Shown: piece by piece, positions 1 through 31,026 of the stretch
How positions within the stretch are numbered: position 1 is the stretch's first letter
How the letters are laid out: every line of letters begins with the position of its first letter
Virus record (IMG/VR): IMGVR_UViG_2579778802_000007
Span: 1 to 31,026 of that record
Reading direction: 5' to 3' (one strand)
Source: a virus
Taxonomy: Duplodnaviria > Heunggongvirae > Uroviricota > Caudoviricetes
Length of the DNA: 31,026 bases
Translations under genes and position numbers: made by a program
Notes under the pieces: model-generated
Database searches by the model: none
What the model saw: the letters and a program-made list of their open reading frames with translations, nothing else
Told to the model about the DNA's origin: nothing

Positions 1-7960: not shown

Positions 7961-10900
7961 TCAGCTGATACTGATGCCTGCGGTGGCTTTCTTCATCACC
8001 ACAACCAGCAAATCGCTGATACTTGCTGTGGGATACCAGTTATTCACCAGCCATGCTGATACCGAAAACTCCAGCGTCATGTGACCGTGACCGGCAGGCA
8101 TATCAATAACGCCACTGTAAATCAGCGTATTATCCAGCGCGGTACGGTTATAAATTTCAGCACCGTTTTTCCGCACTATCAGACGGCATGAGGAGTAAAT
8201 ATCAGTATGCTCTCTCTCATGCTTAGCGCCACTGAATGCCACCGCCGGAATAACAATTTGCCGGTCAAACGGCTGATCGTCATAAACCCTGACGGTAATG
8301 GTCCCTGATGGCCACCGCTCCGGTGCACGGGAGTCCCGGGGGAAAGCTTTGCCCACTGTTTTAACGAGATCGCCTTCAATCTGGTTCGCGGACAGTTTTC
8401 CCAGAACCCGACAGTTCTCGTTAATCGTGACGTTGTTGAGCGTCCCGGAATTCGCATTCACGTTACCGCTGATATCAGCATTTCTTGCGGTCAGCCTGCC
8501 CTCCGGCGTCAGGGAAAACGTCGGGGGATTGCCGGACGAGGTGATACTCACCGCAAACAGCCGCTTCAGGAACACATCGTTCATGAACAACTGATTCCCC
8601 TGCGCCACAAATAACGGCGTGGTGTTGCCGTCCTCCGGGTTAATCATCGCAATACGGTCAGCCAGCAGCAGTATGTTGCTCAGGGGCTGGCCATCAGTAT
8701 CCTCAATCCCCGCTCCAATACCGGCAACATAGGGTATGCCATTTTTTGTTTTCTGTACCTTCAGCATGTAAAGTGCAGCAAGGTCATCATTTGTGTCCTT
8801 CTGCACGCGCTGTATCTGCTGTATGGTGGCGCTCTGGTCCTCCAGCGTTTTACTGACCGTCTGTGTGATTTCATTGCGGGTTTCTGTGATGGTGGTCTGC
8901 ATTTCCGCCATCTCGTCCTTCAGCTGACTGTTGTCAATCTCTGCCCACAGCGCCTCTGCCAGATGCAGTTTTCCTATCTTTTCCCGGAAAAGTTCCAGAT
9001 AGCCCGCAGCGTCATTGCTCGCCCGTCCACTGGCTTCCACAAAAGCAGATTTACCCACCAGGTTGACGCTGCGCACATAAAACCAGAAATCCTTTCCGGG
9101 CTTAATGTGCGGACCGGAGACACTCCACTGACTGCCGGTCCCCAGATAACGGGCAGAGGTTTCCACCTGTGCGGCGTCTGCAATTTTTGCCTCCGAAAAC
9201 CAGAACTCAAACTGCACCGTCGGGTCATAAATGGTCAGTTTCGGGACTGCCGTTATCTGAAAATACCCCGGCGTCAGTTCAACACCGGCAGGCGCTGCCG
9301 GTGCGTTAATCCGGAACGTGGTGGTGGCGGGTTCGCCCTGCTGGCCATAGCTGTTAATCGCCCTGACCGTCAGGGTGTATTCCCCGAGAGGCAGGCCACT
9401 GAAACGGTGCTCCGTATCGGCAGTGATGGCAGTGGTCAGCAGGCGGCTGTTCTCACCGCTTCCACTGGTCAGGCGCAGACTGAAGCGCACGCCCTTCACC
9501 ACCCGCGGCGTGTCCCATTTCGCCAGCGCCAGATACTGGCCGTCAGCCGCGCTCACCTCCACCGTGAGGTGCTGCACTGCCGGAGGAATGACGCTGTTCA
9601 GGGTGCCTGACTGCGGCTCAAAGCGGGCTCCGTTATCCACAATGGCTTCTTTTTCCGGTACGTGCTGCACCGCCGTGATGGCAAAGGTGCCGTCCGTGTT
9701 TTCCCGGATGGAGACACAGCGGAACAGGCGACGGCTCAGTGACGGCAGGGAGAGTCCCCACACCCCGTATGTCTCCACACCATCAGGCAGGGTACTGACC
9801 TGTATCCGGTCCGGCGCGGGGTGTGCGGTGATGTCCACACTCACCGGCTTACCGCTGCCGTTAATCAGGTTCACCGCCGATGTACCTGTCTCCGGCAGGG
9901 TAACCTCACGGTCCAGCGTCAGGGTGCGGGTGGCAGCATCAATGGACAGGACACGTCCGCCGGTCAGGGTCCCGGCATAGTCATTATCACAGATTTCAAT
10001 AATGTCACCGGGTGTGTGCCGCAGCCCCTGAGACCCGAGTGTGAAATCAACCGTCTGCGTTTCCAGCAGTTCGGTCTTTATCACCCACAGCCCGGCACGG
10101 TGGGCCTGACCGCGGCTGGTACAGCCGAACGCGTCCATCTTCAGCAGGTTGCGTCCGTAGCGCAGTATGGCTTCCGGGTCTTCCACCAGTTCCGTGGAGG
10201 TCTGCCAGCCGTTCTGCGGGTCGGTGTAATTCACCTCCACCGCCGTGTGCCGGTCCTTCAGGGCACTGAAGCTGTAGCGGAACCCCACGCCGTTATCATC
10301 CACCACCACATCGCTGTTGGTGTACGGCCACACCACATCCGACGGGCGGTCCTGAACGAACGTCAGCGTCTGGCCGTTCCATACCGGCATACAGCGCATC
10401 GCCGAGCAGAAATCACTGAGAACGTCCCACGCCTTACGCTGTTGTGCCAGGTACGCATTAAAGGTCATCCGCGGCTCTGTGCCCCCGAAACCATCCGGGA
10501 CCGTCTGGTCGCAGTACTGCCCGATGGCATACAGCGCCCACTTGTCCACATCCGCCGCCCCCAGGCGTTTTCCCATCCCGTAGCGCGGGTGAGTCAGCAT
10601 GTCCCACAGACACCAGGCCGGGTTGTTGCTGTATGCCGGTTTCAGACTGCCGTCCCAGATACCGCTGTACGTGCGTTTTTCCGGGTCATAGTTTGACGGC
10701 ACCTGGATGATGCGACCGCGGATATGGTAGTTCACCGTCATCTGCTGGCCGCCGAACTGCTCCGCATCCACCTGCAGCCCCACAATGGCCGTGTTCGGGT
10801 AGCACTGTTTCACATCGATGATTTCGGTGTATGACGACCAGAGCGTCTTATTCAGCAGCTGGTCCGTGGTGCTGTCCGCCGTCTCCCTGACCATCCGGAT

Positions 10901-11434
10901 GTTAAAGGGCCGGGGCGGCAGATTATCCAGAATCACCGACGCCAGGAACTGCGAGGTGGTCTTGCCGTTAATGGTGACATCCTTTTCCGTCATCCATTTA
11001 CCACCACGCTCAAGCTGAATCAGCAGGCGGACAGACGTCGGGTTACGGTCACCCTTTGAGGTGGTCTCCACCAGTGACTGCACCCCGAAGGTCACCCGCA
11101 GGCGGTCAATGTTCGCGGACGTAATGGTGCGCGTCACCGGCTTTGCCTTCGTCACTTCCACGCCTGGTCCGGTTTCAGCTCCGGAGGACTCAAAGCCTTC
11201 CGGTGGTGTCTGCTCCTGCTCCCCGGCGCGCCAGACCGCCGTCACACCGTGTATCACGGGATTACCGTCCGTGTCCGTCAGCGGGGTTTTGTTCACCAGG
11301 ATACTCTGCAGTCCCTTCACCGGACCTTCTATCGGTCCCTCACCAATCGCATCAATCACGCTCATCATCTGCGTGGATTTGAGATTATCCTTCGCCTCAC
11401 GAGGTGTGTGCGCCTTGCCGCCACCTTTACCCAT
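7961..11434 (-). CDS. J: Tail tip / host specificity protein J
   Basis: Collinear similarity to lambda gpJ from '[22 protein letters not shown]' through the C-terminal receptor-binding region. Confidence 0.97.
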
Positions 11435-11569
11435 GATAACTCCTGTTAATTGATATGATCAATCGAAGCAATAGTCACATTCAATAACTATTGCGCGATA
11501 TCATCAGAACGCTGTTTGTACTCCTGCAGTCAGTAAACTCAGTCTGTTAAAATAATTAATGAGGGTTTT

Positions 11570-12097
11570 ATGAACCGTAAAAGTCTTGCTGCTATTGCAA
11601 TGGTGCTGGCAACATCATGTGGATATGCCGCCACAATAAAAGTCCCCATGAACCTTGTTAATGCCGATGGTAAAGAGGTGAGCGCCGGAACAATAACTAT
11701 CCAGGAGACCAGCTATGGTCTCCTGTTCACACCAGATCTGCACTCTTTACCTCAGGGCATTCATGGATTTCATGTGCACGAAAAGGGAAGTTGCGCGCCG
11801 GCTCTGAAAGATGGAGTATCTGTTGCGGCATTAGCAGCTGGCGGTCACTTTGACCCGAAACAGACTGGAAAACATCTTGGTCCCTGGTCTCCTGATGGTC
11901 ACCTGGGCGATCTCCCGGCTCTGTACGTGACTCATGACGGAAAAGCAAACTATCCGGTTCTCGCACCAAAACTGAAAGAATTAACAGAAATAAGCGGACG
12001 GTCTCTTATGATCCACATTGGCGGTGACAACTATCATGACCATCCAGATCCACTCGGCGGCGGCGGTGCAAGAATGGGCTGTGGTATCATCCCATAA
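11570..12097 (+). CDS. sodC: Periplasmic Cu,Zn superoxide dismutase with N-terminal signal peptide (accessory gene)
   Basis: Motifs '[10 protein letters not shown]', 'GGHFDP', 'GHLGDLP', '[12 protein letters not shown]' match bacterial SodC; hydrophobic N-terminus; RBS GAGGG. Confidence 0.92.
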
Positions 12098-12104
12098 CAA
12101 GTCT

Positions 12105-12136
12105 GGTAAGGGGAGCTGCCCCCTTACCTTTTCTCC
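12105..12136 (+). terminator. Rho-independent terminator of sodC (GGTAAGGGG-AGCTGC-CCCTTACC + TTTTCTCC)
   Basis: Perfect 9-bp stem followed by a T-run on the plus strand only. Confidence 0.7.
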
Positions 12137-12199
12137 ACCAGTCAATGAATCCGCTCTCGCCAGAAGAACAAACAGAAAAACTCTGAATATCTTCACATT

Positions 12200-12330
12200 T
12201 TCACAAAATCCCTGTGGCACTTATAATTTCTCTGCGTTAATTTTTTTGTCGTGACATAAGAATAATTCCTTACACTTAATCTTCGTAACTCTCCCGCAGT
12301 TCCTGTCCGCGATCACTGCGGGATTTTTTT
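12200..12330 (+). ncRNA. Candidate small RNA: promoter (TTCACA - 16 bp - TATAAT) followed ~95 nt later by hairpin CCCGCAGT...ACTGCGGG + T7
   Basis: Promoter-like hexamers at 12200-12205 / 12222-12227 and a plus-strand terminator at 12293-12330, with no ORF between them. Confidence 0.25.
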
Positions 12331-12337
12331 ATTCTTT

Positions 12338-13018
12338 TTACCCCTGCCGCCCGATAACCACGACCTTTCCGCCCCCGCCTTCATCACGGGTACTGATGTC
12401 CTGGGAGATTCGCCGGGAGCCAACCAGCATTTCCCCGTAAGGCACCGGCATCGGGTTCCCCTGGGCAATCATGTTATCCAGCGAGGAAAAGTACGTGTTC
12501 TGTCTGCCGTTATCCGTTACGCGGTAATCCGGTGTTTTTGCCTTCGGGGCCAGCATCTGTGCCATACCGCCCAGTATCATGCTGGCCCCCAGTGAAAACA
12601 GCATCGTGGTGGCAGAAAAACCACCGGCTGCCAGGGCTGAACCCCATAACGCCATCGAGGCACCGGCCGTGAAGAAAGAGCCCACGATGGCTGCCGCCCC
12701 CAGCACAATCTGCAGTCCGCCCTTTCCGGCTCCGGCCAGTCGCGGCACAATGTGGATGACCGTTCCCTCACCCAGCTGTTCGTGAAGACGGGCGTACACC
12801 GCCTCCGGTGCCGTGTCATCACCGGCAATACGTATCTGGTACCAGCCTTCGTTCATCTGACGGCGAAAGCCCGGCATCTGCATCGACAGGGCGCGAATGG
12901 CTTCCGCTGCCGTGTTCACATACAGGCTGAGGCGGCGGCCAAATCGTTGTAAATCCCCGTGAAGGCAGATGCGTGCCAGTGGCGGTGACGCCAGACAGAA
13001 TGCGTTCGTCGTTGCCAT
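12338..13018 (-). CDS. I: Tail assembly protein I
   Basis: Similarity to lambda gpI ('ARICLHGDLQRFGRR...QIVLGAAAIVGSFFTAG...KTPDYRVTDNGRQNTYFSSLDNM'). Confidence 0.93.
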   Translation of the reverse strand: MATTNAFCLASPPLARICLHGDLQRFGRRLSLYVNTAAEAIRALSMQMPGFRRQMNEGWYQIRIAGDDTAPEAVYARLHEQLGEGTVIHIVPRLAGAGKGGLQIVLGAAAIVGSFFTAGASMALWGSALAAGGFSATTMLFSLGASMILGGMAQMLAPKAKTPDYRVTDNGRQNTYFSSLDNMIAQGNPMPVPYGEMLVGSRRISQDISTRDEGGGGKVVVIGRQG

Positions 13019-13653
13019 TTTTCGGAATACCTCTCCCGTTTACTCAGTTGTTCAGGCAGATGGTGAAGCAGCTCACCGTTGCCACAGTAAATGGCGGCAT
13101 GGTTCGGTACCGAAGCACCAAAGCAGCACAGCAGAATATCGCCCGCCTGTGCAGAGGACAGGGGCACCCGGTAAAAGCCCGTTCCCTCCATATTGTCCAG
13201 GTACAGGTTCTGGCCATTGCGCCACCAGTCATCCTCGCGATGAAAATCCGGCATTTCAGTCCCCGCCAGATGGTAAGCATCCCGGAACAGGGTGTAACAG
13301 TCCGTCACCCCGTGTTCAAAGCGCCGTCCCGTCAGGTGTGGCACACAGCGGAATTTGTGAATGTCACCCCGGCAGACCAGCCACCAGGGCAGTGCGCTTT
13401 TTATCTGCAGCCGCCGGTCAGCCTCGCTCAGCCAGGGCAGCCCACCGGGATGACTGTGGACCAGTGCCACAATCTCCCCCGACATCTCTGCCCGCAGCCA
13501 GTCTTCCGGTGCGATACGAAAATACGCCTCCGGCTCTGCGGAAATATTCACACAAGGGATATACCGCTCCCCCTCCGGCGTTCTCACCACGAAGCCGCAC
13601 GACTCCGCAGGCGCACACCGCCGGGCATGTGCCAATATATTGCTATAGAGCAT
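12916..13653 (-). CDS. K: Tail assembly protein K (NlpC/P60-like, JAB/MPN-like)
   Basis: Similarity to lambda gpK ('VHSHPGG.PWLSEADRRLQ...HLTGRRFEHGVTDC.TLFRDAYHLAG'). Start set to ATG 13653, which has AGGAG upstream. Confidence 0.93.
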   Translation of the reverse strand: MLYSNILAHARRCAPAESCGFVVRTPEGERYIPCVNISAEPEAYFRIAPEDWLRAEMSGEIVALVHSHPGGLPWLSEADRRLQIKSALPWWLVCRGDIHKFRCVPHLTGRRFEHGVTDCYTLFRDAYHLAGTEMPDFHREDDWWRNGQNLYLDNMEGTGFYRVPLSSAQAGDILLCCFGASVPNHAAIYCGNGELLHHLPEQLSKRERYSEKWQRRTHSVWRHRHWHASAFTGIYNDLAAASACM

Positions 13654-13707
13654 GAGAACTCCTGATAAAAAACCCAGCCGAGGCTGGGTCATTTCGTTGG
13701 TAATCTG

Positions 13708-14610
13708 TTAGTAGTGATGCAGTGAAGGCGGCAACTCTTTGCTCTTAAGCCTTACCCATGCGGAAAGATTCGTTGGTCCATCTGGCTCATTAATATCAAC
13801 ATCTCGTGTGTGATTGATTAAAACGTCTCTCGCCATTCCAATAACATACGAGAACTCATGGCCGTAGTTGTAGCACCTGTCAGAATAGTTCGATTGAATT
13901 TGCTTTAGCGCCGGATACAGTTCGCGGAATAATGCCTGTGAGCGGTTGGCATAATCCCATAGCCATACAAGGCTGTTTGCTTCTTTTGCGGAAAGCTCGT
14001 TGGTTTTCTTCTCTTGTTTGCCAATGAACTCACCTTCAAGCACTACCCTGTGGATGTACTCTACGGCTTGCGGTATCTGAGATGCATCAAGCTCTTCAAT
14101 ACTTTCCACATTGAAACGCTGATGAATCATTGCATAAGCTTCTGGGTACATTAGATGCTTTTTGCTGACCAGCATATTTACAGCATCACGAAGCGGAGTC
14201 CTGTCATCAACAGATGTTTTCTTACGTGCATTTTCTGCCTTTCCCTTTGTCCAGTAGTCATGCAGCACAGTAAAGCATTCTTCCTGGTACTGAATCAGTT
14301 TATCGCGGATGTCAGCACGAACTTTCTCGGGGTTGATGCTGAACAGCCATCCATTTAACTTCTTCAAAGGAAGGCAGAGTAGCTTACGAAGCTTTCCATC
14401 AGCAGCAACCATATTCATATGAATACAGTTGAACTTATCTAGTTGTTTCATAAGTTTTTGTTGCTGAGTACCCCAGCTCATTCCGAGGTTTTCAACGATT
14501 GGCTTCATCGCAACATATGCAACTCCGGCAGCCATGGCGGTGATAATTTGCTGACCGTTGAATGGTACGTAAGAGGTGTTCACTGCTTCTAAAATTGCTA
14601 TACTATTCAT
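13708..14610 (-). CDS. Antirepressor-like protein (P22 Ant N-terminal-type domain)
   Basis: N-terminus '[22 protein letters not shown]...[21 protein letters not shown]' resembles antirepressor N-terminal domains. Sits downstream of the arc-like gene, as ant does in P22 immI. Start at ATG 14610 (GGAG upstream). Confidence 0.55.
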
Positions 14611-14672
14611 GTTGGTTTTTCTCCACGGATTTACTGACAACCGAAGCCCTGACTGTTCCCGCAGTTGGGGCT

Positions 14673-14876
14673 TCAACTTTCTGCTCTATCAGTTATATCT
14701 TTCCCTTCATATACTTCACCTATATTGCTAATGCTGGCAGAACATCCAAGATGCTTGTATCTTATGATGTCCAACACGCAGTCACTACACAGCATCCGAC
14801 CTGTTTCTTTAGAGTAAATGTATGTTTGATCAGCGTCTGATTCGCTAATGCCGCAGAAACAACATTCTTTACTCAT
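14673..14876 (-). CDS. Small Cys-rich protein (67 aa; CxxC...CxxC, zinc-ribbon-like), hypothetical
   Basis: ATG overlaps the arc-like stop (ATGA); purine-rich SD upstream; 'CCFCG...CSDCV' motif. Confidence 0.4.
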
Positions 14877-15025
14877 ACCATTACCCCCTCTCTCTTCAAG
14901 CTGTCTATCAGGCGCTTGATAACCTCTGAGTTAAACGACCTGCACTCTTCCTTTGCCCTGCTACCTATAGCATCCTTTAACGACTGCGGCATCCTTACCA
15001 AAATCTTACTTATTTCTTTCTCCAT
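14873..15025 (-). CDS. arc: Arc-like ribbon-helix-helix repressor
   Basis: 'MPQSLKDAIGSRAKEECRSFNSEVIKRLIDSLKREG' resembles P22 Arc ('...VRKVAEENGRSVNSEIYQRVMESFKKEG'). Start at ATG 15025 (GGAGGG 4 nt upstream); an alternative in-frame ATG lies at 15037. Confidence 0.7.
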   Translation of the reverse strand: MEKEISKILVRMPQSLKDAIGSRAKEECRSFNSEVIKRLIDSLKREGVMV

Positions 15026-15139
15026 GTTACCCTCCATACAAACAACTCTTTTCGAATACAAAAGATAGCAAAGCGAGTATATCTAGTCAAAATTTTTTTG
15101 CATACACTTTGCTATCAAATTGAATACCAAAGGTGTGAT
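15026..15139. promoter_or_regulatory. Divergent arc/mnt control region with 10-bp perfect inverted repeat GATAGCAAAG (15064-15073) / CTTTGCTATC (15107-15116)
   Basis: Inverted repeat seen in sequence; divergent RHH genes flank it as in the P22 Pant/Pmnt region. Confidence 0.45.
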
Positions 15140-15388
15140 ATGGCAAAGGGTGTGTCAATTTCTCCAACTACGGTAAGAATCCCTGAATCTTTACGCGAGG
15201 CTCTTGCTGTCAGAGCATCAAAAAATGGTCGCTCTGTTAACTCCGAGATCGTCATGATTTTGCAAGCCGCGATTGATGAAGATAGGTCGCCAAAGTCAGT
15301 TGAGTCATTTGCTCAGCAAGAAGCAGACAAATTCAAAGAGGCGCTGCTTGAGACGCTAAAGACCATGTATGGTAAGGATGAAAAATAA
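15140..15388 (+). CDS. mnt: Mnt-like ribbon-helix-helix repressor (83 aa)
   Basis: 'ESLREALAVRASKNGRSVNSEIVMILQAAIDE' resembles P22 Mnt ('...KLKFRAEANGRSMNSELLQIVQDAL'). Same length as P22 Mnt; SD AAGGTG upstream. Confidence 0.7.
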   Translation: MAKGVSISPTTVRIPESLREALAVRASKNGRSVNSEIVMILQAAIDEDRSPKSVESFAQQEADKFKEALLETLKTMYGKDEK

Positions 15389-15924
15389 TGCTGCACACAA
15401 TTCATTTCTTATGCCCCGTTAACACTGCCACTGTTGGGCAACTTCAGAACCACTGTCTCACCGCATTATCTCAAGGCGCAACTGAATTAAATATCCATAT
15501 ATCAAGTCAGGGAGGGGAAACTGCCGCTGGCTTTACTGCGTATAACTTTCTTAAGTCACTCCCTGTTACCGTTAGAACTCACAACATAAGCAATGTTGAA
15601 TCCATAGCTAATATCGTTTTCCTGGCTGGCTCAGAACGTTTCGCAAACCCATTATCAAGATTCCTGTTACATCCTCTATTATGGTGCTTTGCCTCCCCAG
15701 CCGCCGACCATGCCAGATTGAGAGAGTACGGGAAATGCCTCGATAACGATCTTGATCGCTTCGTTGAGACGTTCAATATCGACATCGGAACCCATATTAG
15801 GTGGGCATCCCTGATAGCAGACTCGACCATTTTGGATGCTAACAAGGCTCTTGAGCATGGCATAATTAATTCCATAAAAACTGCAAGGCTGGCATCCAAT
15901 CAGGCAAACTGGTGGGTTGTTTGA
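15388..15924 (+). CDS. ClpP/crotonase-fold serine peptidase-like protein (S14/S49-like), translationally coupled to mnt (TAATG overlap)
   Basis: 'ELNIHISSQGGETAAGFTAYNFLKSLPVTVRTHNISNVESIANIVFLAGSERFANPLSRFLLHP' parallels the ClpP core ('IYLYINSPGG...GQAASMGAFLL...RVMIHQP'), with candidate Ser and His at corresponding positions. Confidence 0.7.
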   Translation: MLHTIHFLCPVNTATVGQLQNHCLTALSQGATELNIHISSQGGETAAGFTAYNFLKSLPVTVRTHNISNVESIANIVFLAGSERFANPLSRFLLHPLLWCFASPAADHARLREYGKCLDNDLDRFVETFNIDIGTHIRWASLIADSTILDANKALEHGIINSIKTARLASNQANWWVV

Positions 15925-15944
15925 TGGGTAAATCATGATTACTC

Positions 15945-15971
15945 CTTATAAAAAACCCACCTGACGGTGGG
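15945..15971 (-). terminator. Rho-independent terminator on the late (minus) strand immediately after L (CCCACC-GTCA-GGTGGG + TTTTTTAT)
   Basis: 6-bp GC stem with 4-nt loop followed by a T-run in the minus orientation, about 10 nt past the L stop. Confidence 0.55.
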
Positions 15972-15980
15972 CATAATCCA

Positions 15981-16679
15981 TTACTGCGAAAGTTTATTAA
16001 TGGAAAGGAAACCGCCAAAATTGCCGACATTCCTGCGCAGTTCACACCCGCGCATGCACTTGCTGCATCTGTCCTTACGGATATCCGTGGTGGGTTTATC
16101 GAACTCATCCGCCACAGCCCCGCCCGTGTAACCACACTCATCAGAGCGGTAGGTCCACATACAGGTGTTCGCCAGCATGATACGACCGGGAAACAGCGCC
16201 CCGTCCGTCTCGGTCGGTGTGGCCAGCACAAACGAGGCCGTCATGGCTGTCAGCTCCGACATCTGCTCCACCACCCAGCGGTCACTCAGCTCCTGCTCCG
16301 GGTCCGCCTCCGGATTGCCCGCAACGAAATTCACCGCATCCAGAAAACGGGCATACACCCGGCGGCGGACCACCGTGGCCCCCACCAGGCTCTGCAAATC
16401 CTCCGCCATTCCGGTGACAAGACCAAACAGATTGGACACCGTCAGCGACGGTCTGGCACTGCTGCCCTTCCCGCTCATCTCAAAACCGCTGCCGTCAATC
16501 GGGTATGCCTCATACTTACGCCCCTGCCAGGTGACCGGCTCCCCTTTTTCATTCAGCTCATTACAGAAAAAATACCGCTCACCGCCCTGTACCGTCAGGT
16601 CGATTTCCCAGAGTACCACCCGCGGTGACTGCTCTGATTTAACCGACTCGTTCAGACTTTCTTCGTGAATATCCTGCAT
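15981..16679 (-). CDS. L: Minor tail protein L
   Basis: Near-collinear identity with lambda gpL ('MQDIHEESLNE...WEIDLT..GGERYFFCNE.NEKGEPVTWQGR.Y'). Confidence 0.95.
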   Translation of the reverse strand: MQDIHEESLNESVKSEQSPRVVLWEIDLTVQGGERYFFCNELNEKGEPVTWQGRKYEAYPIDGSGFEMSGKGSSARPSLTVSNLFGLVTGMAEDLQSLVGATVVRRRVYARFLDAVNFVAGNPEADPEQELSDRWVVEQMSELTAMTASFVLATPTETDGALFPGRIMLANTCMWTYRSDECGYTGGAVADEFDKPTTDIRKDRCSKCMRGCELRRNVGNFGGFLSINKLSQ

Positions 16680-17008
16680 CAGTTCACCACCTGCTTAAAC
16701 TCCGCGCTGAACTCAACGCGCAACATCCCGACCCGCGCAGACCACCCGGCACAGGTCACCTTTATCTGCCGGTATGCATAGGGTGGCTTCCACAAAAATG
16801 CCTTCCAGCCACCGTGCTCTGCCAGAAACGCTTCCAGATGCCGGGCCTCCTCCCGGGTCACGGAAAGCATCACCCGGTATGTTTTCAGGTCAGCATTCAG
16901 CCCTGCCGCCATACGCTGTGAGTACCCGTCACCAAAACGCACTTCACGCACCGATGGCTGCGAGTTCACCTCCATATCCGGTTTCACTTTCCAGCGAAAG
17001 GTTTTCAT
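16679..17008 (-). CDS. M: Minor tail protein M
   Basis: Similarity to lambda gpM; overlaps the L start. Confidence 0.93.
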   Translation of the reverse strand: MKTFRWKVKPDMEVNSQPSVREVRFGDGYSQRMAAGLNADLKTYRVMLSVTREEARHLEAFLAEHGGWKAFLWKPPYAYRQIKVTCAGWSARVGMLRVEFSAEFKQVVN

Positions 17009-19579
17009 CGCCCGCTCCCCGATAACAGACCGCCATCACGCAACTGCAGCCGGAGCTCATCCTGCGCACCTTTACGGGCCATCTCATACACCGCTTTCAT
17101 CAGCTGCGGCCCGGCCTGTCCGTTGATGCCGTCGTTCTGAATCACCACGTGATTGTTCTGATTAAAATTAATCCCTTCCGCCCGCCGCATCTGCGCCGGA
17201 CTTCCGGCAGCACCCACATACCCCCCCTTCCGCATAGCCCCGCATCAGGCGGTACAGGTTCCCGACACCAATCCGGCTGGTTGCCTCCTTCGTGAAGACA
17301 AACTCCCCGCGGTGGACAATCCCCGCTGGCTCATATTTGCCACCGGTTCCCGTAAATCCCCCGGTCGCGAAATGGAAGTTCGCCGCCGCAGCCTGAATGG
17401 CCGTCCCCGTGGAAGCGGATGCGCCACCACCGAAAGCACCACCAATGGCGCTGCCGATACGCCCGACAATCCCCACCATCGCCTGCTTCAGAAAAATCTC
17501 TGTCAGCATGGAGAGCACGGAACGGGTGAAACCACGCCAGTTCTGTTCGCTGCCGGTCAGCATCGCTGCCATATTCTGTGCAATACCGTCAAAGGTCTGC
17601 GTGGCCGCGCTTTTAACCTGCGAAAAACTGTCCGTCGCACTTTCCGCCCACTCGCCCCAGCCGGACTTCAGACCCGCCATCCAGCTTCCACGAAGCTGCT
17701 CCTCCGCAGACCAGGTGTTCTTCAGTGCAGATGTGGTCTTCGCCAGCGCATCCGGATTATCACCGTACACGTCACGAAGGCGCTGCTCTTCCGACTCCCG
17801 CTGCGCCTGACGGTCGGTGAGGCCGCGGGCTTTTGCGCTGATGGCGGCCTGCTTCGCGCTCTGCTGCTGTTCAAACCGCGCCGCCTGCTGTGCCAGCTCA
17901 TTCAGCCGTTTCTGGTGTTCAACCTTGTCGCCCAGCTCAGCCAGCTGGCGTTTGTACTCCAGCGTCTCTTTCTCATGAGCCAGCAGGGATTTTTCCTGCT
18001 CAGATAACTGCCGTTTCGTGGCGGCCTCTTTCAGGACCACATACTGATTTTCCGCTTTCCATAAATCCCGGCGCTGCTGGCTGATTTTTTCATTCGCACC
18101 GGCATGCTTCTCCAGCGTCCTGAGCTCAGTTTCAAGCGCCAGCATGGCTGCATGCGCCCGGTCTTCCTGGCGCTCACCGGCAGACACCTTCACACCGGAC
18201 GGCTTTTTCTGCGTCGATTCATAATCCTTTTTTGCCGACGCCATCAGCGTGTTGTAATCCGCCTGCAGGATTTTTCCGTCTTTCAGGGCCTTATTCAGCT
18301 CTTCCTGCCGGGCGGTATATTTCTCCAGTGGCGTCAGCAGGCGCTCATACGCCTTCTGCGCCTCTCCGGTATACTTCAGCTGTGACGACTCACGCTCAGC
18401 CCTGTCCCTTGCCGCCAGTTCACCGGCTTTTTCCATATCCGACTGCAGCGTTGCCGCTGCCAGACCCAGACGGGCATTTTCCCGGTCATCCCATGCGCCC
18501 TGAAGGTTGGCCCGGAAAGAGGAGGTTTTACCGCGGCGCTGGCTCCGGCTCTGGTACCACTGCCATTTTTTATCCGCCTCATCAAATGCCTTCTGCGCAC
18601 TGGCGAGCATATCCGCTGAGGATTCCGGACGACCGATATCCAGAATGGCATCCCACATCGATTTGAATGCCTTCCCTGTTTTATCCGCCCAGGTCTCCAG
18701 TGTTCCCATGTTTTCTTTCAGGCGACGGGTCTGCTCATCAAAGCCTTTCGTGGCGATATCGTTCGCCGCCTGTAAGGCCCCGGCCTCGTCTCCGGAACGC
18801 TGCAGTTGTGCAACATACGCAATCTGCTCTGCCGTCACGTTACGGAACTGGCGCGCCATCGCCATCAGTCCCGACGTCGGGTCAGTGGTCAGCTTCCCGA
18901 AGGCTTCAGCGACTTTATCTACCTCCACACCGGATGCAGACGCAAAACGCGCGACACTCTGGTTAATGGCATCAAACTGTTCACCACCACGCACACCGGC
19001 ATTCACCAGGGCTGCCAGTGACTCTCTCGCCTGGTTAAACGTCAGCCCTGCTGCCTGCCCGGCTCTTGAGAGCGTCAGCATACGATCGGCAGTCAGTCCG
19101 GCCTGATTGCCGGAAAGGACCAGCGTTTTATTAAATTCTGAAAGCGTGGCGTCGCCCTGATACCAGGCGTACGCCAGCGCACCTGTCGCCACCGCCAGCG
19201 AGGTGACCCCGACCATCGGCAGGGTGATCGCACCGGCAAGCCCCCTGAACATGGGGATCATCCCGCCGAAGGAGTCCTTCACCTGACCGCCCTGTTGCAG
19301 CAGGATGAGCCAGGGATTCTGACCACCGGCAAGCTGCGTGGCGATATCCGTAAACTGTGCGGGCAGGGTACGCATGGCTGCTTTATACTGCCCGACGGAA
19401 ATCCCGGCTTTTTGTGCGGCCAGCGCCTGACGGTTCAGACTCTGCTCAACGGCACCGGCGGTTTTTCTGGCGTCGGTATCCAGTCCTGAAAAATGACGCC
19501 TTACCCGGCTCATCTGCTCATCGAAACGGGCCGCATCCAGACTCAGGTCAATAACAAGATCACCAACCGGCTGGGACAT
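17005..19579 (-). pseudogene. H: Tail tape measure protein H, reading frame broken by one extra base in a C7 homopolymer (plus strand 17221-17227); sequencing error, genuine frameshift or slippage site
   Basis: ORF 17168..19579 matches lambda gpH up to '...LYRLMRGYAEGG'. The remaining C-terminus ('YVGAAGSPAQ...NQNNHVVIQNDGINGQAGPQLMKAVYEMARKGAQDE...') is encoded in ORF 17005..17235, one base out of frame. Confidence 0.9.
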
Positions 19580-20431
19580 ATCTCACACCTCCGGAAATCC
19601 CCGCTGAAGCCATCATTAATGCAACATCATCCTCGCTGACATCCACCACATCTGCAGAAGGTGAAATATCGCCCCCTCCCTCCCCACCGAACCGGACGCC
19701 TCCGGCAAGTCCTGCCGCTTTCTGCATCAGCATGTCTTCCTCATCCGGCATCTCCGTCTGCGCTTCCTCTCGCCGGGGAGCCAGCAGACTGAAATCCGAG
19801 GGATGCATATCCGGATCGCAAAAAAACAGGCTGAGTACGGCGTACATCAGCCCGGAAAAATGCATATCCAGTTGGGTATCCTGAAAATAATGCGTGCGGT
19901 AAAAACGGTGCCAGTCGGCATATTCGGTGGATGTCATCCCGGCAAGCATGGCGCGCCAGTCGGGTCTCCCCATCTCACGCGCCAGTCTGAGGGCAAAGTT
20001 CAGCTCGCCGTCGAAGACTTTCCCGCAGAAAAATCATCATCAGTCAGCGTGTTATTTTTCGCCACTTCAGTAATATCAGTATCCGGACGAACAGCTTCGA
20101 TCATCCCGGACAGGCACAACACCACGTCTTCCGCCCGGGCAATGGCATCGGCAGGCCAGGTGGTGAGCACTTCCTGCTCTATCTTCATCACGGCCTCATT
20201 CATTGACGGTGACTGCGTTCTCTGTGGATGGTTATGCCACAGGGACATCGCCACCAGAAACGCGCCGGTTCTGACAAGATCTTCCACACTCACCTGCAGG
20301 TTGCCGCTGGCTTCAGCCTCTTCTGCCCGCCGTTTCAGCAGGGCAAGATGCTCGATACGCTGCAGCGCAGACAGCTCCGAAAGCGTGACAGACACACCGT
20401 TATATTCAAATTGTTCTGTTTTAAGAAACAT
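19560..20431 (-). CDS. GT: Tail assembly chaperone GT fusion, produced by programmed -1 frameshift at slippery heptamer GGGAAAG (plus strand 20018-20024)
   Basis: G GGA AAG heptamer near the 3' end of G, in the G zero frame. The T frame (ORF 19560..19973) is open across it and offset by -1. This is the conserved lambda G/GT arrangement. Confidence 0.8.
20000..20431 (-). CDS. G: Tail assembly chaperone G
   Basis: Similarity to lambda gpG ('MFLKTEQFEYNGVSVTLSELSALQRIEHLAL'). Start at ATG 20431 (AGGAG upstream). Confidence 0.93.
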   Translation of the reverse strand: MFLKTEQFEYNGVSVTLSELSALQRIEHLALLKRRAEEAEASGNLQVSVEDLVRTGAFLVAMSLWHNHPQRTQSPSMNEAVMKIEQEVLTTWPADAIARAEDVVLCLSGMIEAVRPDTDITEVAKNNTLTDDDFSAGKSSTAS

Positions 20432-20452
20432 GCGTGTTCTCCTAAACACCCG

Positions 20453-21199
20453 TTACGCGGCAGGGACATTAACGGTTACTGTCGCCAGAGCGACAAAATT
20501 ACCGTTATCACTCATGACCACGACCGACGTTGTTCCTTTCTCAAGTGCGTTTACCGTCACTGTGTTCTCCTTCAACGTGGCTGTGGCCACCGCACGATGC
20601 ACGGTCGACACCCTTAATGAAGGATCAGACGCATTATCCGGCAACACAGCCACAGTAAGTGTGCCTGCCTTCCCTTTTTCTAGGGTCAGGGTTTCCGGTT
20701 TAATGGTCACACCGGAAACCGGCGTAATTTTAGTGAGATTTTCCGCCATCGACGGGCGTCCCACATTGGTAACTTTCACCGTTCTGGTGATCACTTCCTT
20801 CGCCGTCACGGCCTTACCGATACTGCTGACCCAGCCACTGAACACATCCACCGTACCATTCGGGAACCGGATTTTATAGGCCCTGACATCCCCGCTTTCA
20901 AACCATGCGATAAGCCCTTTCTGACCTTCCTCACCCGGTTTCCAGGCCAGCGTAAAACTGGTATCACCTGCAGATTTCTGTCCCTGCCCGGTCGCGGTCC
21001 AGTCCGCGTCTTCATCATCCAGGTAGTTATCATCGTAGGGTTCAGCCGTCATCTCGCCCGGCGTCAGATCCTTCACCTTAGCCAGTCGCTGCCAGTCATC
21101 GTCTGACAACGGGTTTGCATAAGCATCACCCTTGCCGTTGTAAACCCACAGAGTGGTACCGGCACCTTTTACCGGCTCAAGGGGATTTGGTGTTGCCAT
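20453..21199 (-). CDS. V: Major tail protein V (with C-terminal Ig-like domain)
   Basis: Similarity to lambda gpV. Confidence 0.95.
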
Positions 21200-21206
21200 A
21201 TCGTCC

Positions 21207-21602
21207 TCACATCTCGTATGTAATGGAATAAGTCAGATCTGCAGAACTCCATAACGCCATATCGTCATCACGACGATACTCATAGCCCTGCGTAACCATC
21301 GTGGTAATCAGTCCTGCCAGTGCCGGGATCGCGGTCATCGCCGGGTAAATCCGGCTTTCCATCCACTGATCAAGCTCTGAATCCGGTACCTGTGCCGGTA
21401 AAAACACCTCAATATGCAGCGTGGCCCGCCATGTATCTGCATCCAGCTCTTCACCGGTATACTCTGCATCCGTCAGATAAACCGCGATCGCAGGAAAATC
21501 CTCTTCGTCAAAAACAACGGGGCGACCATCAAACAGCGTCGCCCCGTGTTCATGCTGCTCGAGTGCATCCAGCACTGCGGCACGAATGTCAGTGTGTTTC
21601 AT
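21207..21602 (-). CDS. U: Tail terminator protein U
   Basis: Similarity to lambda gpU. Confidence 0.93.
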
Positions 21603-22132
21603 CGTTTTATTGCAATCCTCAGTTGTTGTTTCAGCGCGTATGCCAGTTCTTTAGGCAGGCGTTCACGCCGGATACGGTCAACATTCTCATCAAATGCCTG
21701 TTTCAGTGGGGCCGCCATCGGGATTTTCACCACATCAATGGGGTAACGGTTTTTCCCGGCCACACGCTGCATGACATGCCAGCGACCATTTTTTAATCGC
21801 TGAATAAATGCCCGCTGATACCGATGCTGACCGGCTTTAAGTATGCTGTTCGGGCGACGCCCCAGCATCCTGATCCCCAGCTTAATCACAGGGAGATCAC
21901 CGCGGTTAACGATAATTCTGGCATTCGGATTTCTGACCGTCGCCCGTTTCAGTCTGGACCGTTCCTTTACCAGTTTCCGTCTCACCCTGGTTTCCCGGGC
22001 AACCTGTGACGAAGACTGATTAATCGCCGTTGTGGCCACGCGGTTAATCGTCATTGCTGAAGCCGCCGGAATGGCGTTTTTACGAACCCGGCTCAGATTA
22101 TCAATCGCCTGATCAAGCCCTTTTATCGCCAT
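21599..22132 (-). CDS. Z: Tail completion protein Z
   Basis: Similarity to lambda gpZ; overlaps the U start. Confidence 0.9.
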   Translation of the reverse strand: MAIKGLDQAIDNLSRVRKNAIPAASAMTINRVATTAINQSSSQVARETRVRRKLVKERSRLKRATVRNPNARIIVNRGDLPVIKLGIRMLGRRPNSILKAGQHRYQRAFIQRLKNGRWHVMQRVAGKNRYPIDVVKIPMAAPLKQAFDENVDRIRRERLPKELAYALKQQLRIAIKR

Positions 22133-22147
22133 AATTTTACCCTGCGT

Positions 22148-22501
22148 TTATCGTCGCCGGTTAACAGCGGGTGGTTGCCCACGGTTGAGCCAGAGATAAC
22201 AGCTTCCCCCGTCATCCGGAGAAACACGATCCACCCAGAACATCTCGCCGTTAATGGTCAGCGTGTCACCACGCCGCACGGCACGCACCGTATCCGTCCG
22301 CACAAATAATGACGGGCTGCTTCCTTCAATACGGACCCCGCCACCGGCAAAACCCAGCGACTCCGGATCGTCAAAAACCCCCTGAACTTCGCCGCCACGT
22401 TGTGCTCCGGAGGTGAACTGCGCACGGATCCCCATCACTTCAACGATCGTACTGTCCACCCCGGCGAGGGCAGCATCAAAGGCATTCTGAAAATCACGCA
22501 T
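22148..22501 (-). CDS. FII: Head-tail connector protein FII
   Basis: Similarity to lambda gpFII ('GVFDDPE...GSSPSLFVRTD.VR.LRRGDTLTI....FWVDRVSPDDGGSC.LWL.RG.PPAVNRRR'). Confidence 0.95.
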   Translation of the reverse strand: MRDFQNAFDAALAGVDSTIVEVMGIRAQFTSGAQRGGEVQGVFDDPESLGFAGGGVRIEGSSPSLFVRTDTVRAVRRGDTLTINGEMFWVDRVSPDDGGSCYLWLNRGQPPAVNRRR

Positions 22502-22877
22502 ATTCAGCCGTTCCGTGCTGTATCATGGCCGTTGCCAGTGATGATGGCACCAGAACACGCATACCCCGTAACGCCAGCTCAACGGGACGACCTGTCTCCG
22601 GGCAATACCCCATTACTTGCAGGCACTTCCGTACCCGGACGGCTTTAACATCATCCGGAGCATCCGTGTTGTTCAACTGCTCACCATCGTCTGTGTGATT
22701 TTGATCAGCCCCGCTCTCATCAGAGTGCATAATGCCCTCCGGGGAAACAGCAAGCTCCTCTTCCCACTCAGACACACGTTGAGCAATATCCGCAGCACTC
22801 CCCGACATATCCGCCTCGCGCCCCAGCAGGCCAGCCAGTTGACGAAGACGATTCAGATTTTCTTCTTTTGTTGCCAT
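22494..22877 (-). CDS. FI: DNA packaging / head assembly protein FI
   Basis: Position between E and FII, acidic composition. Start at ATG 22877 (AGGAGG upstream). Weak sequence similarity to lambda FI. Confidence 0.75.
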   Translation of the reverse strand: MATKEENLNRLRQLAGLLGREADMSGSAADIAQRVSEWEEELAVSPEGIMHSDESGADQNHTDDGEQLNNTDAPDDVKAVRVRKCLQVMGYCPETGRPVELALRGMRVLVPSSLATAMIQHGTAEYA

Positions 22878-22928
22878 CTCAGCCTCCTGTGAAAAAAGAC
22901 ACGGGGGCATTTCGCCCCCGCTCACGGA

Positions 22929-23957
22929 TTATTTCACCTGCACCACCACAAACTCATCCGGATCCGGCAGCACCATCAGCGGTGCGGACTGCGTCATGGT
23001 GAATTCACGGGCCGGATCGCCCACAGTCAGCCAGTGTTTCGGATAACGGGAAGAGGCCACCACACCTTCGGACAACGCCTGCGCATCCTGAATGGCACCA
23101 TAGCAACGAATGCCCTCTGCTGCCGTATTCCCCAGGACCAGTGTGCCCTCCGGCAGATAACGTTTTTCGGTACCGTCCTCTGCCACATAAGACGTTTTCG
23201 CCACCACAATGGCCAGATCGCCGTAATACCCCTTGAAGGACACCACCGCCCCCAGGTCTTTCACTGCCGTTTCGAGTTGTGAATTTGAGCCGCGACGGGT
23301 ATCCAGTTTTTCGCGGAACAGCTTAAAGCCATTCAGCAGACGCCAGACCGTACCGTCCATAATGGCGATATTCACAAGGCCGCTGGCCTGATCGCAGTAG
23401 AGGTCAATATCATGCGTCGGATCAAACGTATCACGGTCCTGCTCAGACCATTTTTTACCGTCAGCCTGCTCAATGTTATTTCCTTCAGAGCGCCCGAAAT
23501 CCACCTCGACAGTATCAAACTGATCCCCTTCCATGGTGTATTTGCCATACAGCACGGCATTCACCGCCTGCATTTCTTCCACCTGGACAATGGCGTGCTC
23601 TTCCTGTTTGAGGTTATCGGTAATGATACGCAGACGACGGTAGGCCGGGTCGTTCAGCTGAGCCGGATCTTCACCAGGAAGGCGCTCAACCGCCTGCTGG
23701 TAATTAAATTCGTGTTTGGGCTTGACGTAGCCCGGACGTAACACGCGGGTTTCACCACCGCGATGGCGAAGCACTTTTCCTTCAACAACCGGGGAGACAT
23801 AGGCTGCCACCGGCGTTTTTCCGGTAATTTTGTCCAGCATCACCTCTTCGGTGTGGAAATTCACCGTACGGCGGAAAAACAGCTCCAGAAACAGCGCACG
23901 GAATTTCACTTTTTGTTCGGTATAACCGAGTAACTGGCGGGTCGTAAACAATCCCAT
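22929..23957 (-). CDS. E: Major capsid protein E
   Basis: Collinear similarity to lambda gpE ('PGYVKPKHE.N.Q...RLP.EDP..L.DPAYRR.RII', 'KLDTRRGSNS.LETAVKDLG'). Confidence 0.97.
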   Translation of the reverse strand: MGLFTTRQLLGYTEQKVKFRALFLELFFRRTVNFHTEEVMLDKITGKTPVAAYVSPVVEGKVLRHRGGETRVLRPGYVKPKHEFNYQQAVERLPGEDPAQLNDPAYRRLRIITDNLKQEEHAIVQVEEMQAVNAVLYGKYTMEGDQFDTVEVDFGRSEGNNIEQADGKKWSEQDRDTFDPTHDIDLYCDQASGLVNIAIMDGTVWRLLNGFKLFREKLDTRRGSNSQLETAVKDLGAVVSFKGYYGDLAIVVAKTSYVAEDGTEKRYLPEGTLVLGNTAAEGIRCYGAIQDAQALSEGVVASSRYPKHWLTVGDPAREFTMTQSAPLMVLPDPDEFVVVQVK

Positions 23958-24014
23958 AAATCAGTTCCTTTCATTCAGAAATCAGTCAGGCCAACGCGGT
24001 GGCCTGATAACGTG

Positions 24015-24362
24015 TTACGGCAGCGCCGCGTGACTCAGGGCTGTGCCGACAAAGGCGTTGGCCTTTTTGTGTTCATCCACACTTTCAGGCCAGCGGATTG
24101 CCTCCGTCGCAAAGGTCCCCGACTTGTAATACGTCAGCACCGTCTCTGTGCCTTCAAGCGGCAGTACCAGTATGCCAGCCGCACTACCGGCTTTCTGTCC
24201 GTCCCAGACCACCAGTTTCCCGCTGGCTTCATCCAGCATCAGGGGCGTCAGTGCCGGTGTTGCCTGAGAAATCCCGCTGCTGCCTGTGGCGGTATGAGCC
24301 GGATCATTACCGGCAAAAATACGTACTTCTGCACGTTGTTCAGTGATGGTTTTCGTTACCAT
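24015..24362 (-). CDS. D: Head decoration protein D
   Basis: Similarity to lambda gpD ('DPAHTAT...TPLMLD...KLV.WDG'). Confidence 0.93.
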   Translation of the reverse strand: MVTKTITEQRAEVRIFAGNDPAHTATGSSGISQATPALTPLMLDEASGKLVVWDGQKAGSAAGILVLPLEGTETVLTYYKSGTFATEAIRWPESVDEHKKANAFVGTALSHAALP

Positions 24363-24398
24363 ATTGTAAAAACCTCATATTGATGGTCAGCACTGACT

Positions 24399-25904
24399 TC
24401 ATGGCATGGCCATGAGCATTTTCACGTCCGCATCACCGTCTGCCGACGTCTGTGACACGCCACCCTGCACGGCTGCCGGTGAATGGTTCGCCATGATGCG
24501 TTCAAACATGGCGGTTGTGGATGCAGAAACCGGTTCTGCTTTATCCGGCGATGAGGACAGAATGTCGCGGGCAGCCTCCACCGTCATTCCGGGAAACGCC
24601 GCCAGTTTTTCAGCCTGCGCCTCAGCCCCTTTTGCCTCATCCAGAGCCATAATCTGATCACGGAGTGAGGGTCCGGCATCCGCCTGCGGTGAAGCCGCCA
24701 GGATCGGGCGGGCTTTTTCCACCGTCATCTCCGGCATCGCCGCCAGCGTTGCCGCCAGTTGTTCACGACCTTTAGCCTCTTCACACGCCATAATGCGATC
24801 GGCTTCACTCTGCGTGGATGCCACCGGCTGCTGTGGTGCTGCCGCGGTCAGAATCGCCCGGGCCTGTTCAACGCTCATGCCCTGTTGTCCTGCCAGCATC
24901 GTGGCAAGCTGTTCACGTCCTTTCGCTTCCTGACACGTCAGGATCCCCATCACTCGCTGGTTCTCCTGCGCGGCAGCTTCCGTTGCAGTTAATTGCGGCA
25001 TAGTGCCTCCTGTATCATGTGTGTTCAGCGCCGCAGCCATCACGCTGATGGCATCCGACGCATTGATTAATTCATCCGCCAGCCCGGCCTCAATGCCGGA
25101 CTGACCTTCAAAAACGGCGGCCTCTGTTCCCGTGACTGCATCAACAGACAGACCGGTATACATCGCCACTTTTTCGGCAAACATCCGGCGCGCCGCATCA
25201 ATCCGCTGCTGCATGTCCTGGCGAACCTCTTCCGGCAACGCTTCAAACTGATTGCCATCCACCTTGTGCGCCCCTGAGTAAATCAGCGTGATATCCACAC
25301 CGGCCTGCGCCAGATGACCGGCATAGCTGACATGGCTCATCATCACGCCAATGGAGCCGATACGGGATGTCTGGGTAACCAGCCGTCGGGAGCAGGCCGA
25401 CGCCAGCAGCATGGCTGCAGAACAGGCCGTGTCATTGCACAGTGCCCAGACCGGCTTCTGCTGACGGAGGCGGTAAATCATGTCAGCACAGTCAAACGCA
25501 CCGGCGGCCTGCCCGCCCGGACTGTCAATGTCCAGCAGTACGCCCCGCACCTGGCTATCTGCCATTGCCTGCTGAAGACAGGCGACAATGCCGTCATAGC
25601 CTGTCATTCCGGAAAATGGCCGCATACCCCCCAGCCGGTGCACCAGCGTGCCTGTCACCGGCAGTACCGCAATACCGTTCACCACCCGGTAAACACGGGC
25701 CGGTCGTTTACCTCCGGCCATGTACTCGTCCGTTTCAGCCAGCATTCCGGGTGCATCAAGCTGTACCTGCTGTTGTGGTACCGAAAGACTTGCTGCCCCC
25801 ATCTCGCGCCCGAGCGCGCAAAAGAAAACCCGCGCATAGGCGGGCTCCAGAAGCAGCGGTTCATTGAATGCTGCTGCAATAATGTGTGAAAGATTACGTC
25901 TCAC
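24399..25904 (-). CDS. C: Capsid assembly protease C (S49/ClpP-like) with in-frame scaffold (Nu3-like) C-terminal region containing three tandem ~35-aa repeats
   Basis: Similarity to lambda gpC ('AFNEPLLLEPAYARVFFCAL', 'PVTGTLV.R.....YSGMTGY.GI', 'VWAL.ND...SA..LLASA.SRRLVTQT.R.GSIGVMM'). Confidence 0.93.
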   Translation of the reverse strand: MRRNLSHIIAAAFNEPLLLEPAYARVFFCALGREMGAASLSVPQQQVQLDAPGMLAETDEYMAGGKRPARVYRVVNGIAVLPVTGTLVHRLGGMRPFSGMTGYDGIVACLQQAMADSQVRGVLLDIDSPGGQAAGAFDCADMIYRLRQQKPVWALCNDTACSAAMLLASACSRRLVTQTSRIGSIGVMMSHVSYAGHLAQAGVDITLIYSGAHKVDGNQFEALPEEVRQDMQQRIDAARRMFAEKVAMYTGLSVDAVTGTEAAVFEGQSGIEAGLADELINASDAISVMAAALNTHDTGGTMPQLTATEAAAQENQRVMGILTCQEAKGREQLATMLAGQQGMSVEQARAILTAAAPQQPVASTQSEADRIMACEEAKGREQLAATLAAMPEMTVEKARPILAASPQADAGPSLRDQIMALDEAKGAEAQAEKLAAFPGMTVEAARDILSSSPDKAEPVSASTTAMFERIMANHSPAAVQGGVSQTSADGDADVKMLMAMP

Positions 25905-27486
25905 GTGGTGTTGTCTCCTCTTCCGGCCTGCGACTCTCCGCTATCTGCTGCTGATACGCCTGCGCTATCCACACCGGACGTGAGAGTCCGGCTTTTTCCC
26001 GCTCTGCAGATTCCCTGACCTGCTGGCGGAAAATGTCCTGATAATCCTCGCCCATCAGCGCCAGCTCTTTCTCATACGTGCTCAGTCCGGCCTCAATGCG
26101 CATCACTGATTCCTGAACCTCCTTGAGCCCGTCAATGGCCATTCTTCCGGCTCCAATCCACTCAGCCCGTGACCAGGCTGATCGCGCCTGATAAAAATCA
26201 AAACGTGCCCGTGGCGGACGAATAATCCCCCGAAGAAGTGCCTCTTCCAGCCAGCAGGAAAACATCTGCGTGGCCAGCCGGGACGCAATAAATTTTCGCC
26301 GCCCCATAAAATAGCGCCACGACTCATTGGCGGATGCGCGGGCACTTGAATAACTGACCTTCGAGTAATCACGGGACAACTGTTCGTAGGAAACGCCAAG
26401 ACCGGCGGCGATATACCGCAGCAGCGCCTGTTCAAGCGCCGAAAATCCATTGTCTGAATCCTGCGCGGTCTGAAGTTTCAGATCATCACCGGGGAAAAGG
26501 TGCGGAATTTTGACACCGCCCAGCGTCACGCTATTCGTGTCATACCAGGTGGAGAACTTATCCAGAATATTAATAAGCGGATTATCCTTCTGCCCCTGCG
26601 GCGCACCGGCGATATATTCAAAGGCCTTTTCGGTATCAAGGTCACTTTCAATCGTCGCTGCATACATCGCCTTCACTATGGCCGACTGAAGCTGTGTTGC
26701 CTGCAGGGAATCCAGCATCTTCAGCCGTTCCATAACGCTGTAAAACTGATTGGCTCCACGGGTCTGCCCGTCCTCCACCGGCTCGAAAATATGCAGCATG
26801 GCCGGACGCCCGGTGGGAAGTTCACGCGGGATCCGTTCCCATCGTCCACTCCCGGAGCGAGGAAAATCATCCTCACAGATATGGTACGCAACGGCACGGC
26901 CATATCGATCAACCTCCACACCGGCCCGCAGAAAACGGTTCCCGATACCGTGTCCTGGCGTGTCCACCCGTTTCGGACTCACGGCTTTAAAACGCGTACG
27001 AAACAGTTGCGTGCTCTCCGTATCCCAGACCGGCTGCACAAAGATTTCGCCGTTAAACGCATGAACGCCCACACCTTCACGGATAAATTCCGTAAACGTG
27101 CGTTTCCCTTCCACGTCGATCTCACCAAACATCCCTTCTGCGTATTCTGACCAGGCCGCCTCCACCTCATCGACAAAACTTTTTGCCGCGGTCTCCCGCA
27201 TCCCCAGCCAGCGCCAGTTCGGACGGTAGCTAATCAGAAACATATGCCCGACAATGTGATCCTTATGCAGGGCCACCGCATTGGCCGCTATTCCGTTATT
27301 GCGCACCAGATCATCTGCACGGGCATTCCCCAGACGCAACGCGGGCAGCAGGGCCGCATCGGCACTCTGCGAGGGTGGCAACCACTCTGCCATTTGCCCG
27401 CCAAATCCTGCACCGCCCCCGTTGTAGCTGAGGCTCTCCCGAAGCGGAACGCCGTTCACATCAATCAGGACAGGCGTTCGTTTCAT
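25894..27486 (-). CDS. B: Portal protein B
   Basis: Similarity to lambda gpB. Start at ATG 27486, overlapping the W stop (ATGA). Confidence 0.95.
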   Translation of the reverse strand: MKRTPVLIDVNGVPLRESLSYNGGGAGFGGQMAEWLPPSQSADAALLPALRLGNARADDLVRNNGIAANAVALHKDHIVGHMFLISYRPNWRWLGMRETAAKSFVDEVEAAWSEYAEGMFGEIDVEGKRTFTEFIREGVGVHAFNGEIFVQPVWDTESTQLFRTRFKAVSPKRVDTPGHGIGNRFLRAGVEVDRYGRAVAYHICEDDFPRSGSGRWERIPRELPTGRPAMLHIFEPVEDGQTRGANQFYSVMERLKMLDSLQATQLQSAIVKAMYAATIESDLDTEKAFEYIAGAPQGQKDNPLINILDKFSTWYDTNSVTLGGVKIPHLFPGDDLKLQTAQDSDNGFSALEQALLRYIAAGLGVSYEQLSRDYSKVSYSSARASANESWRYFMGRRKFIASRLATQMFSCWLEEALLRGIIRPPRARFDFYQARSAWSRAEWIGAGRMAIDGLKEVQESVMRIEAGLSTYEKELALMGEDYQDIFRQQVRESAEREKAGLSRPVWIAQAYQQQIAESRRPEEETTPRET

Positions 27487-27689
27487 AACCTCACTCCCAG
27501 CGGACAACGGCGACGGCGGGTTGTCCCCAGTACCGACTCCGCATCATTGATCGCCCGGTTAAGCTCATCCAGAGAAGCTGCCGTATATTCAATTCTGCGA
27601 CCATCTTTCTGGACAGACACCACCCGTTTACCGGTTAATAAATCAAGGCGCGCCTGACGCAGCGCCTGCAGTTCAGCGACTGTAACCAT
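27483..27689 (-). CDS. W: Head-tail joining protein W
   Basis: Similarity to lambda gpW ('LTGKRVVSVQKDGRRIEYTAASL'). Confidence 0.93.
   Translation of the reverse strand: MVTVAELQALRQARLDLLTGKRVVSVQKDGRRIEYTAASLDELNRAINDAESVLGTTRRRRCPLGVRL

Positions 27690-31026: not shown

What the first reader, a model, noticed from the sequence alone, without database searches (positions are those of the whole stretch)
11435..12337. sodC accessory gene inserted antisense between tail genes I and J
A signal-peptide Cu,Zn superoxide dismutase gene with its own plus-strand terminator sits between I and J, which are adjacent in lambda, and is transcribed against the late operon. Late transcripts must read about 0.9 kb antisense through it to reach J. 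Prophage-borne sodC genes are known virulence or fitness cargo in Salmonella and pathogenic E. coli prophages, but placement inside the I-J junction on the opposite strand is notable. The upstream region holds imperfect palindromes (TTGATATGATCAA; CAATAGT...ACTATTG) that could be regulator sites.
Basis: partly seen in the sequence, partly recalled or inferred. Interest (0 to 1): 0.5.

Follow-up and report, generated by a model that had tools for sequence, protein, structure and literature searches.

The report
Known prophage sodC cargo plus sRNA

Summary
Window 11435-12337 is exactly the I-J gap of a lambdoid tail operon that runs on the minus strand. It contains an intact plus-strand sodC gene (11570-12097) with a signal peptide, every metal ligand and its own terminator (12105-12128).

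The placement is not novel. The same antisense I/sodC/J layout is annotated in O157:H7 Sakai Sp10, in Stx2a phages and in Salmonella Fels-1. At least 80% of this 903-bp stretch is present in 537 of 5,426 complete E. coli genomes. The O157 homologue (80% identical protein) was shown in 2008 to be expressed in lysogens, RpoS-independent, dimeric and protective against H2O2.

The upstream palindromes exist but are no more than chance gives, and they are not conserved in the O157 allele.

The interval also holds a second transcription unit. A near-consensus promoter (12200-12227) and a terminator (12292-12330) bracket an RNA of about 85-97 nt. It is homologous to PasB of EPEC and to EcOnc22-24 of EHEC, which are Hfq-bound sRNAs verified by northern blot and sit at this same spot. 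O157-type sodC cassettes have lost that promoter; this rarer allele keeps it.

Verdict: already known, low interest.

The parts
7961..11434 (-). Tail tip/host-specificity gene J, the late-operon gene downstream of the insert.
   Evidence: 1157-aa ORF. Six J-specific Pfam domains.
11435..11569 (.). 135-bp spacer. On the minus strand it carries the J ribosome-binding site (AGGAG, complement of 11442-11446). On the plus strand it is the sodC upstream region. No sigma-70 consensus promoter was found for sodC.
   Evidence: Sequence. The promoter scan found no plus-strand site in 11300-11569. Blocks 11487-11519 and about 11541-11580 are conserved with the O157 allele. In O157 the 299 bp upstream of sodC-F were used as the promoter fusion and were RpoS-independent (PMC2569942).
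11449..11494 (.). Two inverted repeats: ATTGAT-N3-ATCAAT at 11449-11463 and GCAATAGT-N11-ACTATTGC at 11468-11494. Their significance is doubtful.
   Evidence: Not beyond chance (87 of 1,000 shuffles). Not conserved in Sakai Sp10. As RNA on the minus (late) strand they fold at -16.7 kcal/mol, z -4.1.
11570..12097 (+). sodC, a periplasmic Cu,Zn superoxide dismutase precursor of 175 aa. Residues 1-20 are the signal peptide, with a predicted SPase I site at A20/A21. ATSC at residues 14-17 is lipobox-like.
   Evidence: Pfam PF00080 over its full length. PDB homologues at E 4e-62. H68, H70, H93, H102, H111, D114, H149, C75, C171 and R168 are invariant against SodC-F, SodCIII and SodCI. 100% identical to RefSeq WP_001530016.1. 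dN/dS 0.13 against the Sp10 allele. The O157 homologue is processed by both SPase I (20/21) and SPase II (AASC) (PMC2569942).
12105..12136 (+). The sodC gene's own intrinsic terminator: GGTAAGGGG-AGCTGC-CCCCTTACC followed by TTTTCTCC.
   Evidence: Fold of -17 kcal/mol. The hairpin is conserved after sodC in the O157 and Stx2a alleles.
12200..12227 (+). Promoter of the sRNA gene: TTCACA, 16 nt, TATAAT (11 of 12 matches to consensus).
   Evidence: The TTCACATT box plus a -10-like hexamer is present in 86 of 87 sodC-less I-J spacers, absent from 30 O157-type sodC spacers, and present in all 3 window-type spacers (sequences).
12234..12330 (+). PasB/EcOnc22-family small RNA gene, predicted length about 83-97 nt. 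The terminator stem is 12292-12323 and the U tract 12324-12330. The 3' end lies 7 nt from the I stop codon.
   Evidence: Aligns with PasB of E2348/69 (73% identity) and EcOnc22 of Sakai Sp15 (72%). 20 of the 23 nt of the PasB northern probe's reverse complement match 12311-12330 exactly. PasB lies in the I-J spacer, antisense. EcOnc22/23/24 lie in the I-J spacers of Sp15, Sp14 and Sp11. Terminator fold -15.7 kcal/mol, z -4.2. No Rfam family matches.
12338..13018 (-). Tail assembly gene I, the late-operon gene upstream of the insert.
   Evidence: ORF. Pfam Lambda_tail_I.

Best explanation
The I-J gap of this lambdoid prophage carries two independent plus-strand transcription units that are expressed from the prophage while the minus-strand late operon is silent.

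Unit 1 is a sodC 'moron', meaning an accessory cargo gene. Its own promoter was not pinpointed and is inferred, from the O157 homologue, to lie within about 300 bp upstream. It drives a 175-aa precursor that is exported by a signal peptide. The export product is predicted to be partly soluble and partly lipid-anchored, as with SodC-F. It should mature into a Cu,Zn superoxide dismutase that removes periplasmic superoxide and so raises the lysogen's resistance to oxidative killing. Transcription stops at the hairpin at 12105-12128.

Unit 2 is an sRNA gene of the PasB/EcOnc22 family. It has a near-consensus sigma-70 promoter (12200-12227), a body of about 85-97 nt and an intrinsic terminator ending 7 nt from the I stop codon. 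By homology it should be an Hfq-bound trans-acting regulator. Its targets are unknown.

The sRNA gene is the constant resident of this gap in many E. coli lambdoid phages. Cargo such as sodC alleles, further sRNA cassettes or IS elements sits between it and J.

On induction, Q-modified late transcription has to read antisense through both units to reach J. The cassette supplies J's ribosome-binding site.

Shown here: gene integrity, homology, layout, promoter and terminator motifs, and distribution. Inferred: expression, enzyme activity, Hfq binding and fitness effect.
For: sodC identity and integrity:
- Full-length Pfam match and PDB homologues at E 4e-62.
- All Cu and Zn ligands, the disulfide cysteines and the catalytic Arg are invariant.
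- dN/dS is 0.13 against the Sp10 allele, with dS 0.9.
- The protein is identical in other E. coli genomes.

Cargo nature:
- GC falls from about 0.60 in I and J to 0.41-0.52 across the insert.
- Lambda has only 60 bp at this position.
- The same layout is found in Sakai Sp10, Stx2a phages, another O157 strain and Fels-1.
- 537 of 5,426 complete E. coli genomes hold at least 80% of the 903 bp.

Function of the homologue: it is expressed in lysogens, RpoS-independent, dimeric, more active and more stable than chromosomal SodC, dually processed, and mutants are H2O2-sensitive (PMC2569942).

sRNA unit:
- Promoter matching 11 of 12 positions, plus a terminator.
- Homology to PasB and EcOnc22.
- PasB is 83 nt, Hfq-dependent, verified by northern blot, has 37 RIL-seq interactions, and lies in the I-J spacer of PP6.
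- EcOnc22 is about 85 nt and is destabilised in a delta-hfq strain. After a +128 nt version shift, its Hfq peak falls on the conserved core. The shift was checked against the AgvB Rfam hit and the HnrS terminator.
- In 127 loci the core always lies about 75 nt from the I stop, antisense.
- Promoter presence tracks cargo type. No Hfq peak is listed for the promoter-less Sp10 copy.
Against: No sigma-70 consensus promoter was found upstream of sodC, so its start site is unknown.

The sodC terminator's T tract is interrupted (TTTTCTCC). Some read-through into the sRNA region is therefore possible, and the two units may not be fully independent.

No expression data exist for this allele. It is only 80% identical in protein to the characterised O157 enzyme, and the sRNA is only 72-73% identical to the characterised sRNAs, so targets cannot be transferred.

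The +128 coordinate shift used to place EcOnc22 on the module was verified at 1.94 Mb and only inferred at 2.2-2.9 Mb.

The set of 127 loci was collected with a pattern taken from the sRNA core. Conservation of that core within the set is therefore by construction.
Confidence: 0.85

Rival explanations
1. There is a single transcription unit. The whole stretch 12098-12330 is the 3' untranslated region of sodC, the distal hairpin at 12292-12330 is the real sodC terminator, and any small RNA arises by processing of the sodC mRNA.
For: In the common O157-type cassette the sRNA body follows sodC without the promoter box. The proximal terminator has an interrupted T tract.
Against: This allele keeps a promoter matching 11 of 12 positions at 12200-12227. 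The same promoter sits in front of the same RNA in 86 of 87 spacers that have no sodC at all. In those spacers PasB and EcOnc22 are made as discrete RNAs of 83-85 nt. The proximal hairpin is strong (-17 kcal/mol) and is conserved between sodC alleles whose coding sequences differ at dS 0.9.
Confidence: 0.1
2. sodC here is a decaying, non-functional remnant in a degrading prophage.
For: The neighbouring lom gene is split into two ORFs. Related prophages show truncated J and IS insertions.
Against: The ORF is intact, has a ribosome-binding site and retains every catalytic and structural residue. dN/dS is 0.13. The protein is 100% identical in independent genomes.
Confidence: 0.03
3. The upstream palindromes are operators for a redox or virulence regulator (FNR-, CRP- or PhoP-like) that controls sodC.
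For: The palindromes are present. The arms TTGAT/ATCAA resemble FNR half-sites (from general knowledge of the FNR consensus TTGAT-N4-ATCAA). sodC-F is expressed anaerobically (PMC2569942).
Against: The arms are 3 nt apart, not 4. Inverted repeats of this size occur in 9-11% of shuffles. Both are degraded in the O157 allele although adjacent sequence is identical. They lie 15-60 nt from J's start codon and fold better as RNA on the late strand (z -4.1) than on the sodC strand (z -2.1), so if they are functional they may serve the J leader instead.
Confidence: 0.1

Closest known systems
SodC-F1/SodC-F2 of E. coli O157:H7 (prophages CP-933R/CP-933V; Sakai Sp10 ECs_1989)
   Same: Same gap, same antisense orientation between I and J, same conserved proximal terminator hairpin, same ligands, and the same dual signal-peptidase-type leader. 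I and J flanks are 92-99% identical.
   Different: The protein is only 80% identical, with dS 0.9. The O157 cassette has replaced the promoter of the adjacent sRNA, whereas this allele keeps it. This allele is rare: 6 of 5,426 complete genomes at 99% identity or more.
SodCIII of Salmonella phage Fels-1 (STM0924)
   Same: Antisense between the gpI and gpJ homologues.
   Different: 61% protein identity. The gap from sodC to I is only about 50 bp, so there is no room for a PasB-type module. The upstream region is unrelated.
SodCI of Salmonella phage Gifsy-2 (STM1044)
   Same: A prophage-borne dimeric-class Cu,Zn SOD, antisense inside the tail-tip gene block.
   Different: It sits between lom/M and L, not between I and J. 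Protein identity is 56%. PhoPQ regulation of sodCI is known from the literature (recalled from memory). No PhoP box was recognised here by eye, and no formal scan was run.
PasB (EPEC E2348/69 PP6) and EcOnc22/23/24 (EHEC Sakai Sp15/Sp14/Sp11) Hfq-binding sRNAs
   Same: Same position (the 3' end is a few nt from the I stop), same antisense orientation, same promoter box and same terminator stem CCCGCAG...CTGCGGG.
   Different: Identity is 72-73%, with differences in the 5' and central part where a seed would lie. Here the sRNA is accompanied by sodC. Function is unknown for all members. There is no Rfam model.

Membership tests
Cu,Zn superoxide dismutase (SodC, Pfam PF00080) | Full-length match to the family profile above the curated cut-off | tested here: met
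   110.9 bits against a cut-off of 28.9, profile positions 2-133 of 133. E 4e-62 to solved bacterial SodC structures.
Cu,Zn superoxide dismutase (SodC, Pfam PF00080) | Four Cu-binding His (one of them bridging), three further Zn ligands (2 His and 1 Asp), the disulfide Cys pair and the catalytic Arg | tested here: met
   H68, H70, H93, H149; H102, H111, D114; C75/C171; R168. All are invariant in the alignment with SodC-F, SodCIII and SodCI. Assigning roles to these positions rests on established knowledge of the family.
Cu,Zn superoxide dismutase (SodC, Pfam PF00080) | N-terminal export signal (periplasmic enzyme) | tested here: met
   The leader [21 protein letters not shown] aligns with the O157 SodC-F leader, whose SPase I (20/21) and SPase II (lipobox) processing was shown experimentally (PMC2569942). 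No signal-peptide predictor was available.
Cu,Zn superoxide dismutase (SodC, Pfam PF00080) | Superoxide dismutase activity | not testable with these tools
   Requires an enzyme assay.
Prophage sodC moron in the I-J gap (SodC-F / SodCIII type) | Located between tail genes I and J, on the strand opposite the late operon | tested here: met
   Same layout.
Prophage sodC moron in the I-J gap (SodC-F / SodCIII type) | Own terminator | tested here: met
   Hairpin at 12105-12128 with a T tract, conserved in the O157 allele.
Prophage sodC moron in the I-J gap (SodC-F / SodCIII type) | Own promoter active in the lysogen | tested here: inconclusive
   No consensus promoter was found. The upstream sequence is partly conserved with the O157 fragment used as a promoter fusion.
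PasB/EcOnc22 sRNA family | Encoded in the I-J spacer next to the I stop codon, antisense to the late genes | tested here: met
PasB/EcOnc22 sRNA family | Sequence homology to the experimentally defined RNAs, with a promoter and an intrinsic terminator | tested here: met
   73% identity to PasB and 72% to EcOnc22. The probe region matches. Promoter 11 of 12 and terminator z -4.2.
PasB/EcOnc22 sRNA family | Expressed, Hfq-bound RNA of about 83-85 nt | not testable with these tools
   Shown only for homologues.
FNR/CRP-type operator | TTGAT-N4-ATCAA spacing | tested here: not met
   The arms at 11449-11463 are separated by 3 nt. The repeat is not beyond chance and is not conserved.
HnrS, AgvB and AsxR prophage sRNAs | Position and sequence | tested here: not met
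   HnrS (EcOnc10-12) maps between the lysis and terminase genes. AgvB maps downstream of Q. There is no Rfam hit to AgvB or AsxR in the window.

The most novel reading that the evidence does not exclude
The I-J gap of E. coli lambdoid phages may be a dedicated modular site. A PasB-type sRNA cassette is anchored next to I, and further cassettes are stacked between it and J. These include one or two additional sRNA genes with the same promoter box but different bodies, either of two deeply diverged sodC alleles, or IS elements. In this allele sodC and an active PasB-type sRNA would be co-carried and possibly coupled in function. For example, the sRNA could tune envelope or oxidative-stress targets, or both units could modulate late read-through into J by convergent transcription. 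As far as the papers read here show, neither the stacked-cassette architecture nor the gain or loss of the sRNA promoter with different sodC alleles has been described.
Probability: 0.2. Interest if true: 0.45.

Novelty: already known. Interest (0 to 1): 0.15.

Why it matters
As stated, the finding restates a known fact. Lambdoid prophages of pathogenic E. coli and Salmonella carry a periplasmic Cu,Zn SOD as lysogenic-conversion cargo inside the tail gene block, where it helps the host survive oxidative attack.

What this check adds is an annotation point. The I-J gap holds two genes, not one. The second, a PasB/EcOnc22-type sRNA, is unannotated in the RefSeq records looked at here and has no Rfam model. 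It appears to be the conserved resident of the site. Different sodC cassettes either keep or destroy its promoter, which gives a natural on/off comparison for anyone studying that sRNA.

Tried and rejected
1. Rfam scans of the whole window at gathering thresholds and of the gap at E up to 5 found no family for the sRNA-like module. The only hit was a spurious sub-threshold MicX match.

2. I tested whether the module is HnrS (EcOnc10-12), AgvB or AsxR. It is not; those map elsewhere in Sakai prophages.

3. Taken at face value, the coordinates in Tree 2014 put EcOnc22 about 130 nt away from the module. This was resolved as a +128 nt shift between Sakai genome versions, using the AgvB Rfam hit and the HnrS terminator.

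4. PasA, PasC and PasD were considered and rejected because they sit in the Q/lysis region. PasB fits.

5. Searching by eye for a sodC promoter gave no candidate conserved between alleles. The extended -10 TGTTAAAAT at 11546-11554 is not conserved in Sp10. TATCAT at 11499-11504 is conserved but lacks a -35 element. Nothing is claimed from this.

6. An FNR-box reading of the palindrome was rejected on spacing, chance level and lack of conservation.

It said nothing about the phage context.

8. A first regular-expression classification of promoters was too strict and was replaced (then). One script timed out and one failed on a file name; both were rerun.

9. Structure prediction and the large protein searches were not used, because sequence-level evidence was already decisive.

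Full report
**1. What is there**

The window is the late region of a lambdoid prophage, with the late operon on the minus strand. It contains terminase, capsid and tape-measure genes, then L, K, I and J, then a tail fibre gene and its assembly gene. The finding's interval, 11435-12337, is exactly the gap between the J start codon (11434) and the I stop codon (12338). In lambda this gap is 60 bp; here it is 903 bp. GC content drops from about 0.60 in I and J to 0.41-0.52 across the gap, as expected for inserted cargo.

**2. The sodC gene**

The plus-strand ORF at 11570-12097 encodes 175 aa.
- It matches Pfam Sod_Cu end to end (E 8e-32).
- It matches solved bacterial Cu,Zn SODs, including Salmonella SodCI and E. 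coli SodC, at E values down to 4e-62.
- In an alignment with O157 SodC-F, Fels-1 SodCIII and Gifsy-2 SodCI, the histidines and aspartate at the metal sites are invariant (H68, H70, H93, H149; H102, H111, D114). So are the disulfide cysteines C75 and C171 and Arg168.
- The leader, [21 protein letters not shown], has the same form as the SodC-F leader. That leader is cut both by signal peptidase I at residues 20/21 and, in part, by signal peptidase II at a lipobox (PMC2569942).
- The protein is 100% identical to RefSeq WP_001530016.1 in other E. coli genomes. It is 80% identical to Sakai SodC-F, 61% to SodCIII and 56% to SodCI.
- Against the Sakai allele dN/dS is 0.13 with dS 0.9. This means purifying selection on an old, diverged allele, even though the flanking I and J genes are 92-99% identical between the two phage types.
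- A hairpin with a T tract directly follows the stop codon at 12105-12128 (-17 kcal/mol). It is conserved after sodC in the O157 and Stx2a alleles.

**3. Is the placement unusual? No.**

- In O157:H7 Sakai prophage Sp10 the annotated order is I (ECs_1987), sodC antisense (ECs_1989), then J (ECs_1990).
- The same order is annotated in Stx2a phage Stx2_EH2201, in another O157:H7 strain and in Salmonella phage Fels-1.
- Gifsy-2 sodCI is also antisense inside the tail-tip block, between lom/M and L.
- At least 80% of the 903 bp is present in 537 of 5,426 complete E. coli genomes. Six of them carry this particular allele at 99% identity or more.
- D'Orazio et al. 2008 (PMC2569942) reported the following for the prophage genes sodC-F1 and sodC-F2. 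They are expressed in lysogens, including in log phase and under anaerobiosis. They are not RpoS-dependent. They increase relative to chromosomal SodC in intracellular bacteria. They encode dimeric, more active and more stable enzymes. Their deletion lowers survival in H2O2.

**4. The upstream region**

Both palindromes exist. Inverted repeats of that size appear in 9-11% of dinucleotide-preserving shuffles of the same 135 bp. Both are degraded in the O157 allele, although a neighbouring block of 32 nt is identical. The TTGAT/ATCAA arms are 3 nt apart, whereas an FNR box has 4 (general knowledge).

The consensus scan finds no sigma-70 promoter for sodC, and I could not identify one that is conserved between alleles. 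The start site therefore remains unknown.

The repeats lie 15-60 nt upstream of J's start codon. They fold more stably as RNA on the late strand (z -4.1) than on the sodC strand (z -2.1). If they do anything, it may concern the J leader, but this is speculation.

**5. A second gene in the interval**

Between the sodC terminator and the I stop codon there is a near-consensus promoter: TTCACA, 16 nt, TATAAT at 12200-12227, matching 11 of 12 positions. About 70 nt further on is a strong terminator, with its stem at 12292-12323 and U7 at 12324-12330 (z -4.2).

- This 155-bp segment is about 93% identical in 30 or more Stx1a and Stx2c phages that have no sodC.
- It corresponds to PasB of EPEC E2348/69. 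PasB is an 83-nt, Hfq-dependent sRNA verified by northern blot, with 37 RIL-seq interactions (PMC8550237). Its published coordinates fall in the I-J spacer of prophage PP6, antisense, ending 6 nt from the I stop. Of the 23 nt of the PasB probe's reverse complement, 20 match window 12311-12330 exactly.
- It also corresponds to EcOnc22/23/24 of EHEC Sakai. These are about 85 nt and are destabilised without Hfq (Tree et al. 2014, Table S2). They lie in the I-J spacers of Sp15, Sp14 and Sp11.
- The table's coordinates are for the older genome version. A +128 nt shift is supported by the AgvB Rfam hit and the HnrS terminator. With that shift, the Hfq peak falls on the conserved core just before the terminator.
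- Identity of the window RNA to PasB is 73% and to EcOnc22 72%.
- Rfam has no model for it.
- It is not HnrS, AgvB or AsxR, which map elsewhere.

**6. Architecture of the site**

I examined 127 loci that contain the sRNA core. They were collected with a pattern, so conservation of the core within the set is by construction.
- The core always lies about 75 nt from the I stop, antisense.
- The distance to J varies in steps: about 165, 284, 355, 645, 777, 826 and 1,546 nt.
- The longer gaps contain one or two extra promoter-RNA-terminator cassettes with the same TTCACATT box but different bodies (L015, L037, L082), an IS3-family element (L024), an IS66-family element (L115), or sodC.
- Of 87 gaps without sodC, 86 keep the promoter box and a -10-like hexamer.
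- The 30 O157-type sodC gaps lack both, because the cassette junction has replaced them.
- The three window-type sodC gaps (this window, FDAARGOS_1283, TOE17) keep them.
- In line with this, Tree et al. list no Hfq peak for the Sp10 sodC-I spacer.
- The plus-strand terminator at the end of the interval therefore belongs to the sRNA gene, not to sodC.

**7. Mechanism**

The best-supported picture has two lysogen-expressed units facing the silent late operon.
- sodC gives a periplasmic, possibly partly membrane-anchored, Cu,Zn SOD that protects against exogenous or periplasmic superoxide. This is inferred from the characterised homologue.
- The PasB-type RNA is predicted to be an Hfq-dependent regulator with unknown targets.
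- On induction, anti-terminated late transcription crosses both units to reach J, whose ribosome-binding site lies at the edge of the cassette.
- The main rival is a single sodC unit with a long 3' untranslated region. It is unlikely for this allele because of the intact promoter. Some read-through of the proximal terminator cannot be excluded.

**8. Verdict**

The added points have modest value. They are the unannotated PasB/EcOnc22-type sRNA gene inside the interval, its promoter being kept or lost depending on the sodC allele, and the stacked cassettes in the I-J gap.

Noticed in passing
window 13708-15924: A P22 immI-like module is inserted between tail genes K and L. It comprises an antirepressor (P22_AR_N/C, 13708-14676, minus strand), a sar antisense RNA (Rfam RF00262, 95.6 bits, 14611-14678, plus strand) over the ant start, a 67-aa ORF, two Arc/Mnt-like ribbon-helix-helix genes (14873-15061 minus, 15098-15388 plus) and a ClpP-like protease gene (15388-15924, plus). 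A similar module is annotated in E. coli TOE17. It is absent from FDAARGOS_1283.
   Followed up: partly
L082, L015, L037 (I-J spacers of IMG/VR contigs): Some I-J gaps contain two or three tandem promoter-RNA-terminator cassettes. They share the box TTCTGAAnTTCTTCACATT but have different RNA bodies and terminators, which looks like a small array of sRNA genes.
   Followed up: partly
L024 and L115 (I-J spacers): An IS3-family and an IS66-family element are inserted in the same gap, upstream of the sRNA module.
   Followed up: no
window 7294-7893: The lom gene downstream of J is split into two minus-strand ORFs: 7564-7893 for the N-terminal part with the signal peptide, and 7294-7548 for the C-terminal part. 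It is probably a frameshifted pseudogene.
   Followed up: no
window 1277-1463 and 3575-3773: There are Rfam hits to isrK (1277-1351, plus) and C4 antisense RNA (1376-1463, plus), directly upstream of a Rha-family regulator gene (1499-2071). There is also a hit to IS009 RNA (3575-3773, minus) inside the tail fibre assembly gene. The Pas preprint reports IS009 as common near PasB.
   Followed up: no
L007 4242-4265 (Sakai Sp15) and L002 about 3964-3990: In sodC-less I-J gaps a strong terminator-like hairpin points in the late-operon direction, between the sRNA promoter and J (ACAGGCACCCTCCGGGGTGCCTGT followed by TGTTTTC). In this window it is replaced by the sodC cassette.
   Followed up: no
window 11702-11725: A 10-bp minus-strand hairpin (CAGGAGACCATAGCTGGTCTCCTG) lies inside the sodC coding sequence. 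The terminator scan flagged it as pointing in the late-transcript direction. Its T tract is weak.
   Followed up: no
L013 8683-9816 (E. coli TOE17): In the related TOE17 prophage an ompC-like porin gene is annotated between tail genes L and M. This is another cargo insertion within the tail-tip block.
   Followed up: no

What the first reader, a model, noticed from the sequence alone, without database searches (positions are those of the whole stretch)
12200..12330. Candidate prophage small RNA between sodC and I
A near-consensus sigma70 promoter (TTCACA - 16 bp - TATAAT) is followed about 95 nt later by a strong plus-strand intrinsic terminator (8-bp stem CCCGCAGT/ACTGCGGG + T7), with no ORF between. 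sodC already has its own terminator upstream, so this second terminator has no obvious coding gene to serve. Prophage accessory junctions are known hiding places for regulatory sRNAs.
Basis: inference. Interest (0 to 1): 0.45.

Follow-up and report, generated by a model that had tools for sequence, protein, structure and literature searches.

The report
PasB-family prophage small RNA gene
The promoter-terminator pair is real and is a divergent, uncatalogued copy of PasB/EcOnc22, a known Hfq-dependent small RNA family found between tail genes I and J of lambda-like E. coli prophages, so the candidate is confirmed but is not a new kind of element.

Summary
Window 12200-12227 holds TTCACA-16-TATAAT. 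A 9-bp hairpin (12292-12300/12315-12323) plus T7 (12324-12330) follows on the + strand. There is no ORF between them, and sodC has its own terminator at 12105-12128.

The unit (12174-12330) does not depend on sodC. It occurs in 1835 of 5426 complete E. coli genomes, always in the gap between tail genes I and J and antisense to them. Only 6 genomes have this sodC junction.

It is homologous to PasB of EPEC E2348/69, an 83-nt RNA confirmed by Northern blot, Hfq-dependent, with 37 RIL-seq partners. The PasB Northern probe matches 20 nt of the window terminator. It is also homologous to EcOnc22/23/24 of EHEC Sakai (~85 nt, bound by Hfq in CRAC, destabilised without Hfq).

The window allele is only 72% identical to PasB and shares no word of 28 nt or more with it. 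The published PasB census used a 28-nt word size, so it probably missed this allele. Yet this allele is the commonest form, at 90% identity or more in about 855 genome records.

New here:
- The family is modular, with a conserved promoter and terminator around a variable body.
- Units form tandem arrays of up to four.
- All units keep CRP-like half-sites upstream, and most keep an ARN run.

Targets are unknown. Verdict: a new member of a known kind, of modest interest.

The parts
12174..12199 (+). Conserved upstream promoter block: an A-tract (12175-12179), then TCTGA (12182-12186), N6, TCACA (12193-12197). These are CRP-like half-sites.
   Evidence: Homology to sodC-free loci begins at 12173/12174. 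All 88 unique family units keep T[CG]TGA-N6-TCACA, with 7 different N6 spacers, and in 76 of 88 it lies 24 nt upstream of the -10. Regulator binding is inferred, not shown.
12200..12227 (+). Sigma-70 promoter: -35 TTCACA (12200-12205), 16-bp spacer, -10 TATAAT (12222-12227).
   Evidence: 11 of 12 match. The -10 is TATAAT, AATAAT or CATAAT in 72 of 88 units. The -35 position is TTCACA in only 39 of 88.
12232..12239 (+). Conserved start box CTGCGTTA. The predicted transcription start is G12234, 7 nt after the -10.
   Evidence: Conserved in 14 of 17 BLAST-derived loci, which were not selected for this box. The start site is inferred. No 5' end mapping is available for this allele.
12241..12247 (+). 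U7 run near the 5' end. Its last T is homologous to the 5' end reported for E2348/69 PasB. An RNA starting there would be 84 nt (12247-12330).
   Evidence: Alignment A1 combined with PMC8550237 table S6 coordinates. Whether the 83-nt species is a primary or a processed transcript is unresolved.
12258..12266 (+). Three consecutive A-R-N triplets (AAG AAU AAU), a candidate contact for the Hfq distal face.
   Evidence: 80% of 88 unique units keep 3 or more consecutive ARN triplets here despite divergent sequence, against 4.6% of shuffled bodies. The ARN motif is as defined in PMC4104026.
12266..12284 (+). Unstructured conserved core UUCCUUAC (12266-12273) ... UUAAUCUUC (12276-12284), the candidate seed region. 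UCCUUA is identical to the 3' end of the 16S anti-Shine-Dalgarno sequence.
   Evidence: Conserved columns in alignments. RNAalifold predicts no conserved pairing here. Zhu et al. place the PasB seed just upstream of the terminator. The seed role is inferred.
12292..12330 (+). Intrinsic terminator and Hfq 3' module: stem 12292-12300 / 12315-12323, a 14-nt loop, and U7 at 12324-12330.
   Evidence: The CCCGCAG/CTGCGGG stem is invariant in 25 of 25 representative sequences. A second terminator type in array units changes the fifth pair from C-G to U-A or U-G. The reverse complement of the PasB Northern probe, AATCCCGCAGTGATCGCGGAGCT, matches 12306-12325.
12105..12128 (+). sodC's own terminator. 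It is not part of the sRNA unit and marks the end of the sodC insertion.
11570..12097 (+). sodC insertion (Cu/Zn superoxide dismutase), placed between the J start and the sRNA unit.
   Evidence: Pfam Sod_Cu, E = 8e-32. Only 6 of 5426 genomes share this junction.
12338..13018 (-). Tail assembly gene I. RefSeq homologues start at the position equivalent to 12919. The sRNA terminator ends 7 nt before the I stop codon.
   Evidence: Pfam Lambda_tail_I; RefSeq annotation of identical loci.
7961..11434 (-). Tail tip gene J, downstream of I in the late operon. The sRNA unit is antisense to the I-J intercistronic mRNA.
   Evidence: Pfam GpJ domains.

Best explanation
Window 12174-12330 (+) is one self-contained gene of the PasB / EcOnc22 family of Hfq-dependent small RNAs. 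These genes sit in the I-J intergenic gap of lambda-like E. coli prophages and are transcribed convergently to the tail operon.

- Transcription. A near-consensus sigma-70 promoter (inferred to fire in the lysogen) starts transcription at about 12234. A one-way intrinsic terminator ends it at 12330, giving a non-coding RNA of about 97 nt. A form of about 84 nt is possible if the 5' end matches the one reported for PasB.
- RNA anatomy. The 5' two-thirds carries no structure conserved across the family. It carries an ARN run and a conserved UUCCUUAC...UUAAUCUUC core. The 3' end is a hairpin plus U7.
- Proposed mechanism (inferred from the homologues). Hfq binds the U-tail and the ARN run. The single-stranded core then pairs with mRNAs in trans, probably at or near Shine-Dalgarno sequences, and changes their translation or stability.
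- sodC is an unrelated cassette with its own terminator, inserted between J and the sRNA gene.

Shown here: the anatomy, the homology, the fixed position, and the wide conservation. Shown by others for homologues: expression, size, Hfq dependence, and many mRNA partners. Inferred: expression of this allele, its 5' end, its seed, and its targets.
For: Homology
- Alignment with the E2348/69 PasB locus (A1) covers promoter, start box, core and terminator.
- The mature region is 72% identical to PasB, and the PasB probe site is shared.
- PasB coordinates, probe, size and Hfq data come from PMC8550237.

Position
- In every locus examined except one truncated prophage (L013, where I and K are missing), the unit lies between tail assembly gene I and gpJ on the opposite strand.

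EHEC homologues
- EcOnc22/23/24 lie in the I-J gaps of Sp15, Sp14 and Sp11, on the sRNA strand.
- The published coordinates are offset by about +140 nt from NC_002695.2. I calibrated this with AgvB1 and HnrS.
- After that correction, the CRAC peaks fall inside the family gene.

Conservation
- 1835 of 5426 E. coli genomes and 57 phage records carry the unit.
- At least 120 IMG/VR contigs matched the pattern; 139 family units and 51 distinct transcript sequences were recovered across all loci held.

Independence from sodC
- 1278 genomes hold 12173-12340, but only 6 also hold the sodC side.

Non-coding
- No + strand ORF is present.
- One-nucleotide T-run length differences between near-identical alleles would shift the frame of the 31-aa - strand ORF at 12221-12316.

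Structure
- Only the terminator is conserved as a structure.
- The full RNA folds with z = -2.1.
Against: - No expression data exist for this allele or this strain.
- Both Northern sizes (83 and about 85 nt) are 8-15 nt shorter than the promoter-predicted RNAs (98 nt for PasB, 93 nt for the Sakai type), so either the start site or processing is not understood.
- No common target motif was reported for PasB, and no target has been validated for PasB or EcOnc22.
- The terminator stem is invariant in most members, so covariation support rests on a single pair.
- The body differs from PasB by 28%, so its targets cannot be carried over from PasB.
Confidence: 0.85

Rival explanations
1. The main role is in cis. 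The RNA, or convergent transcription from its promoter, acts as an antisense regulator of the late tail-operon mRNA at the I-J junction. This would limit or uncouple J expression, for example by silencing leaky late transcripts in the lysogen.
For: - In every intact locus examined, the unit sits in the I-J gap on the strand opposite to I and J.
- It is fully complementary to the intercistronic mRNA and ends 7 nt from the I stop codon.
- Arrays of up to four units fill a 900-nt I-J gap.
- The position is more conserved than the RNA body.
Against: - PasB engages 37 partners from the core and accessory genomes on Hfq in trans.
- In 18 of 142 loci the I-J gap carries 2-4 units; if each only had to oppose I-J transcription, their different bodies would need no conserved core or ARN run.
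- The position can equally be explained as a tolerated insertion site for extra genes.
- This reading does not exclude a trans role.
Confidence: 0.15
2. There is no functional RNA. The hairpin is only a back-up terminator or insulator that stops transcription from sodC, or from other insertions near J, from running antisense into I, K and L. On this reading the promoter match is incidental.
For: - The terminator lies downstream of sodC on the same strand.
- In L013 and two Stx2a phages, a PasB body without a -10 lies directly after sodC.
Against: - Promoter, body and terminator are conserved together in 1835 genomes, most of which lack sodC.
- sodC has its own terminator.
- Homologues give discrete Hfq-dependent RNAs.
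Confidence: 0.04
3. This copy is a decaying or silent relic of a PasB-type gene, recognisable by homology but no longer expressed or functional.
For: - Some family members clearly have damaged promoters, such as L013, UC4316 (GACAGT) and array units with CAGAGT or AAACCT at the -10.
Against: - The window copy has the best promoter in the family (TTCACA-16-TATAAT), an intact 9-bp stem and a U7 tail.
- It is 100% identical in FDAARGOS_1283, and about 855 genome records match it at 90% or more.
Confidence: 0.07
4. The interval encodes a very small protein on one strand or the other.
For: - A 31-aa GTG ORF lies on the - strand at 12221-12316.
- Two phage records annotate 'hypothetical protein' over the homologous stretch.
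Against: - There is no + strand ORF.
- The - strand ORF would be frameshifted by the 1-nt T-run variation and by the 5-nt and other loop and body indels seen among alleles.
- RefSeq annotates nothing there.
Confidence: 0.02

Closest known systems
PasB (pathogenicity-associated sRNA B) of EPEC O127:H6 E2348/69, prophage PP6. Sources: Pearl Mizrahi et al. 2021, PMC8550237; Zhu, Shabalina & Storz 2026, bioRxiv 10.64898/2026.05.13.724894.
   Same: - Same I-J gap and same strand relative to the tail genes.
- Same promoter block, CTGCGTTA start box, U-run, CUCCUU/UUCCUU core and AUCUUC motif.
- Same CCCGCAG/CTGCGGG terminator with U7.
- The probe target is shared.

   Different: - 72% identity over the mature RNA, with the longest shared word only 25 nt.
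- The census of Zhu et al. searched Escherichia and Shigella genomes with a word size of 28 and query coverage above 75%, and describes PasB variants as differing by 'a few nucleotides'. It therefore probably did not count this allele.
- The ARN run, the flanks of the core and the terminator loop all differ, so the target set may differ.
- sodC lies beside the window copy, not beside the E2348/69 copy.
EcOnc22 / EcOnc23 / EcOnc24 of EHEC O157:H7 Sakai, prophages Sp15 (Stx1), Sp14 and Sp11. Source: Tree et al. 2014, PMC4104026.
   Same: - Same gap, strand, promoter block, core and terminator.
- Detected by Hfq-CRAC and Northern blot (about 85 nt) and destabilised in the hfq deletion.
   Different: - About 74% identical to the window RNA.
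- The -35 and -10 are weaker (TCCGGC / AATAAT).
- The link between EcOnc22-24 and PasB is my own mapping, made through a coordinate offset of about +140 nt. I found no paper that states it, and PMC8550237 lists no EHEC homologue for PasB.
Anti-sRNAs AgvB / AsxR (Rfam RF02702, RF02703)
   Same: - Prophage-borne and Hfq-dependent.
- A modular family with a conserved 3' part and variable 5' parts, present in several copies per genome.
   Different: - They lie at the insertion site downstream of the late promoter PR', not in the tail region.
- They are 51-60 nt long.
- There is no sequence similarity, and their Rfam models do not hit the window.
HnrS (EcOnc10-12) of EHEC. Source: Poudyal et al. 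2026, PMC13502914.
   Same: - A multicopy sRNA in the prophage late region, Hfq-associated.
- An A-rich ARN-like run is followed by AAUCUUC. [quoted passage not shown]
   Different: - 66 nt long, with a different terminator.
- It lies in the gap between a small hypothetical ORF (next to the DNase gene) and the endopeptidase (Rz) gene.
- It is 99% restricted to EHEC and EPEC, whereas the PasB family is common in extraintestinal strains.
- The similarity is one short motif only and is not evidence of homology.

Membership tests
PasB / EcOnc22 sRNA family | Sequence homology to the E2348/69 PasB gene, including promoter and terminator | tested here: met
   A1 alignment. 72% identity over the 83-nt RNA and about 75% over the full unit. 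nhmmer score of 137.5 bits against a family profile.
PasB / EcOnc22 sRNA family | Location in the gap between tail genes I and J of a lambda-like prophage, transcribed opposite to them | tested here: met
   Pfam assignments for I, J and K. The same arrangement is seen in E2348/69, Sakai Sp11/14/15 and 14 other loci.
PasB / EcOnc22 sRNA family | Own sigma-70 promoter and an intrinsic terminator with a U-tract of at least 4 (PMC8550237 lists a U-tract of 7 for PasB) | tested here: met
   U7 lies at 12324-12330.
PasB / EcOnc22 sRNA family | Expressed as a discrete RNA of about 83-85 nt whose stability depends on Hfq | not testable with these tools
   Shown only for the E2348/69 and Sakai alleles.
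Hfq-binding sRNA, class II-like (binding through a 3' U-tail plus an ARN motif) | Terminator hairpin followed by poly-U, plus an (ARN)n run of 3 or more in a single-stranded region | tested here: met
   U7 tail. AAG-AAU-AAU lies at 12258-12266, in a region with no family-conserved pairing and unpaired in the centroid fold, though partly paired in the minimum-energy fold. ARN runs are enriched across the family (80% against 4.6%). Actual use of the Hfq faces was not tested.
AgvB / AsxR anti-sRNA family | Match to Rfam RF02702 or RF02703, and location downstream of PR' | tested here: not met
   No hit at gathering threshold or at E of 10 or less. The location is the tail region.
MicX (Rfam RF01808) | Score at or above the gathering threshold of 75 bits | tested here: not met
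   19.9 bits, E = 0.034. Only the terminator and a UUCCUUAC stretch align.
CRP-dependent class II promoter | TGTGA-N6-TCACA site centred at -41.5 relative to the start site | tested here: inconclusive
   TCTGA-N6-TCACA at 12182-12197 matches 14 of the 16 flanking consensus positions, by my own comparison with the textbook consensus. The half-sites are invariant in 88 of 88 units while the N6 spacer varies. However, the centre lies at -44.5 from the predicted start, off the canonical phase, and no binding data exist.

The most novel reading that the evidence does not exclude
The window RNA may be the type example of a major PasB-family allele that has never been studied. It is the commonest form in E. 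coli, especially in extraintestinal lineages, and its altered seed flanks may give it its own set of targets.

The family as a whole may be a diversifying cassette system:
- a fixed promoter, possibly under cAMP-CRP control through the invariant TCTGA-N6-TCACA;
- a fixed terminator and Hfq-binding module;
- a swappable single-stranded body;
- stacking into arrays of up to four units in the I-J gap.

The units may also damp J expression in cis.
Probability: 0.25. Interest if true: 0.55.

Novelty: new member of a known kind. Interest (0 to 1): 0.3.

Why it matters
- **An unannotated gene in a third of E. coli genomes.** About a third of complete E. coli genomes carry a member of this family. Rfam 15 and RefSeq annotate none of them, and the published census used a search that probably misses this allele, the Sakai type and the array units, so it likely captured only part of the family.
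- **Two literature names joined.** PasB (EPEC) and EcOnc22-24 (EHEC) appear to be the same family, which pools the experimental evidence.
- **A tractable system.** Because the promoter and terminator are fixed and the body varies, the family could show how phages evolve new Hfq-dependent regulators.
- **Testable hypotheses.** The conserved CRP-like half-sites and the ARN run suggest how the RNA is controlled and how it binds Hfq.
- **Limits.** For this window, the practical result is an annotation. The function remains unknown.

Tried and rejected
- **Rfam 15.** I searched the whole window at gathering thresholds and 12000-12450 at E of 10 or less. Nothing was found for the interval except a sub-threshold MicX match, which I rejected.
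- **AgvB/AsxR.** This was my first guess from memory. I rejected it on location, size and the absence of an Rfam hit.
- **HnrS.** I considered it because it is multicopy in late regions. I recovered its sequence from Sakai; it has a different locus and terminator and shares only AAUCUUC.
- **Small ORFs.** Rejected (and the indels).
- **Covariation.** RNAalifold on 25 representative sequences found no conserved 5' structure and no covariation in the invariant stem. The one compensatory pair comes from the second terminator type.
- **GTDB species scan.** The two-gap pattern I used was too loose. 66 of 69 hits were chance matches. The real ones were E. albertii plus two tiny, probably contaminant contigs.
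- **PasB RIL-seq partner list.** I could not extract it from table S3 with the look-ups available.
- **EcOnc22 Northern probe sequence.** I could not find it, so I calibrated coordinates instead.
- **Literature search by sequence string.** No result.

Full report
**1. What is in the sequence**

The window is the late region of a lambda-like prophage, read on the minus strand. The order is terminase, then the head and tail genes, then L (15981-16679), K (12916-13692), I (12338-13018), J (7961-11434) and the side tail fibre genes.

Between I and J, on the plus strand, lie two features:
- sodC (11570-12097; Pfam Sod_Cu) with its own hairpin plus T-run at 12105-12128;
- the feature under study.

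The feature has these parts:
- TTCACA (12200-12205), a 16-bp spacer, and TATAAT (12222-12227);
- a stem at 12292-12300 / 12315-12323, followed by T7 at 12324-12330.

The hairpin has no T-run on the other strand, so it would not stop the tail operon. No plus-strand ORF lies between the -10 and the terminator.

**2. It is not tied to sodC**

Megablast of 12100-12340 against 5426 complete E. coli genomes found the right-hand 168 nt (12173-12340) in 1278 genomes. Only 6 of these also had the sodC side.

In sodC-free loci the same unit sits in a gap of about 240-340 nt between the tail assembly gene I and gpJ. A more sensitive blastn with 12195-12332 found the unit in 1835 genomes. Identity clustered at 90% or more (855 records), at 80-90% (189) and at 60-80% (799). 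The same search found 57 phage records, mostly Stx1a- and Stx2c-converting phages. RefSeq annotates nothing under any of these matches.

**3. Identity: PasB**

Pearl Mizrahi et al. (PMC8550237) found five prophage sRNAs in EPEC E2348/69 by RIL-seq. Their table S6 places PasB at NC_011601.1 1466343-1466261 (minus strand), 83 nt, in prophage PP6, with probe AATCCCGCAGTGATCGCGGAGCT.

That interval is the I-J gap of PP6. It aligns with the window across the promoter, start box, core and terminator. The reverse complement of the probe matches window 12306-12325.

The experimental record for PasB is as follows:
- A Northern blot confirmed its size.
- It falls by log2 6.8 (activating medium) and 2.4 (non-activating medium) in the hfq deletion.
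- It has a U-tract of 7 and 37 RIL-seq interactions, and it is almost always the second RNA in chimeras.
- It is more abundant in the non-activating condition.

Its function has not been worked out.

**4. Identity: EcOnc22-24**

Table S2 of Tree et al. 2014 lists three homologous Hfq-CRAC peaks: EcOnc22 (Sp15), EcOnc23 (Sp14) and EcOnc24 (Sp11). They gave a Northern band of about 85 nt and were destabilised in the hfq deletion. A later review still lists their targets as unknown.

All three peaks fall in the I-J gaps of those prophages, on the strand opposite to I and J. Each gap holds an identical family member, for example at NC_002695.2 2902834-2902926.

The published coordinates lie about 120 nt upstream of the gene. 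They refer to an older sequence version. I calibrated the offset with AgvB1 at 1.94 Mb (+139 to +143) and with HnrS at 1.95 and 2.23 Mb (+127 to +148). An offset of about +140 nt puts all three peaks inside the gene body.

I therefore treat PasB and EcOnc22-24 as one family. PMC8550237 did not note an EHEC homologue for PasB.

**5. The window copy is a distinct allele**

It is 72% identical to the 83-nt PasB. Their longest common word is 25 nt.

Zhu, Shabalina and Storz (2026) surveyed Escherichia and Shigella genomes with a word size of 28 and query coverage above 75%. They report that PasB variants differ by only a few nucleotides, that there are 1158 hits, and that the minimum distance between copies is 28 kb. 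By that design, the window allele, the Sakai allele and the array units described below would probably not be counted.

Their remark that IS009 is a typical Rfam neighbour of PasB fits the window, which has IS009 at 3575-3773.

**6. Anatomy of the family**

From IMG/VR, RefSeq genomes and phage records I collected 139 units with 51 distinct transcripts. A profile search then gave 178 units, of which 88 are unique.

Conserved features:
- an upstream block, AAAA-TCTGA-N6-TCACATTT;
- a -10 element lying 24 nt further downstream;
- the CTGCGTTA start box;
- a U-run;
- a core of AAYUCCWUA ... UUAAUCUUC;
- the terminator.

Variable features: the -35 position, the 20-30 nt after the U-run, the stretch before the terminator, and the terminator loop.

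RNAalifold finds only the terminator as a conserved structure, with no covariation because that stem never varies. A second terminator type in array units (CUCCCGU.../...ACGGGAG) changes the fifth pair from C-G to U-A or U-G.

80% of units keep three or more consecutive ARN triplets just 5' of the core, against 4.6% of shuffled bodies. The units are related to one another, so this figure is descriptive and is not a probability.

My search pattern fixed CTGCGTTA, AATCTT and CCCGCAG. Conservation of those three strings is independent evidence only in the BLAST-derived set.

**7. Arrays**

Of 142 loci with a unit, 124 have one unit, 8 have two, 2 have three and 8 have four. All units in an array are head to tail in the I-J gap.

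In L155 the four units each have their own promoter block and terminator but different bodies. The window has a single unit.

**8. How it most likely works**

By homology, the RNA is made in the lysogen from its own promoter and bound by Hfq. The U7 tail would contact the proximal face and the ARN run the distal face. The RNA would then pair through its single-stranded core with mRNAs in trans.

UCCUUA in the core is identical to the 3' end of the 16S anti-Shine-Dalgarno sequence. Occlusion of ribosome-binding sites is therefore the simplest mode of action, and this is an inference. Zhu et al. place the seed just upstream of the terminator, which corresponds to AAUCUUCGUAACUCU in the window.

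A cis-antisense effect on the I-J mRNA is possible and untested.

The invariant TCTGA-N6-TCACA resembles a CRP site, and PasB is more abundant in the non-activating than in the activating growth condition. I recall the activating medium as glucose-rich DMEM and the non-activating one as LB, which would fit catabolite control, but I did not check the media in the paper. The site is also centred at -44.5 rather than -41.5, so I rate this only as a lead.

**9. Open points**

- The promoter predicts 97 nt (window), 98 nt (PasB) and 93 nt (Sakai). The Northern blots give 83 and about 85 nt. The reported PasB 5' end lies just after the U-run. This could reflect processing or imprecise sizing.
- In L013 and two Stx2a phages, a different sodC junction lies directly in front of a PasB body whose -10 has been replaced. 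In those loci the RNA could be made only by read-through from sodC.

**10. Verdict**

This is a real, well-formed sRNA gene, correctly spotted. It belongs to a published family, and its function remains unknown.

It is new only as an uncatalogued major allele. The side observations also appear to be new: one family behind two published names, the modular cassettes and arrays, and the conserved half-sites and ARN run.

Noticed in passing
window 13708-14678: A P22-type antirepressor gene (Ant; Pfam P22_AR_N and P22_AR_C, 13708-14676, minus strand) has an Rfam sar RNA match (14611-14678, plus strand, 95.6 bits) over its start. This immI-like ant/sar module sits between tail genes L and K. Closely related prophages (L001) lack it at that position.
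   Followed up: partly
window 1277-1463: An Rfam isrK hit (1277-1351, plus strand, 72 bits) is followed directly by a C4 antisense RNA hit (1376-1463, plus strand, 76 bits). These are two more known phage regulatory RNAs at the far end of the tail fibre region.
   Followed up: no
window 3575-3773: An Rfam IS009 hit (225 bits, minus strand) lies inside ORF 3532-4116, at the position of the tail fibre assembly gene. Zhu et al. 2026 list IS009 as the commonest Rfam neighbour of PasB.
   Followed up: no
L155 10116-10942 (IMGVR_UViG_2537562188_000008); also L012 (E. coli UC4316), L111, L154, L157, L178, L206: Four PasB-family units lie head to tail in one I-J gap. Each has its own promoter block and terminator, and their bodies differ. 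Arrays of 2-4 units occur in 18 of 142 loci. The published PasB census reports a minimum distance between copies of 28 kb, so these arrays appear to be undescribed.
   Followed up: partly
window 12182-12197 and all family units: TCTGA-N6-TCACA is invariant in 88 of 88 unique units, while the N6 spacer takes 7 forms. In 76 of 88 units it lies 24 nt upstream of the -10. It resembles a CRP site but is centred at about -44.5.
   Followed up: partly
L013 616-800 (E. coli strain E2); phage hits H99 and H100 (Stx2_EH2201, Stx2_EH1846): There is a second, independent sodC junction. sodC and its terminator are followed by a PasB body whose -10 is replaced (GGCACATCCTCCCT instead of GGCACTTATAATTT). sodC has therefore landed next to this sRNA gene at least twice.
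   Followed up: partly
L211 (NC_002695.2 2234370-2234435): HnrS (EcOnc10) carries AAUAAUAAUCUUCU. Its published hha-pairing seed, CUUCU, overlaps the AAUCUUC motif that is conserved in the PasB family. This could be chance, convergence or a shared target site.
   Followed up: no
L207, L208, L209, L210, L211, L212 (E. coli O157:H7 Sakai): The sRNA coordinates in table S2 of Tree et al. 2014 are about 140 nt lower than in the current NC_002695.2 between 1.94 and 2.23 Mb, and apparently up to 2.9 Mb. Anyone mapping EcOnc names onto the current record needs this correction.
   Followed up: yes
L052 (Streptomyces flavalbus, 3.4-kb contig); L034 (Parendozoicomonas haliclonae, 460-bp contig): Perfect PasB-family units occur on tiny contigs in assemblies of unrelated bacteria. 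These are most likely E. coli or phage contamination of those assemblies.
   Followed up: no

Follow-up and report, generated by a model that had tools for sequence, protein, structure and literature searches.

What separates the tail genes L and K of this lambda-like prophage, where does the intervening DNA come from, and what might its genes do? The DNA analysed here (the window) is a stretch of 31,026 nt. According to a preliminary description, about 2.3 kb lies between the two genes and carries five ORFs, namely an antirepressor-like gene, a small cysteine-containing ORF, a divergent pair of Arc-like and Mnt-like RHH genes and a gene for a ClpP-fold peptidase-like protein. The interval was confirmed, and both flanking genes, which lie on the minus strand, are identified by Pfam: the tail assembly gene K (12916..13653; Prok-JAB and NlpC/P60) and the gene for minor tail protein L (15981..16679; Phage_tail_L, 6.9e-92). 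The start of K is at 13653 and not at 13692, and the PhiR12 annotation gives K as 738 bp. The five ORFs are all present on the strands originally assigned to them, and the Pfam profile search that the description had proposed identified Ant, the two RHH proteins and the ClpP-like protein.

The ends of the island were defined by comparison with an island-free relative, as had also been proposed. In the empty site of Stx1_499, L and K lie 10 bp apart, in keeping with the original statement that the two genes are adjacent in lambda. The DNA that is new compared with this site extends over approximately 13635-15980, and its P22-derived part over 13667-15971. The K-side junction (13635..13666, minus strand), which was located by alignment with the empty site of Stx1_499 and with WGPS6 and PhiR12, consists of a new 5′ end of K (MLYSNIL...) and an SD sequence, AGGAG, immediately after the ant terminator; K codons 1-7 and the ribosome-binding site are common to all of the island-bearing phages examined and unlike those of the empty-site phages. 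The left limit of the P22-derived DNA is the intrinsic terminator hairpin after ant (GACCCAGCCTCGGCTGGGT followed by a T-run; 13671..13690, minus strand, terminator scan). Homology to P22-like phages starts at 13667, and the epsilon34 annotation has a terminator at the matching position. The right limit is a second hairpin from the same scan, just downstream of L (GCCCACCGTCAGGTGGGT followed by a T-run; 15955..15972, minus strand), which in the alignments is common to WGPS6, PhiR12 and the P22-like phiv205-1; the phiv205-1 sequence departs from the window immediately past it. Both boundary hairpins had been overlooked in the preliminary description. The GC content across 13600-16000 is 0.40-0.47, compared with 0.55-0.63 in the flanking tail genes. 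The island has the properties of a moron: an empty site in a relative, its own predicted promoter and terminators, and a deviant GC content. The gene ant is co-oriented with the late genes, and predicted terminators stand at both ends of the island.

The antirepressor gene ant (13708..14610, minus strand) encodes a protein of 300 aa that carries the Pfam domains P22_AR_N (8.5e-45) and P22_AR_C (2.8e-28). As its first reading as an antirepressor suggested, the protein aligns with P22 Ant without gaps over 300 aa, at 86% amino-acid identity, and the nucleotide identity of the gene is 85% to P22 and 95% to epsilon34. A longer ORF that starts at a TTG is an artefact; the alignment with P22 Ant begins at the ATG at 14610. 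Adjacent to this ATG lies the antisense RNA sar (14611..14678, plus strand), a feature that escaped the preliminary description. It matches the Rfam family RF00262 over its full length (1-68) with a score of 95.6 bits (gathering score 43; E=1.2e-20) and is complementary to the ribosome-binding region of ant, and the sar/ant junctions of P22 and epsilon34 are near-identical to that of the window. A putative extended -10 element of Psar (TGcTATACT; 14596..14604, plus strand, read from the sequence) is located within the first ant codons, 6 nt ahead of the 5′ end of sar. We infer that it functions as a promoter; the stretch is near-identical in P22 and epsilon34, and the epsilon34 annotation has Psar there.

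Upstream of ant and on the same strand lies arc (14873..15025, minus strand), which encodes an Arc-family RHH repressor of 50 aa (Pfam Arc, 8.5e-12) and is annotated by PGAP as a 153-bp gene in relatives. Its product aligns over the full length with P22 Arc at 32% identity, and the residues of the DNA-contact strand differ. The divergent gene mnt (15140..15388, plus strand) encodes an Mnt-like RHH repressor of 82 aa that is matched by Pfam Arc (1.4e-10) and by the FitA-like RHH model (3e-8). Its full-length alignment with P22 Mnt (35% identity) extends through the C-terminal half with the LxxLKxxYxK stretch. The Pfam model Repressor_Mnt (PF11423) does not match the Mnt-like protein of the window, and the Pectobacterium orthologue does carry this domain. 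The divergent RHH pair is supported by a Pfam Arc match for each protein and by full-length alignments with both P22 repressors.

The promoter scan of the shared control region yields a putative Pant (15062..15090, minus strand) with the -35 element TTGACT, a 17-nt spacer and the extended -10 element TGcTATCTT, which presumably acts as a promoter. A putative extended -10 element of Pmnt (TGcTATCAA; 15110..15118, plus strand) was read from the sequence only and is absent from the output of the scan. The 10-bp inverted repeat that had been reported in this region proved to be exact (15064..15116, repeat search). Its arms, GATAGCAAAG at 15064-15073 and CTTTGCTATC at 15107-15116, are 43 bp apart centre to centre, and each overlaps the extended -10 element of one of the divergent promoters; as estimated from the size of the region, approximately 0.01 such repeats are expected by chance in 131 bp. 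We regard this repeat over the two -10 elements as the best operator candidate. Arc and Mnt are both unlike their P22 counterparts in the DNA-contact strands, and the operators must therefore differ as well; the P22 Oarc and Omnt operator sequences were not found in the control region of the window. Moreover, the predicted -10 elements are back to back and 46 bp apart, whereas those of P22 are approximately 18 bp apart with overlapping promoters, so that details of the regulatory logic may be different.

Among the nearest known systems is the immI region of P22 (mnt, arc, sar and ant; GenBank X01916), with which the island shares the gene order, the strands, the location within a late operon and the co-orientation of ant with the late genes; its predicted promoters are likewise divergent. 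However, the island has two extra genes, its Arc and Mnt are only 32% and 35% identical to those of P22, and it is located in a siphovirus tail operon, whereas P22 immI occupies the interval from gene 16 to gene 9. Closer relatives are found in the P22-like E. coli prophages APEC-1 (APEC O1), phiv205-1 (MN340231) and EC.P3, which match the ant-sar and arc-mnt-clpP-like segments at approximately 96-98% nucleotide identity. From hairpin to hairpin, P22-like E. coli prophages match the island at approximately 96% identity, ClpP-like gene included and the small-ORF slot excepted. In APEC-1, phiv205-1 and EC.P3, the ant moron ends at the right-hand hairpin that is shared with the window, but the cassette lies beside the podovirus tailspike and not at L-K (the island block adjoins the tailspike in APEC O1 and in strain 10035776-3), and an unrelated ORF of 57 aa fills the slot between arc and sar, where the window has the Cys4 ORF; this Cys4 segment is of the CUS-3/UTI89 type. 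Other immI variants occupy the L-K site in other phages (Stx2a_WGPS6, 2851, 1717, YYZ-2008, PhiR12_1 and the CP55_Sichuan prophage), and their K-side and L-side junctions are identical to those of the window. Cassettes of the WGPS6 type consist solely of ant and the arc-like and mnt-like genes; they give no match to sar and lack a ClpP-like gene. The PhiR12/CP55 type has the order ant-sar-arc'-mnt'-clpP-like, lacks the Cys4 ORF and differs from the window in the N-terminal specificity regions of Arc and Mnt.

Of the 5426 complete E. coli genomes, 52 contain 80% or more of the island, and 461, including O157:H7 Stx phages, have the junction of hairpin and L that marks an L-K site with a related ant cassette. 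Furthermore, Villafane et al. 2008 (PMC2629481) depicted the APEC O1 form as an "ant moron", and P22 immI is natively located inside a late operon (PMC8022706, PMC2629481). Together with the prophage matches at approximately 96%, these observations indicate that the module is common. The preliminary description was correct in placing a cassette inside a late operon but overstated the novelty of this arrangement, ClpP-like gene included. According to these comparisons, the island is not a new module, both the cassette and its L-K position being common in sequenced E. coli prophages; judged from its junctions and homologues, it is probably a P22-type immI module that has moved into a lambda-like L-K junction.

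By analogy with P22, Mnt produced from Pmnt in the lysogen would hold Pant off, and no Ant would be made. Upon entry into a cell free of Mnt, or upon loss of Mnt, Pant would fire and Ant would inactivate repressors of the CI/C2 type, which may include those of co-resident lambdoid prophages; the main repressor of the prophage itself is absent from the 31,026-nt window. Arc would afterwards shut the promoters, and sar would block the translation of ant. Late transcription antiterminated by Q would pass both hairpins and continue into K, I and J, and K would have gained its own SD sequence right after the ant terminator. The island indicates that the whole secondary-immunity module of P22 is transferred in one piece between late operons of phages with unrelated virions, here from beside a podovirus tailspike to the tail-tip genes of a siphovirus, with the strand logic kept and terminator hairpins at the ends. 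In approximately 8% of the complete E. coli genomes, O157:H7 Stx phages included, the L-K site contains an ant cassette. Other antirepressors, those of Salmonella Gifsy prophages, induce co-resident prophages in trans (PMC3121763), and the L-K ant cassettes may therefore influence the induction of Stx phages.

The fifth gene encodes an N-terminally truncated ClpP-fold peptidase-like protein of 178 aa (15388..15924, plus strand; Pfam CLP_protease, 2e-11), and its ATG shares one base with the stop codon of mnt (TAATG). The fold proposed in the preliminary description is borne out by a PDB match, an AF2 model (pLDDT 92.4) and Foldseek, which agree. The model superposes on the ClpP proteins of E. 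coli, S. aureus and T. thermophilus with a TM score of approximately 0.8, and the closest solved relative is ClpP1 of P. plecoglossicida (PpClpP1; PDB 9uxt_A; E=1.6e-35; Foldseek TM 0.92, rmsd 2.0 A). Ser72 and His95 are invariant in 65 members of the family. However, none of the 65 has an acidic residue in the column of Asp171, where the window protein has Ser and the family as a whole Ala, Ser, Gly or Thr, so that the catalytic triad is incomplete. The chain begins at mature residue 24 of E. coli ClpP, and the N-terminal axial loops, which in canonical ClpP form the gate of the pore and touch ClpX/ClpA, are missing. At the positions that we take to form the hydrophobic pocket for the IGF/LGF loop in E. 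coli ClpP (Y60, Y62, F82, I90, L114 and L189), the window protein has N, H, S, H, N and K, and the family is similarly polar; the docking pocket is thus not retained. The NCBIfam equivalog and subfamily models for canonical ClpP (S14) give 19-40 bits, below their cut-offs of 228-361. A ClpP-related phage head maturation protease was considered and rejected (NF045542, 49 bits against a cut-off of 120), as was a role as prohead protease: the gene is located among the tail genes, in the opposite orientation, and an S49 gpC-type protease of the phage is encoded at 24399-25904.

PpClpP1 forms a homotetradecamer with a pore of 42.7 A and weak peptidase activity, does not bind ClpX, which was not pulled down with it, and combines with the canonical ClpP2 into a heterotetradecamer in which ClpX-dependent degradation is enhanced (PMC12900304). 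Like the window protein, it has approximately 180 aa, is N-terminally truncated and keeps Ser and His without the catalytic Asp. The two are approximately 40-50% identical and differ at the third triad position (Pro in PpClpP1, Ser in the window); moreover, the PpClpP1-type gene of Pseudomonas is chromosomal, beside KGG and DUF6555 genes, whereas the enterobacterial genes are prophage passengers. The ClpP1 proteins of Listeria and M. tuberculosis, which require a partner ring, are among the next-best structural matches after 9UXT (TM approximately 0.8), and the triad of Listeria ClpP1, as cited in PMC12900304, is also non-canonical (Ser-His-Asn). However, these two are core genes whose products retain the N-terminal region, and the window protein is only approximately 20-24% identical to them.

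In prophages, the gene family is found at no fewer than four unrelated positions, and its orientation is always opposite to that of the flanking genes. Besides the island, the settings are downstream of mnt in a P22-like prophage of Pectobacterium, where the one-base stop overlap is also present, between lysis and terminase genes, between N and recombination genes, and between tail-fibre and lysis genes. The gene directly adjoins L in 15 of the 5426 complete E. coli genomes, has no RHH gene beside it in the contexts from Klebsiella, Proteus, Chromobacterium and Pseudomonas, and is absent from P22 and epsilon34. Judged by these settings, it is an independent prophage passenger and no part of the immI circuit. 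In the literature that we found, both this gene and the Cys4 ORF are uncharacterised. The explanation that we consider probable overall is that a P22 immI module moved into the L-K junction together with a ClpP-like passenger, the product of the Cys4 ORF being co-made.

In this passenger, expression in the lysogen would depend on Pmnt and on translational coupling to mnt. The protein would most likely assemble into a ring of the ClpP type that has a Ser-His dyad and a wide pore but lacks a docking site for ClpX or ClpA, and such a ring might pair with a host ClpP ring and change Clp proteolysis in the way of PpClpP1, although pairing with E. coli ClpP would be an extrapolation from a relative that is approximately 40-50% identical and encoded by a Pseudomonas chromosomal gene. 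It is possible, and we suggest it tentatively, that the product is a prophage "decoy ring" that joins a host ClpP heptamer and retunes ClpXP and ClpAP in lysogens; it would then represent a hitherto unrecognised class of lysogenic-conversion gene, directed at the proteolytic machinery of the host. Such a ring could alter the stability of phage regulators or replication proteins, with effects on immunity or exclusion, or that of host stress regulators, and the temperate phages of Enterobacterales would have captured the gene from a chromosomal stress-linked paralogue like that of the pseudomonads. A more doubtful proposal is a stand-alone superinfection-exclusion or anti-phage factor, an open-pore peptidase that degrades unfolded or injected proteins of incoming phages without a chaperone and fills the niche of P22 sieA next to mnt. 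The gene indeed lies opposite to its neighbours at sites typical of prophage-expressed genes and is coupled to mnt, the sole immI gene made in lysogens; the protein has no N-terminal gate, the pore of its solved relative is wide (42.7 A; PMC12900304), and sieA is found in the equivalent region of P22 (PMC2629481). However, no PADLOC 2023 model matches this or any other of the five island proteins, the peptidase activity of the solved relative is weak (PMC12900304), and the chromosomal Pseudomonas homologues beside KGG stress genes argue for a housekeeping or stress role rather than defence.

Two further proposals tie the peptidase to mnt. The one-base overlap with the mnt stop in both the window and Pectobacterium, kept although Mnt has diverged to 41% identity, could point to a post-translational safety device of immI, made with Mnt and degrading leaky Ant or Arc in lysogens. 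This role is improbable, given that members of the family are found by themselves in prophage regions where neither ant nor arc nor mnt lies closer than 5 kb, that the family also occurs in Pseudomonas chromosomes, and that the cassettes of P22, epsilon34 and the WGPS6 type lack the gene. Still less probable is an addiction pair of the toxin-antitoxin kind, in which mnt would supply the RHH antitoxin to a toxic unregulated peptidase and stabilise the island. The RHH gene comes first and the stop/start overlap is that of type II systems, and the FitA-like match of the Mnt-like protein fits as well; however, the peptidase gene has no RHH partner in four other contexts, the RHH protein is a full-length match to P22 Mnt down to its C-terminal oligomerisation half, and E. 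coli served as the overexpression host from which PpClpP1 was purified (PMC12900304). Finally, many E. coli lambdoid prophages are defective and ant morons turn over rapidly and are frequently degraded, for example in HK620 and Scho1 (PMC2629481), but it is unlikely that the island is a decaying, non-functional remnant in a defective prophage. The five ORFs are intact and full-length compared with their homologues, the sar match is full-length and high-scoring, the SD sequences and overlapping stop/start codons are kept, and a cassette closely related to the island is found at L-K in the inducible phages PhiR12_1, 4 and 5. The truncated ClpP is a widespread prophage passenger whose only studied relative modulates the housekeeping Clp protease, and if the phage protein acts as PpClpP1 does, it would represent a new route by which a prophage reprogrammes host proteolysis.

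The remaining gene of the island, orf67 (14673..14876, minus strand), encodes a small Cys4 protein of 67 aa, and its start overlaps the arc stop (ATGA). The cysteines are spaced C5-x2-C8-x21-C30-x2-C33, and the protein belongs to PHROG 7150 (3e-50), a family without an assigned function. Its homologues are few and include the Arc-Cys fusion P0001 and one distant protein of 68 aa; the DNA is present in 372 of the 5426 E. coli genomes and in CUS-3. Identity with the N-terminal zinc-binding domain of ClpX was considered and rejected: no Pfam match was obtained at E<=10, a phmmer search of the PDB returned no ClpX chain, and BLASTP against this domain aligned only 11 residues. The AF2 model is of low confidence (pLDDT 58.6), and its best Foldseek matches, at E>=0.19, are generic zinc fingers (PHD, ZZ, FYVE and RING) and ribosomal zinc-binding proteins. 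The product is probably a small zinc-binding protein that would be co-made with Arc and Ant, and in the decoy-ring reading it might be a second modulator, active in the infection phase.

Gene calls and Pfam matches assign the minus strand of the window to the late genes of a lambda-like prophage, and profile matches on that strand include the terminase gpA, a lambda-family portal, an S49 gpC-type protease and the major capsid protein E. Along the late operon, the tape measure gene H is followed by M, L (15981-16679), the island, K and I, and profile matches place J, a tail fibre gene and a tail fibre assembly gene past sodC in late-gene order. The preliminary description had proposed that a P22 immI-like island carrying an additional ClpP-like peptidase gene was inserted between L and K. 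All five ORFs that it placed there are present on the strands it gave, and the Pfam matches, P22_AR_N and P22_AR_C in a 300-aa protein, Arc in both small RHH proteins and CLP_protease in a 178-aa protein, bear out the identities. The GC content is 0.40-0.47 in the island versus 0.55-0.63 in the tail genes. Several gene starts required correction (ant, 13708-14610; arc, 14873-15025; mnt, 15140-15388; start of K, 13653), which leaves the observation itself intact, and the sar antisense RNA had been overlooked. We therefore consider the island to be a real find that was correctly read, yet the novelty implied for it is not upheld, because it is of a known and common kind.

Homology with P22-like phages extends from 13667 to 15971, that is, from hairpin to hairpin: the terminators after ant (13671-13690, minus strand) and after L (15955-15972, minus strand) form the two ends of the island. 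The same block, including the ClpP-like gene, occurs with approximately 95-98% identity in the P22-like phage phiv205-1 (MN340231), APEC O1 and strain 10035776-3, where it lies beside the tailspike gene of a P22-like prophage, which is the classical place of immI. Villafane et al. (2008; PMC2629481) named this interval the "ant moron" and included the APEC-1 type among those drawn; according to these authors, the P22 version is the only ant moron that has been studied, and their text does not mention Clp. The relevant literature that we found consists of this paper and a 2026 paper on ClpP1 of Pseudomonas plecoglossicida (PpClpP1), and we found no description of a prophage ClpP-like moron or of an immI cassette between tail genes.

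The relationship to P22 is closest on the ant side. The ant gene is 85% identical in DNA to that of P22 and 95% identical to that of epsilon34, and the Ant protein is 86% identical to P22 Ant across all 300 residues; judged by sequence, ant is a true orthologue of P22 ant. A full-length sar RNA (14611-14678, plus strand) adjoins the ant start codon, and its 95.6 bits exceed the gathering score of 43. In the alignment, near-identity to P22 and epsilon34 runs from the 5′ end of ant through sar and stops exactly at the P22 arc stop. The Arc-like and Mnt-like proteins align with P22 Arc and P22 Mnt over their full lengths at 32% and 35% identity, respectively, the latter alignment including the C-terminal half. 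The N-terminal beta-strands of Arc and Mnt carry the residues that read the operator. These differ from P22 in both proteins (SKILVRMP versus PQFNLRWP for Arc, and SPTTVRIP versus PHFNFRMP for Mnt), and different operators are therefore expected; a sequence match for P22 Oarc and Omnt in the control region found neither.

The control region contains an exact 10-bp inverted repeat with GATAGCAAAG arms, as the preliminary description had reported, and the arms coincide with the two predicted -10 elements. A promoter scan yields a putative Pant on the minus strand (TTGACT, a 17-nt spacer and TGcTATCTT), and inspection yields a putative Pmnt on the plus strand with the mirror-image extended -10 TGcTATCAA. 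In this predicted layout the promoters would stand back to back, whereas those of P22 overlap. The P22 circuit, the work of Susskind, Sauer and colleagues, is summarised in PMC2629481 and PMC8022706. By analogy with P22, Mnt produced in the lysogen would repress Pant; in a cell without Mnt, Pant would drive expression of Arc, the small Cys4 protein orf67 and Ant, and Ant would inactivate CI/C2-type repressors, after which Arc would shut the promoters and sar would block ant translation. The tail genes share their orientation with arc, orf67 and ant, so that antiterminated late transcripts can read across the island into K, I and J. Late transcripts of P22 likewise cross immI to reach gene 9, and a location within a late operon is thus the native condition of the module rather than an anomaly.

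The L-K site has several occupants. Only 10 bp separate L and K in Stx1_499, and the junctions on both sides are identical among the island-bearing phages, including the replacement of the first seven codons of K and an SD immediately behind the ant terminator. In Stx2a_WGPS6 the occupant comprises only ant, arc-like and mnt-like genes, with no match to sar. The phages 2851, 1717 and YYZ-2008 share the L-side junction with this group and, judged from that junction, probably carry the same content. PhiR12 and the CP55_Sichuan prophage hold ant-sar-arc'-mnt'-clpP-like cassettes, relative to which the Cys ORF is an addition in the window. Homology with these cassettes breaks inside mnt at about 15296 (PhiR12_1). 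In PhiR12 the DNA-binding N-terminal half of Mnt, arc and the operators were exchanged together, and the C-terminal half of Mnt and the ClpP-like gene were retained at about 98% identity; the breakpoint is a specificity swap within one gene. Of 5426 complete E. coli genomes, the junction of the hairpin with L is present in 461 and DNA of the Cys ORF in 372; in 15 the ClpP-like gene lies directly against L, and 80% or more of the island occurs in 52 (the two inspected are P22-like prophages). The exact combination of the window occurs in none of the 5426. A scan of genome contigs for relatives returned only eight loci.

The island is a mosaic: its ant-sar part belongs to the epsilon34/phiv205 type, the segment with the Cys ORF (14680-14956) to the CUS-3/UTI89 type (94.6%) and arc-mnt-clpP to the phiv205/EC.P3 type (98%). 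The shared junctions suggest that one insertion took place in an ancestor and that the inserted DNA later exchanged internal segments with P22-type ant morons. Both boundary hairpins continue into near-identical strings, GGGTTTTTTATCAGGAGTTCTCATG and GGGTTTTTTATAAGGAGTAATCATG (13653-13690 and 15934-15972, minus strand), and this repeated string of terminator, SD and ATG may serve as a recombination handle. Antisense to the ClpP-like gene runs an 85-aa ORF (15679-15936, minus strand) whose strong SD follows the L-side hairpin. Divergent homologues do not keep this frame open, and it is unlikely to be a gene.

The Cys4 ORF orf67 (14673-14876, minus strand) has its start overlapping the stop codon of arc (ATGA) and its 3′ end within the sar terminator. 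The 67-aa product has no Pfam match and belongs to PHROG 7150, a family annotated as of unknown function. Its close homologues are a handful. Among them, a 112-aa protein of a Logan contig (P0001, from a cluster of seven sequences) joins an Arc homologue in frame to the Cys4 protein, which suggests either a functional link or a sequencing or frameshift artefact. A 68-aa relative is 37% identical and keeps the CCFCG...C..C pattern. HMMER, run against all 1.84 billion representatives, yielded one real short homologue; of the long multi-stretch matches, the one inspected was a repetitive eukaryotic protein, and the rest were also judged spurious. The structure model is of low confidence and matches generic zinc-finger domains and ribosomal zinc-binding proteins. 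The CxFCGxS and xCxxCV motifs raised the idea of a free-standing ClpX zinc-binding domain, which found no support in Pfam, PDB phmmer, BLASTP or Foldseek. On balance, orf67 is probably a genuine protein of narrow distribution that binds zinc and is expressed alongside Arc and Ant. In phage CUS-3 (CP000711), positions 2432-2900 are annotated only as "bsq2 boundary sequence"; this stretch contains a gene for a 67-aa Cys protein identical to that of the window, which overlaps one for an Arc homologue (MKVKTLRMPEKLEK...), as well as a sar RNA scoring 84.6 bits. According to the 2008 paper (PMC2629481), CUS-3 apparently lacks arc.

The ATG of the ClpP-like gene (15388-15924, plus strand) shares one base with the mnt stop (TAATG), and the same overlap occurs in Pectobacterium. 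Members of this family, of about 180 aa, are found in many Enterobacterales and in Chromobacterium, and all of the contexts examined there are prophages in which the gene runs counter to its neighbours: downstream of mnt in P22-like ant morons, between lysis genes and terminase, between the N gene and recombination genes, or, in a myovirus-like prophage, between tail-fibre and lysis genes. Given these varied contexts, the gene is a mobile passenger and not a part of immI. A toxin-antitoxin pair with mnt is rejected, since the peptidase gene is found alone elsewhere. The phiv205-1 annotation and PHROG names suggest that the product is the head protease of the phage, a reading that we reject on account of its position, its strand, the separate S49 gpC protease and its scores, all of which fall far under the cut-offs of the NCBIfam ClpP and head-protease models. 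Across 65 family members, S72 and H95, the equivalents of Ser97 and His122, are invariant, the position of Asp171 holds Ala, Ser, Gly or Thr, and the first residue of the chain corresponds to residue 24 of mature ClpP. Polar residues occupy the ClpX/ClpA docking pocket (in the window, Y60N, Y62H, F82S, I90H, L114N and L189K). The confident AF2 model (pLDDT 92.4) superposes on 9UXT_A, a chain of PpClpP1, at a TM of 0.92, compared with about 0.8 for ordinary ClpPs.

PpClpP1 assembles into a homotetradecamer whose pore measures 42.7 A; its peptidase activity is weak, and it shows no binding to ClpX. With canonical ClpP2 it forms a heterotetradecamer in which ClpX-dependent degradation is enhanced (PMC12900304). 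Our best guess is that the phage protein would likewise be an accessory ring, expressed in the lysogen and pairing with host ClpP. The main rival is a stand-alone exclusion or defence peptidase; the protein matches none of the PADLOC models. PpClpP1 itself is not prophage-borne: its branch in Pseudomonas is chromosomal and repeatedly adjoins KGG-repeat stress-protein genes and a DUF6555 gene (gene at 5001-5552 in four contigs, L031-L034). These neighbours hint at a stress-linked role for the family, and because the Pseudomonas homologues are chromosomal, the phage genes look like captures of an accessory paralogue. Of the two passenger genes in the island, the truncated ClpP is more interesting than the Cys4 ORF: members of its family turn up repeatedly as prophage passengers, and one chromosomal relative has recently been characterised.

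Another low-GC patch (GC 0.43-0.52) of the same tail operon, between I and J, holds a second passenger insertion: sodC (11570-12097, plus strand; Pfam Sod_Cu, 8e-32), which encodes a Cu/Zn superoxide dismutase and runs against the tail genes. Past the tail-fibre genes, at the left end of the window, the plus strand encodes an integrase-family ORF (241 aa, 159-884), a Rha-domain regulatory protein (1499-2071) and a methyltransferase (2809-3477). Rha-family proteins are another class of phage regulators, and the prophage may have in this protein a second regulator of that kind. In the related CP55_Sichuan prophage (NZ_CP053731), which also carries an L-K ant/ClpP-like cassette, the annotation places a complete ompC porin gene (4597-5760) between M and L.

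Follow-up and report, generated by a model that had tools for sequence, protein, structure and literature searches.

The immI region of phage P22 controls antirepressor synthesis from an operon in which the repressor gene arc is followed by the antirepressor gene ant. The window analysed here (the whole 31,026-nt stretch of tailed-phage DNA) contains a related region, in which a reading frame of 67 codons, ORF67, lies between the two genes. The question raised by this locus is whether ORF67 is a gene and, if so, to which family its product belongs, why it is found at this position and what it may do there.

Layout of the immI module and coding capacity of ORF67

The features of the module are listed below (position in the window, strand, description and basis of the assignment).

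13708..14610, minus strand: ant, coding for an antirepressor of 300 aa, final gene of the Pant operon (Pfam P22_AR_N, E 7e-45; P22_AR_C, E 2e-28)
14611..14678, plus strand: sar antisense RNA, full length (Rfam RF00262, 95.6 bits, E 5e-21)
14643..14674, strand not assigned: hairpin GAAGCCC-N18-GGGCTTC, the end of the sar terminator and right slot junction (sequence)
14673..14876, minus strand: ORF67, 67 codons with an ATG start (ORF listing with translation)
14873..15025, minus strand: arc, coding for an Arc-family ribbon-helix-helix repressor of 50 aa (Pfam Arc, E 5e-12)
14884..14890, minus strand: Shine-Dalgarno-like GAGGGGG within the last arc codons (sequence; conserved left slot junction)
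15062..15090, minus strand: Pant-like sigma-70 promoter TTGACT-17-TATCTT, upstream of arc, ORF67 and ant (consensus scan)
15140..15388, plus strand: mnt-like gene for an Arc-family repressor, divergent from arc (Pfam Arc, E 1e-10; phrog_2685, E 5e-32)
15388..15924, plus strand: gene for a ClpP-like serine protease of 178 aa (Pfam CLP_protease, E 2e-11; PDB 9uxt, E 1.6e-35)

The starts of arc and ant were placed at 15025 and 14610, respectively, which corrects an earlier reading; the longer, TTG-started frames of the mechanical ORF list are probably not real starts. An identical arc gene is annotated by PGAP in L004. Divergent mnt and arc-ant units, together with sar over the ant leader, identify the module as P22-type immI (Pfam, Rfam and alignment). 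It has the same genes as P22 immI in the same order and orientation, with the same hairpin, the same ant leader and an intact sar, and the 5' end of ant is 89.5–100% identical to those of P22 and epsilon34 (100% to epsilon34 ant). The annotated Mnt of epsilon34 is also a member of phrog_2685, an annotated sar homologue is carried by epsilon34, and the Pant-like promoter, a consensus match only, is found at the position of Pant/Pmnt in P22 and epsilon34. The window differs from P22 in one additional gene between arc and the sar terminator, in the C-terminal tail of arc, which carries the Shine-Dalgarno sequence for the insert, and in the ClpP-like gene after mnt, to which it is coupled through a TAATG overlap. 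Moreover, the P22 module adjoins the tailspike, whereas that of the window is located between the lambda-type tail genes K and L, an arrangement also seen in O157:H7/O145 prophages. The GC content of the module is ~43% (40% in the ORF67 insert), compared with 56–65% in the flanking tail genes.

ORF67 had been described in an earlier note as an extra gene relative to P22, and the alignment agrees: neither P22 nor epsilon34 has a gene between arc and the sar/ant leader. In both phages, arc terminates with TAA immediately 5' of AAGTTGAAGCCCC; this sequence is also present in the window and contains the TGA of ORF67. The homology of the window to P22/epsilon34 resumes at AAAGTTGAAGCCCC, so that the window has an insert at this point. 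The 67-aa, Cys-rich product noted earlier (CCFCG...CSDCV) was found in the ORF listing at the same position (MSKECCFCG...CSDCV). The translational coupling proposed with it is consistent with the overlap of the arc stop and ORF67 start codons as ATGA (context GGT-ATGA-GT) and with GAGGGGG 7 nt upstream of the ATG; the lack of a translation signal, which had been named as an argument against the gene, was not observed, as both elements are present. At its other end, the TGA of ORF67 is located directly before the sar terminator hairpin, within its 5' flank on the minus strand, and is separated from ant by 62 nt. At its 3' end, ORF67 overlaps by 6 nt with sar, which is complementary to the intercistronic region between ORF67 and ant and to the ant ribosome-binding site.

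The coding capacity was assessed by shuffling. Shuffled ORF67 DNA was still open in frame in 0.44% of the trials, and the values for eight other inserts from the same position (see below) were 0.08–1% each, giving a product over all nine inserts of ~1e-23. The other five frames contain stops in most insert types. The openness of the shared frame and the Shine-Dalgarno sequence together establish that this position contains translated genes, and ORF67 is, judged from its sequence, a genuine protein-coding accessory gene. An antisense ORF of 92 aa (14562–14840, plus strand) was dismissed, because all antisense frames contain stops in most of the other inserts (e.g. c89, c73 and c57).

It is very improbable that the stretch is instead a conserved element without coding function (a 'boundary sequence' or an RNA) that is open by accident. 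This explanation would account for its annotation history, with no PGAP gene over the ORF67 stretch in 30 of 30 sampled E. coli RefSeq records and the label 'bsq2 boundary sequence' as the only annotation in the P22-like phage CUS-3, which encodes an identical protein. It would also fit the DNA identity of 97–100% across contexts whose flanks differ strongly, and the frameshift found in most O157:H7 copies. However, nine unrelated or diverged inserts are open exactly from start to stop, with the joint chance value given above; homologues of only 25–37% identity retain the cysteines and the frame; the Shine-Dalgarno sequence is strong; and sar, the sole Rfam match, ends at the ORF67 stop codon.

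The frameshifted copies, too, are found in decaying prophages. ORF67 DNA was detected in 373 of 5,426 complete E. coli genomes, and GenBank lists the product as 'hypothetical protein' (e.g. AQX97568.1) on at least 1,000 contigs. Of 374 matching E. coli records, 304 have a frame shifted by one extra T after codon 6–7; most of them are O157:H7 and O145 prophages, and together they make up the band of 95–99% identity. ORF67 therefore appears to be dispensable in most O157:H7/O145 prophages; in some of the frameshifted copies arc is damaged as well, which points to decay. Among 45 ORF67 copies, six haplotypes were distinguished by five variable sites (two synonymous and three non-synonymous), all outside the cysteine motifs and too few for a selection test or dN/dS.

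The interval between arc and the sar terminator as a cassette slot

The arc-ant interval was aligned for the window, phiv205-1, EC.P3 and one Salmonella prophage. On the left, conservation covers the last ~35 nt of arc, with the Shine-Dalgarno sequence and an overlap of stop and start codons as RTGA; this junction encodes DSLKREG(V/I)xV at the 3' end of arc. On the right, the TGA and the subsequent sar terminator hairpin are conserved, and the sequence between the two junctions is wholly different. To survey the contents of this slot, IMG/VR was scanned for the hairpin, which yielded at least 119 loci, and the frame ending at the shared TGA was read. The numbers of loci among the 119 matches listed were as follows.

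Slot empty, P22-type: at least 55
Slot empty, arc itself stopping at the shared TGA: at least 15
ORF67, intact: at least 15
ORF67, frameshifted: at least 5
c57, 57 aa: at least 9
c89, 89 aa, with a transmembrane helix: at least 7
c73, 73 aa: at least 6
c80, 80 aa: at least 2
Z74: at least 2
Z60: at least 2 (one truncated)
Z63: at least 1

Among these matches, the slot is empty in 70 of 119 (59%) and occupied in ~40%. Including Z68 from Salmonella, nine cargo types were found, all of which share both the RTGA start and the TGA stop; the left junction is conserved before all of them, and the sar hairpin, which is identical in P22 and epsilon34, is also identical behind them. Five of the nine types encode proteins resembling a zinc-binding domain (ZBD), with a CxxC...CxxC pattern, and these fill 25 of the 49 occupied slots among the matches listed. 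The non-zinc cargo comprises a membrane protein, FlbD-like proteins and a 57-aa ORF. Conservation across immI-like regions had been suggested earlier as a check on ORF67, and it was indeed found, together with homologues, in related phages and in the same slot. The cassette nature of the slot and the frameshift in most O157:H7 prophages had not featured in the earlier note.

The contexts of ORF67 are varied. An identical protein is encoded beside arc variants of 100, 82, 75 and 61–66% identity, all with the same C-terminal tail. Its neighbours also include several Ant N-domains and mnt types, the ClpP-like gene is present in some cases and missing in others, and the surrounding genomes are of either the P22-like or the lambda-like kind. 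Since identical ORF67 copies are found in such different surroundings, the cassette has evidently been exchanged through its junctions, and recently so.

Variability of the 'ant moron' among phages has been described previously (Villafane et al. 2008, PMC2629481), and the ClpX ZBD family and the name of Z60 in RefSeq (see below) are likewise known. A slot nested between arc and sar, with translation signals supplied by its junctions, is described neither in PMC2629481 nor in the other literature searched; within that literature, the nested slot with its swappable cargo and its junction-borne start, ribosome-binding site and stop is new. The slot resembles the morons and 'boundary sequences' of lambdoid mosaicism (PMC2629481) in consisting of low-GC accessory DNA that varies between syntenic phages and in having short conserved junctions where recombination swaps modules. 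A classic moron, however, has a promoter and a terminator of its own, whereas the slot cargo has neither: it receives its start codon, Shine-Dalgarno sequence and stop from the junctions and forms the middle cistron of the host operon. Within the arc-ant operon, the textbook regulatory circuit of P22 immI is in this way found to offer a conserved site for plug-in genes. The zinc fingers encoded in this slot occur in hundreds of E. coli and Salmonella genomes, where they are mostly unannotated or 'hypothetical'.

Relationship of ORF67 to the ClpX zinc-binding domain

The earlier interpretation of ORF67 is partly supported. Its product had been called zinc-ribbon-like, a description that gains support from the retention of both CxxC pairs in homologues of only 25–37% identity. 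The evidence allows a more specific assignment, to the ZBDs of the ClpX type, among which ORF67 would be divergent and stand-alone. The protein consists of an N-terminal C4 zinc-finger domain (C5/C6-x-C8...C30-x2-C33), a predicted helix (residues 31–39) and a variable, acidic tail. It matches phrog_7150, to which no function is assigned, over residues 1–67 of the 67-position profile (E 3.4e-50), and the N-terminal 42 positions of this profile are also matched by Z68 (E 1.8e-9) and Z63 (E 5.7e-8). In an exhaustive phmmer search, a single match was accepted as a true distant homologue: the Salmonella protein P0014 (68 aa), which is 33–37% identical and whose gene is found in the same slot, likewise with a 4-nt overlap; the other phmmer matches, to TPR and Ig repeat proteins, were rejected as spurious multi-stretch alignments. 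A close relative of P0014, P0019 (Z68 type), is named 'ClpX-type ZB domain-containing protein' in UniRef. By BLASTP, Z63 matched ORF67 with an E-value of 4e-11. Word-index homology searches with ORF67 and P0014 gave near-identical proteins only, and a search for related loci in a collection of species-representative genomes gave no match.

The connection to ClpX was made at the profile level. ORF67 had no Pfam match at E<=1, falling short of the 27-bit gathering threshold of PF06689, and matched no NCBIfam family at E<=10. Z60 (WP_032246860.1, 60 aa), by contrast, which begins with MNKEDGFKCSFCGKPQHECAMLIRAKAEIFICSSCVSLCVEAM and is named 'ClpX C4-type zinc finger protein' in RefSeq, is a clear member of Pfam zf-C4_ClpX (43 bits, E 4e-11, cut-off 27 bits). 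Scores below this threshold were obtained for Z68 (13.2 and 10.2 bits), Z63 (12 bits) and Z74 (18.9 bits), a further CxxC...CxxC cargo protein; zf-C4_ClpX was the only Pfam match for Z68 and Z63 and the better of two sub-threshold matches for Z74. In phrog_5259, ORF67 (E 6.7e-5), Z60 (1e-7) and the E. coli ClpX ZBD (4.7e-7) match in register, as do Z63 and Z68. When compared with hhalign, the ORF67/Z68/Z63 subfamily aligned with the Z60 cluster over 42 columns (probability 81.7%, P 1.1e-5) and, again in register, with the gammaproteobacterial ClpX ZBD (probability 32–35%, P 4–5e-4). Identity is low throughout, with values of 25–37% between the slot ZBDs and ~21–26% between ORF67 and Z60.

In an alignment that included Z60, Z74 and ClpX, C5, C8, C30 and C33 as well as F7 of ORF67 were invariant. 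Within the ORF67/Z68/Z63 subfamily, C6 and G9 do not vary either and I37 has changed only once (to M), whereas the C-terminal tails of the three proteins diverge completely. The four cysteines align with C15, C18, C37 and C40 of ClpX, reproducing its cysteine pattern, and F7 and I37 align with F16 and I46, which in ClpX belong to the hydrophobic patch reported as the binding site for lambda O, SspB, RssB and trigger factor (PMC7804408). Like the ClpX ZBD (PF06689 zf-C4_ClpX; PS51902; PDB 1OVX/2DS5-8), the zinc-finger domain of ORF67 shows the arrangement CxFCG...(19–21 residues)...CxxCV followed by a helix with D-I-I; both domains have one C4 site, retain F and I in the patch, are acidic and span ~40 residues. 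Unlike ClpX, ORF67 has no AAA+ ATPase and ends in a tail of 27 residues, predicted to be disordered, which differs from one homologue to the next. It also has an extra cysteine at position 6, a distance from the second CxxC to D-I-I that is three residues shorter, and a phage origin, being encoded within an antirepressor operon. Z60, a protein of Enterobacteriaceae prophages, shares with ORF67 the arc-ant slot, the junctions and the stand-alone ZBD and differs in its clear Pfam membership (43 bits) and in its tail. Taken together, the profile-level and transitive evidence lends moderate support to placing ORF67 in the ClpX-type ZBD fold family, as a divergent member that stands alone.

Structure prediction was performed with AF2, once with the single sequence and once with an alignment of four sequences, from which ClpX sequences were kept out to avoid a circular test. 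The models were weak (pLDDT 55–56) and comprised a beta-hairpin, a strand, the helix at residues 31–39 and a tail predicted to be disordered from approximately residue 40; at this pLDDT, the topology is compatible with a treble-clef ZBD. Foldseek searches with these weak models gave non-significant treble-clef matches, with the RNF4 RING at the top (E 0.05) and the ClpX ZBD 2ds5_A at rank 9 (E 0.46, best target-normalised TM 0.65).

Several other assignments were rejected. Sequence searches of the PDB gave weak matches to the RNF4/RNF31 RING only. RNF4 (phmmer E 0.005–0.45; Foldseek E 0.05) aligns through its first and third ligand pairs only; T25 and R27 of ORF67 occupy the positions of RING Cys and His residues, H42 and C45 are not conserved, and the second zinc site of a RING finger is absent. 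A restriction alleviation protein of the Lar family (CPFCG zinc ribbons, TIGR03655) was excluded, as there was no NCBIfam match at E<=10. A ClpX unfoldase was ruled out by the absence of an AAA+ module and IGF loops in a protein that ends at 67 residues, with ant starting 62 nt downstream.

Possible functions of the slot-encoded zinc finger

An additional regulator and an anti-defence factor, the two roles suggested earlier, are both conceivable. By operon logic, Pant would drive the transcription of ORF67, whose translation would be coupled to that of arc. In P22, accumulating Arc and Mnt put an end to Pant activity (cited in PMC2629481), so that cargo and antirepressor should be produced together, for a short time following infection or derepression. 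The best overall explanation, to which we give somewhat less than an even chance, is that ORF67 is an accessory gene in a fixed immI slot and encodes a ClpX-type ZBD acting as a mimic of the ClpX N-domain. Regarding the mechanism, which we advance tentatively and at a slightly lower probability, the free ZBD would bind ligands of the hydrophobic patch of the ClpX ZBD and titrate them. Candidates are the adaptors SspB or RssB and N-domain-dependent substrates such as replication proteins of the lambda O type. Alternatively, it might pair with the ZBDs of ClpX itself. By either route, ClpXP proteolysis would be transiently re-routed or blocked, in favour of the incoming or induced phage. Isolated ZBD is reported by the Houry laboratory to compete in trans. 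Degradation of lambda O depends on the ClpX ZBD, and SspB and RssB dock on it (PMC7804408). The retained F and I of the ligand patch and the presence of a clear ClpX ZBD (Z60) in the same slot speak for mimicry. Against it, the slot ZBDs are only 25–37% identical, although the hosts, and with them the conserved ClpX, are shared; this divergence fits variable targets better than a single, conserved target related to ClpX. Because unrelated cargo uses the same slot, position alone is uninformative with respect to ClpX. The literature searched contained no experiment or paper on a free-standing phage ZBD and nothing relevant on phage ClpX inhibitors, prophage ClpP-like proteases or arc-ant cargo.

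Almost as likely, although the probability assigned to it is slightly lower, is an accessory, moron-type role in which the zinc finger serves as a small protein-binding scaffold for a target unrelated to ClpX. The ancestry shared with the ClpX ZBD would then be historical rather than mechanistic, specificity would reside in the fast-evolving tail, and a host defence protein, the repressor or exclusion protein of a resident prophage, or Ant/C2 could serve as examples of targets. Such a role is in keeping with the occupation of the same slot by unrelated small genes (c57, the membrane protein c89, c73 and c80), with a conserved zinc core joined to wholly divergent tails in ORF67, Z68 and Z63, and with the marked differences between variants despite common hosts. 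Early, transient expression from Pant, as expected from operon logic, would suit an anti-defence or takeover function, and the low GC content of insert and module relative to the flanking tail genes points in the same direction. On the other side, the presence of a bona fide ClpX ZBD in the slot and the retained F and I hint that a ClpX-like surface matters. A search of PADLOC-DB at E<=0.1 gave no match for ORF67, the ClpP-like protein, Z60, c73, c57, c89 or c80, which counts slightly against a defence-related role but is a weak test of it, since the library holds defence rather than anti-defence proteins. The unrelated cargo found elsewhere in the slot favours an accessory gene over an integral immI regulator, and we consider it unlikely that ORF67 tunes the synthesis or activity of the antirepressor, be it by influencing ribosome traffic into the hairpin targeted by sar or through binding to an RNA (ant mRNA or sar) or to a protein (Arc, Mnt or Ant). 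The location of ORF67 inside the operon, its coupling to arc, its end in the flank of the sar hairpin, where P22 arc ends, and its association with several arc variants that share one C-terminal tail would suit a regulator. However, the slot is empty in 70 of 119 immI modules among the matches listed and filled with unrelated cargo in others, so that working modules need no specific protein there; identical ORF67 accompanies different Ant N-domains and mnt and arc types, with no co-variation with a partner; and an acidic protein (12 D/E versus 7 K/R) is poorly suited to RNA or DNA binding. Still less probable is a minimal phage proteolytic module in which ORF67 selects substrates for the neighbouring ClpP-like protease. 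The 178-aa ClpP-like gene, coupled to mnt, is only 0.5 kb away, and the Salmonella homologue Z68 also adjoins a ClpP-like gene. Yet the two genes of the window belong to oppositely regulated operons (Pmnt versus Pant), the ClpP-like gene also accompanies non-ZBD cargo and empty slots, and ORF67 is a ZBD with neither an ATPase nor a known ClpP-docking loop. Among the matches listed, which form an unbiased sample, ORF67 loci without a ClpP-like gene outnumber those with one (10 versus 4), a census that rules out the protease as an obligate partner of ORF67.

If ORF67 and its relatives are indeed mimics of the ClpX N-domain, they would provide a simple genetic tool and a natural case of a virus copying the recognition module of a protease, and the influence of ClpXP on the lysis-lysogeny decision or on the triggering of defence would become directly testable. 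A broader proposal, which we regard as rather unlikely, is that free-standing, rapidly diversifying copies of the ClpX domain for substrate and adaptor docking are interchangeable cargo in the antirepressor operons of temperate enterobacterial phages and, being produced in just the first minutes that follow infection or derepression, act as early decoys that blind ClpXP to its N-domain-dependent clients. Such decoys could stabilise phage replication or regulatory proteins, or they could block the ClpXP-dependent triggering of toxin-antitoxin or abortive-infection defences. They would constitute a new class of phage counter-measure, with the arc-ant slot as a dedicated 'plug-in' site for early effectors. 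By analogy, ORF67 might be placed in the functional class of small early phage products, such as PinA, Gp4.5 and SPO1 Gp53, whose target is a host AAA+ protease that they inhibit or redirect. T4 PinA and T7 Gp4.5 reportedly act against Lon. To our knowledge, none of these three proteins is a copy of the substrate-recognition domain of the protease itself. SPO1 Gp53 acts on ClpCP (PMC6873191). Should ORF67 and its relatives not be ClpX mimics, the slot would still provide a catalogue of candidate early effectors, comprising five zinc fingers, a membrane protein and three small proteins.

Placement of the immI module and its ClpP-like gene

The immI module as a whole is a moron inserted between the lambda-type tail genes K and L, its GC content being about 43% versus 56–65% in these flanking genes. 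The insertion site between K and L is common to O157:H7 and O145 prophages. The module and the gene beside mnt are located in the window as follows:

13700–15970, whole immI module, between tail genes K (12916–13692) and L (15981–16679)
15388–15924, + strand, ClpP-like gene (178 aa), ATG overlapping the mnt stop codon (TAATG)

Given this start–stop overlap, the ClpP-like gene would be transcribed, and its product made, from the mnt promoter Pmnt in the lysogen. The Ser and His residues of the catalytic triad align with those of ClpP, and the counterpart of the Asp residue is ambiguous. The nearest solved structure was PDB 9uxt (E 1.6e-35), a recent entry titled 'Clp protease' (183 aa, 14 chains); a comparison with the PADLOC models gave no match. 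The gene is carried by both P22-like and lambda-like prophages and, among the matches listed, co-occurs with any cargo type of the arc-ant slot or with an empty slot.

Unannotated, frameshifted and fused copies of ORF67

Two calls in the mechanical ORF list of the window overlap ORF67, the cysteine-rich ORF between arc and ant, and three altered or unannotated copies lie in other phages and prophages:

14562–14840, + strand, antisense ORF of 92 aa, spanning ORF67 and sar
13708–14676, - strand, TTG-extended ant of 322 aa, overlapping the ORF67 stop codon
CP000711.1 (phage CUS-3), 3080–3486, 'bsq2 boundary sequence' (label used in the record)
O157:H7 JEONG-1266 and O145 RM12275 loci, 4001–4205, ORF67 frameshifted by one additional T

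The antisense ORF looks spurious, and so does the extended form of ant; like its counterparts in P22 and epsilon34, ant begins at the 14610 ATG. Phage CUS-3 was described as lacking arc in the epsilon34 paper (PMC2629481); contrary to this statement, its boundary sequence contains an unannotated Arc-like ORF, together with an unannotated ORF67 identical in protein sequence.

In the JEONG-1266 and RM12275 loci, the additional T lies in the TGTTGTTTC run and the frame is lost after codon 6–7, a frameshift found in 304 of the 374 matching E. coli records. The arc gene of JEONG-1266 is damaged as well: it has lost 3 nt and is truncated. A 112-aa protein from a single Logan contig (P0001) is an in-frame fusion of Arc and ORF67 (...SLKRGGDGMSKECC...), which probably arose by a change in G-run length in the Shine-Dalgarno region.

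Other slot cargo and ClpX-type zinc fingers elsewhere

Among the matches listed, four non-zinc-finger cargo genes (c57, c89, c73 and c80) share the slot and its junctions, at loci including L001, L003, L072 and L085 in related phages. The start codon of c57 is GTG, a transmembrane helix is predicted in c89, and c73 and c80 show weak FlbD-like Pfam matches (E 0.025 and 1.7e-4, respectively).

Free-standing zinc fingers of the ClpX type appear to be widespread in phages outside the arc-ant slot, since the zinc-binding domain of E. coli ClpX is matched (E 5e-7 to 8e-23) by several PHROG families whose members are short phage proteins (5259, 12435, 6797 and 20296; profile lengths 65–121 positions). 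These families are annotated as being of unknown function or labelled 'protease'.

What the first reader, a model, noticed from the sequence alone, without database searches (positions are those of the whole stretch)
15026..15139. Divergent arc/mnt control region with widely spaced 10-bp inverted repeat
Back-to-back RHH repressor genes are separated by 114 bp containing the perfect repeat pair GATAGCAAAG ... CTTTGCTATC, 33 bp apart. This may be two half-operators or a looping element for the two repressors, with sequence unlike the P22 Omnt/Oarc operators. It implies an immunity specificity distinct from P22.
Basis: partly seen in the sequence, partly recalled or inferred. Interest (0 to 1): 0.4.

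Follow-up and report, generated by a model that had tools for sequence, protein, structure and literature searches.

The report
Mirror-image repressor sites in phage switch
The two 10-base mirror-image sequences are real and are most likely binding sites for the Mnt-like repressor that keeps a prophage's anti-repressor gene switched off; this is an uncharacterised variant of the well-known phage P22 immI switch, not a new kind of system.

Summary
GATAGCAAAG (15064-15073) and CTTTGCTATC (15107-15116) are 33 bp apart in the 114-bp gap between two divergent Arc-family ribbon-helix-helix (RHH) genes. A perfect repeat this long arises in about 0.7% of shuffles.

The locus is a complete P22-type immI module: ant, sar antisense RNA, arc-like and mnt-like genes. 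It also carries an extra 67-aa ORF and a ClpP-like gene. It sits between lambda-like tail genes L and K.

About 150 related loci fall into four specificity classes. All share an invariant promoter backbone (AGTCAAAATTTTTTTGnnTACAC) and fixed spacing, but each carries its own repeated element at the two arm positions. The arms stay complementary across classes (86.9% of cells against 74.9% in shuffles, 0/500).

The element follows the N-terminus of the Mnt-like protein, not the Arc-like one. In the other classes its core is CACnGTG, which is also the core of P22 Omnt.

The left arm overlaps the -10/spacer of the strong leftward Pant-like promoter. The right arm overlaps both candidate rightward promoters.

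My best reading is two Omnt-like operators in inverted orientation that repress ant and autoregulate mnt. Looping, the Arc-like operator and the mnt promoter remain unresolved.

This is a new variant of a known kind, of modest interest.

The parts
15064..15073 (.). Left arm, GATAGCAAAG
   Evidence: (I2). Invariant in 16 distinct class-A intergenic sequences except G/T at 15068.
15107..15116 (.). Right arm, CTTTGCTATC
   Evidence: (I2). Invariant in class A except C/A at 15112, the mirror of 15068.
15066..15078 (+). Proposed operator b, a 13-mer: TAGCAA-A-GCGAGT (GTGAGT in 15 of 16 relatives). It overlaps the upstream end of the Pant -10 and the spacer.
   Evidence: Same alignment columns hold TATCAC-T-GTGAC (class D), TATCAT-C-GTGATA (class B) and CTACAC-G-GTGTT (class C). 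The core matches CACnGTG of P22 Omnt. Protein binding is inferred.
15102..15114 (-). Proposed operator c, a 13-mer read on the minus strand: TAGCAA-A-GTGTAT. It lies 36 bp centre-to-centre from b.
   Evidence: Same columns hold ...CAC-T-GTGATA (classes B and D) and CTACAC-T-GTGTAG (class C). There are no indels between b and c in any class. Protein binding is inferred.
15108..15119 (.). TTTGCTATCAAA, an 11/12 palindrome and an alternative parse of the right site. It is the perfect palindrome TTTGATATCAAA in 17 of 26 class-A contexts.
   Evidence: Class B has GTGATATCAC at the same place.
15125..15132 (+). Third copy (d), TACCAAAG. With the right arm it forms a 26-bp imperfect palindrome, 15107-15132 (10 of 13 positions). 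It overlaps the mnt Shine-Dalgarno sequence.
   Evidence: one mismatch; D2. Class D has TATCAC-G-GTGTAA in the same columns. Function is uncertain because the core spacing is off by one base.
15141..15148 (+). Fourth weak copy (e), TGGCAAAG, inside mnt codons 1-3.
   Evidence: (D1, I1). It may be chance.
15054..15064 (+). GAATACAAAAG, a direct repeat of GAATACCAAAG (15122-15132). It lies at about the Pant start site. Possible weak site a.
   Evidence: D2. Classes B and D have (T/A)ATCACAA there.
15062..15090 (-). Pant-like sigma-70 promoter: -35 TTGACT (15090-15085), 17-bp spacer, -10 TATCTT (15067-15062) preceded by TG. Predicted start is near 15055.
   Evidence: It is the only promoter-like site in 14600-15500. 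My PWM score is 15.0, against 16.9 for P22 Pant. The -35 is conserved in all classes.
15085..15108 (.). Invariant backbone AGTCAAAATTTTTTTGCATACACT: the Pant -35, an A4T7 tract placed like an UP element, and TACACT.
   Evidence: The pattern is found in 59 viral and 31 metagenome stretches, about 29 of which are immI loci. These columns are invariant or nearly so across the four classes.
15080..15108 (+). Candidate rightward (Pmnt-like) promoter 1: -35 TATCTA (15080-15085), 17-bp spacer, -10 TACACT (15103-15108).
   Evidence: The candidate is among the top-scoring rightward hits in classes A, C and D, and the TACACT hexamer is also conserved in class B. It scores weakly in the window (4.7). Not confirmed.
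15097..15124 (+). Candidate rightward promoter 2: TTGCAT (15097-15102), 16-bp spacer, TTGAAT (15119-15124).
   Evidence: score 4.7; 6.0 for the TTTGCA/17 variant. The -10 is not conserved in classes B and C. Not confirmed.
14873..15025 (-). Arc-like RHH gene, 50 aa
   Evidence: Pfam Arc 4.4e-12. 39% identical to P22 Arc. GGAGGG lies 4 nt upstream of the ATG.
15140..15388 (+). Mnt-like RHH gene, 82 aa
   Evidence: Pfam Arc 9.6e-11. 36% identical to P22 Mnt over residues 11-79. Best PDB match is 1mnt_A, 2.3e-6.
14673..14876 (-). 67-aa Cys-rich ORF (CxxC...CxxC) between arc and ant
   Evidence: phrog_7150, 3e-50, unknown function. No Pfam hit.
14611..14678 (+). sar antisense RNA
   Evidence: Rfam RF00262, 95.6 bits, E 1.7e-20, full-length match.
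13708..14613 (-). ant antirepressor gene, 301 aa
   Evidence: P22_AR_N 7.5e-45 and P22_AR_C 2.4e-28. 85% nucleotide identity to P22 ant and 95% to epsilon34.
15388..15924 (+). ClpP-like protease gene, 178 aa. Its start overlaps the mnt stop (TAATG).
   Evidence: Pfam CLP_protease 2.2e-11. phrog_94.

Best explanation
The two arms are inverted copies of one class-specific operator element, about 12-13 bp long (TAGCAA-A-GTG...), recognised by the Mnt-like ribbon-helix-helix repressor encoded on the right.

The copies sit as mirror images on either side of a shared, invariant promoter core. The left copy covers the spacer and upstream edge of the -10 of the strong leftward Pant-like promoter, which drives arc, orf67 and ant. 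The right copy lies within both candidate rightward promoters for mnt and the clpP-like gene.

In the prophage, Mnt-like protein would occupy the left site and keep antirepressor synthesis off. Occupying the right site, possibly with the weaker downstream copy at 15125-15132, would limit its own synthesis.

What is shown: the repeat, the gene identities, the Pant-like promoter match, fixed site positions and spacing, co-variation of the arms, and association of the element with the Mnt-type N-terminus.

What is inferred: that the protein binds these sites, that it acts as a tetramer as P22 Mnt does, where mnt transcription starts, and that mnt is autoregulated.
For: 1. The repeat is real and unlikely by chance.

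2. Four classes of homologous control regions share the backbone AGTCAAAATTTTTTTGnnTACAC with no indels between the two sites. Each class has its own element at both arm positions:
- Class A: GATAGCAAAG(T/C)G and GATAGCAAAGTG
- Classes B and D: nGTATCA(C/T)nGTG and GATATCACAGTG
- Class C: TACTACAC(G/C)GTG and TGCTACACAGTG
.

3. The arms stay complementary. 86.9% of cells pair, against 74.9 +/- 2.9% in shuffles (0/500). Five of 12 positions changed on both sides. Sliding one arm by 1-3 columns gives 12-61%. The own-arm versus other-class matrix gives 8-11 of 12 on the diagonal and 5-9 off it.

4. Within class A the arms vary only at one mirrored position, while the arc 5' UTR varies at 8 of 28 positions.

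5. The element follows Mnt, not Arc. The Arc-like N-terminus ME[KN]E[IV]S[KR]I[LV]VRMPQSL occurs with class A sites (window), class D sites (O157/O145 prophages L003, L119-L132; podophage L234) and class B sites (L204). An Arc with the identical SRILVRMP strand occurs with both class A (L017) and class D. Each Mnt N-terminal type has exactly one site type.

6. The most divergent block between classes is about 15020-15230, covering the intergenic region and the first ~30 mnt codons. The mnt 3' half is shared; L041 is 97-100% identical from 15320 onward. This fits the established result that a short N-terminal region sets Arc and Mnt specificity (Knight & Sauer 1989, listed as reference 28 in PMC3325190).

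7. The site core in classes B, C and D is CACnGTG. That is also the centre of the 17-bp palindrome AGGTCCAC-C-GTGGACCT in the P22 intergenic region, which I know from the literature as Omnt.

8. The left arm overlaps the only strong promoter match (PWM 15.0).
Against: - No binding data exist for this class, and I found none in the literature searches.
- Effectively only three independent site classes exist, because B and D share right arms. The co-variation statistics therefore rest on few events, and the sequences are related.
- The mnt 5' end is physically adjacent to the right arm, so co-inheritance could partly reflect linkage.
- By position, the left arm lies where P22 has Oarc, between the Pant -35 and -10. 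Its sequence resembles the Oarc half-site (TAGCAAAGTG against TAGTAGAGTG).
- The class A element is asymmetric (CAA-A-GTG), which is odd for a symmetric homo-oligomer.
- A different parse fits class A equally well: the palindrome TTTGATATCAAA centred at 15113.5.
- The rightward promoter is not confidently located (best PWM 4.7-6.0), so autoregulation is conjecture.
- Recombinant L204 is a metagenome contig with a frameshifted mnt.
Confidence: 0.6

Rival explanations
1. The arms are operator half-sites for the Arc-like protein, as in P22, where Arc binds between the -35 and -10 of Pant and represses both divergent promoters.
For: The left arm occupies the same promoter position as P22/epsilon34 arcO (L005 annotation; sequences). 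The region from the -10 to the -35 is 19/29 identical to P22 when I aligned by hand. TAGCAAAGTG resembles the Oarc half-site TAGTAGAGTG. In P22, Arc represses two divergent overlapping promoters (PMC2724298).
Against: The same Arc-like N-terminus, including the identical beta-strand SRILVRMP in L017 and class D, is found with three different arm sequences: CAAAG, CACTG and CATCG types. The inverted TAGA boxes needed by P22 Arc are absent. The cores of the sister classes match Omnt, not Oarc.
Confidence: 0.13
2. Both RHH proteins use the same repeated element, competing or cooperating at shared sites.
For: In class C the Arc-like and Mnt-like N-termini are nearly the same (MKVRDIAPLGIRLP and MKGARDISPMGIRVP), so shared sites are likely in that class. 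The two window proteins are 47% identical over 32 aa of the RHH core.
Against: In the window class the predicted DNA-facing strand residues differ (S-K-I-L-V-R against S-P-T-T-V-R). The Arc-like type is not tied to a site type.
Confidence: 0.1
3. The repeat acts as a nucleic-acid hairpin. One possibility is an RNA stem, followed by UUUUGUAUU on the minus strand, that attenuates late tail-operon transcripts reading through the module. Another is a DNA cruciform.
For: The arms pair in the minimum-free-energy fold of both strands. On the minus strand the 3' arm is followed by TTTTGTATT. The arms remain complementary across classes.
Against: Fold z-scores are only -1.8 and -1.7. The loop is 33 nt and no terminator-like site was found. 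Twenty of 26 class-A contexts have an uncompensated mismatch in the middle of the stem. The central position is unpaired in 5 of 7 class representatives. Neither predicted local transcript contains both arms.
Confidence: 0.04
4. There is no dedicated function. The similarity arises from chance, or because both arms carry extended -10-like promoter sequence (TGcTATC) for the two divergent promoters.
For: The left arm read on the minus strand is CTT-TG-C-TATC(TT), which is the extended -10 of Pant. The right arm is CTT-TG-C-TATC(AA) on the plus strand. Chance P is only about 0.007, and this was one of many features scanned.
Against: The right-hand hexamers (TATCAA, TATCAC, AGCAAT) lack the conserved -7 T or the -11 A, so they are poor -10 elements. 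Concerted changes outside the TATC part, such as CAA against CAC, occur in both arms and in the third copy.
Confidence: 0.08

Closest known systems
Phage P22 (and epsilon34) immI region: mnt / Pmnt-Pant / arc-ant with sar RNA, operators Omnt and Oarc
   Same: Same gene order and orientation. Homologous Ant (85% nucleotide identity), Arc-like (39% aa) and Mnt-like (36% aa, including the C-terminal region) proteins. sar RNA is present. A strong Pant with TTGAC-type -35, 17-bp spacer and TAT-type -10 lies in the same place. RHH repressors sit over divergent promoters.
   Different: The intergenic region is 114 bp against 90 bp. The extra sequence is an A4T7 tract plus the right-hand sites, so the predicted divergent start sites lie about 60 bp apart rather than overlapping fully. 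There is no 17-bp Omnt palindrome downstream of the Pant -10 and no TAGA/TCTA Oarc. Instead there are two to four copies of one asymmetric element, one of them where P22 has Oarc. An extra 67-aa ORF lies between arc and ant. A ClpP-like gene follows mnt. The module sits in a lambda-like tail operon rather than beside a tailspike gene.
Sister immI classes B, C and D, found in E. coli O157/O145 lambdoid prophages between tail genes L and K and in Lederbergvirus podophages such as vB_EcoP-611R6
   Same: Identical backbone, identical site positions and spacing, and a near-identical Mnt C-terminal half. Class D has the same Arc-like type and the same orf67 (93-100% nucleotide identity).
   Different: Site sequence is TATCAC-n-GTGATA or CTACAC-n-GTGTAG, palindromic with a CACnGTG core, against the asymmetric TAGCAA-A-GTG. 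The Mnt N-terminus is VRDI(A/S)PY.VRMP or ARDISPMGIRVP, against GVSISPTTVRIP. Class D in prophage L003 lacks the ClpP-like gene.
Other RHH repressors that use several short repeats (MetJ met-boxes, omega heptads, FitAB IR36, CopG)
   Same: A beta-sheet reads short 7-13-bp elements arranged as direct or inverted repeats over promoters, with cooperative dimer-of-dimer binding (general statements in PMC2724298, and PMC3920265). FitA and AmrZ show that a hydrophobic residue at the central strand position can read bases (PMC3325190).
   Different: These are not homologous control regions. My recollection that the FitAB half-site is TGCTATCA, nearly the right arm, could not be verified in the library. 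It is a lead only.

Membership tests
P22-type immI (secondary immunity) module | Antirepressor gene ant | tested here: met
   P22_AR_N 7.5e-45 and P22_AR_C 2.4e-28. 85% nucleotide identity to P22 ant.
P22-type immI (secondary immunity) module | A small Arc-type RHH gene upstream of ant on the same strand, and a divergent Mnt-type RHH gene | tested here: met
   Pfam Arc on both ORFs. BLASTP against P22 Arc 1e-9 and P22 Mnt 8e-14. 1mnt_A is the best PDB match.
P22-type immI (secondary immunity) module | sar antisense RNA across the ant ribosome-binding region | tested here: met
   RF00262, 95.6 bits against a gathering score of 43, at 14611-14678.
P22-type immI (secondary immunity) module | Divergent Pant/Pmnt promoters in the arc-mnt gap | tested here: inconclusive
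   The Pant-like promoter is clear. The rightward promoter has only weak candidates, PWM 4.7-6.0. No transcription start-site data are available.
P22-type immI (secondary immunity) module | P22 operator sequences: Omnt AGGTCCACCGTGGACCT and Oarc with inverted TAGA boxes | tested here: not met
   Neither is present in 15026-15139. This separates specificity, not architecture.
P22-type immI (secondary immunity) module | Mnt represses Pant; Arc represses Pant and Pmnt; Ant inactivates the c2-type repressor | not testable with these tools
   Needs EMSA, footprinting, reporter assays or genetics.
Mnt repressor family (RHH plus C-terminal tetramerisation domain) | N-terminal RHH domain | tested here: met
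   PF03869 over residues 12-45. Alignment to 1mnt_A residues 9-74.
Mnt repressor family (RHH plus C-terminal tetramerisation domain) | Homologous C-terminal region, which makes tetramers in P22 Mnt (Waldburger & Sauer 1995, cited in PMC3325190) | tested here: inconclusive
   The BLASTP alignment runs to residue 79 of 82, against P22 residue 81 of 83, but identity there is low. Oligomeric state was not tested.
Mnt repressor family (RHH plus C-terminal tetramerisation domain) | Binds a roughly 17-bp two-fold symmetric operator | tested here: inconclusive
   Sister classes have 13-mer palindromes with the Omnt core CACnGTG. The window's element is asymmetric (TAGCAA-A-GTG). No binding data exist.
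Intrinsic terminator or RNA hairpin | G+C-rich stem, short loop, T run, and compensatory changes | tested here: not met
   The loop is 33 nt. No terminator-like site was found. z is -1.8. Central mismatches are uncompensated in 20 of 26 relatives.

The most novel reading that the evidence does not exclude
A single Mnt-like tetramer, or a pair of tetramers, bridges the two mirror-image operators across the 36-bp shared promoter core. The invariant A4T7 tract would supply the bend. This would form a micro-loop that shuts the antirepressor promoter and the repressor's own promoter together. One protein and one repeated asymmetric element would then do the job that P22 splits between Omnt and Oarc, leaving the Arc-like protein with a different, still unidentified target such as the invariant backbone.
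Probability: 0.12. Interest if true: 0.5.

Novelty: new variant of a known kind. Interest (0 to 1): 0.3.

Why it matters
The immI antirepressor module decides whether a resident prophage, and co-resident prophages with related repressors, stay silent.

This operator and repressor class occurs in about 2% of complete E. coli genomes (98 of 5426). Its sister class D sits in the tail operons of O157:H7 and O145 prophages. Yet only the P22 version has been studied.

Defining the operator element and the recognition cassette (the intergenic region plus the first ~30 mnt codons) gives three things:
- a testable map of immI immunity groups;
- a natural series of RHH specificity swaps (CAA against CAC cores, paired with GVSISPTT against VRDIAPYS N-termini), useful for studying beta-sheet DNA recognition;
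- orthogonal repressor/operator pairs for synthetic circuits.

It does not change the general picture of how such switches work.

Tried and rejected
- **More classes.** I looked for further specificity classes using the backbone pattern. It gave 0 hits in one-genome-per-species contigs. Viral and metagenome hits added only subvariants of the same four classes, plus unrelated hits L212 and L214.
- **RNA hairpin or terminator.** The fold z-scores are not significant and mismatches are uncompensated.
- **P22-equivalent Pmnt.** A -10 immediately left of GTCAA has no usable -35 in any class.
- **Right arm as an extended -10 promoter (TGcTATCAA).** Rejected because the -7 T is missing and the hexamer is not conserved across classes.
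- **Arc-like operator.** I compared regions that share the Arc type but differ in Mnt type (A, D, L204) and found no convincing Arc-specific motif.
- **Literature.** I found nothing on operators of this class or on the O157 tail-operon ant modules. The Knight & Sauer and Berggrun & Sauer papers are not held. My recollection of the FitAB half-site sequence was not confirmed.
- **Kapi1.** RNA-seq in a published study did not detect its mnt. It belongs to a different immI class with a truncated intergenic region, so it is not informative here.
- **H86.** This hit is a degraded copy.
- **Structure prediction.** I did not run it. A single-chain model of an obligate oligomer would not settle DNA specificity.

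Full report
**1. The observation**

The window reads GATAGCAAAG at 15064-15073 and CTTTGCTATC at 15107-15116. The two are perfectly complementary with 33 nt between them.

They lie in the 114-bp gap (15026-15139) between a 50-aa ORF on the minus strand (14873-15025) and an 82-aa ORF on the plus strand (15140-15388). Both ORFs hit Pfam Arc PF03869 (4e-12 and 1e-10).

The 10-mer has no other exact copy in the 31-kb window. A perfect inverted repeat of at least 10 nt appeared in 37 of 5000 dinucleotide-preserving shuffles of the gap, so P is about 0.007.

**2. What the locus is**

Going left from the gap there are four features:
- the arc-like gene;
- a 67-aa Cys-rich ORF (14673-14876; phrog_7150, unknown function);
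- a full-length sar antisense RNA (14611-14678, RF00262, 95.6 bits);
- ant (13708-14613; P22_AR_N and P22_AR_C; 85% nucleotide identity to P22 ant and 95% to epsilon34).

Going right there are two:
- the mnt-like gene, 36% identical to P22 Mnt over residues 11-79, with 1mnt_A as best PDB match;
- a ClpP-like gene (15388-15924) whose start overlaps the mnt stop.

The module is inserted between lambda-like tail genes L (15981-16679) and K (12916-13692) (compare the annotation of L003). It is a P22-type immI 'ant moron'. That region is known to be highly variable, and only the P22 version has been studied (PMC2629481).

**3. Promoters**

The only sigma-70-like site in 14600-15500 is leftward. Its -35 is TTGACT (15090-15085), the spacer is 17 bp, and its -10 is TATCTT (15067-15062) preceded by TG. 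My PWM scores it 15.0, against 16.9 for P22 Pant at the homologous place.

The left arm covers Pant positions about -9 to -18. An A4T7 tract (15089-15099) lies where an UP element would be.

No strong rightward promoter exists. There are two weak candidates:
- TATCTA-17-TACACT (15080-15108). Its -10 hexamer is conserved in all relatives.
- TTGCAT-16-TTGAAT (15097-15124).

The right arm lies inside the core of both.

**4. Relatives**

Protein-guided and pattern-guided scans returned about 150 related loci, plus annotated phage and E. coli records.

All loci with the backbone AGTCAAA(A/G)TTTTTTTGnnTACAC fall into four classes:

| Class | Members | Arc-like N-terminus | Mnt-like N-terminus |
|---|---|---|---|
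| A | window, phiv205-1, 98 of 5426 complete E. coli genomes | MEKEISKILVRMP | MAKGVSISPTTVRIP |
| D | O157/O145 prophages between L and K; podophage vB_EcoP-611R6 | MEKEVSRILVRMP | MTKVRDIAPYSVRMP |
| B | L039 | MRKDVVDCIVRMS | MPKIKVRDISPYGVRMP |
| C | L040-L050 | MKVRDIAPLGIRLP | MKGARDISPMGIRVP |

Aligned on the backbone, there are no indels between the two arm positions in any class. Each class carries its own element at both positions:

| Class | Left | Right, reverse-complemented |
|---|---|---|
| A | GATAGCAAAG(C/T)G | GATAGCAAAGTG |
| D | CGTATCACTGTG | GATATCACAGTG |
| B | AGTATCATCGTG | GATATCACAGTG |
| C | TACTACACGGTG | TGCTACACAGTG |

Complementarity between the arms is 86.9% of cells, against 74.9 +/- 2.9% when partners are shuffled among sequences (0/500). 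Five of 12 positions changed on both sides. Sliding one arm by 1-3 columns gives 12-61%.

The caveat is that there are few independent classes and the sequences are related.

**5. Variation within class A**

Among 16 distinct intergenic sequences from 26 contexts, the arms vary only at 15068 (G/T) and its mirror 15112 (C/A). The arc 5' UTR (15026-15053) varies at 8 positions.

Only 6 of 26 contexts have the perfect 10/10 pair. In 17 of 26 the right site is the perfect 12-bp palindrome TTTGATATCAAA. Position 15074 is T in 15 of 16, which extends the repeat to 12 nt.

The uncompensated central mismatch argues against a hairpin. So do the non-significant fold z-scores (-1.8 and -1.7) and the absence of any terminator-like site.

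**6. Which protein binds**

The Arc-like N-terminus of the window type occurs with class A sites, with class D sites (many genomes), and, in metagenome contig L204, with an intergenic region otherwise identical to class B. Class B's own Arc is different. L017 (class A) and class D have the identical strand SRILVRMP.

Each Mnt N-terminal type, in contrast, has exactly one site type.

Identity profiles show that the block about 15020-15230 (the gap plus roughly 30 mnt codons) is the divergent cassette. The mnt 3' half is shared: L041 is 97-100% identical from 15320 onward. This fits the established finding that a short N-terminal region sets Arc and Mnt specificity (Knight & Sauer 1989, listed as reference 28 in PMC3325190).

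The core of the sites in classes B, C and D is CACnGTG. That is also the centre of the 17-bp palindrome AGGTCCAC-C-GTGGACCT in P22, which I know from the literature as Omnt.

The window class reads CAA-A-GTG, so the outer half has changed. The change recurs in the third copy TACCAAAG (15125-15132) and the weak fourth copy TGGCAAAG (15141-15148). Five matches to TAKCAAAG with at most one mismatch fall within 83 bp, against 31 in the whole 31 kb.

I therefore assign the arms to the Mnt-like protein, with confidence 0.6.

**7. Proposed mechanism**

Shown:
- the repeat and the gene identities;
- the Pant-like promoter match;
- fixed positions and spacing of the sites;
- co-variation of the arms;
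- association of the element with the Mnt type.

Inferred:
- The Mnt-like repressor is probably a tetramer like P22 Mnt; its oligomeric state was not tested.
- It binds operator b (15066-15078) and blocks Pant, keeping arc, orf67 and ant off in the lysogen.
- It binds operator c (15102-15114), perhaps together with d, over its own promoter and limits its own level.

The inverted orientation of the two sites reflects their mirror arrangement around a shared promoter core. It is visible as an inverted repeat only because the class A element is asymmetric.

Site centres are 36 bp apart on the 13-mer parse, or 47 bp on the 8-mer palindrome parse (TGnTATCA, dyads at 15066.5 and 15113.5). Neither is a whole number of helical turns, so I do not assume bridging or looping.

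**8. Open points**

- The Arc-like operator is not identified.
- The rightward start site is unknown.
- The alternative parse of the class A sites (TTTGATATCAAA) is not excluded.
- By position, the left arm corresponds to P22 Oarc. This keeps the Arc rival alive at about 0.13.

**9. Comparison and novelty**

Architecture, genes and logic are those of P22 immI. The membership features for ant, arc/mnt and sar are met. The P22 operator sequences are not present.

The differences from P22 are:
- multiple copies of one Omnt-like element in place of Omnt plus Oarc;
- a longer gap with an invariant A/T tract;
- an extra small ORF and a ClpP-like gene;
- residence in a siphovirus tail operon.

The genes are already annotated in hundreds of genomes as 'Arc family DNA-binding protein'. 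I found no description of the operators.

Verdict: a real and probably functional operator pair. It is a new variant of a known kind, with interest of about 0.3.

Noticed in passing
window 14611-14678 (+): A full-length sar antisense RNA (RF00262, 95.6 bits) is conserved. Here it lies between the 67-aa ORF and ant, not between arc and ant as in P22.
   Followed up: partly
window 14673-14876 (-); L003 about 3886-4148: A 67-aa Cys-rich ORF (CxxC...CxxC; phrog_7150, unknown function, no Pfam hit) is inserted between arc and ant. It is 93-100% identical at nucleotide level in the O145 prophage L003, where the stretch is unannotated. Other immI loci carry unrelated small ORFs of 61-80 aa in the same slot, some also with CxxC pairs. 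My impression that it resembles the ClpX zinc ribbon was not confirmed by Pfam.
   Followed up: partly
window 15388-15924 (+): A 178-aa ClpP-like protease gene (Pfam CLP_protease 2e-11) is translationally coupled to mnt (TAATG overlap), so it is probably expressed from the prophage. It is absent from the O145/O157 class D prophage version (L003). Its role in an immunity module is unknown.
   Followed up: no
window 12916-16679: The whole immI module sits between lambda-like tail genes K and L, with ant and arc in the tail-operon orientation. The same module at 95-96% identity lies beside the tailspike gene in P22-like podophages and prophages (phiv205-1, L001; E. coli L002; AR_0017, L235). The window's ClpP/L junction occurs in only 15 of 5426 complete E. 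coli genomes. This indicates module exchange between podovirus and siphovirus late operons.
   Followed up: partly
window about 15320 (inside mnt): There is a sharp mosaic junction. Class C2 locus L041 is 97-100% identical to the window from about 15320 through the start of the ClpP-like gene, but only 40-63% identical across most bins from the gap to that junction. Recombination appears to exchange the mnt 3' half independently of the recognition end.
   Followed up: partly
window 15068 and 15112: The only polymorphic positions within the arms in class A are mirror images of each other (G/T and C/A). Combinations G+G, G+T and T+G occur, but never T+T, in 26 contexts. This could be tuning of operator strength or a sampling effect.
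   Followed up: partly
L233 (phage Kapi1) 1280-1350: Kapi1's arc-mnt gap is only about 32 bp. It matches the truncated variant L053 of a different immI class, whose full gap is 88 bp. The deletion may have removed the mnt promoter, which could explain the published failure to detect mnt transcripts in Kapi1 lysogens (PMC12922286).
   Followed up: partly
L040-L050 (class C loci): In class C the Arc-like and Mnt-like proteins have almost the same N-terminal DNA-reading segment (VRDIAPLGIRLP and ARDISPMGIRVP). A short and a long repressor probably share one operator set there, which is unlike P22.
   Followed up: no

Follow-up and report, generated by a model that had tools for sequence, protein, structure and literature searches.

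Lambda bor, P22 sieA and sieB are the classic morons expressed by lysogens. They occupy the slots after Rz and before terminase, downstream of mnt and next to N. The immI region has been described as an 'ant moron' that changes fast (PMC2629481). In phage P22 this module is located within the late operon, between genes 16 and 9; mnt is divergent from arc-ant, a sar RNA is present, and mnt is followed by a terminator, ORF59 and sieA, with no ClpP-like gene.

Paralogues of ClpP have so far been treated as lineage-specific housekeeping duplicates of bacteria. The accessory ClpPs of Listeria (ClpP1/2), Mycobacterium (ClpP1P2) and P. aeruginosa (ClpP2), and the ADEP-resistance ClpP of Streptomyces hawaiiensis, act via mixed barrels. 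Their genes are chromosomal or part of biosynthetic clusters, the proteins mostly keep the N-terminal region, and none of them is known to be a prophage moron. The closest characterised relative of the protein described here is ClpP1 of Pseudomonas plecoglossicida (PpClpP1, PDB 9UXT). Alone, PpClpP1 forms a homotetradecamer with a wide pore (42.7 Å), does not bind ClpX and is a weak peptidase, about 13-fold below canonical ClpP, for which the Ser and the His are essential and the third triad residue is dispensable (PMC12900304). Together with canonical ClpP it forms a stable hetero-14-mer, in which both the peptidase and the ClpX-dependent activity are higher, and no toxicity was reported upon its expression alone in E. 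coli and in Pseudomonas (PMC12900304). That work is the sole biochemical study of the family and left the mobile relatives unconsidered (PMC12900304). The gene encoding PpClpP1 is chromosomal, is conserved across Pseudomonas and Azotobacter, and is flanked by genes for KGG stress proteins; the idea that PpClpP1 is itself prophage-borne was rejected on account of this neighbourhood. Among the literature searched (phage and prophage ClpP, P22-like immI, CUS-3 and PhiR12), no paper on the phage-borne gene or on its phenotype was found.

The present analysis concerns a window of 31,026 nucleotides from a tailed phage, an E. coli prophage (IMG/VR record IMGVR_UViG_2579778802_000007), in which a gene encoding a ClpP paralogue overlaps the stop codon of mnt.

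The immI module and its tail-gene flanks

The module in the window is inserted between two lambda-type tail genes, K on its left edge (12916-13692, minus strand; Prok-JAB and NLPC_P60 domains) and L on its right edge (15981-16679, minus strand; Phage_tail_L, E 6.9e-92). The ant gene (13708-14610, minus strand) encodes a P22-type antirepressor of 300 amino acids from its ATG, in a frame that is open to 14676. Both P22_AR_N (E 8.5e-45) and P22_AR_C (E 2.8e-28) were matched, and the DNA shares 85-95% identity with ant of P22 and of epsilon34. The sar antisense RNA was located at 14611-14678 on the plus strand (Rfam RF00262, 95.6 bits, E 1.8e-20). Upstream of ant is a small Cys-rich reading frame, orf67 (14673-14876, minus strand; 57-67 amino acids), which matched phrog_7150 (E 3e-50), a family with no function assigned. 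The arc gene follows (14873-15025, minus strand; Pfam Arc, E 8.5e-12); its product has 50 amino acids as annotated in identical prophages (L023), and the frame is open to 15061.

The mnt gene (15140-15388, plus strand) encodes a ribbon-helix-helix (RHH) maintenance repressor of 82 amino acids. Its frame was read directly from the sequence, from the ATG at 15140 to the TAA at 15386-15388. The product matched Pfam Arc (PF03869, E 9.6e-11) and aligned over its full length, C-terminal coiled coil included, with P22 Mnt at 36% identity; identity to the Mnt of O157 prophages was 66%. The Mnt-like repressor of the original prediction is thus an Mnt orthologue, and its gene is transcribed away from arc-ant, the arrangement seen in P22. 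This orientation, the sar RNA and the overall layout assign the module to the P22 type, and its position within a late operon and the presence of cargo downstream of mnt are further likenesses. It differs from the P22 module in three respects. Its neighbours are the lambda-type tail genes L and K rather than genes 16 and 9, it carries the small arc-ant reading frame, which is absent from P22 and is called as a gene in L023-type prophages, and the place of ORF59 and sieA is taken by the ClpP paralogue, whose translation is predicted to be coupled to that of mnt.

A candidate Pant-like sigma-70 promoter for arc, orf67 and ant (TTGACT-17-TATCTT; 15062-15090, minus strand) was found in a promoter scan as a consensus match only. 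A 12-bp inverted repeat was seen by eye, with a left arm (GATAGCAAAGCG) at 15064-15075 and a right arm at 15105-15116, 29 bp apart. The two arms co-vary in the O157 allele and are candidate operators. A search for inverted repeats in the arc-mnt intergenic region with a spacing limit of 30 bp returned nothing. The right arm is overlapped by a candidate Pmnt (15105-15118, plus strand), proposed by eye from an extended -10 element, TGcTATCAA, at 15110-15118.

The junction between mnt and the ClpP-like gene

The ClpP-like gene (15388-15924, plus strand) encodes 178 amino acids, from the ATG at 15388 to the TGA at 15922-15924. The predicted TAATG overlap of the two genes was found at 15386-15390 on the plus strand. 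The sequence at 15384-15390 is aaTAATG, in which the final A of the mnt TAA is also the A of the ClpP-like ATG, so that one base is common to both genes. A Shine-Dalgarno sequence, AAGGA (15374-15378), lies within the final codons of mnt.

The AAATAATG junction was identical in all 36 related loci examined, in which the ClpP-like protein is at least 80% identical to that of the window. These loci come from both P22-like and lambda-like phages, and the junction lies behind at least three alleles of mnt. One of the loci belongs to a Pectobacterium prophage; its ClpP-like protein shares only 80% identity, and its synonymous sites have reached saturation. Conservation in 36/36 loci, this distant copy included, argues that the junction is not kept by chance.

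Comparison of the window gene with the Pectobacterium copy gave a dN/dS of 0.08, which indicates that the ClpP-like gene is under strong purifying selection.

Insertion of a cassette between mnt and its terminator

In O157 prophages the same interval has the order K, ant, arc, mnt, L, without a ClpP-like gene, and mnt ends in a hairpin, AAAAAACCCACCTGAtGGTGGG. The hairpin overlaps the stop codon of mnt both in these prophages and in P22. A terminator scan of the window located this G+C-rich hairpin (A6-CCCACC-TGAC-GGTGGG; 15955-15972), the ancestral mnt terminator, downstream of the ClpP-like gene; read on the minus strand, the hairpin comes after tail gene L as well. Most of the loci compared have the hairpin 3' of the ClpP-like gene. 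By this comparison, the gene is an inserted cassette, with the 3' end of mnt on one side of it and the terminator of mnt on the other. Its absence from the same site in the O157 prophages and in P22, together with the discrete edges of the insertion, defines it as a moron, in agreement with the earlier view that it is foreign to the canonical immI system. The final codons of mnt move together with the cassette, which occurs with differing types of ant (P22_AR, KilA-N and Bro-N).

Fold, active site and docking surface of the ClpP-like protein

The ClpP-like protein matched Pfam CLP_protease (PF00574) with an E-value of 2.2e-11 and a score of 44.4 bits, above the gathering cut-off of 20.2. The AlphaFold2 model had a pLDDT of 90.1. 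With this model, Foldseek returned a probability of 1.00, with TM scores of 0.92 to 9uxt_A and 0.72-0.81 to canonical ClpPs. By profile and by model, the protein has the ClpP fold that had been proposed for it. The match to PpClpP1 extends over residues 3-175 (E 1.6e-35), with an rmsd of 1.7 Å and 38-40% identity.

Two of the three catalytic positions are as originally assigned. The Ser of NVESIAN is Ser72 (codon 15601-15603) and aligns with Ser97 of E. coli ClpP, the His of LLHPL is His95 (codon 15670-15672) and aligns with His122, and both were invariant among the 30 homologues compared. The full Ser-His-Asp triad that had been expected was not recovered. The position of Asp171 is occupied by Ser146 (codon 15823-15825), which is Ser or Ala throughout the family, and the adjoining Asp145 is not conserved. 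The S97/H122/D171 numbering of the E. coli ClpP sequence used in the alignment is self-consistent.

The likeness to canonical ClpP is found in the fold, the two catalytic positions, an SS-GG oxyanion-loop motif and the handle helix. The window protein differs in its N-terminus, in its docking surface and in lacking the Asp171 equivalent. It begins at approximately residue 28 of mature E. coli ClpP, so that the N-terminal axial loop and helix are absent. At the positions of Y60, Y62, F82, I90 and L114, which belong to the pocket in which the IGF/LGF loops of ClpX and ClpA dock, it has N, H, S, H and N instead. It therefore has neither the axial gate nor the hydrophobic AAA+ pocket of canonical ClpP, and its scores against the canonical-ClpP equivalogs were far below their cut-offs (TIGR00493, 19.2 vs 308.6; PRK00277, 31.3 vs 249). 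The length of about 180 amino acids, the N-terminal truncation, the retained Ser-His pair with a non-acidic third residue and the match to 9UXT all place it among the truncated ClpP paralogues of the PpClpP1 type. The third triad residue is Pro in PpClpP1 and Ser in the window protein, and the PpClpP1 gene is chromosomal, whereas the window gene is prophage cargo in the mnt operon.

A scan of PADLOC-DB v2 matched the ClpP-like protein to none of its defence families. In the same scan, which also covered Mnt and orf67, a weak match of Mnt to BrxA (E 0.028) was dismissed and no other defence match was obtained.

Distribution of the family

At E 1e-10 or better, the family comprises roughly 500 clusters. 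Among 5426 complete E. coli genomes, 128 carried the ClpP-like gene, and the copy was full length in 126 of them. Many of the carriers are extraintestinal or avian isolates. The same cassette is borne by the viable phages PhiR12_1, 4 and 5, which are able to grow on K-12 and C strains. Shortened copies occur (L090, L092, L093, L105 and H98), so the gene is dispensable.

The pairing of mnt with the peptidase gene, which the original prediction proposed as a test across phage genomes, held in one clade only. It was found in every locus with at least 80% identity. Relatives with 75% identity or less are solitary genes in prophage accessory slots, mostly on the strand opposite to their neighbours, and more distant ones, including those of Pseudomonas, are ordinary chromosomal genes. 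No RHH gene accompanies the relatives at 75%, 69% and 52-58% identity, whose prophage slots are unrelated. In representative genomes, phmmer detected no RHH gene ahead of any of the 20 homologues searched, and the idea of a family-wide RHH/ClpP pair was therefore dropped. Solitary homologues were found in Klebsiella, Leclercia, Proteus, Pantoea, Pseudomonas and Massilia. For the Klebsiella copy, a promoter-like site and a terminator of its own were identified; it was the only solitary homologue for which simple promoter scans of the upstream region gave a good match.

The slots of these more divergent relatives are the gap between the lysis cassette and terminase, the position beside N, and sites within Mu-like tail clusters. 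In total, the family occupies at least four accessory positions across P22-like, lambda-like and Mu-like phages. These include slots of the kinds held by bor, sieA and sieB, and the family members in them usually lie on the strand opposite to that of the surrounding operon. The products of those three morons are unrelated envelope proteins, whereas the window gene encodes a predicted cytoplasmic protease subunit. The distribution indicates that one sub-family of ClpP is recurrent prophage cargo. The ClpP-like gene looks like a portable passenger of this kind rather than a part of the repressor circuit.

Possible function in the lysogen

The explanation that we favour, with a confidence that stops a little short of even, is that the gene encodes an accessory 'moron' ClpP paralogue, which rides on Pmnt in the lysogen and modifies host Clp proteolysis. 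A mobile gene for a truncated ClpP of the PpClpP1 type would have entered the immI 'ant moron' at the 3' end of mnt, before the terminator. Co-orientation and overlap with mnt suggest that it is expressed from Pmnt. Given a common mnt transcript, the overlap with the mnt stop codon and a Shine-Dalgarno sequence inside mnt, the protein is expected whenever Mnt is made, and it is probably present in lysogens. It keeps the Ser-His pair and the barrel-forming fold, without the axial gate or the ClpX/ClpA pocket. By analogy with PpClpP1, it may assemble into tetradecamers and into hybrid barrels with host ClpP; for E. coli ClpP this is an extrapolation from the 38-40% identical Pseudomonas protein. 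Such hybrids would alter the activity or the specificity of ClpXP and ClpAP in lysogens, in the way of the accessory ClpPs that act in mixed barrels, where a second subunit that is weakly active or inactive by itself changes the host Clp machine as a heteromer. The lysogen might then gain by the exclusion of other phages or by altered stress proteolysis. Both the oligomeric state and the benefit are what we infer for this protein, and a role in superinfection exclusion or in some other lysogen benefit is possible.

It is unlikely that the protein acts by itself, as a gate-less, ATP-independent peptidase whose own open-pore tetradecamer would degrade unfolded or disordered proteins without host ClpP or an AAA+ partner. 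Among its targets could be the early regulators of a superinfecting phage, or the proteins that such a phage ejects. The truncation and the lost docking pocket, both as in PpClpP1, are consistent with such an enzyme, as are the measurable, Ser/His-dependent activity of the PpClpP1 homotetradecamer and the sieA-type slot of the window gene. Against it stand the low activity of PpClpP1 alone, which is surpassed in the hybrid, and the lack of a match in PADLOC.

We regard as distinctly doubtful a protease dedicated to immI, similar to the degradation of a repressor or antirepressor suggested originally, which would for example remove stray Ant, or Arc or Mnt, and would hence be co-regulated with Mnt. 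The invariance of the stop/start overlap, with several mnt alleles and in two phage types, and the travel of the last mnt codons with the cassette would fit this function, and the strict keeping of the junction could reflect a functional tie to immI in the clade with at least 80% identity. However, a dedicated protease is disfavoured because the pairing is not family-wide and because the same module is found elsewhere without this gene. The module functions without it in P22 and occurs without it in O157 prophages, the relatives at 75% identity and below are solitary, none of the 20 genomic loci has an upstream RHH gene, and the cassette pairs with three types of ant.

A toxin-antitoxin or abortive-infection module, with the RHH protein as antitoxin and the ClpP-like protein as toxic effector, is very improbable. 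The layout is typical of such modules (a small upstream RHH gene whose stop codon overlaps the next start), and an ungated ClpP could in principle be toxic. Nevertheless, the RHH protein is a genuine orthologue of Mnt, encoded at its usual place in immI, close homologues of the ClpP-like gene stand alone rather than co-occurring with a partner, no toxicity was reported for PpClpP1 expressed alone in two hosts, and PADLOC gave no match.

A paralogue or remnant of a ClpP-type head-maturation or scaffold protease, suggested by the best PHROG match (phrog_94, 'head maturation protease', E 7e-21), by NCBIfam Clp_rel_HeadMat (NF045542, E 5e-13) and by the annotation of the ClpP-like gene in one phage record, can be set aside, since the NF045542 score was 49.3 vs a cut-off of 120, the gene lies in the tail region between K and L on the strand opposite to the late genes, its product has no scaffold or capsid domain and is closest to chromosomal ClpP1 proteins of Pseudomonas, and the head module of the window already encodes, as noted before, its own protease (an S49 peptidase similar to lambda C; 24399-25904, minus strand).

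A further reading, which we consider unlikely as it stands, is that a gate-less ClpP subunit is spread by temperate phages of Enterobacterales as lysogenic conversion, and that it reprograms host Clp, either as a hybrid or as an ATP-independent open pore, so that the lysogen is protected from phages. That protection might consist, for example, in the destruction of disordered early regulators, replication proteins or ejected proteins, a proteolysis-based exclusion encoded in the slot of P22 sieA. If prophages do alter the targets of host Clp, this would add a new route to lysogenic conversion or to phage exclusion, with a possible bearing on stress tolerance, prophage induction and antibiotics that target ClpP. 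The prophage relatives also supply a context for the biochemistry of PpClpP1.

Antisense reading frame

An antisense reading frame (15679-15936, minus strand) has an AAGGAG-N6-ATG just beyond the stop codon of the ClpP-like gene. One antisense frame of the homologues repeatedly shows open stretches of 36-181 codons, but many stop codons recur as well, and the antisense reading frame is probably a compositional effect.

The mnt-clp gene pair and its immI surroundings

The mnt gene (ATG 15140 to TAA 15386-15388, plus strand, 82 aa) and the ClpP-like gene, clp (ATG 15388 to TGA 15922-15924, plus strand, 178 aa), were read from the window sequence exactly where the original prediction had placed a Mnt-like repressor and a ClpP-fold peptidase with a TAATG overlap. 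As the junction reads ...GAAAAATAATGCTG..., the final A of the mnt stop codon is the A of the clp start codon; a Shine-Dalgarno sequence (AAGGA, 15374-15378, plus strand) lies within the final mnt codons. The mnt product is an Arc/Mnt-type ribbon-helix-helix (RHH) protein (Pfam Arc, E 9.6e-11), 36% identical to P22 Mnt over a full-length alignment that includes the C-terminal coiled coil. It is encoded divergently from three minus-strand genes, namely arc (14873-15025), a small Cys-rich ORF (14673-14876) and the P22-type antirepressor gene ant (13708-14610), and the sar antisense RNA was detected at 14611-14678 (Rfam, 95.6 bits). The window thus carries an entire immI region of the P22 type. 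It is set in a lambda-like structural module, with tail genes K (12916-13692) and L (15981-16679) flanking the region on either side.

The Cys-rich ORF (phrog_7150, function unknown, E 3e-50) occupies a position between arc and ant where P22 has no gene. Its product begins MSKECCFCG, with CSDCV further on, and resembles a zinc ribbon. Co-transcription from Pant is predicted, and sar overlaps both the 3' end of this ORF and the start of ant. A 12-bp inverted repeat (15064-15075 / 15105-15116; GATAGCAAAGCG / CACTTTGCTATC, 11/12 complementary), noticed by eye, flanks the divergent Pant/Pmnt region. In the O157 allele, also by eye, both arms are altered together, to TATCAC-GTG, and the arms look like candidate allele-specific operator half-sites. 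An antisense ORF of 85 aa (15679-15936, minus strand) lies inside the 3' half of clp, preceded by a strong AAGGAG-N6-ATG just past the clp stop. The Pectobacterium copy keeps this antisense start at the same place, but conservation of the reading frame is unconvincing.

Fold and active site of the ClpP-like protein

The 178-aa protein has a ClpP fold, as had been proposed. It passed the Pfam CLP_protease threshold (44.4 bits, threshold 20.2), and its best match among solved structures was PDB 9UXT (E 1.6e-35), followed by canonical ClpPs at E 1e-7 or weaker. An AlphaFold2 model (mean pLDDT 90.1, pTM 0.86), built from an input alignment of 30 homologues, superposed on 9uxt_A with a TM of 0.92 and an rmsd of 1.7 Å, and on canonical ClpPs with a TM of 0.72-0.81. 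The score was below every curated ClpP equivalog cut-off (19.2 versus 308.6 for TIGR00493). The protein adds a new member to a ClpP sub-family that was characterised recently and is small: 8 clusters (50% identity) were retrieved at E 1e-30 or better, and 524 at E 1e-10 or better.

Neither Ser72 (in VESIAN) nor His95 (in FLLHPL) varies across the 30-sequence family alignment, and the two residues align with Ser97 and His122 of E. coli ClpP. The position of Asp171 is occupied by Ser146 in the window protein and by Ser or Ala throughout the family, and the adjacent Asp145 is not conserved. Of the catalytic triad that had been predicted, Ser and His were thus found at the ClpP positions but Asp was not, and on this alignment the active site retains only two of the three residues. 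The protein starts approximately 28 residues into mature E. coli ClpP, so that the axial loops and first helix are absent. The pocket for the IGF loops of ClpX/ClpA is also changed relative to E. coli ClpP (Y60->N, Y62->H, F82->S, I90->H, L114->N). The catalytic numbering of the E. coli ClpP sequence used here is self-consistent. Because these ATPase-docking features are missing, the database auto-annotation 'ATP-dependent Clp protease proteolytic subunit' overstates the ability of the protein.

The structure 9UXT is ClpP1 of Pseudomonas plecoglossicida (PpClpP1), which is truncated at the N terminus, has a Ser-His-Pro 'triad' and forms a homotetradecamer with an axial pore of 42.7 Å (PMC12900304). 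Its peptidase activity is ~13-fold below that of the canonical paralogue, and is abolished by Ser-to-Ala or His-to-Ala substitution, while changing the Pro leaves ~60% (PMC12900304). PpClpP1 does not bind ClpX, but with canonical ClpP it forms a stable hetero-tetradecamer that is more active as a peptidase and with ClpX; phages are not mentioned in that paper (PMC12900304). Orthologues of PpClpP1 (65-89% identity across Pseudomonas, Azotobacter and Stutzerimonas) are chromosomal and adjoin genes for KGG stress proteins and a DUF6555 protein, a neighbourhood that rules out PpClpP1 being prophage-borne. The KGG-repeat and DUF6555 flanks were seen in the genomes examined from both the P. putida group and the P. 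fluorescens group (loci L043-L048). This hints at a stress-regulon setting for the orthologues, which the structural paper does not discuss.

Insertion and distribution of the cassette

The O157:H7 prophages have the order K|ant|arc|mnt|L, without clp. Junction alignment of the O157 allele and P22 placed the mnt stop codon inside a hairpin, AAAAAACC(C)ACCTGA(C/T)GG(T/C)GGG; the window has this hairpin downstream of clp instead (15955-15972). The cassette therefore lies between the mnt 3' end and the mnt terminator, and the alignment identifies clp as an insertion into the mnt transcription unit, extending from TAATG to TGA plus ~27 nt. In P22 itself, ORF59 and the superinfection-exclusion gene sieA lie downstream of mnt. 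According to Villafane et al., the entire region is a rapidly changing 'ant moron', for which sixteen P22-like genomes showed ten gene-content types (PMC2629481).

The exact protein is found very often in public assemblies (7904 index blocks). Of 5426 complete E. coli genomes, 128 had the gene, with 126 of the 128 copies full length. Most copies are in CUS-3-type P22-like prophages, with the tailspike gene on one side and gene 16 on the other; clp adjoins lambda-type L in 15 genomes, as in the window, and the viable phages PhiR12_1, 4 and 5 share the order K|ant|arc|mnt|clp|L. In a survey of 80 viral contigs, all 32 loci with a protein at least 80% identical directly follow an mnt gene. The junction AAATAATG was kept in 36/36 loci (these 32 and four further loci), behind at least three mnt alleles, including 84-aa alleles with a Pfam Repressor_Mnt domain. 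It was also kept in a Pectobacterium prophage in which synonymous sites are saturated (dS 1.6, dN/dS 0.08). The gene is under purifying selection. Between the PhiR12_1 copy (4085-4621 of locus L040) and window 15388-15924 there are 4 nonsynonymous changes and no synonymous ones, too few to interpret.

The mnt-peptidase pairing is conserved in this clade but does not extend to relatives of 75% identity or less, which are solitary. Those of Leclercia (75%) and Klebsiella (57%) lie on the opposite strand in the lysis cassette/terminase gap, that of Proteus (54%) adjoins N in the early-left operon on the opposite strand, and those of Pantoea and Erwinia (51-58%) sit within a Mu-like tail cluster, separating the tape-measure gene from the next gene, again on the opposite strand. 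No RHH gene was found upstream of the ClpP-like homologue in 20 species-representative genomes. The family is recurrent prophage cargo and occupies at least four types of slot.

Truncated or interrupted clp copies, retaining residues ~56-62 to 178, were seen in loci L090, L092, L093 (with mnt ~1.5 kb upstream of the remnant) and L105 and in E. coli ETEC1749 (H98); clp is therefore dispensable for the prophage. Directly downstream of clp in CUS-3-like prophages (L023 5586-6610 and similar), on the opposite strand, is a gene for a YafO-toxin-domain protein (149 aa), together with a 188-aa gene lacking a Pfam match; in other prophages that position is taken by a gene with a P63C domain or by small unknown ORFs. 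The cargo between clp and gene 16 varies as well.

Possible function

Transcription of clp would start at Pmnt, with translation through coupling or re-initiation, and the protein would thus be made in lysogens together with Mnt. It would be expected to assemble into ClpP-type rings unable by themselves to recruit ClpX or ClpA, and might mix with host ClpP and alter host ClpXP/ClpAP activity. The lysogen could benefit through phage exclusion or altered stress proteolysis. Mixing into hybrid barrels is favoured, tentatively, because of the measured behaviour of the nearest characterised homologue. That the protein instead acts alone, as an ungated, open-pore, ATP-independent peptidase, is rather unlikely. 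A protease dedicated to immI, as originally suggested, would fit the invariant mnt junction, but the immI module also occurs without clp, the cassette is found with three unrelated ant types, and the more distant relatives have no RHH partner, making this role improbable. A toxin-antitoxin or abortive-infection pair is very unlikely, since the RHH protein is a true Mnt and homologues commonly occur without a partner. A head-protease paralogue can be dismissed, as the original prediction had anticipated in doubting a role in capsid maturation, by the score against the ClpP-related head-maturation model (49.3, cut-off 120), by strand and location, and by the separate S49 (gpC-like) head protease gene of the structural module (24399-25904).

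In the searchable literature, no description was found of the sub-family as recurrent prophage cargo, of a clade hard-wired to the mnt operon of immI, or of definable cassette boundaries.

A closely related lambda-like prophage of E. coli LZHX12 has a complete ompC porin gene inserted between L and M of its tail genes (L042 4491-5624), along with the mnt-clp cassette and a frameshifted ant. In the window, a 222-aa SAM-methyltransferase-domain gene (2809-3477, plus strand) may be another moron; it is on the opposite strand to the tail-fibre genes, close to where the structural module ends.

What the first reader, a model, noticed from the sequence alone, without database searches (positions are those of the whole stretch)
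17005..17240. Tape measure gene H split by a single-base frame change in a C7 tract
The lambda-like H protein is encoded in two ORFs that join at a seven-C homopolymer (plus strand 17221-17227); removing one C restores a full-length lambda-like C-terminus. This is a sequencing or assembly error, an inactivating mutation that would make the prophage tail-defective, or a slippage-prone tract.
Basis: seen in the sequence. Interest (0 to 1): 0.45.

Follow-up and report, generated by a model that had tools for sequence, protein, structure and literature searches.

The report
One-base frameshift in prophage tape-measure gene
A lambda-like prophage in a draft E. coli genome has one extra G in a run of six inside its tail tape-measure gene; this cuts off the protein's tail-tip anchor and most likely leaves an ordinary, recently disabled (tail-less) prophage rather than a new mechanism.

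Summary
Window 17221-17227 is C7 (G7 on the coding minus strand). It splits a lambda-type tape-measure gene H into an 803-aa ORF (17168-19579) and a 70/76-aa C-terminal ORF (17005-17235). Deleting one G gives an 857-aa protein that exists, residue for residue, in other E. coli.

The window is the whole contig JJLI01000131.1 of E. coli 1-176-05_S4. The same 803-aa product is deposited under three accessions on three contigs; the names shown are colonies C1 and C3. That makes a random sequencing error unlikely.

In 5,426 complete E. coli genomes the same context is G6 at 380 places, and never G5 or G7. Most relatives write the two glycines as GGT GGT and lambda uses GGC GGT, so the run is not conserved. 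I found no stimulatory RNA structure and no Rfam match. All 21 other morphogenesis genes compared are intact.

The lost residues 787-857 include the helix that in lambda sits in the gpI tripod of the tail tip.

Best reading: a recent slipped-strand +1G mutation that inactivates H. This is ordinary and of low interest. A residual possibility is rescue by reversion, low-level recoding or a co-resident prophage.

The parts
17221..17227 (-). G7 homopolymer (C7 on the plus strand). Wild type is G6, encoding Gly785-Gly786 as GGG GGG. This is the site of the +1 nt insertion.
   Evidence: Alignments to SCU-106, S1-KEN-03-A, UPEC-245U and L149 show a single-base gap here and nowhere else.
17168..19579 (-). 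Truncated tape-measure ORF (H N-part): 786 native residues plus 17 out-of-frame residues, 803 aa in total.
   Evidence: Pfam TMP_2 (2e-69) and Tape_meas_lam_C (8e-21). The first altered residue is 787. The exact protein is deposited as EZJ25284.1, EZJ71638.1 and KDT57873.1.
17168..17170 (-). Premature stop codon (TAA) reached in the shifted frame.
17005..17235 (-). Orphaned H C-terminal ORF. It is 76 aa from the ATG at 17235, or 70 aa from the GTG at 17217 as gene callers chose. It carries the residues equivalent to lambda gpH 783-853, including the tail-tip coiled-coil helix.
   Evidence: The lambda structure papers are PMC10721106 and PMC12617516.
16679..17008 (-). Gene M (distal tail protein). 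It is intact and its start overlaps the normal H stop by 4 nt.
   Evidence: 100% identity to the L039 M protein.
19560..20431 (-). Tail assembly chaperone genes G and T, with the canonical G-T slippery heptamer GGGAAAG at 20018-20024. This is the known programmed frameshift of this gene module, and it is intact.
   Evidence: The G-T frameshift is described in PMC5009743.

Best explanation
This is a genuine, recent +1G insertion of the kind made by slipped-strand mispairing during DNA replication. It lies in a lineage-specific G6 run of the tape-measure gene H of a lambda-like prophage in E. coli 1-176-05_S4. Translation leaves the H frame after Gly786, reads 17 wrong codons and stops. The product keeps the ruler and the gpH*-like body. 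It loses residues 787-857, which correspond to lambda gpH 783-853. In lambda, residues 818-842/849 of that segment form a three-helix coiled coil held by the gpI tripod inside the tail tip. Inference: without this anchor the tape measure cannot join the J/I/L/K initiator, gpV cannot polymerise around it, and induction should give DNA-filled heads without tails (a classic H-minus defective prophage). Infectious particles would then need a G7->G6 revertant or an H protein supplied by a co-resident lambdoid prophage. Shown here: the frameshift, its uniqueness, its presence in sibling isolates, the intact natural ancestor allele, and the intact state of all other morphogenesis genes compared. Inferred: the assembly defect and the mutational mechanism.
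For: The tract and the two ORFs are as described. The restored 857-aa protein exists exactly in other E. coli (P0031, 10 contigs). L149 (GCA_027979845.1) is 99.947% identical to window 15981-23579: 3 SNPs plus this one gap. The identical 803-aa frameshift product occurs in three NCBI proteins on three contigs, from isolates named 1-176-05_S4_C1 and _C3. The sibling contig L044 has G7 with 0 gaps and 4 SNPs over 6.6 kb, but different downstream gene content. There are no other isolated coding indels in the window, and the 21 other morphogenesis proteins each match in a single frame (19 over their full length), so the assembly is not generally indel-prone. In complete RefSeq E. coli the same context is G6 at 380 places in 346 genomes, with G7 at 0 and G5 at 0. 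This is what purifying selection for full-length H would produce. G7 is also absent from the GTDB representatives, IMG/VR and JGI metagenomes, while G6 occurs in 37 IMG/VR contigs. The lost segment maps onto the gpI-bound helix of lambda gpH. In phage TP901-1, deleting the C-terminal 30 aa of the TMP abolishes plaques and leaves only heads (PMC5099701).
Against: No reads were available, so the G7 call itself is unverified. The three isolates come from one project, so a shared technical artefact is conceivable. The prophage shows no other decay, so the event is very recent or harmless. The same +1 frame is seen in two other lineages: the NCTC assembly L050 (G7) and two identical metagenome contigs L049/L055 (G7 plus T>G). 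This could mean the allele persists and is therefore tolerated. Two deposited plaque-forming phages (PhiR12_2_star with G5; PhiR5_1) also show a split H, although those records look error-prone at homopolymers. The window and its sibling contig differ in the L-K region, so a collapsed or chimeric assembly of two co-resident prophages cannot be excluded.
Confidence: 0.62

Rival explanations
1. Sequencing or assembly artefact: the true sequence is G6 and H is intact.
For: It is a single-base length change in a homopolymer, the classic error class. No identical G7 context exists in any large collection searched. The rest of the prophage is perfectly intact, and the restored protein is 100% identical to a natural one. 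Many other public assemblies show G4, G5 or G8-like lengths at this tract, mostly in visibly error-laden long-read assemblies. The deposited PhiR phage records also differ at homopolymers. The window and sibling contigs may be collapsed repeats.
Against: The same frameshift product was obtained on three contigs under three protein accessions from this strain set (names shown: colonies C1 and C3). It is also present on a sibling contig that differs by 4 SNPs and in flanking genes. The window has about 45 other homopolymers of 6 or more, and no other frame-breaking indel against 99.9%-identical relatives. The change is an insertion in a 6-mer, which is not a typical short-read consensus error (established knowledge; the sequencing platform is not confirmed here).
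Confidence: 0.18
2. The mutation is real but tolerated, and enough functional H is still made. Possible routes are low-level +1 ribosomal slippage on GGG GGG G, loss of a G during transcription, or independent translation of the 70-aa C-fragment from the GTG at 17217, which follows the Shine-Dalgarno-like AAGGGGGGG. Only about 3-6 TMP copies are needed per virion. The tract might then behave as a reversible on/off switch.
For: The +1 frame recurs in at least three lineages from different kinds of assembly: the window/L044 isolate drafts, the NCTC draft L050 and the metagenome contigs L049/L055. The C-terminal ORF is undamaged and preceded by an SD-like G run with a GTG start that gene callers accept. 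Lambda gpH is naturally cleaved into gpH* and gpHC, and only three C-terminal helices are retained per tail (PMC12617516). Plaque-forming phages are deposited with a split H.
Against: The run is not conserved. Among 80 IMG/VR relatives, 69 use GGT GGT and 5 use G6; lambda uses GGC GGT. G6 is invariant at 380 of 380 places in complete genomes. No downstream structure stands out (z = -1.47, with 15 of 200 shuffles folding as well), and there is no Rfam element. The codon after the run (GUA) is not a known pause site, and E. coli RNA polymerase slips mainly on long A/T runs (established knowledge). Cleavage of gpH occurs after tail assembly, so covalent linkage is probably needed during assembly. 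The PhiR records carry a frameshift in the essential J gene and an A7/A8 discrepancy, so their split H is probably a sequencing error.
Confidence: 0.08

Closest known systems
Bacteriophage lambda gpH (tail length tape-measure protein; processed to gpH* and gpHC)
   Same: The restored protein is collinear with gpH and 78% identical (857 vs 853 aa). It has the same Pfam domains and the same gene order V-G-T-H-M-L-K-I-J. Its C-terminal helix region is almost identical to lambda 818-849.
   Different: Here the gene is interrupted by +1 nt at the Gly-Gly codons, which are GGG GGG rather than lambda's GGC GGT. The encoded product therefore lacks the last 71 residues.
Frameshifted genes in defective or decaying lambdoid prophages of E. 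coli (homopolymer slipped-strand indels)
   Same: It is a single-base gain in a short G/C run that creates a premature stop in an essential morphogenesis gene, while everything else remains intact.
   Different: No further decay is visible, and an intact allele that encodes the identical protein apart from the shift still circulates. This is therefore at the very earliest stage, or not yet fixed.
The programmed -1 frameshift between tail chaperone genes G and T (G GGA AAG)
   Same: It lies in the same operon, just upstream, and it also produces two products from overlapping frames.
   Different: The G-T site is conserved across long-tailed phages and is present and intact here at 20018-20024. 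The H tract is not conserved, needs a +1 shift, and has no recognised stimulator.
Homopolymer contingency (phase-variable) loci, such as poly-G tracts in Neisseria and Haemophilus
   Same: A G run in a coding region whose length change toggles the reading frame. Lengths from G4 to G8 are seen in public assemblies.
   Different: The tract is short (6-7). It is invariant at G6 in 380 high-quality copies. Most of the length variants come from error-laden assemblies.

Membership tests
Lambda-type tail tape-measure protein (gpH family) | TMP_2 (PF06791) and Tape_meas_lam_C (PF09718) domains | tested here: met
   2e-69 and 8.4e-21 on the 803-aa ORF.
Lambda-type tail tape-measure protein (gpH family) | Full-length collinearity with lambda gpH, including the C-terminal tip-binding helix, in one reading frame | tested here: not met
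   It is collinear at 78% identity only after deleting one G. As written, residues 787-857 are in another frame.
Lambda-type tail tape-measure protein (gpH family) | Position between the chaperone genes G/T and the tip genes M, L, K, I, J | tested here: met
Programmed ribosomal frameshift or transcriptional slippage site | Slippery sequence conserved among homologues | tested here: not met
   Among 80 IMG/VR relatives: GGTGGT 69, GGGGGG 5, GGGGGT 3, GGCGGT 3. Lambda has GGCGGT.
Programmed ribosomal frameshift or transcriptional slippage site | The out-of-frame arrangement is the normal, widespread state of the gene | tested here: not met
   G6 (in frame) at 380 of 380 places in complete genomes; G7 at 0 and G5 at 0.
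Programmed ribosomal frameshift or transcriptional slippage site | A stimulatory element (downstream structure, a suitably spaced upstream SD, or a pause codon) | tested here: inconclusive
   The fold z-score is -1.47 and there is no Rfam match. The G run is itself SD-like, but it is not followed by a known shift-prone codon plus pause codon (read from the sequence).
Programmed ribosomal frameshift or transcriptional slippage site | Full-length product actually made from the shifted gene | not testable with these tools
   Needs a reporter assay or proteomics.
Phase-variable homopolymer contingency locus | Tract length polymorphic among closely related, reliably sequenced strains | tested here: not met
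   Invariant G6 in RefSeq complete genomes. The variants occur mostly in low-quality assemblies.
Frameshift pseudogene in a prophage | The ORF is interrupted relative to intact orthologues by an indel whose length is not a multiple of 3 | tested here: met
Frameshift pseudogene in a prophage | The indel is reproducible in independent sequencing of the strain | tested here: inconclusive
   The same 803-aa product is seen in three assemblies of sibling isolates. No raw reads or Sanger data were available.

The most novel reading that the evidence does not exclude
The G6/G7 run in H is a naturally recurrent, reversible switch, or the G7 allele is leaky. Because a virion needs only a handful of tape-measure molecules, rare +1 slippage on GGG GGG G, or separate translation of the 70-aa tip-anchor peptide from the SD-like G run plus GTG, could still give infectious tails. 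A 'broken' H would then be a tolerated or regulatory state of some lambdoid prophages.
Probability: 0.07. Interest if true: 0.5.

Novelty: already known. Interest (0 to 1): 0.15.

Why it matters
The main value is for annotation. H in this contig should be flagged as a frameshifted pseudogene, and the prophage predicted to be tail-defective unless reads show otherwise. The analysis also marks one G run in a common clade of lambdoid tape-measure genes as a place where public assemblies, including deposited phage genomes, often disagree in length. Anyone scoring prophage intactness or comparing TMP alleles should treat this tract with care. That includes work on ManYZ dependence or on TMP-targeting defences such as SNIPE (PMC13190303). 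If the allele proved to be tolerated, it would bear on two open questions: whether gpH must be covalently continuous with its C-terminal fragment during assembly, and why gpH is cleaved at all.

Tried and rejected
1. IS insertion. I suspected the 2.3-kb insert between K and L was an IS element, which would be further evidence of decay. Pfam shows a P22 immI-like module instead (antirepressor, Arc/Mnt-like, ClpP-like), so it is a moron and not damage.

2. Exact-pattern scans for the G7 context in GTDB genomes, IMG/VR and JGI metagenomes found nothing. A 41-nt megablast in complete E. coli genomes also found nothing. The G6 control worked.

3. I searched for the paper describing the PhiR phages (Brenes & Laub 2025). 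It is not held, so the meaning of '_star' and the sequencing method remain unknown.

4. I tested whether the plaque-forming phages with a split H prove tolerance. PhiR12_2_star and PhiR12_2 have no mismatch over the first ~28 kb but differ by A8 vs A7. PhiR12_2 also has the essential J gene split at GGGGG vs GGGTGG. I therefore regard these records as unreliable at homopolymers.

5. I looked for the donor of the PhiR12_2_star H segment in complete genomes. The best match was 99.6% and carried G6; no ECOR12 match appeared.

6. A protein search with the out-of-frame tail peptide returned only 5 noisy fragments.

7. An RNA fold and an Rfam scan for a recoding signal found nothing significant.

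8. A look-up of the ClpP-like moron protein, meant to test whether the sibling assembly also holds the moron, was uninformative. The protein is in about 7,900 index blocks.

Full report
**Observation**

The plus strand of the window reads ...ACATACCCCCCCTTCCG..., with seven C at 17221-17227. This is the only C or G homopolymer of 7 or more in the 31,026 bases.

The genes here lie on the minus strand. An 803-codon ORF runs 19579->17168. It carries the Pfam domains TMP_2 (2e-69) and Tape_meas_lam_C (8e-21) of lambda-type tape-measure proteins. After ...LMRGYAEGG it reads VCGCCRKSGADAAGGRD and stops.

The +1 frame holds MRKGGYVGAAGSPAQMRRAEGINFNQNNHVVIQNDGINGQAGPQLMKAVYEMARKGAQDELRLQLRDGGLLSGSGR* (17235->17005), which is the lambda-like C-terminus.

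Deleting one G gives an 857-aa protein that is collinear with lambda gpH (853 aa) and 78% identical. The first altered residue is 787, which corresponds to lambda 783. The finding's coordinates and description are therefore confirmed.

**Context**

The window is entirely a lambda-like prophage. Its gene order is Nu1-A-W-B-C-D-E-FI-FII-Z-U-V-G-T-H-M-L-[insert]-K-I-J-lom-stf-tfa.

I ran tblastn with 22 proteins of an intact relative (S1-KEN-03-A, locus L039). Every protein aligns as a single tblastn segment in one frame, full length for 19 (K from residue 6; Rz cut by the contig end), except H. H splits into residues 1-791 in frame -3 and residues 784-857 in frame -1.

The canonical G-T slippery heptamer GGGAAAG is intact at 20018-20024.

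The 2.3-kb insert between L and K is not an IS element. It is a P22 immI-like module with an antirepressor, Arc/Mnt-like repressors and a ClpP-like protein.

**Source**

An exact-protein look-up shows that the window is the complete contig JJLI01000131.1 of assembly GCA_000627135.1.

The identical 803-aa frameshift product is deposited three times (EZJ25284.1, EZJ71638.1, KDT57873.1), on three contigs. The source names given are E. coli 1-176-05_S4_C1 and _C3. The naming scheme is subject-sample-colony; compare 1-176-05_S3_C2 in PMC10434276.

One sibling contig (L044, JJLQ01000045.1) matches window 15981-22579 with 4 mismatches and no gap, so it also has G7. Beyond gene L it continues directly into a 93%-identical K, without the insert.

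**Is G7 real?**

Three lines of evidence argue that it is real:
- The same allele was recovered on three contigs under three accessions from this strain set, in two sequence contexts.
- The window shows no other isolated coding indel against relatives that are 98-99.95% identical, despite about 45 other homopolymers of 6 or more. The assembly is therefore not generally indel-prone.
- The change is an insertion in a 6-mer.

Four points argue against:
- No reads could be inspected.
- All the isolates come from one project.
- The two contexts might reflect two nearly identical co-resident prophages that were collapsed or joined arbitrarily.
- This tract is visibly troublesome in public data.

On that last point, I fetched places where the 70-aa C-fragment is called as its own gene. 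Aligning them showed the following run lengths:

| Run | Loci |
|---|---|
| G7 | NCTC draft L050, about 96% identical to the window |
| G7 with the adjacent T changed to G (same +1 frame) | two mutually identical metagenome contigs, L049 and L055; 98-99% identical to the window |
| G5 | L048, L053 |
| G4 | L047 |
| other nearby indels | L046, L051, L054 |

Several of these assemblies have many frameshifts (19-76 gaps in 2.4 kb) and are evidently error-laden.

I put the probability of a pure artefact at about 0.18.

**How unusual is the allele?**

I used a 41-nt query in which every 28-mer spans the run.

| Run length | Complete RefSeq E. coli (5,426 genomes) |
|---|---|
| G7 | no match |
| G6 | 380 places in 346 genomes |
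| G5 | no match |

A 26-mer containing G7 is absent from 185,579 GTDB species representatives, from IMG/VR and from JGI metagenomes. The G6 25-mer hits 37 IMG/VR contigs.

The restored 857-aa protein exists exactly in other E. coli (P0031; EPJ0426860.1, MDA6408306.1; 10 contigs). Locus L149 (GCA_027979845.1) differs from window 15981-23579 by 3 SNPs plus this single base, which is 99.947% identity.

The frameshift therefore sits on an otherwise current, intact allele. It is either very recent or an error.

**Is the tract a designed slippery site?**

The evidence says no.
- The two glycine codons are GGT GGT in 69 of the 80 best IMG/VR relatives, GGGGGG in 5, GGGGGT in 3 and GGCGGT in 3.
- Lambda itself has GGC GGT, and PhiR5_1 has GGT GGT.
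- The 141-nt RNA around the site folds no better than shuffles (z = -1.47; 15 of 200 shuffles fold as well).
- No Rfam family matches within 16500-20500.
- The in-frame state is universal in high-quality genomes.

The only feature that could help rescue is that GAAGGGGGGG is Shine-Dalgarno-like and is followed, after UAU, by the GUG at 17217. Gene callers use that GUG as the start of the 70-aa fragment.

**Consequence for the protein**

In lambda, gpH is cleaved after tail assembly into gpH* and a fragment of about 14 kDa, gpHC. Residues 818-849 of gpH are seen bound to gpI (134-222) and gpL in the tail tip (PMC12617516). Residues 818-842 form a three-helix coiled coil that rests on a gpI tripod and terminates the rod in the tip lumen (PMC10721106).

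The alignment places this helix (here GPQLMKAVYEMARKGAQDELRLQLRDGG) wholly downstream of the frameshift.

In phage TP901-1, deleting the C-terminal 30 residues of the TMP abolishes plaques and lysogenisation, and only heads are seen (PMC5099701).

I therefore infer that the 803-aa product cannot dock in the tip initiator and that the prophage is tail-defective. This step is an inference and is not shown here.

Possible escape routes are:
- G7->G6 reversion;
- an H protein supplied by another lambdoid prophage, since E. coli genomes that match this H segment have a median of 2 and up to 8 such places;
- low-level recoding.

**The lead that did not hold**

Two deposited plaque-forming phages, named like the temperate-phage panel of Brenes & Laub cited in PMC13190303, also have H annotated as two CDS. 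PhiR12_2_star is 99.3% identical to the window here and has G5 at this very tract. PhiR5_1 has a 1-nt deletion about 120 nt upstream. If accurate, these records would argue that a split H is tolerated.

However, PhiR12_2_star and PhiR12_2 have no mismatch over the first ~28 kb yet differ by A8 vs A7. PhiR12_2 also has the essential receptor-binding gene J split at GGGGG, where the star phage has GGGTGG. Frameshifts in essential genes of viable phages, located at homopolymers, point to sequencing errors. I give this lead little weight. The describing paper could not be read.

**Verdict**

| Reading | Probability |
|---|---|
| Genuine, recent slipped-strand +1G mutation that inactivates the tape-measure gene of an otherwise intact prophage | about 0.62 |
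| Assembly or sequencing artefact | about 0.18 |
| Tolerated or recoded allele | about 0.08 |

The first two readings are ordinary. Interest is low (0.15), and the kind of feature is already known.

Noticed in passing
window 13708-15924: A 2.3-kb module lies between tail genes L and K. It holds a P22-type antirepressor (13708-14676, minus strand), small Arc-like ORFs, an Arc/Mnt-like repressor (15098-15388, plus strand) and a ClpP-like protein (15388-15924, plus strand). The same ClpP-like protein sits in the immI region of many P22-like prophages, next to tailspike and gp16 genes. The sibling contig L044 and the 99.9%-identical relatives L148/L149 lack this module.
   Followed up: partly
L042 (PV340551 PhiR12_2_star) 3243-3291; L043 (PV340545 PhiR5_1) about 3345; L147 (PV340550 PhiR12_2) about 43048: Deposited genomes of plaque-forming ECOR-derived phages carry frameshifts in essential tail genes at G-rich runs. 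H has G5 in PhiR12_2_star. H has a 1-nt deletion in PhiR5_1. J is split at GGGGG vs GGGTGG in PhiR12_2. There is also an A7/A8 difference between two genomes that have no mismatch over the first ~28 kb. These are probably homopolymer sequencing errors in the records. If they are real, they would be remarkable.
   Followed up: partly
L046-L055 (public assemblies), tract equivalent to window 17221-17227: The same run appears as G4, G5, G6, G7 and G8-like in different public assemblies. In 380 copies in complete RefSeq genomes it is always G6. The tract is a hotspot for assembly disagreement and perhaps also for real slippage. Two identical metagenome contigs (ERZ27278462, ERZ27246678) have G7 plus an adjacent T>G change, the signature expected from transient misalignment.
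   Followed up: partly
window 15981-22579 vs L044 (JJLQ01000045.1): Sibling-isolate contigs share a 6.6-kb V-to-L block with 4 SNPs and the same G7, then diverge (insert present or absent; K and I only 93% identical). Either two related prophages carry the same H allele through recombination or co-residence, or the short-read assemblies joined a repeat differently.
   Followed up: no
window 17218-17229 (minus strand): The RNA reads AAGGGGGGGUAU. From memory, the E. coli prfB +1 frameshift site has AGGGGGUAU as its SD-like element and spacer. Here it is not followed by the CUU UGA shift and pause codons, so I treat the resemblance as coincidental.
   Followed up: no
window 1-3500: The left end matches prophage-end genes in many E. 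coli: an integrase Arm-binding-domain protein, a SAM methyltransferase, a Rha regulator, a DUF4376 protein, an ash-family protein and tail fibre assembly. Only one complete genome (EC15) covers all 3.5 kb. The integrase annotation names only an Arm DNA-binding domain, so the integrase may be incomplete.
   Followed up: no
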